The translations under genes were made by a program, and so were the position numbers. The notes under the pieces were generated by a model. The model was not told where the DNA came from. It saw nothing but the letters and a program-made list of their open reading frames with translations, and did not search any database. A DNA stretch of 59,601 bases, taken from contig ADNK01001597.1 in the NCBI GenBank assembly GCA_000320545.1, positions 1-59,601 on the forward strand, given 5' to 3'. Every line of letters starts with the position of its first letter. Position 1 is the first letter of the stretch. This DNA comes from Bigelowiella natans CCMP2755. Taxonomy: Eukaryota > Protista > Cercozoa. Positions 1 to 59,601 of the stretch are shown in pieces.

Positions 1-144
1 AGGGATTTAAGAAGGGGTGGGGGTTTTTCATTTTTGGCTTCCCCGGGGGAATTATTATTAAAAAATTCTGTATTCCCTCTCCCCCCCCCCCCCCCCCTTC
101 CTAATCCCTAGCCTCTCACTCAACATCAAGCACAAGAAGACACC

Positions 145-1029
145 GTTTTTGGAAGGTTTATCCCTGGAAGATACTTGGCGTTCTCATGATCGTTGTTTAT
201 AATGTCGGTCAGGTTGCGGCCCTCGAAGGTCTCCTACTCACGCAGTAAGCAGCAGCGGTACCGTTAATGTTTCAGAGTACGATGATCATCGTCATCATTA
301 TCATCATCATTATCATCATTATCATCAATATTGATTTGCTATATTCTACCACATACTCATCAGATATATCGTATCACCTGAAACACCCACATCGTTGTCC
401 GGTCTGCAAATACCGAATACTTTTCAGTATTTTGCCCGATCACAGTTGCGATGGCCGAGCCCCAGTTGCCTGACCCTACATGAAGAAAAGAGGGGGGGGG
501 TTAAGGGGAAGAGGAGGAGAGTTACAAGGAAGAGAAGGGATTTCAGTAGAAGGAGATAAGATTCTCAGTACTACTTCGTAACGAGCATTAGTTTGTAGTA
601 CGTTTCTTTTGCCGGAGGAATAAATATTTTGTACAATCCTCTTCCCTTTATCATCGTCTTCTAACCCATACTTCTACATGTTAAAAGTAGTACCTATAAT
701 TGCCACTTTGAGTGGAGCTCGGTTTAGGTAGTCTTGATGGACAAGCGATTGTACAAGTTCTTCGGGCGTATTCCCCCCCCCTCCTTTTCCTTTTTCCTGA
801 TGTTGTGACTTCAGGGTTCAACTCTAGTGTGCCGGCCCCGGCGACCAGAGAAGGCTTGTCAACGGCTGTATCATCATCGGAGGAGGAGGAGGAGGAGGAG
901 GAGGAGGCGGCAGAACAACGAGGAGAAAAGGGGCAATCATAAGAACGAATTAGGAGATCAATGTGATTTCAAAGATAACCTCAACAACTAGTTCAATCAG
1001 TAGAAGAACGCAAGTGAAGATCTATGAAC

Positions 1030-1063
<34 letters not shown>

Positions 1064-1576
1064 GTTTTCGCTGCATCCACCACCTCGTACAAGCAGGTTC
1101 CGCTGGTGATTCTTTGCTTCTATCCTTATTCTTGAGGAAGTTCTTTGCCTAATTGGGCACCTGGGTTTGCCGCTGTTGTGGTATTGGCGGAGATCAGCGG
1201 CAAGTATTGGATATTATTCGTCTTGAGTAGAGAAATATGCACGCATCAAGGAGACACCACCTGATGATGGATGCTGTCCTGGGTCGCAACCAGGAACTCC
1301 GAATTCCAGTGGTCCCAAGGGAAACCTTTGGGGAATAAAATTTAATGAGATTCCCTTCGAGTCTAGTTTTGATGGGAAAAATCTCCTCCTCCACCCTACA
1401 AGAACGCATAAGGCAGAGTACGTCTGCCGCTCGAGATGCAAGAAATTAAGGCAAACTTAGAACGATCAGACCTGTTCTTCGTTTAATGGTGCTTGTGGGA
1501 TCGAAATCATGGTCACAAATAGCGAAGCCGTGGCAACCAGCACAATTCCGGCTCCAAGGCCGGCGTTCGTGCTCAT
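145..1576 (-). CDS. GPD1: NAD-dependent glycerol-3-phosphate dehydrogenase with N-terminal signal/transit-like leader; multi-exon, 3' part runs off the left edge
   Basis: Spliced minus-strand exons read KVAIIG|[15 protein letters not shown]...MWVFQ|[28 protein letters not shown], matching the GPD Rossmann motif and the HENxKYLPG motif. First exon [27 protein letters not shown] is hydrophobic. Confidence 0.9.
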
Positions 1577-2180
1577 TGCCTTAGAAGGGGGGCCTACACG
1601 GGTTGTCTGAGAGGGTGTTGGCACGTGGCACATACACGAACTCGGGGCTATTTCTCTCCTGCGACATCAAAATGACACATCGAACAGCTTCCACATCGCT
1701 TGGCTTAATTTCGGTAATTCTTCCAACTAAGTTAACCCTAGTTGAATTGTCGGAAACGCAGTCCGTTCTTCTGTTGCGTCATGCGGAGAGAGAGGGCTAT
1801 TCTGGTCGTAGAGGTCTCGCGCCCCTCGACAAATGGCACGTGGTCTTGGAAGTAGAGTTATCTTTTCTAGATATTCGTCGGTCCGACGATTCGCCAAAAC
1901 GACAATGCTTTTGTGCTTGATTGCTTTTGTCGCAGCCTGAAATTAGGATGGCATTCTGGAACCGAAAGTATCCGAATCCACAATCTTGATCTGAAACCAT
2001 CTCCGAGAAAAGACAGCACCCTGGTAGGAGGGGCATGGGAACCCGCCGGCACAATCCTGCAGAAAGAATTTGCTGATACTAAAGGCCTTAAAGGGCGTTC
2101 ACAGTGGACACACGTTGGGATCACCTGCCACATACAATTTAAGTAAAGAAGCGTCAACGCTAGCAGCCAGAAAACAAGGG

Positions 2181-3584
2181 ATGAGATTGAGCAGCTTTGC
2201 CATTCGGCTCGTGGCTGTTATGCTCCTGTGCGTTGTGCTGATGCTAAGCTTAGAGGTAATCAAGCTAATACTTGGTTTTGTGAGCATGGTTCGAAATAAT
2301 CGCGATCTTCTTGTTCTGGTTCCAATCAGTATGTCTCTGTCCGCCAAGAGGGCGACCCAGTGGGCCGACGTCCAATACATCGACGGACCAAGTACACCAC
2401 CCCTTATCAACTGCAAAGAGAGCGCTTCCATCATTTTCGCCATTTTTATCTTACTCGATATCCTGTCCGCCATTTTCTGCCTTTTCCCCTGCCGAATATC
2501 ATCTAGTATGAAGCTCGGGATTATGCCGATGATATCCAAGAGACTCCCGAGTTTTTCGTTATCGTTTGGAAACTACAAATTCTCGGCGCCAGGTTCCGTC
2601 TAACCCCAATCCCCATTAGCCGACCAGACTTCTGAAGTTGTACACAGTGCCAAATGCTGCAGCACGCATTGCCACATAGATATGATCGCACCTTTGAAAT
2701 ATGAAAGAGCACCAAAATGACCAGCTGTTGATCTCTCGTCAGCCTGGGTTACTTGCTCTCGTTTGCTTGATCAATAATGAAATCAATCATGAATAATAGG
2801 TGCAGATAGGCTTGATTTAACAGAGCTTGTGACGTCGTTGAGGTGGGTGATAGCAGCCCAGTATCAGAGAGCATACAAATTAAATATTGCATAAAACCCT
2901 TCACATTTATTGTAGTTTTCGGAGTAGTGATTGGCGAGTTATTGGGATATTGTTTCAATGCAGAACTCCCGAAGAGGAGGAGATCGCTCGTGACCTGAAA
3001 ATTGGGAAATCCGTCAACATTTCCGATCTCAGTCGCCCGGTGGCATTACTCTTGAATTCGTCAACGCTCTTCCCACCTTATATTCCAATCCAATCAATCT
3101 AGGGCCGCAATGTATGGGTGATTACTACAGCCTCTCTCCCTTGGAAAACAGGGACTGGTATGACTGCAAGAAGGAGAGGGGGGGGGGGGGGCGGGGGGAA
3201 GAGAGAAAGAGTATCTGAATAAAATACTGATATGACGATGTGATTCAGCTGTGAATCCTACACTACGAGCTGCGTACCTGTTACGCTTGACTCCGGCTGC
3301 AAAAGGTTTTTGTAGAGTGAAGTGGCAGGGGAGGGCGGGTGAGGTGAGGGGAGTGAAAGTTGATGTGCAGGCGCAACTACTTTGTGATGTGTTCGCTGAT
3401 TCTGCTGCTTTCTTCGATCTCGATTGAGCAAGCGGGGTGCGTGTTAATGCTGTTTCTCCTCTTGTATTGAAATATGAGCTGATTGTTGTGTGTTTGTATG
3501 TGCGCATATCTCCACTTCCTCCTGTTTCCATACGCTAGTAACTCTTATGGTTCCCTGGGTCGAAGCCGTCGATCAGGAAAGGGT

Positions 3585-3616
<32 letters not shown>

Positions 3617-4287
3617 TGATGATGATGATGATGATGATAAAGAAGAACAACCCATTTTGCCTTCTTGTCGTCTTTAATCGCTGCTGCTAAGGTTATGGGT
3701 TCGCACAAGTACAAAAACCAGAAGCAGCAAGAGAGAGATATCCGGCAGTGGCTTCGAAATGACGCGGTAAACTAGCAAATCAATAGTCGTAATTGCGGTG
3801 GTTGTACCCCCCACTTAGCACAGACAAGAAAGCAGTTGGGGTGAAGTCAATGGAGGTAGGGGCCTGAGGGCGGCATGTTAAATGTATGCTCGGAAGCGTT
3901 TCCGCATCATCTTCGATAAACTTGGTTCAAGTCTTACATGTCTTGTACACTGTTTTCCTCCGTCATTTTCTCTATTATTCTAAGGGGATGGCTGACGTCG
4001 CAAACAAGCTCAAAATAATGTTCTACAAGGGCAGGTGAAACGAACGACACTCAATCCTCCTCCTCCCCTCCCCCCCTCCTCTTCCTTGTTCCTTTTCTTC
4101 TGTTTAGTGGCTTCCTGCCTCCTTTTAGCGCATGTTTATGATGGTTGATTACGGACCTCTCTCCATCAGATACCATCCCGATTATGGCTCTATATTTCCA
4201 GTGGAAGATCTTCTTGCTCTTATTCCTAGTGAAGAGGCGGACGTATGTTGTCACAACCTGCCCATACACTACTCTTTCACTCAATTC

Positions 4288-4324
<37 letters not shown>

Positions 4325-4345
4325 TTATATTGTAATTTTTCGGTT

Positions 4346-4382
<37 letters not shown>

Positions 4383-5729
4383 CGTCTCCCCCCCCGTTAT
4401 TCAGGTTGCCGTGCTTGAGGAGCCAGAGCACTTGAACTGGTGGTGCAAAGTTAGAGGCTTTCTTACAATAAATAATAGATAGTATGCACAACCTTGTCTA
4501 GTATGATCGTTACCTCAACCCCCCACCATCACTAACAAGGTTTCATCCTGAGACACCGGAGTACTGGAGGGGGAGGTTCAACCATGTCGTTGGGATCATT
4601 CATACCAACTATCTAGCCTACACGCAGTCGTACGTTGGAGGGTACGTTACGAACTGAAAAGAGAGAAGATGATGAAGAAGAAGAAGAAGCAGAAGGAGAA
4701 GAAGACGGCGATTGTGAATGACGATGGTGATGTATGGTGATGATGATGATCATGATGATGGTGAGGGAGAGGAGGAGGAGGAGGAAAAGGATGATAATCA
4801 TGAGGCGAATAATAATGAGAAAAGCTCCTCCACATTATTGATGTTGCGGGACGAGGCTTCAGTTAGGGATTTCCCATCACCGATACGACTGCTGCTGCTG
4901 CTGCTGCTGGTGCTGATCTTCTTACTCAAAACACAGTTATTACAAGAAGTATATCCTCTATTTGTTGAATCGATGGATGGTTCCCGCTCACTGTGACAAG
5001 GTCGTGCCACCACCAGTAGCAGCAGCAGCAGCAGCAGCAGCATAGCCTTCCATCCCCATGATTCGTATTTGTTGTTGTTGCTGTATTTGCACACTACTAC
5101 TACTGCTGCTAACGAAAAGGTGATAAAGCTATCTGGCGTGCTGCAGCGCTACTCAAACTACAAGGAGACTGTCCAAAATGTCCACGGGGTTCGCTATCAT
5201 TCCTCATCATCCAATCTTCACGACAATAATAAGAACAACTTTTACTACTTCTATTACTACTACTGTTGCTGCTACTGCCATCATCGTCGTCGTCATCATT
5301 ATCACTATCATCATCATCATTATGAATACAGGTTCGCTCTGAGTTCCTGAAGGTGGGTCGGAGCAGCAACGGCTTCAGGAAGGGCTTCTACTTCATCGGC
5401 AAAGCTCTCCAGGCGAAAGGCTTGCCCATCCTATTTGATTTACTCTCCCCCCCCACCAAATCGCAGCAGCTGGTAGGAAGTAGCCCTGTTACTAAGCTGC
5501 AAATTATTTAAAGAAAAGGTCTCTCGTTGTGATGCACTCGTTAATCTTATTCTCCTCCTCCTCCTCGTCCTCTTCCTCTTCCTCTTCCTCTTCCTCTTCC
5601 TCCTCCAGCGACTGAGGAAACTACTCCTTAACAGCACCACCCTCCTCCCTTCACATCGACTGAGCGCCCTGTTATTGAGAAGGCGCAATCAGATTCTCAA
5701 CAACAGCACTGCCACCACCACCGCCGCCG

Positions 5730-5766
<37 letters not shown>

Positions 5767-7886
5767 GGGAGTGGGTCGCTTTGCTTCTCCACGCAGTCCT
5801 CCCTACTTCTCGGCAGCAGAGCTTTCGCAAGAACTGGGGAAGGAGCTGGCTAAAGAACTTGAAAACGCACCTAAAGAGTCAGCAACACTACAACATTCCC
5901 TCCCCGAATCTCTTTCCTCACATCTCCTTCGATACCCTCTTCCTCCTCCCTTCTCCTCTTTCTGGTCTCTGCCTTCATCATACAGGCTCGAGCGGCTTTC
6001 GAAGGAGCTGGAGAAGGGTATTGAAGAGCTGAGCGAAACAATGCGGGAGGACAGTTTGACTTCTCTTGAGTCTCTTATCGAGCCAGAGGCCAATGACATC
6101 AGAACAACCACATCCACGTACGTATATCATATGTAGAGGAAGAAGAAGAAGAAAAATAAAAAGAAGAAGAAAAGTAGTATTGTGGGTAGAGGAGGGGAAG
6201 GAAGGGGAGAGATATATATCTATAGGGGTATGAGATTGAAAGACATTTATCGTTTATCAAAGTATAGGAGGCAATGGGGTATTCTACATTAGTGTATGAT
6301 GTTGCTGCTCTCCTACTCCAACACTGCTCCTCCTCCTCAGAAACACATATCGGAGCCTATTCTTCAAGCAAAACAACCGTGTTGAATCGAAGGTGTTGAT
6401 GGCATGCTAATCAACGTATATTTTTTTAAAGGGGGGGTGGGGGGTTAGCAAACTCACCATCCTTGTTTCAACAACGAAATGCTTGTTACGTTTCCTCAAA
6501 CCCACCTCTCACCCACTTCCTTGTTTGTCAAACTTGCGGGTCCCTCGTGAATAATTGGATACTAGATGTTGAAGGCTCTTAAGGAACTCTCAGTCGATGT
6601 AAGTTGAAGTCCAAAGATGATCTATTGCTTTTACATGCAGCGAATCCTCAGAGCAAATCCCACCCCCCGCCTACTCTTCTTCCCCCCCTTCTACTCCTCC
6701 CCTCTTCTACCAGGCGTACGGCAGTGGCCCTGATTCCGAGCTATTGAAGGAAATGGCCAGGGAGAGGGGGCTGAAGAACGTTTCATTCTATCCAGGGATT
6801 GATCATCTGGAGCTAAAAGGTCGGAGTAATAAGTAGCAGATGGTACCTATGCCTTCGCACGCCTTGTTCGCACTTCTCGTGCTACATTCCACGTTATATA
6901 TCGTGGTGTTCAATGATATTCTTTGGTCTTTTTCATGCTTGCTCCATCCCCCCCCCCTCTTCCCTTCTTATAGAGTACAAGACATTCGTGAACCCATCGA
7001 TTTCCGAGGTCCTCTGTACGACAACAGCGGAGGCTCTCGCCATGGGTAGGGGCGCTATTGACAGTAGTTGTAAATTTGTATCAGCGGGCGTTAGAGCGAA
7101 ATGAGGATAGCCAAGAGTTCACCATCCTCTTTCTCTACATTCTTTCCCCCCTCCCCTCCCTTGTTCTTTTAGGCAAGTTCGTAATCATTCCATCGCATGA
7201 ATCGAACACCTTCTTTCAGCAGTTTCCTAACTGCCTCGCCTATTCATCTCCGGCTGAGTTCAGGCAGAGAGTTGCCTTTGCTCAGACCCACGAACCGGTA
7301 TCATCATTGTTAGTGCTTTGAATGAGCGTGTAATACAATAGTAGTAGTAGTAGCACTAGACAACAACAACTGTATTTAATTGGAAAACTCTGAACGAAAT
7401 TATCTAAAGAGAAGAAAACAGGTTGGTTGCAACAACTCCTTGTTGTTCAATTACTTTTTCTATCGTCAGATTTTTGCAACAATTGTGTCATTACATCGCT
7501 CGATCTTTTGGCTTGTGATAGTTTTTCAATTCCTTTTTGTTGCTTTGACTCATTGGCAGACACCCTTGTCAGCTGATGTCGCACGGTTACTCACGTGGGA
7601 GGCGGCGACAGAGCGACTCATCGAATCAGCGAAGATAACCGAGAAAATGTCACAAGCACATTACTTTGATGATGTAGGGGCCAGATTCCACACGTGGTTG
7701 GGCAAAGGAAAGAAAGGCAATGTCATCAGAAGGTGCATTTGTTCATGCATGACACAACTGATGTTGCAATGGGCGATTCTCATCCATGTTGCACCCTAAA
7801 CTTTCAGGATGGCAGGCGCAGCACCACTGTTAGATCCTCGAGATGACCAAAGTCCTGAGGCATCTTCTTCATCACAAAGTCCGTAG
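2181..7886 (+). CDS. DGD: Digalactosyldiacylglycerol synthase (GT4 family), many exons, signal-peptide-like N-terminus
   Basis: Exons encode ITTASLPWKTGT|AVNPTLRAAYL, VTLMVPW, VAVLEEPEHLNW, FNHVVGIIHTNY, NVHGVR, YFIGK, YGSGPD, FVNPSISEVLCTTTAEALAMG|KFVIIPSHESNTFF and LTWEAATERL. Start MRLSSFAIRLVAVMLLCVVLMLSLE is inferred. Confidence 0.92.
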
Positions 7887-9716
7887 AGGCCATCATTTGT
7901 TGCGCATGCATGGCTAGATGGATTGCACTCAACGACAACGTTGCAATGAAAATGCGAAGTGACCTCGCACATCCCCACCCCTCGCCTGACCTAGCTGACG
8001 CAGTGATTCACACACGTCACAATGATGGCAATGCATTGCGATGGATGGTGGATCGACTTTGTGTCTGCTGCGCTTCAGAAATGCGAGCTGCGTGGTTGCA
8101 GCACTCACACTTCGTCCACGTTGTTCACAAGTGTGGATTGCTGAGTTGTGCGCGACGTGCTGTGATGATTGGCTGCGAGGCCTTCGCGTTCGCGAGGCGA
8201 GTGCGACAAAACGATTGCACTTCCAGTGTGCCAGTGTGGCAATGCGCACATGCTTGCTAGCTTGCCCTTGCAACCCACAGTTGCGTGCTCATTGCTTGAG
8301 CAGCTGATGCGTGTCGCGCTGGAACCTGCCAGCCTGCACCGCGTGGTTGCACACACTGGCACAGTGCCTTGCTCAGTTTGCACGGCCACGTTCCGGTGCA
8401 GTCTCCAGGCCAGATCTCACTCACCAAAGCAGTCTGGCAGCCCAGCAGCTGGCAGTGTGACCACCTCTCCAGTTCTTCTTGCAGTGCTGTGCACCCAGCT
8501 AGCCAGGCACAGGCCTGGAGGCCGCGAAGTGCGTGGTTGCAGCAGTCCAGCAGTTGCAGCGCCAGAGCAATGACGTGCGGGCGTTTGCCAGCTGTGCACG
8601 AAGCAACCAGTGCGCGAGGCGAGAACGCAGCCGAAGTGTTGCACGCGACTTCGGTGGCACTGACAGAAGCCACTTTGTGCCACAAAGGAAGCACGGTGTT
8701 TGTGCGCCTGCACGTCTGGACGTGCACAAGTTGTGTTTCAGGTGTTTTCGCCTGACCAACACGAAAACACTCGCGTGCGTGCCGAAAAGTCCGTGTCGTC
8801 GTCACCACCACTCCAGCACTGCTGAACTTGTTCGAGGGCGGACTGCCCTCCCTTTGTTCCACCCACCGGCCAGAGCTGTTCGCGTGCACTCTGCACCTGC
8901 CATGATCCCCAGTTCAGACAGTTCTTGTCGTGTTGGTTTCACACCAGTCTGGCAGTGGGTCCTCGTCGTTCTCAGTTCGAACACTGCCAAACTGAACACT
9001 GAACGATGACGTTGAAGTGAGCGCTGGCAGACTGGCTAGCTGGTGCAAAGCGACGTTTGAGAGGCGGCAAACGTTGCGGTGCGCAAAAAGGCACTGCCAC
9101 ACTGCGCCAGTGCGTTTCGCACTTTGCAAGTGTCGTGCAACACTTCCTGGCTTTGGAGGTGCAGTCGATCAACAAAGTTTCTTCGTTTCAACTTTCAACT
9201 TCCTTTCCTTGCAACTCCGCTTCACCGATGGCTCTGACTCCTTCAGCTAGCTGGCCAATCAGAACCAACAAAGCGGTGTTGAGTGAGCTCGCTTGCCAGC
9301 TCTGGAACTTGTTGCTGGCTGGCTGGACGCAAGCACCTCCTTCCTCCCACCCCTTGCCAGCTTGGCTGTGCTGCTTGTGGGCGCTGCGTGAAACAAGCGC
9401 TTGCCTCCCGTGTGGTTTGCCAGTTTGTGGCGCGCAAGCCAGCAAGGTGGTGAGGCCGAACGTCACCTGCGACAAGGCGGGTGTTGTCGCACCCCCAAAG
9501 TGGATGTGAACGTCGCAGAGGCAAAATCCCTGGTCTTGCACGGAAAGGCCTGCCAAGAGCTGGCATCCCCTGCGCACGCAGACTTGTGTCAGTGCCAAGC
9601 AAGTTCAGCACTCAACGTTCAGTGCTTCCTGGCAGCCACACACGCCAACCTCTCGTCACACTTGTTTTCACACTCTGGCACTGGTGAGTCCTCGTTGTTT
9701 TCAGCTCGAGGCACTG

Positions 9717-10008
9717 TGTTGCGCGCAGCGTGCTTGGAATGCAAGCAAGCTGCGGTCAGATGAACAGTTGAGAAGTTGAATTCTGGTTGCATTGATGTGC
9801 ACACTTGGCAAACAGTCATCAGTTGTGTTTGATTGATTGACTGACAGGCCTTCTTGGTGAAGGTCTGTCCGATGGCTCTCACACCCAGGCCTTCCAACAG
9901 GCCTGGCGTTCTGTTGGCGCGATGCGATGCCGTTTGGGGTTGCGACAACCCCCATTCATTGTCGCAGGTGACTTTGGCGCAATTGCCCAAATCACCGTGC
10001 GCGCCACA
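9717..10008 (-). repeat. 3' LTR of decayed element
   Basis: TG...CA ends; direct repeat of 11650-11941 with 24 mismatches by eye. Confidence 0.92.
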
Positions 10009-11649
10009 CCTCCCCCAAGTCACCAAGCATCTTCTCAGTGTCTCCGCTTCGCTTGGGGGGCGGTGCTCTTTCCAGCGTCTCCGGAACTTGACGAGCCACC
10101 AGGTGATGCTTCCTTCTCTGATGTTGTTTCTTTTTCCATCGAGCTGCTGCATTCCCTCGTGTTTGGCAGGCCCGTGCCTGTGCCATCCTTCGGTGTCGAC
10201 GTCGCCGAGGACACGTCGCTTGCGAGCTCTGGTGCAAGCAGGCAAACTTTTCATGTCCCCCCCCCATCCCCAGTTCCTTTCCATTTTTTCACTTCCGCCA
10301 TTGCCATTGTTGTTCGTCTTGCCTCCCCCAAGTGAAAAAGTGCATTCGAGGCGTCCCCTGATCTGCCGCACTGTCATGCTGGAGCAATTTGCAACGTCTT
10401 GCGGGAGGCAGAAGGGACCTTTCTTGATGCAATTGACATTGCACTTTGCAATCGACACGCACAACGTTGACCTTGTGCCAAGTGTTGTTGTTGGTTGTGT
10501 TGAGTCAGGTCTTCGGAGGTTTTCAAACGTCCGGCCCGCTTTTGACTCTTGCAAGCAGCTGAGGTTTTTGCACGAATCCTGTTTGTTCATTGCACATTTT
10601 TCTTTGACTTTTGTTTGCGATTTGAGACTTTTGTGGACGTGCTTTTTGCTTCCTGCTGTTGTGTCCGTTTTCTTTGTCCCGGGTGCTGGTCCCGGATGCT
10701 GACGTTTTGCTGGCAGCTGCTGCGCTGGTCCCAGGTGCTGATCAGCTGGTTTTGGCTGCTGATGCCAACGTTGATGAGTGCGGTCCTTTGCAGGTGCTGC
10801 TTTTTCGTTCATGCGCTCGTGAGTTTTCTGCTTTGACTCTTCCCTTGTGTTTTGTTCGCATGTCATGGCCTGCTTTGATTTCCCCCGTGAAACTTTTGCA
10901 AATCCCCCCCGTGGGGGTGCAAATTTCACTTTCATTGGTGAGAACTGCGTCTTTTTGTGCACCCCACGTTGCGTCGTTTCTGGTTTCTCAATTGGGAACT
11001 GCACGTTCCTGTGAACCTGTTGCTGTTTCGCCGTGCCCGGGATGGCTCCCCGCGAAGCTCCCCGGTTTCTGTTCCTGCGGAACAATTCCGCCCATTCCTC
11101 GGGCAAGTCTGACTCCATCGCTTCCTGCTTGACTTTTGTCAATGCCCCCTTCGCTTTGGTGCTTGCACACGATTCCTGTTTTCACTTTCGTGCACGTCGT
11201 CGGTCGTGGTCGTGATCCCCTGAGTGCCACGACCAGTTTCTTTCCTTGTTCGACCATTTCATCGTCCTCCGCCTCGCAAAATTCCTGAACTGCGTCCGTT
11301 GCTAGTTCCGCAGGCTTTTTCCTGGGTGCTGGTCCCGAAGCTGCTGGAGGGGTTGTTGTTCTGCCCTTCCCCTGCTGCATCGTGTTTCTTTCTTCCGGGT
11401 GCTGGTCCCGGTTTTCCCGGAGGGGTTGTTTTCCTGCCCTCCCATTGCTGCTTTGCAGTCTTCATTCCGGGTGATGGTCCCGGTTTTCCCGGAGGGGTTG
11501 CCATCCTCCCCTCCACCAACCGCTTGTCGCCTTTGCCATCCTTCTGTGCCTGCACGTTGCCGAGCACGTCGCTCTCTGAGATTTCTCGTCCATTTTCCTG
11601 ATGAGACATGTTTCTGGTGCTGATTTTCCCGTGAGTGGAAGCCAAATGT

Positions 11650-11941
11650 CGTTGCGCGCAGCGTGCTTGGAATGAAAGTGAGCTGCGGTCAGGTGAACAG
11701 TTGAGAAGTTGAATTCCAGTTGCATTGATGTGTGCACTTGGTGAACAGTCATCAGTCATGTTTGATTGATTGACTGACAGGCCTTCTCAGTGAAGGTCTG
11801 TCCGATGGCTCTTGCACCCAGGCCTTCCAACAGGCCTGGCGTTCTGTTGGCGCGACACGATGCCGTTTGGGGTTGCGACAACCCCCATTCATTGTCGCAG
11901 GTGACTTTGGCGTGATTGCCTAGGTCACCGTGCGCGCCACA
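11650..11941 (-). repeat. 5' LTR of decayed element
   Basis: Direct repeat of 9717-10008, adjacent to the PBS. Confidence 0.92.
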
Positions 11942-12435
11942 ACTGTGAGCTTTTCACGTTGCCATGTCGCTCCATGACTTTTTGAGGTTTTTCCGCCATG
12001 AGCTTTTCACTTCGCCACGTCGCTCGTGCTGGAGTGTGACACACGGGTTCCCTGAGAGCACCCCACCGTGACACACTGTCGCCTTGCTCCACGTCCGGGC
12101 AATGCGATGTCCGGGATGTGCACGGTGCTGCTTTTTCGGGCCACACGTCGGTGCCTTTTCGTGGTCATGCGGAGGTCTGCTGCACTGGCCATGCGTGTGT
12201 CATCGGGTTGCGTGTGCAGCTCGATGTGACTTTGAGCCACACACCTGAACCGACAGTGCGACACACCTCCCTGCTGTTGCCAGTCTGCGACAATGTGCAC
12301 GGGGCAAACACCGACAAATTCCGTCTTGGTTTCGCATTTTTTCAACATCCTTTTGGCTGAGAAGCCAAAGAGCTTCCCGCCCAACGCCAGTTGCACCTTT
12401 GATTCCCACCTGGTTTTGTCCTTGGAATGGCAAAT

Positions 12436-12771
12436 ATGATCATGTCGCAACTGAAAATCCCCTGTGGAACTACCACTCTGTCCTCGGAGAATGGCATGAA
12501 CGGGGAAAGGGCTCTATCTGGCCGCAAGCGTGGACACTCCACCAACGATGAAAGCGCAGCTAGAAACAATGGCGACGGAAATGCTCGCGAGGAGGGCGGC
12601 CCAGACATGCCGACGGGTGGCTTGCGTTGGAGAGTGACCTACTCAGAGGGAGCTGTCATTCGCAGCAAGCCTGTGAACAAGGACGAATCCATCATAGGAG
12701 TGGCAAAAGAAGGAGAGGTTGTCTCCTCACCCTGCATTCTTTCTTTGCCTTGCCTTTGTCATCGTTTCCTG

Positions 12772-12849
<78 letters not shown>

Positions 12850-13835
12850 TGCTTCAGGAGCTTGTGGAAGAAAAGCGGAGCGGAGATTGGGTAAAGCATG
12901 AATTTGGCTGGACACTGATCCGGGTAGTGATCAAAGGGAAAGGTAAAAACTTACAACTACTATTTATGATGCATCCCTAAAGTTCTTCTTCTTCTTCTTC
13001 TTCTTCTTCTTCTTCTTCTTCTTCTTCTTCTTCCGTGTATCAGCCTTAACAATATTGACCCCCGTGAACATGGAACAAGGCAAGGGGTCAACATCCTCTT
13101 CGATTTCCAATGAGAATAAGAAGCAACAGCAAGACGCCTCTACGAAGGTCGAAAAGGCCATTAATGTTGAGAAAGGGAAGCAACAAAAGAAGCTGAGTGA
13201 ATCTAAGGGAGAAAGGGAAATTATAGATATAACACTAACCCCCCCACGGAAGAAAGAAAATGACATAGAAACCCCACCTCGGTCTAATCCTGAGCATGCG
13301 GCACTGAAAAAGGCTTCTGACCAGGAGCAGATTGAAGTGAAGCGACCTGTTAGTCCTGTTGCTGAGAACCACCCTGAAGTGGCATCCTCATTTCAGACCT
13401 CACGATCATCATCATCATCATCATCATCATTATCATCATCATCAAAAGCATTGGCCTTTTTCAAGGCGCAAGGCAACATCGCTGCCGAGAAGAGAAATGA
13501 GGAAAAATCACGGCAGCAGAGTCTTCATGCGAAGCAGCAGCAGCAGCAGCAATTTCAATCCTCCTCATCATCATCATCGGTATTATCATTAAAAGAATCG
13601 AGCTTCTCGAAGCATTATTACGAGAAGATCAAAACGCCAAACAATCTCCGGAAGATTCAGGCCGCATTGGGGATTACAGTGCATACTAGCACCGACAGCA
13701 GCGCCTTGGTCACAGAGCAACCGGATGATAGTAGGGATGGTGGGAAATCTAATCATGGGGAAGAAATGGGTAGTAGCAGTTGTAGTTCCCCTTCATTCAT
13801 TTTTGCATACAATCGATTATAGTATACGCATATAT

Positions 13836-13913
<78 letters not shown>

Positions 13914-16900
13914 ATGTGTGTGTTTGCGTGTGTGTTGCATGCTTATAATTATATCATTATTTTTTAAAAAATCGTGTATTGTATGCTTCAAATCTTGGCA
14001 ATATGTGTGGGTGTTGAGCGGGCGTGTTCGTGCAATCTTGTTACTTACATCTTTTCTTCCACTACTTCTCGAGTATATCATCCGAGTCCGCTATCACCAC
14101 CTGTCACTCTTTAATTTTCTACTTCTTTTTGCTCATTCGACATCAGAACGGGAACGCAATAATGATACTGCAGCAGGCCAGGCTGATGGAAAAGAGCCTA
14201 CTTTTAAACCAAACCCCCCGATTTTCCGGGGTTCAGCGCAAACAGACGAGCAGCACGGAGACTCCTCCGACTCTGATTCTTCCACTGGAAATGATAATAA
14301 TAATGACAACTCTGGAGAGGAGGTGGAGAAGGCCTTCAAGAAGTTTCCGCAGTGCCTAAACTGCGACAGAGTCTTCCGAAACCTTTTCGAGGCGGACGCC
14401 CACATAAGAACCGACATTCACTGCGCAAAGCGTCCCATTTGCCGCTGCCTGAGGAAGTTTGATTCCTTCGAGGAGCTCGAGCGCCATGTGACTGAGATGA
14501 AGAAATCTCAACCCCAATACCACGCTCACTACGGAATCAAAAAATGTTGGCGTACCCCCATTTTCCCTCCATGCGACCACATCAGCAGCAGCAGCAATAG
14601 CAGCGTCAGCAGTCATAGCGACGTTGCCGAAGCCCCCCCCAGCAGCAATGGCAGCGTCAGCAGCAATGGCGACGCTGCCGAAGCCCCCCCCCCAAAGAAA
14701 CTTCGCAAACGCCAGTCAAAGAGACTTCGTGGACGACATGATGATAAGAGCGAATCGTCTCGACGGCCTGCTAGCCTGTCTAAGGAGGAGGAGGAAACGG
14801 AAAGAGTGAATAAAGCAGGAATAGAGAAAGCGCAACAGGACTACACTCAGTTCTTCATCCGGCAGGAACCTGCTAGGACCAGCACCAGAAGCAGCAGCAG
14901 CAGTGCTTCTCCCGACTATTATGATTTGGTTCTAAAGAAAATATCCTTAAAGCAAGCTCAGGGTGTCGCAGCGGCAATAACCCACTTCCAGGAAGGTAAA
15001 ATCAAGCGAATCAGTATTTCCGGTGGTACTGGGGAGGGCAAGCTCGGCACCGAGAGCGCAAAGATCATAGCTGAGGCCTTTAAGGCTCCTTCCTGCACAG
15101 AACTTAAGCACCTCGAGATTACTGAGTCCTCTCTCCGGTATGGCGTCATCGAGATCTTGAAAAGCGTCCGTCACCTCGCCCTCGAGTCGTTGAGTCTCGA
15201 TCAAAACCTCCTCGAGACCCCAATCCAATTACATATCGTCCACTTCCTCGATAACATGCCGTCACTGCGTGAGCTGAGCATTCAGAGAAACTCCTTCCAA
15301 GACGACGCGGCCGAGGCGATCTTCGAGGCTGGCATTCGGCACCCGAGGCTCTCCATCCTTCACATCCATGAGAACCATGTGAAACTCAAGACCCAAAAAA
15401 AATTAGAGAAGAGATTTTACTCGAAAGAGCGATTAGATAAGGTGCGGGCTGCTTGCGGTGGTAGTACTGATGGTAGTACTGATGCCCCCCCCGGTCGGAC
15501 CCGATCGAAGAGACTTCGGTCCAAGAGACCACTTCCTCCTGTAAAAAGACAAAATCGAGGGGGGGGCGAAGGAGGAGGGGAACCGAGCAAAAAGCGCATT
15601 GCCCTAGTAAGGAAACCCTCTCCCGTGCCACCGCCAGCGATTGAAACGACGGCTGAAGAAGCTGGCGACGACACATCGTTGGACGAAGCCAATAGTTCCG
15701 ACGAAACCGACGACGACGACGACGACGACGGAGAGGAAGAAGAAGTTTCATATTCCCGCGACCTCATGCAAATAGAGGAGTTCCTACCGAGCTACCCTCT
15801 AGGGTTTGTCGTACGATCGATATCCTCTGCGACGCATTTAGGCTGTCGGATCGGGAGGATAATCGCTCTTTACGCAAGAAAATGGCCAAACCAAGACGAC
15901 AGACTGCTCTGGGCTCTCGATGCGGTGCAGGCAGCGCTGCAGTGCTTTGTCGATTGTGACCCCATATTTCGTAAGATCTTTTTCGAGGATCCAAGACGAC
16001 GTGATGATGATTCAGCAGCAGCAGCAGGAGGAGGAGGAGGAAGAGGAGGAGGAGGCAGTGGCGAGGGGGGAAATGAAGGAGAGAAAGATGGTAAGATCAT
16101 CGGTTTGAAATCGATCCAAATGCGCATTAAGAGGGGTGGGTACACGTCGTACCGTGAGGTCCTGAGCGACGTGGAGAGGACCTTCGATGGCTATAAGTTA
16201 TACGCACCCGTAAGTCAGGAGGAAGGGCTGAATCTGGAGAAGCAGGCGATTCGAGTCAGAAGCATATGGCTCTCAACCCTCAGAATGCTTTTCAACGACG
16301 GCACAAATGATGATGATAGTGATGAGGATGGTGATGATGAGGAGGAGGAGGAGGAGAGGCTGAATCCATCATTATCACCGCCATTTGCTTCATTGCGTCC
16401 TCCCCCTGGGGGGGGGAGGGCTGCCAGGTCGCACTCCCTCCGATCCATACTATGGCACCTCGTGCAGGAGAAGGAGATCAACCATTTCATGGAAGAGTCT
16501 GAGACGCTCGTAGAACAGAAAAGTGCCGAGGACGAGGAAGTCGAGGACGAGGAAGTCGGAAAAAGGAGGCCAGAGGCCATCTACGGCGAGGCTATAAGGA
16601 GGCCGGTCGCTCTCCCCGATCTCGAACGAATGCTAAATGATGACGAGGAAGATCTTGAGGTCTTTGCTGAGACTGCACGCTCAATATTCATCAACGGATT
16701 GACCTTCAGCAGTCATACCCAAGTGGGGATCACCTGTAGACACATGTTTTGTGTGTTAGAGGTGGAACTTGCCCGACTTGGCGGTGGCCGGGTAGTTATA
16801 GCCCCGGCCTCGCTTCCCGACTCTTTGGCCCAATCCACTTTCACGTTTGTGCGCAGGTATGAAATGAGAAGACAGGGGATGGGGCCTGGAATAACGAGGA

Positions 16901-18004
16901 TGCAGGTTGACAAGCACACAGTGCGGAGCGCAGCTAGGAAACTCTCGGCGCGGAATAAAAGGGGGAGAAGAGACGAAGCACAGCCGCAACAACGGCTGGC
17001 TTCAGAAAGCGGTGTAATCGAGCAAAACAAACATACCAAACCAGGGGTAGACGCATTAAAAATACGTAAAGAGCGGATGGAAGAACTCCTCGGGCAATGG
17101 AGGAGTCATGGCATACGAAGGAGGCGTGTACATGAAAATCTAAGGGGCTCTGGGGCGTTAGACCCGCAAGCCGCACAATGCGAGGGACTGGATTATGATG
17201 AAGGTGGCGAGGGCAGGGGCACAGCGCAAACGGAAAATAAGGAGGGGTCGGCAGGGGGGGGGGGGCGATAGAGAGCCCAACTCGTTGGTAGTTGACGACA
17301 TGGAAACCAACCAAGACAACGAAGAGCAACGCCGGCGGATAATCGACTTTATATGCCAAGCCTCTGCGCATTATGGAGATATCAAGCATCCAGACGTTCT
17401 CCGAGACACATGTCACAAGTTCAAGATTACTGAAGCTTTAGGGAAAGAGCTCATCTCTTTGGTCATGAGCGGGGAAATAGCTCCCTTTGGCCGCAGGCAT
17501 GGGCGCTCCACTAAAGATGAAAGCGCAGCTGGAAGTAATGGCGACGAAAATGCTCGCGAGGGGGGGGGGGGGGGGCGCAGGGCCGCGGAGGGAAAGGAGG
17601 GACAGGGAAAGGGGGGGCGGGAGAAGGAACGGAGGACGGCGGTGAAAAGGAGGAGGGCCGAAAACGAGGAGGAGGTATGGGGGGAGGGGGAGAGCAGGGC
17701 AATAACGAAGAGTAGGAAAATAGAAAATGAAAAGCCCTCTAGTAGTAGTAGTAGTAGTGGTGGTGGTGGCGGTGTGTCTCCCAGTCCTCCTGCTCCTCCA
17801 GTTCTTGCGAGATTGATGGATCAGATTGGAAGGATAGAAAATCCGAAGGCCCAGTTTCTCCTTGAAATATTTACGGAGATAAGCAGTAAGGAATACGACT
17901 GGTTGGACGATTTGGACGATTTGGACGATAATCATTGGCCTGAATTGGATCCTTTCCTCAAAATGATACAGTTATACAGAAAATCGCGCGATATGAAAAA
18001 ATGA
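12436..18004 (+). CDS. Large multi-domain protein: SH3b-like N-terminus, C2H2-like zinc fingers, RNI-like LRRs, two degenerate bromodomain-like segments
   Basis: WRVTYSEGAVIRSKP..GDWVK..GW (SH3b-like); CLNCDRVF...HIRTDIH; LESLSLDQNLL/LRELSIQRNSF/LSILHIHENHV (LRR); IKRGGYTSYREVLSDVERTFDGYKLY and YGEAIRRPVAL...FAETARSIFINGLTF (bromo-like). The ~3.1-kb exon joins the 17195-18004 frame across a G-run at ~17254-17265. Confidence 0.65.
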
Positions 18005-18567
18005 CAAGAATTATGAACCAAGCTTCACTAATTTTATAACAATACATTGAAAATTGCTATAAGCCGTGCTAGGGAGTTTCATCATCATCATGATGCAACG
18101 TATGGACGCCTATTTGGAACATTCGTTCGCTCTGTCATCATTGCGCGTTTTGTTGCGAGACATGTGCCCAGGTGCCAAAGTTCAGCCCATGTTTGTGCGT
18201 ATCGACATGTGTACGTACATGATGATCTCAGCTTGCATTGTCCGTTACTAGTGCATACTGCATACGCAGCACAACTATGCGATAACGTATAACACGTCTA
18301 GACGTGTTTGCTGCTTATACAACAGGCCTCGATTTTGCAGCAAACTATGTCACTATGTCTATACTACAACGACTGTGGTCGAAATGGATGTGTCAGTCGA
18401 TCTGCTCGATCACTGCGCATACGGGCGTGCATGCCACACATGTCGTGCGCACTATAGCGCATATTGAATCTCGTAGTAGGCACTTCTAGTTATCTAGGCT
18501 TCTAGTTAGCGATTTCAATTAGGCGATGATCTTTCTCTGCTGGATGCATGCGGATATAATGTGCGTA

Positions 18568-19830
18568 TCATTTATTGGTGAAGTTGAGGTTGTTGTAAAA
18601 GTCTTTGCTAGTGTCTCTTCCAAACCACCTATCCTTTTCGGCTTCGGTCATCTCATCTAGCCGGTCTCGTGCAAGCTTGGTCCAGTCCTTCGCAAGTTGT
18701 CTGTCACACGCAGGCATGGCATCAGTACTTGAAATAAACGCTAACTCTTGTTGGTGAGTCTTGTCTCCAAGGTTCGAAAGGAATTTTGGCATGCATGTAC
18801 CATCGGCAGCAAAAACACGATGAGGTCAACAGCGGCGTGAAAACCGGTTGCCACCACTTTGAAACTCGCCATCGATCTTGCTTGCACTACTAGTTGCTAT
18901 GCGCTCATCATGCTGAGGGCACTCACTTGTCGCCGAGGATGTCAGCGTACTGCCCTTCCGTAAGATACACGAGGGCCTTATCCATGAGAGCTGCTGTTCT
19001 CTCAAGCAGCTTGGGGCTGAACACGGAGAAGGGGTGGAACCGAAGTAGGTTATAGTCTTTGATGATCTCGACCATGTCCTCCGCGAAAAGCCTGATAAAT
19101 CACCAGTCTCATCATGGCAGATATTATGAGAATAGAGGCTACCCCGCGATCCCCCCCACCGATGCATATCGGCATTTGGTTGGTTGCTTCCTATTCTTCG
19201 CAAGCGACGCGACAACGGCGACAACTAGCGGCCGCATGATAGCATTGCAATTTTGGCCCCTTCATCGCAAAGACAACGCACCTGTGCCGCTCAAGAGAAC
19301 CGATCTCCTTATCTACTTCGGGGAGCAGACGCTCGAGCTCCTCCAGAGTGAAATAGACCGAGTAGTCGTGAGGCAAACTCTCGTTGCGCTTCTCGGAAAG
19401 CTTTATCAGATCTAAGGGGACATGGTGGCAATGTAATGGTGGTGGTGGTGGTGGTGATGATGATGATGATACACGCCCTGGATAAATCACGCAAATTGTG
19501 TTGGGTTATTGCTTACAACTCATCTCTATCTCGGTGTACAGCGTCGACGAGAAAGACATACGAATTAGGATGAAGATAACCGACCAAATTTAGTGAGCAA
19601 GTTGATGTGCGGAAGAGCTATATGAAGCATCGTGGACAACGTAACACAGAGAGCCGTAATGTAGTGCGACGCGGTCCGTGCATGTATGGAGTCGAGCTAA
19701 GGAGCAACATCCAATCGTCGCCAACATTTAGTGGCATTAACGATGATATAAAACATGATAGTAAGGAAGTGGCCAAGGCTCCTGTTTTTTTAATCTCAGG
19801 CATTATTGCACCACTATATAAATAGTTAAG

Positions 19831-19908
<78 letters not shown>

Positions 19909-20132
19909 GAGGGAATCGAAAACCAAAATTCTAACCCAAATAATGCAGCACAGGCAGCACTTTCAAGAGAAACAAAAGAATTTCTTAGAATAGAATGCTC
20001 GCATCAAAACAACAACAAGAAGAACAACAATCGCTCATACCATATTCACTGCCACTAGGCGTATGTTCCAATCATCGACAATCGTGCGGCAGATATTCTT
20101 GCTGTCAAGAGCAGTAAGAACACTTATACCAC

Positions 20133-20179
<47 letters not shown>

Positions 20180-20258
20180 GATATACTTGTAAAAATGTGC
20201 CTGTGAATATGCTCAATGCTGCTACTCACAGTAGTATCACGTCTCTCCCATACTCTCC

Positions 20259-20316
<58 letters not shown>

Positions 20317-20829
20317 ATGTGCTCTGACTCTCTACGATGTATATACACTAAACGCTGAGATCTCTATCCCCAAATGCTGTTGGACAGCAATCACGGCAAC
20401 TATTTCATGGGGTTCTATGCTATTTGCTGTACCAGCTGTCGTGCATGACGTAAAGCTCAATCTGACCGGGAAAGTCGAAGAGAAGGTATTTCCCCTAATG
20501 AGCAAGAGCAACCGACACCACAGGGACAACGAGGAGGAGAAACGTGTGAGATGATACGTTTAATAATGAAAAATGGTGACTCAATTTGAGAGAACAAATG
20601 CCTCATCATACGTGAAGTCCAGCGACTTTTTGCCTGAGCCACTCTATGTTAGCTTCGATGTACTCCATACAGAACACCAAAGCGCCGTTAGGCCCGAGAC
20701 TAGACAGAAACCAGTAGTAGTAGTAGTAGCAGTAATATCTTAGTTTCTACGTGTCACAGACGATACTAATCAGTATTGTTTGGTAGTGGTTAATGGAGCG
20801 AGCGTAGAAAATTACATATTGCGTGCATA

Positions 20830-20910
<81 letters not shown>

Positions 20911-21417
20911 CTTTGTATTTCTACACGATATGATAGTAATCCTACCCCATTGTTTTCATGACTTCGGCCATGGAAACAAGCTCCATAACGTCCACGTCAC
21001 ACTCATACGGAAACTGCCAACCATTGAGACAACGACGCGGCGATGAGACGATGTTGAACCGAAAGGCGATCGAAGGATGGAAAAACAATGTTGGTGTTTG
21101 ATAAGATAGACAACGATGACGGAGGTTTAGAAGTCATCACCAACTCATTGCCGGGGTCCATGTTTATAATCGCACATGGCCTTCCTAGACTCTCCAAAAA
21201 GTCGCGCATAGCACGGCAGTAAGTACTCTTTCCAGCCCCAGCGGTTCCTTCAGTATCATAGTCACCGTGTTCATGTCTGTCTATTGTGCGTACGTGCATA
21301 TAAATAATACTCGATCTCTTAATAAAAATACCGATAACAGCTTGACCGAATGCAGGAGGGAGCTCAGAGATCGAGCTGATAGTAGACTCCATTTTCTTAG
21401 ATGGAATCCTCGCAGCT

Positions 21418-21449
<32 letters not shown>

Positions 21450-21494
21450 TTTATCCTTCTGATGGTGGTGGTGTTGATGATGCGCAGCACCCAT
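18568..21494 (-). CDS. GPN2: GPN-loop GTPase 2, multi-exon
   Basis: FGQAVIG|[77 protein letters not shown]. Confidence 0.88.
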
Positions 21495-23430
21495 GGTGCT
21501 AGTCGTCTGGGGAGATCCATTACTGTTTTCCGCCAGTCCTGTACAAATAACATTTGGCGTTGAGTGTAATTGTCAGATCGACGAAAATCGGAGACAGTGA
21601 CGAGGTTGTCCCGACCTGCGCGGAGACCGAAGATGGCCGCTCTCGAACAACTGCTGCTGCGTCCACCAGAAGAATCAAAAAGGAAAAATACTAGAGCAAC
21701 GCATGCGACCATCTTCCTCGCGCTGAACGTGTACATGGTGAATTTGGACACGCCATGGATAGGAGAGGGCAGGTCCATGATCGTTGATTCGTCCATGCAG
21801 AAGCTCCTTATTGGAGAAAGCCGCTGGTTAGTCTTGAGTAATCTTGTTTTTGAAGTATGTAGCCCCCTTCATTCCTTGTTGCTCCCTCCATGCTTTTCAC
21901 GAGCAGCGTTTCGAGTCATCATCTGGGGGCGCTCCACAGATGCTAATCGGCACCACTTCCCAGGACACGGAACGGTAAATCGAGGAAGAATTCCAAGGGA
22001 CAAACATGGGATTTATTTGCTGCGACAACAAATTTGTGCCATTTTTCATGTTGCGTTTCGCATGCCGTTGCGCACAAGAAAACCTGTTCTCCTAGAACTT
22101 TGAAGCACCTCGCTCCGATGAGCCCAAGTTCATCTCTGGAATCAATCACTGCATTCATCCATTCATTCATTCATTGGACTCACTTCTGATGCTCTCACCC
22201 GCGTCTTTGAAACTGCTTCATCACTCACTCACTCGACCGCGCGTCTGATGGTCCTTTCGGCTGCGCCGTTTGGAAGCACTTTGTTCGCTCGATCGTTGAC
22301 GATCGACGTTGCTCGTCCGTCTCGATCTGGCTTGTTTTGCACCTCCAAACACACCCTGCCCACCCTCCCATCCAAAATCCATCCAAAATCCATTCACCAG
22401 CGGCCGAAGTGTAGGCTCACGTGTTGACCTCCTTTGATGTTCCCCTCCACGCGATGTAGCTGTCACACAACTAGACAACTCCAGAACTCGTGGTCAGCAA
22501 GTTTGCCCCATCTCGCTCATCGCCGCTTTCGCCTGTGTGCCTGCCTTGTTTTTTGCTGGAGTTTCATGGTTGTGCCATCGTCAAGGTGCTTTCGATGGTT
22601 TTTCCGCTGGTCACCTCACTCAATTGATCCAGCTCACTTTCTGCTCCATCGGACTAGCGGAGGGCGGTGGGGCGCGGCCATTCGCCCTGACTCCTGCTGG
22701 CCTGGCGCCGCCCGCCAGCTTGGCAAGAACACGTGCAGCCAACAACACAATGTGTCCATGGCTTTGTGAGAGCTGAGCAATGGATCGTGATTGGAATGAG
22801 TCACCTGCGACCCACACCACGCCATGGCACGATCACGCTGACGGATTTTGGTTCGACAAATCTTGAAACGCGCTTGCGCAGCTTGTCTCAGCATGCTAGC
22901 ATGGACTAGTATGGTTGTCTAACAGTGTCTAGTTGCCATGATGTGCATTAGTGCAGCGCAACCTAGCTACCTAGCAACGTGCGCATCTCATGACAGCGCA
23001 AGCAGTGCGTGCTGCGTGACAATGGACATTGGATGGGCATGATTGCTGTTTGTGAGCGCTACTAGGGCGACACATCAAGTTCATCGGATGGCGCGTGCCA
23101 CGACCGCCTTTGCACATGTAACATGCATCTATAAACCGATGTTTGTTTCTCTGGTCTGATGTTCATGCAAAATTTCGTGCACGTGATATAGATCACACCT
23201 ACTTTGTGAGCGGGTATACGGGGCTAAAAATGTGCACACAAAGACGTGTCGCAACTCGCTGCGGCATAATCATAGGGAGTGAAAGAACACATGTAATCAT
23301 CAAACTCTGTATCAGTTTTACTTTTATTATGATGACTAATGGGTGGGCCACATGCTCATCAAGAAATTAGAATCTCAAGTGGAAATACGTGGTCGTATGA
23401 AATGAATGGACTCAGAGACGCTTTTTAGAA

Positions 23431-24182
23431 TTAAGCTGGGACTGCCTCCAACAAACGAGAGAAATAGAAATTCGTTGCCGTCATCTCCCTTCTCACAACC
23501 TGGTGTGTAAACAAGATTCTCACATTTGATAGCATGAACTACAACCAACCACATCAGAATTCAGGAGGAAGAGGATCGTAGAATCCCGCGAAGAATTCAC
23601 TGCGCTCGTTTGTGGTGAAGCATATTATATCTTACTTTCCATCCTGCCTCGTTAAGGGCACGTTCGACATCCTCCTCGGCATGAAGATAAGCACGCGTGG
23701 CCTTTGATGGGCCTGGAAACAACTCGCCAATACGCTTCAAAGTCGAGTAATAGCTGCAGCGACACATATAACGAAATAAGGTCAGCATAATAATAATAAA
23801 CTAAATGCTAACCCATGAACCAATGGGGCTATACTTCTATATCAACACCCCTTCCCCCTTCCCTCTTCCTCAGAAAAGCTATTCATCTTAAATGCCTGAC
23901 AAGGTCTTTGGAGCAAAGCTGATGATGAGGCGCTTGTTCGCCAGAGAAGCAAGGTGCTTCACCATGGAGTTGGCCTGTAGTAGTGAACATGTAAAGCGCA
24001 ATCATAAGGGAAACACAGTAACCGACGGGTATCATACACAACTATGCTGACTCTCTAATCTACAACCTTGTTATCAGGATAGTGGATCATCACGTCGAGG
24101 CAAGTAACAACATCGTACTTCCCCTCGATTTCTTCCAGATTTTTGGCTTCGAATCTGCAGTGGTAAATAAACGAGTGAGTTA

Positions 24183-24231
<49 letters not shown>

Positions 24232-25498
24232 GAACAACAGTGATGGGCGATCTGTGGGATGCGAACAATACCCAACGTCGGAAAAGTCGGAGCGTTAGAC
24301 GAAATTGTTACAAATTTACTTTGGCTCTATTGCTGTTGTGACTCCTTTTGCTGCAGCGTCTTCGTATCTATTGGAAAAGACGATAAGGAACATGCGATTG
24401 GGAAGAAGCAACAATTTACGTATAGAAGCAGCTCTTCTTTTAAACGACTTGCAATGTTTCCCCCTTCTTCTTCTCCCCCCTTCCTTCCACACGCCAACTT
24501 CAAACCCCTTCTATAGCCGATGCTACACCTGCTCTTAGCTTCTTTGGTCATCTCTACCGCGATGTCGCTAGCGCTAACCTACGAATTGAATTGTAATTTC
24601 ACTTTGAGGAAGTATCAGCTCCCTTCGGAAGATATTTCCAGAACATCTCACTATCCTCCCGCGAAAATATGAACGTACCTCTGCCCCCTTGAGAGCGAGG
24701 GGGATTGTAAGACTTCCGGTCCCACACCCAGCATCGCACACGCTCTTGCCCTGAACTCCACCATCCATCTCGAGCCAGTTAAGCACCTATGGTGAAGACA
24801 GGGAACATGGAACGTCGAGGTGTGCATGTTGGCGCGGTTCCGCCGTATCAGGTGACGCATTTTTCGTGTAATTCTTTACAATCACCTTGTCTACTGTTAC
24901 AGCGTGGCCATCGCGGATGTCCAATTGAACCTGTTCGCCCAAAAATCATGGAAAGAACCAGGATGAAACTCAGGTCTACACTTATTCCGCAGCAACTACT
25001 ACTCTGATGAGCGTTCAGAAGATAACTATTTGTTGATTTCGGACCTTGTTAACTTCATCAGTCTCCCCATAGATCTTTCTCCATCTGGTCCATATCATTG
25101 GGTGGGTTATGATTTATCCCCTCTATAGTGCTCACGGTATTGTATTTACCTCTCAAAGCCTTCCCCGTTAAAGTAGTTCGCAACGGATTGCATCTCATCA
25201 CCTCCGGCAGCCTAGTAATGATATAGGGGGTGTTCATTTTCGCGTGGGTGAATTCATTGTTGACTGCGACTCACTGCTGTCATTTCCTGTCGGCGCTTTT
25301 CCGGGTCAAGGAACTGAACGGCAAGGAGTCCTGATAAGGGAAGAAACGAAGTATATCACGTGTTTGTTAACCGATCACTAGGGATGGCATACCTGCGATG
25401 GCGAGAGGCACGCCCTGTGTTATAACAGTAGTTCCCAGATCCATTTCGCTCACCTGGTTGGCCATAATTGAACTTAAAAAACGATAGCCACTCTCTCC

Positions 25499-25535
<37 letters not shown>

Positions 25536-26205
25536 CCTCCCTCTCTGTCTCTCTCTCCCTCTCTCAATCTCCACGTTTGTTTCCAATGGTATATGGTAAA
25601 AATTAGAGATAGTATTCAGTTGGTGCCCTCCCGTGATAGCATCTACCTCTTGCAGCCTCTGTGCATGATCTTGAGCAACAGCTGCACTTGTAAGAAGGGA
25701 TGCAGGGATAAGACCGGCAGAAGCCAAGGCAGTGGCAGATTTAAGCTGGCTCGCTCTCATTTTAGCACACATCTTTGTGTTAATTCGACGAGGAGACATC
25801 AGCAATGGCCTCGAAGTCAAGGAGCGGCCCTGAAAGTCAATGTGTTTAGCAAGCTGAGTCTATTCGAATGTCGTGGAGGATGAGAGCTGCGCTGCTTGTT
25901 GGAAAATATGGGAACGAGTGACATCATCAAGAAGTCTTTGAACACACGAAGAAATCTCATTTTCCCGGTTCTCGTCTTCGTCTGAACGGTGTGGTACCCC
26001 TGTCGAGGTACCCCATCCTTCCCCAAGCCTTAAATATTTATCACTAGATGTGTCTTAAGATCATTGATACAACCTGTGTCTTTGTTCCAGCTGAAACGTT
26101 CTGATTTCTTGCTGTATAAGTGGACAAAGTAGCCAACAGAACACAGGAAACGAGTCCAAGGAGGATGAGAGAGAGACGCATTGGGTTGGAACCACTGGTA
26201 GCCAT
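23431..26205 (-). CDS. chlM: Mg-protoporphyrin IX O-methyltransferase, plastid-targeted with bipartite leader
   Basis: YFNGEGFE|RWRKIYGETDEVNK|VQLDIRDGH, VCDAGCGTGSL, YDVVTCLDVMIHYP, LKRIGELFPGPSKATRAYLH, FYFSRLLEA. Leader MATSGSNPMRLSLILLGLVSCVLLATLS (start inferred). Confidence 0.93.
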
Positions 26206-26491
26206 TTTCCACAAGAGGACTTTTGAATGAAATCGCATGTGATTTCATGCCTGCGACAACTGAACGATCAAAGTGATTTGCACCACAAATTCCACTCAGG
26301 AATTCTTGTCGCGAGCTTTGACTATGCGTACACCTTCCCGCCAAAAGGGAAGCTTGCGATTTTAATTTTGATCAACTGAAAACAAGCTGTCGTTGAGAAA
26401 TTTTCTTGTGAATTTTCACAGGTATTACCCAAGAAGATTGGTTTGCAAAAGTCAATCTTTCTTTCTTCAGATTCCGAAGTATCGCTTCGCC

Positions 26492-27409
26492 ATGCACGAA
26501 TGTTCCCTTATCCTCCTTGCATCACTTAGCTTCTCTCTCCACATCAACGCTGGCAACATAGATACGCGGTATGTAGTTCGGATAGAAATCGAAGGAATGA
26601 GCGAAATGAGCAATGGCGCAAGTACTACGGAGATAACGCTGATGGGAACGACTTTTATCTCATCGAACGGCTTCGCAACCTTCTCGCACATTCCATTCGA
26701 CGAAACTTCGTCCTCGACCCTAAGATTCGCAGAAGTGCTTATAAAATGGGATTTCCAAGGTGTTCAATGGCACGAATACTTTCCACTACTCTTAGGTGAC
26801 GAACCAGTAATATTCGGCAGAGTTTCTCTTACCTCGCTTATGATGAGGCATATGAACAATCGAACTAAGCCGAAAGATTCAGGAAATCAAATTTCTAAGA
26901 ACTACTTTATTTCGAACGTCACTGGCAAAAAAAGACATTCATATGATCTCATAGATCCGAAGAGCATTGTAGCAGCGATCATAATTTTCATTTCACTAAT
27001 TTCCTTCATTGGTTTGAGTCTAGAAGAGTCGAATCATAGCAAAGAATCAAAGGTCTTCGGGCAGGGTTCTGATTTTTCTTCACGTGAGATCACAAGAAGA
27101 CAAAGCCAATTATCAGAGGATTCGATCATTTTTAATCCGCAAGCAAGATCACAAGACCTGATCCAACGACAGCAGGAATCCAATGGGAGCAAACTATCTG
27201 TAGAGAATACTATCCACTATGGAGTTTGCATGAATGCTGATTCCTTTGAGACAGTGCAGATAGAAGAGATGTGCAAAGTTGACACTGAAAGTAGTGGCAT
27301 CCACAGTCGAAGCAGAAAGGAAATAATTTGGGAAAAATTTCTGAGACACACTAATCGCGTACACGAGAAAAACAGTGCACCCATGGTAACGTTTATGATG
27401 ACACATTAG
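26492..27409 (+). CDS. Uncharacterised single-pass membrane protein (signal-like N-terminus, TM segment SIVAAIIIFISLISFIGLSL)
   Basis: Uninterrupted ~305-codon ORF in non-repetitive sequence; no family recognised. Confidence 0.45.
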   Translation: MHECSLILLASLSFSLHINAGNIDTRYVVRIEIEGMSEMSNGASTTEITLMGTTFISSNGFATFSHIPFDETSSSTLRFAEVLIKWDFQGVQWHEYFPLLLGDEPVIFGRVSLTSLMMRHMNNRTKPKDSGNQISKNYFISNVTGKKRHSYDLIDPKSIVAAIIIFISLISFIGLSLEESNHSKESKVFGQGSDFSSREITRRQSQLSEDSIIFNPQARSQDLIQRQQESNGSKLSVENTIHYGVCMNADSFETVQIEEMCKVDTESSGIHSRSRKEIIWEKFLRHTNRVHEKNSAPMVTFMMTH

Positions 27410-27661
27410 CTTTCACTTGCAATGTGTACATGCACTAATAATGCTGTGCTAGCTAGCTAGATGTCATCTAGATTTTTTTGAGAGTTTTGATACAATTTTC
27501 AAATGCATTCATGTGATTGAAGCCATGCTACAGCGAAGCGAACACAGTGAAAAGGCGCACATGCATGTGTGCGCTGCTACATGGAAGCAATTGGGCACTG
27601 AGCAAGGATGCACCGCCAGCCAATGACTGCGGTGATCAAACGTACTAAGAGTCACATTCTA

Positions 27662-28488
27662 CTAGCCAAACTCCATTGAGTTCATCAAAAGAAACACCAC
27701 GAAGCAGTAGATCTTCAATGTCGTGACCCCAAATGCCGTACTTCCCGTTAGTCTTGCGCCTGACGTACGTGTACACACAAGCACATAACACCCTGTGGAG
27801 TATTTTCTTGGGCTTGCCGCAATCTGTGTCGCATCAGCTATTTTACGTAAGTTTGTATAGACAAGACAAGTAACCTGTTTTGCAACACATCCTGGGCCGT
27901 GTGAGCTGGCACTGTCATGGACTCGTGCTCCTCTCTGTACATCGTCCGATGGCATTCTGCGACTTTGTTTGCAAGTTCTAGTCGCGAGAAACCATTATTT
28001 CCGTTTGAATGAAGACTAAATATTGCCTCAACACGAACAGGATAATCAATAACCAGGGTAATCTTAGATTCAAGTATGACAATTTCGTCCTTGTTCCGTA
28101 AATTGACTGTGTCCTGGGCGCAGCCGAGCTCGTCAAGTGCAACATACGGGGACGGACTGTCACCTTCGTCCTTAGCATTGTCAACTTCAAAGGTTATCTA
28201 CATGTTCGTAGAAAGGAGAGAAATAAGAGAATACTTACTAAAATCAAACAGGAAAGGTAGCACATAACTACGACAAAAAGGGTTTCGTTCAACCGTGCGT
28301 GTGATCCTTCTTCTCGGAGGGACAAAGATTCTACCAGAGCCACGCCTGTGAACCACGAGAATGATGCTGAGAGCAGCAGCCAAACCTAGGCTATTCACCA
28401 GTGTTTTCATATTTATCTCATCAGCCATAAGTCCAAGAGACAAGGCTCCTCCCAAGACAGCGAAAGCAGCGATAAGCTTCCCCACCAT
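27662..28488 (-). CDS. Putative small multi-exon membrane protein of unknown function
   Basis: MVGKLIAAFAVLGGALSLGLMA... with two hydrophobic segments, followed by plausible GT-AG-bounded exons; no homology recognised. Confidence 0.35.
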
Positions 28489-28715
28489 TACCGAAAAGTG
28501 AGTCGGAAGTCCAGGAAATGACGTAAAGCTGAACCTCAGGAATCTAAGGTCAATTATATATTGCGACATCATGATTTTGGTTTTACGTGATGGAGATCTA
28601 CCGGCAATATTATGTCCATAGTTTCCGGTGTGCGACAATGAGCATAAGTTAATGTTGTTGTCGCAGGGAGAAAACAGTCATTGTCGTCAATTGCCAAAAC
28701 CAGGGAGAACCAGCA

Positions 28716-30475
28716 ATGACCCTCCCCCGTCGACGTCGACGTGCAACTGCATTACACCCACTCTCAGCCGCCATCGTCTGTGCCCTTCTTGTTTTTCTCG
28801 CCCTCAATAACTTCATTGGATCCACTCCAACCCTCGCCTCACTTACTCCTAAATCGAAGCTCGTCTCCATTGCTGCCAATAGACGAGGACTTCTGATTGG
28901 GGGGCTTTCCACTTTTGTCGCTTCGGCCCAAAGTATTTAACTGTGGTGGCGGATACATTTAGATTGCTAATTTAGGGGATTATGAAACTGAATATTTATG
29001 TGTATACTTTTGACCGCGCGTCAGAGAAGGGGGGTGGTAAGGGCGAGAGGGGGAACGGTGAAAGAAGAGGAGGACACGTATGAAGGGGGAGATTCGTGGA
29101 AAATAGAGGATTGCCACGGAACTTCTTCTTAATATTCTGTGTAAATTTTTCGATAATCGTTTATATCATTTTGATTGATACTATACACGTTACGGTACAT
29201 GATGTGTATTTTAGCTTTGCTTTCGAAAGCTGACGAGGGTGCCACCTTACAGTTTGAGTCGATGGAGGTTCGCATTTTTAAGCTAAAACATATCAATTTT
29301 GATTCCTGAGATAAGATTTTTGAAGGCTCTGAAGGGAAAAGATTATGGAAAATCGCGAATGAAGTTTTCTGATTTCGTTCAATCCCCCACGGGTCTTCAA
29401 TACAAGGACATGCGGGTACCTCCACAAACATAAATTTTCGTATTGTACTACTGCCATTATGCATTTAAACTGTATATCATGCTTGAATGCTACAGATGGG
29501 GTCTGGGAAGAGCCCATCTAAAGGAGATGAATGCATCATAGACTGGAGTGGATACACGATAGGTAATATTCAGCACCTAACTAGAATACAATTCGCGCAT
29601 CGATCATAACTTGATTTCCCACGGAAGGCTACTATGGGCGTCCATTTGAGGCCAGGGATAAGGTATTAAAAAATATCAAACAATGCTAAACACCAATCTA
29701 AGACTAAGATGAATCGCAGGCAAAGGGGGGAGATTTCACAGGAAATGAAAAGGAGTTGTTCCGTTTCCAGCTCGGGGAAAACACGGTCAGAAAGAGGACT
29801 GATAAGTGAAAAATAGTATGATGGCCGTAGAATAGGGATATTGTTAAGATGTGATATGGTGTAGAACGCTAGATATCAAGCATCTTCAAAGGAGTATGAA
29901 AAAATTCAAGGCAGACTGATCTCCGTTATCCTCGTGTGTTTGGGGAAATTAATTGGCATTGGAATCTAGGCTTTCAAATGACCTGCGATATGATGATCTC
30001 GTGTTCTAGGTGATCCCAGCGTTTGAAGAGGCTCTTCAGGGAATGAAAGAAGGCGGGTAAATATCATTTTGTGAAAGGGTTTTGATAAAGATAATCAATG
30101 GTGGAGGATGCAGATCATTCGTACCAGCACAGCATATGGAGTCGTTTTAGCCTGGTATCATAATGATTCCTGTATGTATTAGGATTCGTCGTATTATCGT
30201 GCCCGTAGAGCTGGGCTACCCGGACAACGATATGAAGAAAAAAGGACCCAGACCGACAACGTTCTCTGGAAAGCGTGCGCTAGGATTTGTGCTGGAGAAT
30301 CAGGTGGCTTGCTCATTCGTTTGTCAGTCTTTGAATCGATTGCTGGAGATGCCCCCTGCTCAGCCTTAATCTGAAACACAATATTGATTAATATAAATCA
30401 TATATTTCTCAGGGAATGATCGACAAGACGTTGCTGTTTGATATTGAGTTAATAAAAGTTAAAAACCCTAAGTGA
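28716..30475 (+). CDS. FKBP19: Thylakoid-lumen FKBP-type peptidyl-prolyl isomerase (FKBP19-like)
   Basis: IIDWSGYTI|GYYGRPFEA, VIPAFEEALQGMKEGG|IRRIIVPVELGYPDND..GPRPTTFSGKRALGFVLENQ|GMIDKTLLFDIEL. Leader has a hydrophobic signal and a twin-Arg motif (NRRGLL). Confidence 0.88.
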
Positions 30476-30984
30476 ATGGGCTGACGAGTTTCTCCGCAGA
30501 TTTTTGGTAATTCGTACGTTTTGAAATGAACTGGAATGTTTCCCTGATTGACTTGTAATATAACGACATGGGTAATCTTACGTTTATGGATCTATGGGAA
30601 ATGGCTACTTAACTCACATGCAACGACAGATTATATTGACTAAGTGACGTCGCGTGCGGTTTTTGACTCTGATGTTGCTCGGCTGCATGCCAGCTACGCT
30701 GGCTCGCTGGCTTGTGGTCCAAAGCGCACCAACATCACACGCAGCCATTGAGTGCGGCGGTGAGGTTTGCCTGCTTACAACGCGCTTGCAAGCTCACCGG
30801 GATAATTGTACATGAGTGATATAGAGTGTGTGCGTGTGTATATGTGTTTGTGCACGTGTAAGAGAGGGAAGGTGATAGAGTAACTATCATTGTTTTCATG
30901 CGCTTGCGCACTGCTGCACATATATGCTATAGAATGCCTGGGGTGATCGCTCATGTTTACACAGCTAGACATGCAAGATGGATT

Positions 30985-31050
30985 TAATCAATCAATTGAA
31001 TTTGATCAATGGTCATCCTTATGTAGCTGTGCAAAGCAGCGGCTATACAG
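30985..31050 (-). mobile_element. Short 3'-end fragment of a LINE-like element
   Basis: Encodes AAALHSYIRMTIDQIQ, nearly identical to the C-terminus of the ORF at 47177-47809. Confidence 0.6.
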
Positions 31051-31146
31051 CGCTAGACATGTATAATGTCAATAAATCTTACAAAACATGATTATTTAAG
31101 GCGTTATGCATTTTCAACAACAGTATACACAAATATTATTGATTTC

Positions 31147-32216
31147 TTAATTGCTACTATTCGTCCGTGGGACGAAAGTAAGCGCTGCACCGTTGCAACA
31201 GTGACGAAGATGCGTTGGCTTCGGACCATCCGGAAACACATGGCCGAGATGTCCATGACAAGAAGCGCAGAGAATTTCTGTGCGAACCTAAAAAATGCAA
31301 AATATTTAATTAAATATCACCGCCCAATTTCCACGCTGTAGGATAACAATTTTATCATAAATCCTGAGTTGCGCAAGTTCATATATGATAACAGGTGAAT
31401 ATCACGATTTAACAAACTGGGATTCTTGATGACCATAAAATGGCTTTTATCTGTCTTCGTTACCACAGCTCCAGGGATGCTATCGAAGAAACTGATGGAA
31501 AGATGTGGAATATCAGCTTATCGGAGGAGAGTCCCTGAGTGGGCGCGAGAAAGGAATCTTATCCATCTCTCCAGATTGGCTTTCATATGTCGTTGAAAAC
31601 CTTGGCCATCCAGTACCAGAGTTGTACTTGTCAGATGACTTGAACAATGGGGTATTACAGCCAGCGCAATGATACACCCCGTCCTTCTTGTTGAAGTTAT
31701 ATTCGTGGCTTCCTATTCAAAAAAGTCACATAGAATTCAAAAAGAGAGCAAAGAAATATTTCTGGCTATTTTCTTGCACAGCTTTGGATCCACACAAAAC
31801 GGCGACACAACCTGGAGGCTCTGTGCCATGTGCACGGAGGATCGTGAAAGTTTCCTCTCCAAGTTCATCAAACCATTCTTCGTCAGTCTTATCTATTGGT
31901 GCCTAGAACATATTATCAAACCGTAGAGATTAAGACAGGTTCGCGAGGAAGTATGGGGCGGTACCGTTTCCCCAGGTCTGAGTTCCCGGATGTTGTCTCC
32001 CGTGACGGTGGAAAACAATCGGTTTGCGAATTGTAGACGTTTTCCTGCCATGACGTTCGCGCGCATTATTCCTAGTCTGGACCTTGCCATCGTAGTTCTA
32101 AACACTAATTCAAAAGGGGAGTTCCATGCCAAACACACAATTAGTAATGCTGACGTCGCTACGCTCTTCTTTGGTGTATGATGTATCGATGCCCCTCCCA
32201 ATTCCACTTTCGCCAT
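31147..32216 (-). CDS. msrB: Peptide methionine-R-sulfoxide reductase
   Basis: [85 protein letters not shown]; N-terminal targeting-like extension. Confidence 0.92.
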
Positions 32217-32454
32217 ACAGCGGGTTGCAGAAACCGCGTATCATTTTGGCATTCACTGTGAGAGAGAACCTCGTGCGGCAGCTGTGGCCAAGGAGCGTGG
32301 CATGGTCGACGTGCGGATCACGAGGCGCTTCTAAACCAAGAGGAAATTTTACGCTGCGACATGGATAGTTTTGTTGTCGCAGTAATGTTAATCACGAAGA
32401 TTTCTTGGTTTTCTGCCGCCTGAATTATGAGAAAATCGGAAGCCACTAGGGGAG

Positions 32455-33795
32455 ATGATCATCATCACCCTTCTACGAGTACTTCTCCCAGCCATCTCCC
32501 TGCTTCCCGGTGCTACTTCCATTGTGCCTTTTGGCTTCGAATACATTAGAAACCTCACGGCCCTTCAGTCAATGATTTACTTCCATTCCTCAGGAGTAAT
32601 GGCCGAGGGCACGGCAATTGATCTAACGGGAACTGCAGGCCAATCAGTGGTCATCGTGGCTGCTGGCTGCTTTTGGAGTGTAGAGTTAGCATTCCAGCGC
32701 CTTCCTGGAGTAACAAAAACGAGGTAAGGTACTTCGTATGTTCGCAATGCACGAGCATCCCCACCCCCCTTCCTCTCTGACACTGATAAAAAAATCAGAG
32801 TTGGATATGTCGGGGGAAACCTGGAAAATCCAACGTACAGTGACGTGGTTTCAGGGCGAACGGGTCATGCGGAGGCTGTTGAGGTATCTAATATATACCA
32901 AAACATAGAGCTAGGTAGAATTAGGGGGGGGATAACAAGTAAAATTAAGTGTTTTCACGAGTTTACCTCATGAAATAATGTAAATTAAAATTCAAAATGT
33001 ACAACATAAGCGTGTCTGTTAAACCATGATTGTCGCTTATTATACACCAGGTGACATTTGATTCGAGCATAGTAAGTCTTGGTCAAGTATTGGACTACTT
33101 TTTCCTGGTTAGCTCAAGATTATGTACTATGTTTGCCACTTGATAACAATGAGTTTTCGATAGATTCATGAGCCGACAACGGTGAATAGACAAGGAAATG
33201 ACGTCGGGACTCAATATCGATCTGCAATTTGGTTCCTAAACTTTTAACAATTGTGCAGTGTACAACTTGAATCGGAACACCTCACGATTCTATACGATTC
33301 CTTCGAGAAGGTATTCGCAGGAGACTGATGAAGAGACTGTCTTTGAAGCAAAAGATCGTGCACAAAAACGTTTAGGTTGCACATGATTTGAGATGGAAAA
33401 CCGCATATTTTCCTTTGTTTATCGTTGAAAATCACTATTCGTTCTGAGAACCTATGGCATATGCAATTTGAGACAAGGGCTGCTATTTTAACGGAACAAA
33501 GGTTCATCCCAGAAAGTGGTAACAGAGATAGATTTACTACGTACCGGAGCAAAACGCTTTTGGGATGCCGAGGATTACCACCAGCAGTATCTCGAAAAAG
33601 GAGGCCAGGTTGTTTCCTGTAAATCACCAACCACAAGCTTGTTTATAACCCTTCCCCCATCCTCTCTAGAGCTCTACGAAGGGAAAGTTGGATCCAATTC
33701 GTTGCTACGGCAATAGAGGTCAGATTTTCAGTGAATATGTATACCTTAAATCATGGAGATTAACCCGAGTTCGATCCGAAAAAACAATATTTTGA
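32455..33795 (+). CDS. msrA: Peptide methionine-S-sulfoxide reductase
   Basis: AAGCFWSVELAFQRLPGVTKTR|VGYVGG..NPTY..GRTGHAEAVE, NRQGNDVGTQYRSAI, FWDAEDYHQQYLEKGG, DPIRCYG. Confidence 0.93.
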
Positions 33796-35435
33796 GTAGG
33801 GCCATGGAAAAAGTTTGATAAACCGGAAATACGGAACATATTTCATGGGATCGCGAAGGTAACCCGATGCTGTTTGTGGCTCTTCCTCTCTTTCAACCAC
33901 TTCCCATGTACAATGCATGCTTGCGAATGTGCTGTATTTCACTGTTAGTGCCGCTGTTCATTTCAACATACGTGTGATTGCTTGCAGGGGGCTGAAAGCA
34001 TGCACGAGGAACTGTAGTGACAACTCTAGCTTTTTGTGCCAATGATGGTTGCCACCAATTCCAGAGCGAATGGACTGCAAAATTGCCAGACTGCATGTTG
34101 ATCCAACACGTGTTTTTCGGCCAGCTGGCAGCGATGACTTGTTCTAGAGTTCGAGTCTTCTTTCAACATCGCAAGATTGCTGCCTGCGTGCACTTGTGCA
34201 TGCCAACATGGCACGCTGCCGCGCAATGGCACATGGTTGGTGGCGAGCACAGCAGCCGCATTTGCAATGCAAGCGGGCAGTAGACCGTCCAATTTGTGAA
34301 ACTAGACGCAAACACGATGCATGAAGAGCATTTGAGGGTTGACACACACGTGAGAACCAATCTGTCTTTTCTAGTTGTCGAGGCAAGCAATTTCTCATCT
34401 GCAAAGCTAGAAAGTGACAACTGCTGTCTGGCTGTCACCACAGTGCGTGCACATGATGGCGGCAAACACAGCGCCCACCACGAAATTCACTGCCATGCGC
34501 ACTTGAATCATTGGAGCGAGAGAGGCTTTGCAGTGAACGAACAACGATGGTGAAGTGTTTTCACCAGTGCAGGGCTGACGACTCCAGCACGCCCTCCTCA
34601 ACCCACAAACACCACCACGAAAACTGAGGCAAACTGCCGGCCACGATCACTCAGACAAATGATCTGTCGAGACCGTTGAGATTGATCAGTGTTGCAACGC
34701 TCACGGAAGACAGAGAAACGAGTGAAGTGGTTTTGAGGGTCATCGGAGGTTCTGAATTCCTGTGACTGCACTCCTGTCTGCAACGTTCCACCTGGTTGAC
34801 TGGTTGATTGAATTCACGTCCTCGAGTGAACGAAGCAATTTCAATGGTGCATTATGATCATGGGATGTGCTAACCTGTCCGTGCCCTCCTCAAGAAAGAA
34901 AGAAAGAAAGAAGTGCTTTGGAGTGGATCTCAACAATGAAACTGGATCTTGAATGAATGATGAATTGGAGGTCGCCGAGTCGCCAATGAATACCTCCCCA
35001 AAAGGGAACCAAATCGTAGGAAACGACAGACCATTTTCATGTCGCAGGATTGATTGATTGATTGATTCATTCATTCATTGATTCACGTTGGAAAAACACT
35101 GTGTGTTTTCATGTGCCTCGGAACCGCAAAGAAGAGGGTACTCAGCCTGTTGTCATGTTTGTAGGAACACTGGCAAATTCACGCGTGCGACAACACAAAT
35201 CAAGCACCATCTTGCATTTCATCCTCAAAACCCGTCGGCAGGCCATCGGGTCGGAAGCATCGCCACGCGCAAGTGCGTTCGAATGTGTTTTAGGTCGATT
35301 TTATCAGATGTTTCCACGATGGCGAATTTTTTTTGGCAACAATCTTGAAATGCTTCTCTGTCTTGGTCTCGGTTGATGCCAGCAGCGGCAGAACAACGAA
35401 GGTACTACATTTCACACCTACACCTCGAAGGCTAC

Positions 35436-36816
35436 ATGCGTGTTGCTCAACCCATTCCAGTGCTTTCTTTTCTCGTTGCTCTTTCAGCGTTCTCCTTTGC
35501 CCAGGCAAAAACTAGGGTGGAAATTCAAGCAGCACCGAAGGTTTTCAATGAGAAGCGATTAGCTGCTGTTCCTTTTGGGGCTCATTTATGATTTTGGCGA
35601 CTTGATCAGCTCAAGACTTACAATGTTGACACCAACGCCATCACCGTCTCGGGGATCTCTGCTGGGGCCTTTTTCGCTGTTCAGATGCAAGTGGCATTTA
35701 GTAGTACCATCAACGGTGCTGCAATTGTCGCAGGAGGTAGTTAGCACTAAAGCAAAGATGCAAACTACCACCTCTGAGGTGTTGCGTTCGGCCCCTTTCT
35801 AGGACCGTACCATTGTGCTGAAGGACAGATGACTAGTGCACTTACCAGCTGCATGTCTACTGGGCTTATCGATGTGAACGGAATTCTGAGATACATTGAG
35901 GCTCAGGAGAAGGTAGAATCTCATCCACATCTGAGATAGACGGCTCCTTCCTCATGCGTTGAAAGCAATTACGTCACTTGTACCACAACCTACAAGGCTC
36001 AGGCAATCGACGACACTGCAAATCTATCCAGCCACAAAGTGTTGATGTGGAGCGGAACTAACGATCATACCGTCAGCCAGAGTGTAATGAAGAGCCTTGC
36101 ACACATGTACGTCCTGGACCAGAAAATGATGATAATCCTTTGACCTTGTAGCTCTTCTTGTCCTCCTTGTGTGCTCTCCAAGCTAAGAATTCAATCGAAA
36201 CTTTCAACTTAGGTATCAAACTGGTCTTGGCGTGAATGACACCTCTATCTACTTCAATTACTCCTCCGGACATGCGTGGATCACGGACTACTACGGCAGC
36301 AGCTGCAGCACCACGGCGTCGCCGTACATCAACAACTGTGATTTCGACCTAGCTGGGGAGTCCTTCAAGATGTTCTATGGTCCAGACCTCAAAGATCGCG
36401 CCGCAAAGATGGTCGGCGCCAACCTCCTCGCCTTCGATCAGGTAGAGTTTGGAGGTGGGGCAATGGCCAGTCTGGGCAACACGGGCTACATTTACGTGCC
36501 CGGTGCATGCGCAGACGGTTCCATCGCATGCGCGCTACACGTCAATTTCCACGGGTGCAATCAGGGGGGCTACAAGCTAGGACAGACGTACGTACAGCAC
36601 AGTGGGTTGAATCGCTGGGCGGAGACCAACAACATCATCGTGGTGTATCCGCAGGCTGCATCCGCGCTCCTCAAAGAGAACCCCAATGGGTGCTTCGATT
36701 GGTGGGGTTACAACGATGCCAAGTACGCTACCCAGGATGGCACACAGATGAAAGTGATGAAGAAGATCATTGATCGTGTTTCGGGCGCAAATTCATTTGG
36801 TGCATCCTTCGTCTGA
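35436..36816 (+). CDS. Secreted poly(3-hydroxybutyrate) depolymerase-like alpha/beta hydrolase
   Basis: Signal peptide; TVSGISAGAFFAVQM (lipase box), AG|GPYHCA, WSGTNDHTV, SGHAWIT, GYIYVP, LHVNFHGC, NNIIVVYPQ, NPNGCFDWWGY. Confidence 0.85.
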
Positions 36817-37533
36817 GCAAGGACTAGAGGAACGCTGAAGTTGCCATTTGCAGGAGTCTTTTCACAGTGCACATCATGCAAAAACAGTGGACATCGCTGA
36901 CGTAGCATGCACACGACAGCTCTCCCAATCAAAGCAAAAACCATGGTAGCGCTATTTCAGCATGATGGCATTCGCCATTTGCTTGTAGGTGATGGCATCA
37001 GGCTGTTTCGTCCTAACCTCCTCACTTCAAAGCTTCGCTGTTGATCATTGTCATGATCAGCAGCTGGTTGCATGGCACATGTGCGCGGCGTGAATGCATG
37101 CATTTGAACAACTTTTGTGCAGAAACCGATCCGCATTGCTGCCACAAACAATTCAGATGAAATGAGGAGAAGATTGCAAAAAGAAAGAAAGCTGTGACAA
37201 TGCGACGCTGAGAAATGGCGCACAATGAAGAAAGACAAGAGGAACGCCGCGAGCGAGAGTCATCATGTTTTGTTGGCGAGTGAGACTCACGTTTCTGTGT
37301 CATCCAGCATCCAGCTAGCTCTAGCCATGAACATCGCCATCAGCATGCACAGCATGGCAGTGCTAGAGTGAGACAACGCAACGTCAAGAACGTGCATGAG
37401 CTGCTGACGTGACTAGCAACCCACCAGACCAGCCTAGCTAGCTAGCATTCCCACGCAACACTCCCGAAAATTTTGTGACCTTCCATGAAAATGAACTTGC
37501 AACGTGAAATTCAAGGTTCACACACGTGCATTC

Positions 37534-37859
37534 TGTTGCGCGTAAGGTGTTCACAGGCCGAGGCGCTACGTGCACAAGTAGGCAGGGGGGGGGAAAGGCA
37601 CGTTTGCTTCCTTTTGAAGAGTTGTGTTTATTTTTATTAAAGATTATATTTTTATTAAATCGTGCACTGCGTAATCATTCGCGAAGCTTTCGCGAATGCC
37701 GCCGCACGTGGGGCAGCACACTTCCGGTGTGCTGCCATGAGTCCCGCCGGAACCCACGTGCCTATGCTGTATTAATATCTACGTTATCTATATTCTATAT
37801 CCGCGACAACCCCTTTGTTGTCGCACGTGACTTGTGCCCGCGTAGTGGTACGCGCTACA
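37534..37859 (-). repeat. 3' LTR
   Basis: Direct repeat of 43123-43448; no mismatch seen. Confidence 0.96.
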
Positions 37860-37910
37860 CCTCCCCCAAGTCACGTTGCTCCTTCCTTCCTTCCTTATTC
37901 CCTTAGACCT

Positions 37911-40900
37911 TCATCGCTTTCGGAACTTCACCAACCACCAGGTAATAGATTCCTCTCTAACCTTATCTCCTTTGTCGCTTACCCAGAACTCACCTTCGTC
38001 CTTAGGTTCGTGTCCATACCAGCCCTCTGCATCAAGGTCCCCCAGGACCTTATACCAGTGCTCAAAGGGTAAGTCGGGAACAGCTAGGTAGAGTAGCTGA
38101 TATTTTCCGTCCTTTATTTTCATAGCTACCCTCTCCATATTTCGTAATCCAGGGTAGCCTAGATAGACAATCTTCATGCGCCAATCGTCGTTCACCCTGA
38201 CCTTATTGTTTCCATATTCCACATCGAACTTAGGTCGGGGTCCTAAACAAGGCATTGCTCGCTCCCACACAGTAGGGTTTACTTTAACATCCTCTAGGAG
38301 CTTCTCACCGATATCATAATTCTTTAGGTGACTGATGTGGCGCAAGGTGACCCTGTTCCCATCATAGATGTAGTACTGCTTCCTCCCCTTCCTCTCGGTA
38401 ACCTTTGCAACGCCACCCCAGAAGGGGTCTTGTTTATTTCTCGATCTCAGATTTACCTTGGCCCTAACATACTGTCCTTCCTTTAGAACTCGGCCATCGT
38501 ACGGGACCTTCTCGTCTTCGCTCTCGGTATCGTCGTCGTTGTCGTCGCCTTCTTCCCTCTCCTTATCCTTGATACCTCCCCCAGACGTGAAGGTGTCGTT
38601 TACTAACCCTTGTATCTTGTCTGGTGTGGTGCTATTTATCCTGCTTAGGTTGGCCAAGGTGCGGTGGAGTCGCTCTACCTTGGAGTTGGACTGGGCATAG
38701 TATACAGGTGAGGCATCAATATTAGGGTGTGGTAGCTGTAGAAGAGAGGTCTCATTATCCACATGTAACTTCTTTGGTATCTTGTTTATGCTAACTTCAT
38801 CAGGGATAGCCTGGAGCTCAGACTCCCAGGTACGGTAGCAGTTAGTAAGCCTCTGCTTATATAAGCCTTTGTTCTTCTTAGCAACGTTGACCTTGATAAT
38901 CTTTTTAACCCAGCACTTTCCAGTGGCCACATCAACGAAGGTAAGGTAGTGATAGCCATCGTACTTATAAACATCAATTTGCACGATATCTAAGAAGTTC
39001 CTTGCTTTGATTTTCTTAGATGCACGGCTCTTGCTGGACTCCTTGGTGGCGACGCCTGCCGCCTTCAAGCTGGAGCACCTGCAGCCACGCAGGTATGTCC
39101 TTATCTCTTTTAGCTTGTAGGGCCAGTAGTAATGGTAGAGTAGAGCAGTGATATGGTTTTCTCCTACGTGTGCAGGTCCATGGGCGGTAAAGAGAAGGGC
39201 TCCCCTGGTCCGCCGTGGCACGTAGGTACGCCTAACATTATTAGTGTATACATATATCCTATCACTAAGTACCTCATGCTTGTGTTTGTATTTATCCAGG
39301 TGTTCTTGAAGGTGCTGGAGCTCCTCTGGCTCAGGCAGGAAGTCGCCGTCCTCGAAGGTAATCGCGTTAACCATAGGGGTGACCTGGGTAGGGACTTTCT
39401 TTTCGAACAGCCTGCTGAAATAGTCAGCAAGCTGCTTGTCTCCTGGTGCGTAGACCACTGTCCTCTTGTCCCTAAACTCTTCCGTGTCCGCCCTCATAGC
39501 TGCATACTCATCGTTAGGCGCTTCGAGCTTGCGGTCGATGCCTAGGAGGGGCTTGTGGTCAGTCATTAAGGTGAAGCTGGGCACCGACAGCAGGTAGTAT
39601 CTTAGTTTCCTCTGCGCCTCAGTCATGGCTTTATACTCTCCTTTTGTAGGGCTGTACTTGGCCTCAGCTGCTGTGCAGGCCCTGCCCCACACCCGTATGA
39701 TCTGCTGGTCTTGGGTAAGTACAGCAGCCATACCTAGCTTAGACCAGTCTGTCCATAGGGTAGCTGGTCTAGTAGTGTCTAGCTTAGCATTCAATAGGGT
39801 GTTGCTGCATAACTTTATTAGGTTATCGAAGTGGGCATCAAGGCCAGCCTTGGCCCACACCTTAGCGAAGCTGAGGCCTACAGAGTTCTCCTTCCGGTAA
39901 GCAGTAGTAAAAGCAGCTGCAGTCCTAGCGTAGGTAGGGGAGAACCTACGTAGTATCCAAGCTGCAGTCTGCAAGAATGACTTTAACTCCTTTGCATTCT
40001 TAGGTTTAGGGGCTTGCTGTAGTGCTGCTACTTTCTCGGGGTTTGGGGTGATGCGGCCTTGCTCCAGGTAATATCCACACCACTTGATTCTTGTAGCTAG
40101 GAATGTACACTTCTGCAGTCTAATAGTAAAACCGAAGTGTGCAAACCTAATAAATATATTTTCCAGGAGGAAGATCTGAGCGACGACTGTGTTGGTACAT
40201 ATTATGTCATCATCCACATACACAAACACAAACACCCACAACACAGACGCCATCCCATCATGTGTGTATGCCCTGTAGTTCTGACTACTGAACGCATCCC
40301 CTGATATGCTTAGGCCGTAAGGGAATACGACGAAGTGCCACTTCCTGTGCCTGCTGGAGAACGCGGTAATGGGGCGGGAGGTTTTGTGGATGGGTGTCTG
40401 CATGTATGATTCATTTTTATCTAGGGAAGAGTAGTATTTGTATCCTATGACGTGTTCAATAACGTCATCTATCCTTGGTGTAGGTGTCTGGATCCTCTTT
40501 ATTACTCGGTTGTGGCGGATGAAGTTGTGCGCCAGGCGGAAGAAAGGGTAAGTAGGTTTCTTAGCTAGCACATGTCTCACGTTCCATGGTGAGTTGCTTG
40601 GCTCTATCTTCCCTTCCTTTGCCCATTCATTGATCTGCCACTCTATCTTTTCCCAGTCCGCTTCCGGTCGCCTATGTTCTGGGTCATTGATGATGCACTC
40701 TTCGTATCCCTTCTTTAGCTCGATCTTTACTGGGGTAAGCTTGCTGGAGGGCTTCGTCGTCGGCTTGGTGATGTCAGAGTACTTCTCGTTTAATATTTTA
40801 TTAATGTACTTTTTGCCTTTGTCGACATCCCAATCATCAGCTGGGGGGGTCTTGTCCAGTAGCTCCGTTATCTGTCGGATGGTCTTGCCGGGGTTCTTCT

Positions 40901-41746
40901 TCCGTAGCTCGGTAGGTGTAGGTAGCTTGTTGTCCGCTAGGTCCATAAACTCTAACGCATTAACGCTTGACTCAGAGGTCCACTCGTCAAGCCGTATCAT
41001 GTTCTGGCTGATGGTCCTGCCTGACTTCTTTGGCAACTTAGCAAAGTATATCTTGTGATTGTAGAATGATATGATCCCCCCTAATTTTTCTAGGGCATCC
41101 TGTCCGAGGAGTAGTTCCATGGATAAAGTCATGGCTACTCGGGTCTTGATTTGGGTCTCCGCGTCGCTGCCAGGTATCTGTAGCTTTAGCATTAGCTCAC
41201 CGACGGTCTTCATGGAAGAGCTTCCGTCTGCTTGAGCATATTTACGTTCTTTCTTAGTCACTTGATCCAATAGTCCTAACCTTCTTACTGTGCTTAGGCT
41301 TATGAAGGACTTCGGCATGCTGCCACTATCCCAAAGGGCAGGTAGTTTCTTGTAGTCTCCGTAGCTGTCTTTAACTTTAACCTTGGTCATAGCAACTTTG
41401 ATAGTCCTGTTAGCGTCTTCGTCATTAATGTTGCATACTCCTAAGTTCTTTATGTCGTCTAGGGTCATGGGCTTGTCTTGGTCCTGCGTTGCTGGTACTG
41501 CTGTCTTCGTCGGCGCCTGCTTAAGGTGATCTAATATTCCGTTTATCTGCTGCTGTATAGCATTGATACTGTTCTGCTTTTTGTTCTTATATTTATTGTT
41601 CTTCCCGTTGTTGCTGCCTTGCCATTTGCTGTTGTTATATCCTTGTCCTCTGCCTTTCTTTCTCTTTAACTTCTCGTAGTGTTCGTTGAGCTGCCTGATC
41701 GTCATCCTGGGTCGTCCTTCTTTCCTGTCTCTGCAGTCTTTAGCGG
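37911..41746 (-). CDS. pol: Pol: aspartic protease, RT, RNase H, integrase and a C-terminal adenine-methyltransferase-like domain
   Basis: ALWDSGS (PR); SPWN, FPYGL, YVDD (RT); WTDWS...TDHKPL...ADYFSR (RNase H); H..H..C.C and IDV/VDN/VER (IN). Confidence 0.93.
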
Positions 41747-43083
41747 GTTTTGTGGATGGGTGTCTGCATGTATGATTCATTTTTATCTAGGGAAGAGTAG
41801 TATTTGTATCCTATGACGTGTTCAATAACGTCATCTATCCTTGGTGTAGGTGTCTGGATCCTCTTTAACTTCTCGTAGTGTTCGTTGAGCTGCCTGATCG
41901 TCATCCTGGGTCGTCCTTCTTTCCTGTCTCTGCAGTCTTTAGCGGTGTGTTTCCCTTTACGTGAGCAGTATCCGCAACGTCGGTTACCTTCCCTGTCCTT
42001 GTACCAGTCTCGCTGCGGCTTAATAGCGTTAATGTTTCCTATGCCAGGTACCTTAGGGCTGGTAAACTTGCGGTCCTGCTCCTGCTCGCGTAGGGATATA
42101 GCCTGCACTGCTGCCTCCATCGTGGTGTAGCCTTTCTCCGTAACGTAAGTGGATTCCTTTATCTTTAACTTGAACTCTTCAAACCTTGCCTGATCATCAC
42201 CTGTGTTGTAATTAAAATCATGTAGTTCGTCGATCATATCCTGGAAGCGCGTGGCAAAGTCTCTAACAGGTTCTCTCTCATGCTGCATCATTGCTCTGTA
42301 TTTTCTAATAGCCTGGGGTAGGGAGTTAGCATCCTGTTCATTTACAAAAGCCTTCATTATCGCCTCAACGTCTCGTAGCCCACTAACTGTAGTGTGTATT
42401 TTCTCTAGCTGCCTGATCCGGGTCCTGCCTGTCTCGTAAAGGTCCATGGCTTGCTTTATTATAGCTAGCCATTTGAGCTTGTCGTTTTCGGTGGGGTTAG
42501 GGGTAAAGTCGCAGAGTATACTCCTAGCGTTCTTCCACCACCTCCTTGCCTCACCTCTTTTCCCGTTGTATTTCGTTATCATAACCGGTGCTGTTTTAAC
42601 AGACATGAACTGGGTGTTCCGCTGTACCGGCTGCTGCTGCTTGACGGTGCTCTGGGTCGTCCCCCGCGAGGCGCCCAGACCCCCGTCGTTCCTAAACAAA
42701 GCTGCCCACTCTGGAGGTAAGTCTGCTTCGTAATCCATGATGTCCTGCATGATAGCTGCCCAAACATCATGTGTCTGATACTTGTATTCTATCGATACTT
42801 TCAGTTTGGCGTAGTTGCTCGCCCTGGGTCGCAAGGCTCGTAATGCCATTACGACCTTCTTGCTTTCGGCGGCCACGTCCTCGTCGTCCGCCTCGTAGAA
42901 GTTCTCCAGTGCCTCTGCTGCTGCATCTGCTTTCTTAATCCCGGGTGCTGGTCCCGGCGGTGCCTGTGGAGGTGTTCCTCCTCCTTCCTTAGCGTCCGTA
43001 TCGCCCTTCCTTTCCTGTTTCTGCTCGTGCCCTTGCACGGCCTGCGAGCCAAAGTCCTGCTGTTCTTCTAGCTGCTGTGACAT
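41740..43083 (-). CDS. gag: Gag with CCHC-type knuckle, ending in an ectopic RT-derived segment
   Basis: 447-aa ORF; CGYCSRKGKHTAKDC; the last ~40 aa duplicate an RT segment. Confidence 0.88.
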   Translation of the reverse strand: MSQQLEEQQDFGSQAVQGHEQKQERKGDTDAKEGGGTPPQAPPGPAPGIKKADAAAEALENFYEADDEDVAAESKKVVMALRALRPRASNYAKLKVSIEYKYQTHDVWAAIMQDIMDYEADLPPEWAALFRNDGGLGASRGTTQSTVKQQQPVQRNTQFMSVKTAPVMITKYNGKRGEARRWWKNARSILCDFTPNPTENDKLKWLAIIKQAMDLYETGRTRIRQLEKIHTTVSGLRDVEAIMKAFVNEQDANSLPQAIRKYRAMMQHEREPVRDFATRFQDMIDELHDFNYNTGDDQARFEEFKLKIKESTYVTEKGYTTMEAAVQAISLREQEQDRKFTSPKVPGIGNINAIKPQRDWYKDREGNRRCGYCSRKGKHTAKDCRDRKEGRPRMTIRQLNEHYEKLKRIQTPTPRIDDVIEHVIGYKYYSSLDKNESYMQTPIHKTR

Positions 43084-43098
43084 TGTTAGTCAAATCGT

Positions 43099-43117
43099 TT
43101 CCCGTGTGTGGAAGCCA
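43099..43117 (-). promoter_or_regulatory. Primer-binding site TGGCTTCCACACACGGGAA
   Basis: TGG-initiated, 5 nt inside the 5' LTR, and conserved with the same spacing in the decayed element. Confidence 0.75.
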
Positions 43118-43122
43118 AAGGT

Positions 43123-43448
43123 TGTTGCGCGTAAGGTGTTCACAGGCCGAGGCGCTACGTGCACAAGTAGGCAGGGGGGGGGAAAGGCACGTTTGCTTCC
43201 TTTTGAAGAGTTGTGTTTATTTTTATTAAAGATTATATTTTTATTAAATCGTGCACTGCGTAATCATTCGCGAAGCTTTCGCGAATGCCGCCGCACGTGG
43301 GGCAGCACACTTCCGGTGTGCTGCCATGAGTCCCGCCGGAACCCACGTGCCTATGCTGTATTAATATCTACGTTATCTATATTCTATATCCGCGACAACC
43401 CCTTTGTTGTCGCACGTGACTTGTGCCCGCGTAGTGGTACGCGCTACA
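43123..43448 (-). repeat. 5' LTR
   Basis: Direct repeat of 37534-37859. Confidence 0.96.
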
Positions 43449-45254
43449 ATTCGACATTCCAACGTGACTGGCTAGCTAGGTGTGCTGTTGTTAGCGCCAG
43501 CTGCTGATGCGTTCAACAAGCTAGACAGGCATGCTTTCATTGAGCTGGTTAGCTGGCTAGCTGGCTAGCTCTGGAACACGGGGCTGGGTGCGCCTCAACG
43601 CCTCAACTCTGTGTGAAACCATGTGCACAAAACAGCCAGCTGTGTCTAGTCAAGTGAAGCAGGTGCACGGACACGGGGAGAGCATCGAGCGCACACGCTC
43701 CGAATGAATGAATGAACGAAGCGGTTCAGGAGCGGTTGGAAGGAATCAATCTAGCAATGAATGAATGAAAAAAGCATGCAATGCATTCACGTGTCAACAA
43801 AAGCGGTTGAAAGCTTCCTCGGGAGCGAGGACGGCGAACTCGAAAACTGGCAGAACTACTAGACTAAAGCAGCATTCACCGTTGTCGCATGATCGAATTG
43901 CAGGTCTAAAATGAATTAATGAATTTGAGACATCCGTACTCGCATGACGAACAAATGCAAACATGAAGTCCAGGGAAATCATCGATGATTTCTTTCATTA
44001 TCAGCATTTCGCGAAATTTTTTGCAGTTTTTCGAAGATGCAATTCGTCCAAGGATCCATCGATTATCTTAATTTTACTGGATACGTTGCCTGATGATCAT
44101 GATATTCCGTATCCAAATAAAGGCCACAATTTACTCTCTTACGACATCATATCCGCTGTTTCTGGAAGGTAATCCTAGGTAATCCTGGTAATCACCGGAT
44201 TCTTTCATGTACGAAAAATCAAATCCAAGATAACGGGTTTTCTGTCAAATTTTAACATGCAAAACATCTAAAATGTATAATCATTAATCTTTGCATCGTG
44301 ATGTGGCAGTGAGATGGTTATACCGAGTATGTTTGTCATCATCATGGAAGTTTATCCTATATTGTTAGGCCTGCCTCTGCTACACTGTCCAGAGACCCCT
44401 GTCCAGAGAGCATATAAAAGCAAAACTACCTGCCTACTTTACGTTAAGGGAGAGCATGTAAGCTGGCTGGCTGAAATAATGTTAAAGAAAATCTCCTGAT
44501 GATTGTTTTTAATACTGTGACTTGCCTGATTTGCTCTGCTCTCAATCCTCGCTGTAGTCCGTATCTTCAAATCTATCAATCACAAGTATATGCACGTTCA
44601 TTTGCCCTTTGAGTATTTAAATCCTCCTCTATTGTAAAGGCCCGGGCTGCATTCTGAAGCGATAGATGCTGGAATTCAACAGATGGAAACCGCACGCAAG
44701 GGCACTGGAAATAGTCGTCCAGAAGCCTCATACCCAGTACCGAATTGTGGTGACTTGGTAAATTTCTAGAAAGTTATTTCCCGGAACGAATTCGCTCTCT
44801 TACTTCCTCCTAGAGTCATTTCCTCCCTACAAAAACTAATCCAAAAAAAACTTATGTAATTGGCCATAGTTGGCGAAATTTCAGGAATCATCATCGTCAC
44901 TGTGCTTCCTCATTGCTCTATACTTCTCTCCCTCGATAACGCCTCCATACTTCCTTGCTAGCATCATATATCTCACGGTAAACTCACTGCCTGTGAATAG
45001 TCTGATCTTTTGTATTCGGCATTCTATCTGTAACATACTTCCTCGTTTCTTCTATTTAATCCTCGAGCAGATTGCCTCCACCGGCTACCACATCACGAAG
45101 CATGTGTATCCGTGCAAGCAATTTTCCTATTTCGAGCTCGGTAGCGGCATAATATCGACTCCTAGCTACTTGTCATCATCTTCATGATTGTTTCTAATTT
45201 CTGCGCTGCCACGCCATCATGCCTCCCCCGCCCCCCCCCCTCTCTCTCTCTCTG

Positions 45255-45302
<48 letters not shown>

Positions 45303-47110
45303 GCTTTCTCTGATTTTGGTTTGCCTACTCTCGTTGCTTCTTGTTCTCATTTCCTTGACCATTAGCCGACGGCATAGCGATTACCAATTTATGCACGTAC
45401 ACGATCACCTTTTCTCCGTCGCTTTCGGCGCTCTCCGTAATCATTGCTCTAGTCTCAGGATATAGGTATTTTTATCCCAGTAGCAAACAAATCCGTACAC
45501 AAACTTCTTATCATCGACAAGAGTTTGAGACGGTTTGGTAGTGCACGCAGTGAAGATTTCCGTGTTCAGACACTAAAAGAAATGCTGCAAACAGTAGAAA
45601 CAATAACCAGCTGTCGTGTTCTCTTATAGCATTAAGAACACTAAAAAAGTGGGATCCGAAATACACCAAAGCAAGAGAGGGGGAGAGGGAGGGAGAGAGA
45701 GAGAGACCGAAGCAACCGAATACTTGAATTTATAGAATCAATTGAATACTTATGCATTGCATGTGTTTTCCTTGCGATCCTAACTCAATGCAGGAACGAA
45801 GTTAAATATACTCTCTATCTCGGTAATGAAGAGATAGAGCAAAGGGGGGGGGTAGTTGAACCCAAAGTCAGTTTGTGAGAGCAGTTTTGGGCAATTATTC
45901 TGCTTCACCGATCCATCTATAGACTTAAACGTTATTCGTTGTGCTCTGCTCATCCCACCAAACAACCAAAAGTAAATATGATAAAAAAAACTTTGAACGT
46001 GCAGAACGCTTTTCGGGCGTACGACGACGCGATTTCGAGCTTTAATCGTGTCGCCGTACAAAGATTCCGTGTCGAGTCGAAAGCAGGCATTTGCCTCTTA
46101 TAATGAACACTATAATCTTCACATTTGTTAGTCTCCTTGGTCGCTGTGATGCACCTGGTATTCCAGCAAAGCTCCGCTATCTATGCCCTGCTAGTGGTTC
46201 GTCTTTCCTCTCCCTGAGAATAAATAGAAGAAGAAGAAAAAGAAGAAGAATATCAATAACAATAAGAATAAATTCAATTCTGTAGAAAACTTGGGACGTG
46301 TTTCGTTCTTATCCGTAATCTCCCCGTTTGTATGTTTTCCTGCATTTGCTGTCGGCCTCAGGGACTCGTGGTAGCCTTTTCGTTCGTCTTCTTCGACACA
46401 CATGTGAGAAGCGATGCAAGACCTATGCATATATGTGCCCCGTGTCTGTAAGCAGGATATCTGTTCATTGGATAGTGCTATCTCCTAATTTCCTACCGCA
46501 ATTACCATGTCTGTGTCAGGGATCCTTGGTGCCCGTGCAAATGCCTTTCCGATGGAATCGATGGAGTGTTTGGGGGTAGGAAGGCTTGCTGATAGTCAAA
46601 CAACCACCAAAAAAACCAATATTCGACTATAGCATATCACGTTGTATAGTGTACTTCTGACTCTGATGCGCATGATGTGTCAGAATTATGACGACTGAGT
46701 GTGATGCTTATACTCTCTTCGTATGTTTTGCTCTTGCTCTCGCTGCCAGGTGGCACATTGGCCAAGCTTCCTATATGTGGATCTTCGCTAATTGTTTAGG
46801 TAGGTATCTGGAGTCAGCTGCTTCTTAATACAGACGTATCTCGATGATGCGTGAAGGAGAGCCGAGACAGTAGTGAATGAAAAGATATCATGAAAGTTAA
46901 ACTGATGTAGACGCACCTCATTAAATTTATTTATGCTTGCGGTGAAATTTATTTCGACCAGTGCATGCTGCAAGTTTTAGTTCGTCAGAATACAGCAGGC
47001 AGCGAAAGGCCGCACGCATGTTATGTCTATATGAGAGGGACGTCATGAATAAATTTAAGCATTTCACTGGTCATTTTAATGTAGCTCTGCAAAGCAGCAG
47101 CTACACACAC

Positions 47111-47153
<43 letters not shown>

Positions 47154-47176
47154 TATGAGACGGATGTAATGAAGAA

Positions 47177-47770
47177 TTAAATTTTTTCAATGGTCATCCT
47201 GATGTAGCTGTGCAATGCAGCGGCTACAGCGCTAATGTTACATCTGTTGGTTTCTGCCACCACGTGCTTCATGCAATTGAAAGCGTCCTCATGCGACCGA
47301 TGTTGCCGCGCACTGCGCACAGCAGTTCTGGAGTCCTTTTCAGCCTTTGTCAGCCGGTTCGTGTCGTCGTTGCGATTCATGATCGCGCGCATTTGATTGC
47401 GCAATCTGATTTGTTCTCGACTGTGTGTTGGACATTGCAGGAGTCGATCCATGTCCTTCAGGATGCCACATGCATCGCACGTGGCATCTTTCTCTGTGCA
47501 TTGTCCACGTGAGAACATGAATTTTCCAAGATTGCCGACACCACAGATGGCGCGCATCCATGATGTGGCAACACTTGGAAGTTTTAGTTTGATGCCGGTG
47601 ATCGAAGATGACGGGAGGAATCCAAGATTCTTGAGATGCACAGCGCGCAATGAATCATTGGACCATTCCTCTTCGAATTCGTTGAGAGCACAGGATTTCA
47701 TCACCTTGTGATGTTTTTTCAGTTCCATTTTCAGCGCCTCTGTTGTCGCCAAAACGGTGGGCAATTCGTA
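47177..47770 (-). mobile_element. Decayed 5'-truncated non-LTR (LINE-like) retrotransposon, C-terminal zinc-knuckle region
   Basis: CDACGILKDMDRLLQCPTHSR resembles the LINE ORF2 CxxC..H..CP.Y motif. Its 3' end recurs at ~30985-31050 and ~47065-47105. TpA-depleted. Confidence 0.6.
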
Positions 47771-47854
47771 CATATGTATGTACACATATGTATGCATGTA
47801 CATATGCACACATGTGAATAAACAATTTTACATCCGTCTCATGTGTACACATAC

Positions 47855-47894
<40 letters not shown>

Positions 47895-48564
47895 ATATAT
47901 ATATTTAGCTAAACATTACTTATCATATTTACTCAACCAATTTTGGAATAATACTTGCATATAAACATGTATCAACACATGTGTGCAACACAGCTTGCAC
48001 ACATTGCACACCTTCACCCGTACACACCAAACTAGCAAAGCTACAACAGCGTGCGCGACTACTAGCCAGTGGTTGTGAGGCACTTCTGCACTGCTAGACT
48101 GGCTACTGCGCAACCTGCGAAAATCTGCCTCTGCGGTGTGCGGTGCACAGCAGCCAATGAGTGTTGTGCACAGCGAATGAGCGTTGAACGGCGTCATTTT
48201 GTGCTCTAGTGCTTATTTCCACGTTCTAATTGCTGTGCGTGAAGCCGCTGCAGTGCTTGTTCAAGGCTGGAAAGGCGTAGCAACCGCCGAACAGCTCGAA
48301 TATGATCTGTCTAGCTGTTCCCATTCACATTAGCGTCTCTCATTGATCATGATCATAGAGGCGATACAACCAATGGTCATTTCACATCTTTTGCCTCAGA
48401 TCTAGCATTTAGGCTATTCGTATCGTCAAATCACCGCAGCTTGGCCATCTTCACACGATATGGCAATGCTTGCTTACTTCACGCGAAGGCATGCTAGCAT
48501 GACGCTCGCGCGTTGAGTCTGTTTGGCTTTCATTGATTGTCTAGTTGTCATTTGCTAACGTAAG

Positions 48565-48964
48565 TTACATTGTAGGACACCAATTCATTATCGTCTCATC
48601 ATCTAGCGCCTTGGCGTCTAAGTCATCTAAAATTTTCATTAGTCGCTCGTCACTTGGGCCAAGTTGTAGTGCTTTGGTCAGTCTTTCGGGTAAAAACTTC
48701 AGCTTTTCCGTATATGAGCCCTTCGGATACAAGCAAAGAATTCAGACATTGTATTGCATTGAATCTGTTTTAAAACTATCCCCCCCCCCCTTGGGTATTA
48801 CTTTATATAATGTTCCAAAAAGCACGCACACTCTTCTAGCTAGTGTGCATGAAAAAAGTAGCATCATCTCGGTGTTGATTTTTGTCATGTTCTTTCACAG
48901 GGCATCATGACGAAAAAGAATCTTTGTCTCATGCTTCGGTAACCAAATTGAAAAGTACGAGTAT

Positions 48965-49035
<71 letters not shown>

Positions 49036-49447
49036 TACACACATTGTGTGTGTGTGTGTGTGTATGATGCGTGTAAATAATTTGGCTGAAATGTGCTAAT
49101 TGTCATGGCATCTGTGTTTTCCAGCGCATGCAAAGGATGAATGCGTCTGCTATACTTTCGTCAACAATGACCACTCGACTGCTACTACTACTACTACTAT
49201 TACTATTACTATTACTATTACTACCCGCTTGTGATAGAAGAGCATGTAGGCGGCATTCGTCTTGATCTCATCTTCACCAATCTGCTCGACTCGATCGTCG
49301 TCAAAACAGAACCAGTCCTTTCCCGCCGTCCCATCAGCCTTTCTCCTGGCGACGTACGCGTAGTAGTGGCCCCCATACGAATTCCCAACGTGGTTAACCA
49401 CGCCATATAGATCGTACAGCATCGAGGAGGAGGAGGAGTCTCTCTCC

Positions 49448-49483
<36 letters not shown>

Positions 49484-52400
49484 TTACCGCTACTACTACT
49501 ACGACTGCTACTTTTCTGTCCACAGGCCTCTTTTCTCTCTTTTTGTGCTCTCCCCCCCCCCGTCCCCCCGCAGCTAGTCAGCCGTGACATGTCCAGACCG
49601 GTGACGGGAAAATCGACGTATGTGCGCAACTTGCCGGTGGGGAGCAGCCTTTTGAGGTGGATGATGAGGAAGCTGGGCGTGGTCCATATCTGCAGCTCTT
49701 TTGTCGCAGGCCTGTGCTCCTTGCACTTGCTACAATAAGCCATGGAACTGCCATCAAGGCTCTCTGGCTGTACAAACCGCGAAAAGCATTCCTCTAGAGA
49801 AACACCGCCCCTACTTGAAGACGATGACGAGGAGGACGGGGAGGAGGTGGAAGAGCTGTCGCCACCCCCAGCATCCTCCTTCATCTCCACGCGGTGGTTT
49901 GAGATGACAGAGGAGAGGAGGGGGGCGGATGAGTCGAGGGAACGTTCCAAGTTAACCCAATCTATCGCTATTGTAGAGAAGTTGGACAGTCTAAGAGGCC
50001 TCCTTCGTGACATCGGAAGAACACAACCGTTGCACCGCCTCACCCAAGAGCACCGCTTACACGACAGCCCGTCCTTGCTCACGGCAGAAATGCGAAATGG
50101 GAAAGGAGAGAAATCAAGGCCATCCGCGGCAAACTTGCAGGGGGGGCGGTGGAGCGTGTTAAGATGGCAGTCTTCCTTCATCTTCCCATCCAGGATAATC
50201 CCTAGCCTGTTGGCCTTGCATGGACAACTCACCAAAGCGGAAATGGGGTCCGTCTTCCTCCTGCTCCTCCTCTTCTTCGTCTGTGGATGATCAGTCTGCT
50301 GCTGCTGCTGCTGCTGCTGTTTTTGTGAGGGAATCCATCGATTGCACACGAGGGCGTAGAGGTCCAACGTCGAACAATTGCCCGGGAGAGTCATGAAGAA
50401 TGGCTCTCCGAATAGGCACGGCGATGTGGTGGATATGATCGGCCTGCTTTCCGCGCGCAGACTCGTGGTAGGCTGAAATGCCCGATGTACCCCTAAGAGC
50501 ACGATCTGGCCTGGGGGGAGGTGGTACCTTGGCAGCATGGCGGGACTCGTTTCTACTTGCTCTTCTTCTTCTCCTCCTTCTCGCTGTGTCCGTGTGCCAG
50601 TGCTTCTTCCAGGTCGCCGAGGCGGAGACATGGAGAGATACGGGCGCACCCGGCGCCTATCCTCCTCATCGTCCAGCGACAGCCATTCGTCCCACTTAGA
50701 GGGCCACCCGTCGAAATGGACCCTGAAAGACCCAGAAGGAAGGATGCTCTTCACGGTAGCGGCGAGCCAGTTCTTATCCGTATCGAGGACGTCTAACTTC
50801 CCCCCTACCCTAGCCTTGATTTGAACAGGGAGGGGGTCAGCTGTGGTGGCGCCAGATCTCCTCTCCCTCCCGGATGAAGACGATGTTGATGACGACATCT
50901 TCGAGAGCATCACGGAATTCGAATTGGAGGCAGTGCCGGGCTGGACCTCAAAGGCGACTAGTTCCCCCCGCCCATCCTCAGCCAGAGTCTCCAACAGCAC
51001 CTCCATCTCATATATGTAGCGTATGGCGTTGTCGAAGACCCTTGCAACCATCAGCTTCCATGGCGATGTTTTCAACTCATCAGCGAGCCGCTCACAAAGA
51101 GACATGACCGTGTCACGATGCGCTACTTTCAGTGTAATACGTCTACAGCGTCGCCGACATATTCGTCTTCCTCGCTGATCTTTCCCCATCAGCCCACCCT
51201 CTCCCTTCCTCTCCTCTGTATCTTCTTCGTCGCCCCCCGCCTTACGATCATCTACCCTCCGCCAATCACCAACTAACCTCAGCGTGAGGGTCAGGAGCCC
51301 GGAAAGAGGGAGGGGGAGCGAGAGCATGTTGTACGGGTCGAATTTGGTACTGACGAAGCCGCAGCAGGACAACTTGAGTGTGCTCTTGAGCTGAGCGGTG
51401 AATAGGTCCACGATGACAGACCTGTTACGCTGGAGGTGGGCCTCCCAATGCTCGCGTGAGACCTGAGCATCCGCGCGGCCGTTGGAGTCTGGGATGGCGA
51501 CGTAAGGCTTCTCCAGCACGCGATTGAGCCCCTCGTGCAAGCCGTCGAGGACAAACGCGAGAAGCTCCTGTGCGTCGTGCTGGTCGTACCCGTCAAACAT
51601 CGGGGAGAATCGAGCTATGGTGCTCTTGAAGCTGAAGGGCGTGACGACGTCGCTGTGGTAGTGGGCGCTGGCGTCGTTGGAGATGACGCCTGCCAGGGCT
51701 CCGATAACGGGTAAAGGGTTGAGACGAGACGCGTACCGGAAGAGGACTGAGGAGGAGGAGGAGGAGGAAGAAGATGAAGAATGCGACGACGACATTGATG
51801 ACCCGTCTCCGTCCCCATCTTCATCCTCCCCGCACGCAACTGCTTTATCCGATGGCAATAGCGGCAGCGCTGACGAAGTAGATGTGAGATCGTCGGCCTC
51901 TTCCCCAATCCCACGTCCCCCCCCCTCGCTGTTCAGAGCTCCGTCCCTCGTTCTTCTCTTTCTGCTCTTCGTCTTCATCATATTTCTCCTCTGCCGCCGA
52001 AGCCTTGCCGACGTGCGAGGCCACATTCTCTTGACAAGAGCGCCATAATGCAGGGCCACTTTACCTTCCATCCCGAGTGGGTTCGTGGCGTTGAGCTCCT
52101 TTCCGTACGTGTTGGACGCGAAGTAGTGGCGGAGGGGGGGCGTCCCACTGAGGGCCTGCAAGCTAGCGTTCATAAAGCACGTGTTGCCTAAGTTCCGAAG
52201 GCCGACTAGTCCACGGTCCTTATCCTTTTTTCTTTCTTCTTCTTCTTCCTCTTCCTCCTCCCCCTCTTCTACTTTCGTTCGTGCGGAGGCTGTTGGGACA
52301 TTATCGTTTCTTTTATCATTATCATCATTGTGCTTATTCTCCATTTGATTTCCCACCTCACCCTCTTTCCCCTCTTTCAGCTCTTTCCCCTCCTTCTCTC

Positions 52401-52803
52401 CCATTTCCTGTCGTAGCGCTCCTTCGATTGACTTTGCTAAGATGTCCTTCGGAGACAGCATGGTGCTGTTCGCGTTGCTTCTCCTGTGAGTCTTCTCGTC
52501 GTCCTTCCCATCCACCTTCTCATCTTTCGATTCAGGCTGTTTTTCCATCTCCCATGGCCAATCAGCAAGAAGCGGGGCCAGGTTCACCACAGCCCATTCC
52601 GAAAAGCTCTCGAAATCCAGCTCATTGCACCCCTCAGACGCCGCAGCAGTAATTGAGGAGGAGGATGACGATGATGGTGGCGATACGAATGACATCTGGT
52701 GGATGACAAGGATTATACAGTTGAAAAACGGCATTCAGTTTCAACCCACGTTGGAGTGCTGAGAAGGTCATGTAGTCTCTTCAATGATTTCAGCATAATA
52801 GAG

Positions 52804-52892
<89 letters not shown>

Positions 52893-54433
52893 AACAACTA
52901 CCATTGAATAGTGGGAAAGGAGAGATGAAAATATTTCAAAGGCATCAACTTACCCGCTGTGCCGCTTTTACGGGAATAGCACTCATGTATTCCTCCAGGG
53001 ATTTCACCATGCTTTCTGTGTCCACGAACCATTCCTTTAACTCGGACAATACGGCGCTTAAATCTGATGCTGTAGAACAAGGGGGAAGAAGAAATGAACC
53101 TCGCCGCCAAGTAAACAACATGGACGAAACGACGGGAATATTCGAAGGAAGCAGGGAAAATTCCGTCATGGGATGATGGCTACGCTGCTTCTAGCAGCAT
53201 TTTCTCTGATGCTGACCTTGAATGGTGCTCGATCGATCAGCGTCGAGAATATCGAACAACATCTTCACCCTTAGCTCCTGGTGTGCATATGGTGAAGGAC
53301 GATAATCAAATACAAGATTACATCGATGGGTCTCTCTCCCCTCCCCCCCCTTATTTTGTGCGCGTATGTGTATGAGTGTGAGTGTGTGTTTGAGCTACTA
53401 CGTTTGGGAAAGGAGTTCGAGTTTGTTTCTTAACTGTATGCACTATCAATGGGTTCAGAGGTACCACAACTTTGTTTCTTAACTGTATGCACTATCAATG
53501 GGTTCAGAGGTACCACAACTACAACCTCCATTACTACTACTACTACTACTACAACTACTACTAAAGAACTGCTACCACCACTGCTTCAACCTTGGGACCC
53601 CCTAAGAGGACAGCCATGCCAGCTAAAAACTCTTCTAATGATATCCGGCCACGCTCGCCACGATCAAATGCCTTTCAGATGAATAAACTTCAAATTCTAC
53701 GTTTTTGGTGCTTGCGACGGTAAGTGGCAAACCTGAAACATTCTTGCGGCGAGCACACTTGTTTGAGGACCCTGCAGGACTCTCTATTTTGTAACATTGC
53801 TCAAATTTACAACAGATAGCTTAAAAAGGGAGTCTCACTAACTACAAATTCGCAGCTCGAAACATGACCACACGCTCACACACACGCACATACACAAACT
53901 TATGGCAGAGAGACCTATTTAAAAATAACTTTTCATCATCACTTTTGTGCTTCTTCTACACCTACGAATGAAGACTTTCAAACTACCTCAATAAACACAT
54001 CCCTGGTCATCGAAGGTGTCGTCATCTCATCGGAGGAAGGAGCTCCAGCATCGACAGCCCCATGAAATTCACAGGACAGCCTCTCTGCATATGTCCTAAA
54101 TGAATGCGATAAGGGAGGGGCGAGTAGCAGCATAATTCCATCAGAAACCAATGCATGGCCTAATTGTAACTAGGTGAGCCAGTGGGTGTAAGGTCAAGCT
54201 CCCCCTTTTAACTCCGACGAGTGATTTTTCATTCACTGTTACACGCAAAAACACAGCTTCTACAAAAATCCTAGGACGAATTTTGCGTCTGGGGATCTGC
54301 ATGACATCATGGCAGATACTTCCAAACCCCTTCCATTCCTCCGTTCTCCCTAAAGCTCTCTAGACCTTCCTAGAATCGCTTGAGCCTCTTCGATGGAACA
54401 TAGCTTAGGGCGAGTGGATGCACTGGCTCCCAT
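48565..54433 (-). CDS. USP32: USP32-like ubiquitin-specific protease (N-terminal MG, EF-hands, split USP domain, C-terminal CaaX)
   Basis: MGASASTRPKLCSIEEA; AFDRGERGRISLEEF and FDILDADRSSTI (EF-hand-like); GLRNLGNTCFMNASLQAL, QHDAQELL, YGVVNHVGNSYGGHYYAY, WFCFDD, AYMLFY; predicted last exon ends NWCPTM*. Confidence 0.85.
53422..53520. repeat. Perfect 49-bp tandem duplication spanning an intron/exon junction of the USP gene
   Basis: tttgtttcttaactgtatgcactatcaatgggttcagaggtaccacaac occurs twice in tandem. Confidence 0.9.
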
Positions 54434-55137
54434 GTGGATGCCGTCGGCTTCCCCCTTCCCGTATTGCTCGCGCCGTTGCAAGAACGCTCCGCGTGGACAG
54501 AGGCGCAAATACTGGCTTTGGAAACCAGGTGACTAAATTAAGCTAGTCTTAATTTTATGCCCAGAATATCTAATGCCTCATAGAAATTGAATTGTGGAAA
54601 TCCGCCGGCGCATTCCTCCGTGTGTGCGATTCGACTAAACATGTGGAGATTCGTTGGTAAAATATGGGAATGAATTTTGCCCTGCATTAATGTACCGCTA
54701 TTTATGACTAAAAAAGGAATGCTTTTAATGTCGTATGGGCAGAACATACGTCGTTTTTGCTTTAGTTAAACCACCGAACCAATGAATTCGTGACTTATTA
54801 ATTCGGCGAGCCGTTGATTGGAATTTTGTAATTTGAAAAAAGAAAATGACTAGGGTTTTCATGAAACGACACAAAAGAGTTACTGGTTTTTGATTAAAAC
54901 AGAAAGTGTTCTGTTCACGTATCAACTGAAAATACTTGCATTTTCCTTCCCCGCCCCCGCCCCTCATATTGAATGTAAGTAAATCCTAGTCCTTTCCTTT
55001 CTCAAATCTTTATTCATCAAAAAATATTTGATAGTTCATATCTCAAAACGTTCCATTACGCCCCGCTCTGAAATCCTAGTTTTGTTGGTTCAGCGACTGA
55101 AGTAGTTCAAGACTCGACGATTGACAAGATAGCAAAT

Positions 55138-56858
55138 ATGGAACATGCACGAAAGCAGAGATCACCTCTTGGGGAGATAAAGGAAGAAAACATCCCCTTT
55201 GGTCAGCAACAGCAAGTGAAGCAGAAGAAGCCAATGGCCAAGGAAAATATCTCTAAGATTCGAAAGCCTACAGTCATGAAGCTCGTCGACAAATCGTCTG
55301 TGCAGGTGACTTGCATACAGGAGGATCGTCGATTTTTCTTCTAACTCTTTCATCCACCACGACAGTCCCCTTGACTCCCTCAATAATAAAATATATGCTA
55401 TAAATTTCATCCATGTCTACATGAAACTCCGAACTCCACTCGCTAACATCGTACCCCTCTCGCCATGTCACAACGCAGAACCCACTTGCGGACAGCGTTG
55501 CCCCCAATGAGAACAGCAACAGTCACGCTCCCAACTCTCAATCCGACGACGCAATGGCTGTGACCATAAAGAAGAAGCTTACGCGTAAAGAGATGCTTCT
55601 TCAGCGTAGAGCTGCCCAGGCCAAGGCTAAAGAATCCGCAGCGAATAAGCTAGCAGCCAAAAAAAACCGAAAAACATCCAAGCAGGTGTCCAAATTCTCC
55701 CTGAAGAAAACTCTAAAGCTTAATCGTCCGCCGGCTGCGGGTTTGAAGAAACTATTACAAACAAAGAATCTATCGTCTGTTGCAAACAAAAGCAGCAGGA
55801 AAGTATTGGCACCCAGCCGTTTAAAGAAGGCGAGTCCCCCGTCCGTCTCAAAGCCCCCTACTCGCTCCACGTCTTCGAAGACTACCACAACAAAAGATAA
55901 AGTACCATCGATCGGTATGAAGCAACAGCATCAGGAAAGGAGGAAGAAAGCAGGTTTTTTAGCAAAAGCACCATTACCTCTAGCTTGTGTACGTACTAAA
56001 TAGTAAAGTACTACTCTTTCTATCCCTATACAATTTCCCCTCCTTCTCATACATGCTATTCAATCTTTCGCCTCAGGCATTACTTCCCTTTTATGGAAGA
56101 AAGGTCAGAAATCTGGCCGAGAAAGTAGCTCAAGGGGAAATCTTCTTCGTGATAAGAAGAAGAAGAAGAAGCACGGCCAGCAGCAAAGTGAGCTTGCTGA
56201 GCGTGGTTTAGCATCAATCGATGGGCTTGAGAACTACATCGAGAAAATTCTCAAGAATCTGCAGGACAAGTCCGAGGAATGCTCTCAGCTGAAGCTCGAG
56301 ATGAAGGAGGTATTTTGCTTCGATGGAAGAGTGATGATGGACGTGGTGAAGTAGTGTAGGAGGAGGAGGAGGATGCCAACACGACAGCATCTGTGCGATG
56401 CCATCTGTGCGATGGAGGAGGGTTGGAAGGGGGGAGGGGGGGGGAAAGCCACTATAACGATTCATCGATGCATGCTTCTGAGCCTTGATGTTCTATTTTT
56501 AGCTGAGCAGTAATACAACGGGGTACTCTGAGAGACTCGAAGGTAGGCCATCAAGCGTTGGCGTGGTGGTTTTGATGATGATGATGATGATCTCATTCCG
56601 ATTTGTCTAATTGATAATTGCTATTTTGCTTCGATAAGTCCCTTCCTTCGTAACATAACAATTGACAAACACCTTAGCTCTCGAAAAGGAAAGGGATACG
56701 TTGCAAGAGGAACTCAATAAGGTCGATTTGGAGGGGGGGGGTTTTTTTGTTGTTGTCATAAATGGTGACGACGATGATGATGATATGATACGGATCTATC
56801 TGCTCGGCTGCAATAATCTCCCCCCCCCAAACTCCCCCGTCCCTCCCTCCCTCCCTCG

Positions 56859-56899
<41 letters not shown>

Positions 56900-57186
56900 C
56901 AGGCTCTCGCTCGCGCTTCCTCCCTCCAGAGTTCTCTCCAGGAGATCCAAGCTAAGTTTGAGATCGAAAGCGAGAAGAGTAAGTCCCTCTTGGAGGAGAA
57001 GCAGGAGTTGGTGGTGCAGAAAGAGGAGGTAGAGGCGAATGCAGGCCTCCTACAAACGAAGTGCGGTGACTTGGAAACAGAGCTCAGTGAAGCTCAGGAC
57101 GCCAACGAGTCGCTGCGATCTAGGGAGGAGGAACTCGAGGCCACGCTGCAAAGGATGAGGGAGGAGGTGTCGGCCTTCCCACTGAA

Positions 57187-57230
<44 letters not shown>

Positions 57231-57985
57231 AACCCTAATCTTTTCTCCCCGTTTTCTGCAAGGAAATGATCATAGCTTTGCCGTTTTGGTGTCATGGTAG
57301 GCGGCCGCCCAAGAGAACCTTCGTCGAATTTTGTCAGTTAGCGAGCAGAGACCGGGGAGGGGGGGGGGGGAGGGGCAATAAAACATTCAGACGAAGAACC
57401 CCCAGAGGAATATTTTGGTTGTGTACACGGTCATTCTTGTGCTAAAAAAGAGTCCATTTTTTTCCCCACAGAGGCCTCAGTCTAAACTCTGGCAGTTCTT
57501 TTTTTTTTTAAATACATTAGCGGGCGGATAAAGCCCATTTGCCCTTTGTTGTCCCCCACACTTTTAGAATTTTCAAAACCTTTTTCTTTTTTTTTTTTTT
57601 TTTTTTTTTTTTTCCCCTCCCCCCCCCCCCCCCCCCTTCTGTGGCCCTACTAATGTTGATTCGTCCGATGATGCTTTCGACTACTAGGCACAACCAAATC
57701 CAGGATCTCAAAGGAAATATCCGAGTCTTCATTAGAGTCAGGACTCCTCGAAACCAACAGCTACCTGCCACCGAGGAGCCCTCCTCCTCAACCTCCTCCT
57801 CATCATCATCATTAGCAGCAGCAGCAGCAGCAGCAGAGCAGGAGGAGCAACGTCAGTTTGTACAATACCCCGCCAACACGGACAAAAGGGGGATTGTTGT
57901 GTCGGTTCCGTCCAAGTCGGCCACAGGAGAGGAAAGAACACCCAAGAAGCATGACTTCATGTTTGACCGGTAAAAGGACCGATCA

Positions 57986-58026
<41 letters not shown>

Positions 58027-59601
58027 CTGATGATGATGTGTTTAAAAAGTTGACATTTACCACCACCACCCATTACCACCACTGCATAAACACCACCAAG
58101 ACGATGACGACGACGACGTTTTGATGATGATGATGTTCAGGATCAAAGCTATTAATCACTGCGAATTCTCGCATTTACTAACTTCCCCGTCCCTTGATTG
58201 TGGTTTTATCCCAGAGTATTCACTCCTTGTGCAGATCAAATGGCTATATTTGGAGAGGTAGTATAGGGAGGGGGGACAGCATTTAAGGGGTGCTCCTAAT
58301 TGCTACTAATGGTAGTGTCGTTAGGAATGATCTTTTGGTCTGAAATGTGCCTTATTATTATTATTATTATTATTATTGTTTGTTATTATTATTATTTTTC
58401 TCAGGTTTCTCACTTCATCCAATCAGCACTTGATGGGAAGAAGGTGATAAGCCGTATTACTCATTACTCAACACAACACTGACTCCTATTTTATTTTATG
58501 AGATTGCTACGAAATTCTAGGATAAAACGATGCCTACCCTCTCCCTCTCTAACCCTAACCCTAATCCCTCTCCCTCTCCCTCTCCCTCTCTCTTTACTTA
58601 GGTCTGTATCTTTGCATACGGGCAAACTGGAAGTGGAAAGACTTACACACGTCAGAACTGAACAACATCATCATCATCATCACCCGCAACAGAAAAGAAC
58701 GAAATCATGGAATGTGCTCGCTTCTACATTTAAGGAGGGGGGGGGGGGATGCTGAACGGAGCCATGATCGTTTATCATTTCCCTTACGACTCGATCCAAA
58801 ACATTGTGGCCCTTTGAAGATATTTCTGATTTTGACTCATTTCCTTCCTATCCTGCCCTTCACGCACGTGTATGTGTACAGTCCAAGGCCCGAGCGTGAA
58901 TCCGGCAGATACGCAAAGGTAATTATTATGCTCTGTGCATATAAAACAGTAGTACCGCTACCTTGTGTCTCAGCGGTCGTGTATGCACGCACAATTGTAA
59001 CAATGTGCGTGTTTTTGAGTAATTTATCACAATTCAGAGGAATCACCCCCAGAGCAGTAGAAGCTATCTTTTCGCAAGCAGAGAAGCTTAAAATGAAGGG
59101 ATGGACGTACAAGTTTAAGGTGAAATAGCCACGGTGCTCAGCAGCGAATAACTATGCTTCTGATCTCCTTGGGCATGCTCTGGAGATTGGTTTTTTCTTT
59201 GGATGGAAGTTTTTGCATGTATATTATGTAGAAACATGTGCATATACTCCCTAAATCTTCTTTATATTTGACACCCTATCACCATTGTTTCCTTGTTATT
59301 GATATAATGCTCTGATAATTGCTGCCGATGTCACCCTTGCTTGCCGCTGCTACTGCTGCTAATATGGCCCTCATCGTACATCTCTGTAGATATCCGTCTT
59401 GGAGGTCTACAACGAGCGTATTCGTGACCTTCTTCCCCAGCAGAACAAAGGCTCAAATTCTTCTGTCGATGCTGCCGTTCTGATGCCGCCACCACCACCA
59501 GCAGCAGCAGCAGCCTCCTCCTCCTCCTCCTCCTCCTCCTCCTCCTCCTCATCTCCAGAGAACAATAATGGCAAACAGTCAGTCCCAACTCCTTCCCCAA
59601 A
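55138..59601 (+). CDS. Kinesin-14 (C-terminal motor, KIFC1/Ncd/Kar3-type); runs off the right edge
   Basis: Basic tail, coiled-coil exons, neck HNQIQDLKGNIRVFIRVR, FMFDR|VF, IQSALDG, CIFAYGQTGSGKTYT, GITPRAV, LEVYNERIRDLL. Confidence 0.93.

Follow-up and report, generated by a model that had tools for sequence, protein, structure and literature searches.

Reciprocal CA/TG differences between the LTRs of an old Bigelowiella natans retrotransposon point to TpA-directed mutation after insertion

An old, non-autonomous LTR retrotransposon of Bigelowiella natans has lost almost all of its TA dinucleotides, and its two LTRs differ mainly by doublets that read CA in one copy and TG in the other. We regard it as highly probable that these sites were originally TA, that they changed after insertion and to about 97% saturation, and that the process is the TpA hypermutation measured in B. 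natans. That process is already reported in this species in a 2026 preprint (Mettrop et al., bioRxiv 10.64898/2026.01.13.699255); the additions made here are the LTR-pair evidence, the saturation and a probable sparing of TAG. The analysis covered one 59,601-nt stretch of DNA, referred to as the window. The locus is B. natans nuclear DNA: one host exon groups with a protein of this species, and JGI Bigna1 models are 100% identical to the frame of the old element and to the Gag and Pol of a young relative in the same window.

The old element occupies positions 9717-11941 (2225 nt) and reads on the minus strand. Its LTRs, 292 nt each, align without gaps (9717-10008 against 11650-11941), which together with the ACTG target-site duplication indicates a single insertion. 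The TG..CA LTRs, the duplication, a primer-binding-site-like stretch and a polypurine tract are those of a non-autonomous Ty3/gypsy element; the terminal base pair of the 5' LTR is altered at one end. No protease, reverse transcriptase (RT), RNase H or integrase core was found in it, and as the beginning of gag and the final 47 codons of pol are all that is left, the element is a non-autonomous derivative. Internally deleted Ty3/gypsy elements share its TG..CA LTRs, 4-nt duplication, primer-binding-site-like and polypurine tracts and gag and Pol-end remnants, and only the mutation pattern sets it apart from ordinary derivatives of this kind. No tRNA genes were found in the window. The end motif of a related LTR lies in opposite orientation at 9425-9499 (76% over 78 nt; a second end was not found), so the old element may have inserted into or beside another LTR. 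The features are collected in Table 1.

Table 1. Positions of the old element, its young relative and the TA-poor tracts in the window
Feature	Position	Strand	Remarks
3' LTR of old non-autonomous element	9717..10008	-	0 TA
5' LTR of old element	11650..11941	-	1 TA (11921, in CTAG); 24 differences from the other LTR
Target-site duplication ACTG, left copy, 4 nt	9713..9716		
Target-site duplication ACTG, right copy	11942..11945		
Putative primer-binding-site-like stretch, starts TGG, 5 nt off 5' LTR	11625..11644	-	Common to young element (41-nt block, 85% identical)
Polypurine tract adjoining 3' LTR	10009..10016	-	Common to young element
gag N-terminal remnant, frame-shifted, without Tyr	10975..11357	-	
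Pol C-terminus remnant	10075..10215	-	57% identical over 47 aa
520-codon stop-free frame, 0 Tyr	9619..11181	-	Part of 790-aa JGI gene model
Main TA-erased tract around old element	7885..12434		8 TA remain, all in CTAG; further decayed repeat pieces inside
Second TA-poor tract	21861..22896		8 TA, 3 in CTAG
Third TA-poor tract	34028..35402		13 TA, 4 in CTAG
Fourth TA-poor tract	47240..47768	-	1 TA; inside Cys-rich frame
Young Ty3/gypsy-type relative (control)	37534..43448	-	Identical 326-nt LTRs, ATTC duplication, RT and RNase H domains, TA o/e 1.1-1.2

The two LTRs show 24 mismatches within 292 nt, and 18 of these fall into nine adjacent CA/TG doublets, at left-LTR positions 9746, 9784, 9800, 9809, 9824, 9855, 9880, 9923 and 9980; both figures had been given in an earlier note on this DNA, and its nine contexts were recovered in the LTR alignment. 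Five doublets read CA/TG and four TG/CA, with CA and TG interleaved along the left LTR. When 24 positions were drawn at random in 100,000 shuffles, at most five adjacent pairs fell on CA or TG and never nine. The other six differences are a T/C at the first base, one C/A, three A/G and one CA against TA (9988/11921, within CTAG). Altogether 19 of the 24 differences are at TpA and five are not, three of these five being A/G, two of them adjacent at an AA. Nine reciprocal sites imply some 18-19 original TA in 292 nt, for comparison with 24 in the 326 nt of the young LTR. A model of ancestral TA with q=0.97 fits the LTR pair, in which no site is kept, one is half-changed and nine are reciprocal.

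The polarity of change was read against the young relative, only 61% identical to the old element in the gag block and alignable in the LTR only at the ends and the hairpin. Within that limit of distance, the use that had been made of this relative before stands: none of the 23 aligned TA of the young element is kept in the old one, where 7 are TG, 6 CA and 10 something else. These 10 of 23 sites that are neither CA nor TG, at 61% identity, count against the reading preferred below. By comparison, 21 of 38 CG of the young element are kept (P=3e-6 against TA, in alignable blocks). The same loss is seen in protein. Three dead copies were compared, the one in the window and two named sister models. 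In all of them the four ungapped Tyr columns of the young Gag hold Cys or His (12 of 12 cells), with both residues present in each column, and a fifth Tyr aligns to a gap; the sister models retain one Tyr in 435 aa and none in 307 aa. Sister copies of the element lie under the Bigna1 models 137245 and 141640. Two TA are left in the old element. The observed/expected ratio (o/e) of TA is 0.00-0.07 there against 1.1-1.2 in the young one, and in the old element that of CG is 0.75-0.80 and that of CA 1.5-1.8. Among 40 of 252 differences between the old element and reads of other copies, at least five internal sites are TA where the old element has CA or TG, four from one other-copy contig and one from another. 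None of the 40 falls at the nine doublets. They include seven sites with CG here and TG or CA elsewhere, and three of the reverse; in the main sister-protein block (P0162) 7 of the 56 substitutions need CG, 2 need TA, 17 fit either and 30 neither. A slower CpG decay also acts within the element family, and one of the doublets could be CG-derived, since CpG-type differences occur between family copies.

The four TA-poor tracts retain 39 TA, 16 in CTAG, 16 in half-sites (CTA or TAG) and 7 at open sites; relative to background, survival is 0.68 for CTAG, 0.11 for half-sites and 0.03 for open sites. The CTAG excess persists without the main tract (7/22, P=1e-4), and half-sites account for 16 of the 23 non-CTAG survivors (P=0.002). 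If TAG is taken to be hit about tenfold more slowly, a two-rate per-strand model gives 0.017 for open sites, and such slowness would account for the survival of CTAG. It is fairly probable that the target is 5'-TAH-3' on each strand, with TAG hit about tenfold more slowly. The 39 survivors are nevertheless few, doublets 9784 and 9855 require a hit at TAG, and at 9784 a CTAG was mutated in both LTRs. A trinucleotide control does not back TAG sparing: the TGG share in TA-poor DNA is 0.76-0.85, nearer to the simulation without sparing (0.82-0.87) than to that with 20-fold sparing (0.60-0.64), the ancestors being assumed in both. Another reading, which bears on the CTAG excess alone and is not additive with the other alternatives, is that CTAG is regenerated by C>T from CCAG or CTGG, or is shielded by a DNA modification or a binding protein. 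It is favoured by TGG being less scarce than strong sparing predicts and by the doubly mutated CTAG, and yet we hold it to be rather unlikely, because the half-sites survive at the intermediate level that a per-strand 3' rule predicts, and because neither CCAG (7.2 per kb, with 4.8 in the young element) nor CTGG (8.8 per kb, with 6.1) is depleted. The available text of 10.1101/2023.09.25.558915 gives no 3' rule for TadA, and that of 10.1101/2025.11.19.688996 does not mention CTAG.

As to the agent, our preferred reading, which we take to be reasonably likely, is that each TA becomes TG or CA on the chromosome after insertion, by repeated A-to-G events on either strand, for which a DNA adenine deaminase directed against silenced mobile DNA is probably responsible. 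A more specific form of it, held with marginally less assurance, would be an inosine route through an enzyme of the TadA/ADAT2 type, as the preprint proposes, with recruitment to heterochromatin after a lag. The element would insert and be silenced, and the enzyme would then be drawn to its chromatin; the adenine in TpA would be deaminated to inosine, which would be read as G at replication and give TG or CA according to the strand. No new stops would arise, but the element would lose every Tyr codon, its TATA and AATAAA words and the majority of its GTA splice donors, and it would be disabled by the missense load and the loss of signals. Transposable elements of B. natans carry a single H3K9me3+H3K27me3 state (10.1101/2025.03.17.643675, from the part of the paper available), and it is to this state that the candidate enzyme would be drawn.

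The same sequence evidence fits a lesion on the thymine side equally, since T>C before A is A>G after T. Here an enzyme would modify the T of TpA in silenced repeats (for example to 5-hydroxymethyl- or 5-formyluracil) and the modified base would pair with G. Enzymatic hydroxylation of thymine on repeats is described in other protists in the available text of PMC2655668 and PMC8565368, and among the matches listed on thymine hydroxylation none mentions Bigelowiella. The TadA/ADAT context has a 5' U at tRNA position 33. A 5' U preference is also given for ADAR in the available text of Mettrop et al. (bioRxiv 10.64898/2026.01.13.699255), which proposes the ADAT2 candidate Bn78255 as a DNA deaminase in B. 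natans. As a 5' T rule is typical of enzymes of the TadA/ADAT/ADAR type and such a candidate has been reported in the organism, we consider the thymine-side lesion improbable. A little less probable still is error-prone gap filling by a polymerase-eta-like enzyme during heterochromatin repair, with A:T>G:C at WA and TA foremost. WA hot spots of Pol eta are established in somatic hypermutation (PMC8749460, in the part available), and the A/G share of the non-TA LTR differences, with its adjacent pair at an AA, would agree with it; against it, the mutated DNA shows no depletion of AA (o/e 1.03-1.78 in the element and flanks), and the published de novo set is, in the text available, restricted to TpA (bioRxiv 10.64898/2026.01.13.699255).

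Ordinary deamination of 5-methylcytosine would yield identical doublets from nine sites that were once CG, if each decayed to TG in one of the LTRs and to CA in its partner. The reduced CG of the old element and the CG-type differences between family copies would suit it. However, this route requires many half-changed sites: the pair-state fit of the CG model expects 13.9 of 26, and one was observed (P ~7e-8), the LTRs having 16 CG in common, a single TG against CG (at the terminal base) and no CA against CG. It also leaves unexplained the absence of any non-CTAG TA in 4.5 kb, the gain in GC and the uniform replacement of Tyr by Cys or His. CpG decay was rejected as the main process on these LTR counts, and we judge it very improbable. 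The retention of CG between the LTRs had been claimed before and is borne out by them, and the view that TA and not CG was ancestral is supported by the pair-state test, the polarity against the intact relative, the composition and the published de novo TpA>CpA/TpG spectrum.

A change introduced into the RNA or cDNA ahead of integration ends up in both LTRs, and such changes show a single strand. The reciprocal LTR differences, the interleaving of CA and TG and the loss of TA beyond the element (1.8 kb to its left and 0.5 kb to its right) indicate instead that the changes were chromosomal, on either strand, and arose in many separate events. Pre-integration editing, whether ADAR-like on the element RNA, on cDNA or by RT error, is the least probable alternative, scarcely credible even though ADAR prefers A-to-G after U, because the LTRs differ reciprocally along their full length with CA and TG interleaved, because the loss reaches into both flanks, and because the ADAR hot spot UAG (PMC10661471, in the part available) is the very context spared here. 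A one-strand pattern of the ADAR/APOBEC kind, common to both LTRs and confined to the element, was not found. The earlier note had put the mutation after insertion and on the chromosome, had called it near-saturating, and had set aside RNA editing and RT error; all of this agrees with the reciprocal differences between LTRs that belong to a single insertion, with the matched target-site duplication and with the roughly 97% conversion given by the pair-state fit. Its description of the mutation as double-stranded holds in the sense that both strands were hit over time, but the data do not show double-stranded DNA to be the substrate. At 1.1e-5 per TpA per generation (calculated from the published rate), 97% erasure takes ~3e5 generations, far fewer than the ~2.5e7 generations of background age estimated for the LTR pair from its five non-TA differences, so that the figures are consistent with that rate.

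The young relative encodes a Pol with PF00078, PF17917 and PF17919 and gypsy-like homologues. It is inserted in TA-poor DNA and its edge is sharp, with no non-CTAG TA in the 500 nt leftward and 33 in the first 500 nt of the element, which indicates that it arrived after the surrounding DNA was erased and is itself still unhit. It may be less than 5,750 generations old if it mutates at the published rate, or else it may have yet to be targeted; a young multi-copy element untouched at its LTRs implies that targeting is delayed or selective. Three named models of this family depart from the window copy by isolated residues, 2 or 3 in each. One of these fits a single TA hit (40826), and they are too few to interpret. 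An exact 122-nt copy of the RT segment at 40380-40501 lies at 41746-41867, next to a duplication by which gag and pol are separated; the named models read through as a single Gag-Pol, and the duplication is either a template switch or an assembly error. A metagenome contig ~99% identical to the young pol (L001:1-1544; window 38272-40840, +) is without 13 stretches of 56-119 nt, all 13 with GT..AG ends on the strand antisense to pol. The longest frame of that strand is 113 aa, and TA lies inside 11 of the 13 donors; the antisense strand of the young element abounds in GGTA (38 v 13), GTAAG (10 v 2) and GTAG (53 v 8). The contig looks like a multiply spliced antisense RNA without a long antisense frame, and it could be a putative silencing transcript.

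The four TA-poor tracts cover 8076 of the 59601 nt (the segmentation counts every TA, CTAG included) and cannot all be assigned to a transposable element family. A Pfam search of TA-poor frames gave nothing at the cut-off. The Cys-rich frame at 47240-47768 has a Pfam zinc-finger hint below the cut-off and presumably resembles a piece of a non-LTR retrotransposon; the Tyr-free frame at 12007-12513 (-), with Cys/His motifs and a PD..L stretch and without a Pfam match, recalls what we take to be the endonuclease end of another. Two host genes that were measured have TA o/e of 0.63-0.70, with 14 Tyr in one exon, so that foreign DNA is affected and these genes are spared, as in the TpA hypermutation of B. 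natans. An exon of a poly(3-hydroxybutyrate) depolymerase-like gene (36187-36816), with many bacterial and protist homologues, is flanked by two TA-poor tracts and retains TA and Tyr. At the edge of a TA-poor tract, coding-like host sequence contains a 105-nt direct repeat, 83% identical (12495-12599 and 17464-17568). The left flank of the old element (7990-9716) shows a shortage of AT as well, with an o/e of 0.36 overall and of 0.14-0.18 in 8501-9500. Several of the non-TA LTR differences are A/G at AT; the shortage may reflect original composition or a second, weaker target. Runs of the four-mers ATTG, ATTC and ATGA in TA-poor DNA (35050-35085, 22155-22175 and 43700-43770) look like mutated TA-containing microsatellites.

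Given the genetic code, a change of TA to TG or CA never converts a sense codon into a stop, and it removes Tyr, TAA and TAG. This erasure of TAA and TAG explains the 790-aa JGI gene model that has no Tyr and spans both LTRs of the dead element, a model that is likely to be spurious. The old LTRs contain no AATAAA and no TATA, the young LTR three of each, and as the two kinds of LTR are not alignable their loss is only suggestive. In one raw RNA run, of which ~6% was read, 2 of 134 reads were at least 99% alike and the largest pile-ups consisted of short matches with loose ends that agree with the young family, so that the run gives no evidence on expression of the old element. For annotation, dead elements appear as long Tyr-free genes (three JGI models here, with 0-1 Tyr each), and LTR dating in the B. 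natans genome is inflated about fivefold (24/292 against 5/292).

Comparisons were extended beyond the window. Among other reports of TpA hypermutation, in a search that most subscription papers lie outside, only Mettrop et al. is relevant; the literature on TpA, TpG, retrotransposons and RIP was all fungal among the matches listed, and the available text of PMC12730881 contains neither TpA nor LTR. A motif scan of metagenome contigs gave 0 matches, and Pol scans gave 0 of 27 candidates in viral contigs and 1 of 443 in metagenomes, this one with few differences from the young copy and no clear TA bias. Tyr makes up 1.9-4.9% of 38 Pol homologues; none is Tyr-free, and that search therefore gave no sign of the process in other taxa.

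RIP of ascomycete fungi likewise makes dinucleotide-specific transitions on mobile DNA (PMC2621366, in the part available), on the chromosome and on both strands over rounds, and leaves dead elements. It differs in being C>T at CpA and in making TpA, whereas the B. natans process, a kind of reversed RIP, removes TpA and raises GC; fungal RIP was rejected here on the TA and CA composition of the old element. ADAR and APOBEC3 resemble the B. natans process in that a zinc-dependent deaminase with a 5' T/U preference is likely employed there too against mobile genomes, but they act on RNA or cDNA before integration and leave a one-strand pattern common to both LTRs. RIP is triggered by repeat pairing in the sexual cycle. 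In B. natans repeat pairing does not look like the trigger, since a single-copy viral region of the preprint is hit and the multi-copy young element is not.

In the text available, Mettrop et al. (bioRxiv 10.64898/2026.01.13.699255) describe integrated NCLDV and virophage DNA and ~230 de novo TpA>CpA/TpG changes in two integrated viral regions of B. natans, at ~6e-7 per site per generation, a rate raised ~1000-fold and active in some lines only. The viral regions are far from saturation (Rho 0.45), RT and DDE domains are enriched among TpA-depleted genes, and 124 TpA-depleted clusters are given. The old element shares with that report the species, the change of TpA to CpA or TpG on both strands, its local nature, the attack on foreign DNA and the sparing of host genes. 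It has A:T>G:C changes at TpA in the LTR differences, the aligned TA and the Tyr columns alike, with the direction taken from the 61%-identical relative. What differs is that its LTR pair dates the changes to after insertion, that saturation is nearly reached (about 97%) and that TAG is seemingly spared; the main text of the preprint, so far as available, has no mention of LTR, retrotransposon, TAG, trinucleotide or context, and its supplementary tables may hold contexts.

The TA-erasing process reported for viruses of B. natans is likely also to disable its transposons after insertion. Where the preprint speaks of 'potentially transposable elements', there is now direct evidence from one LTR retrotransposon, which also displays the final state to which the process leads. 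TAG sparing may serve as a fingerprint for picking the enzyme, and a natural DNA adenine deaminase, if real, would matter for base editing. More tentatively, and at somewhat less than even confidence, B. natans may possess a DNA adenine deaminase guided by chromatin, in effect an 'adenine RIP', whose motif is 5'-TAH-3' (TAG being spared, unlike in ADAR). It would finish its work on silenced mobile DNA of all classes, viruses being only one of them, and elements would die through the loss of Tyr codons and of TATA, poly(A) and splice-donor words while no stop is created.
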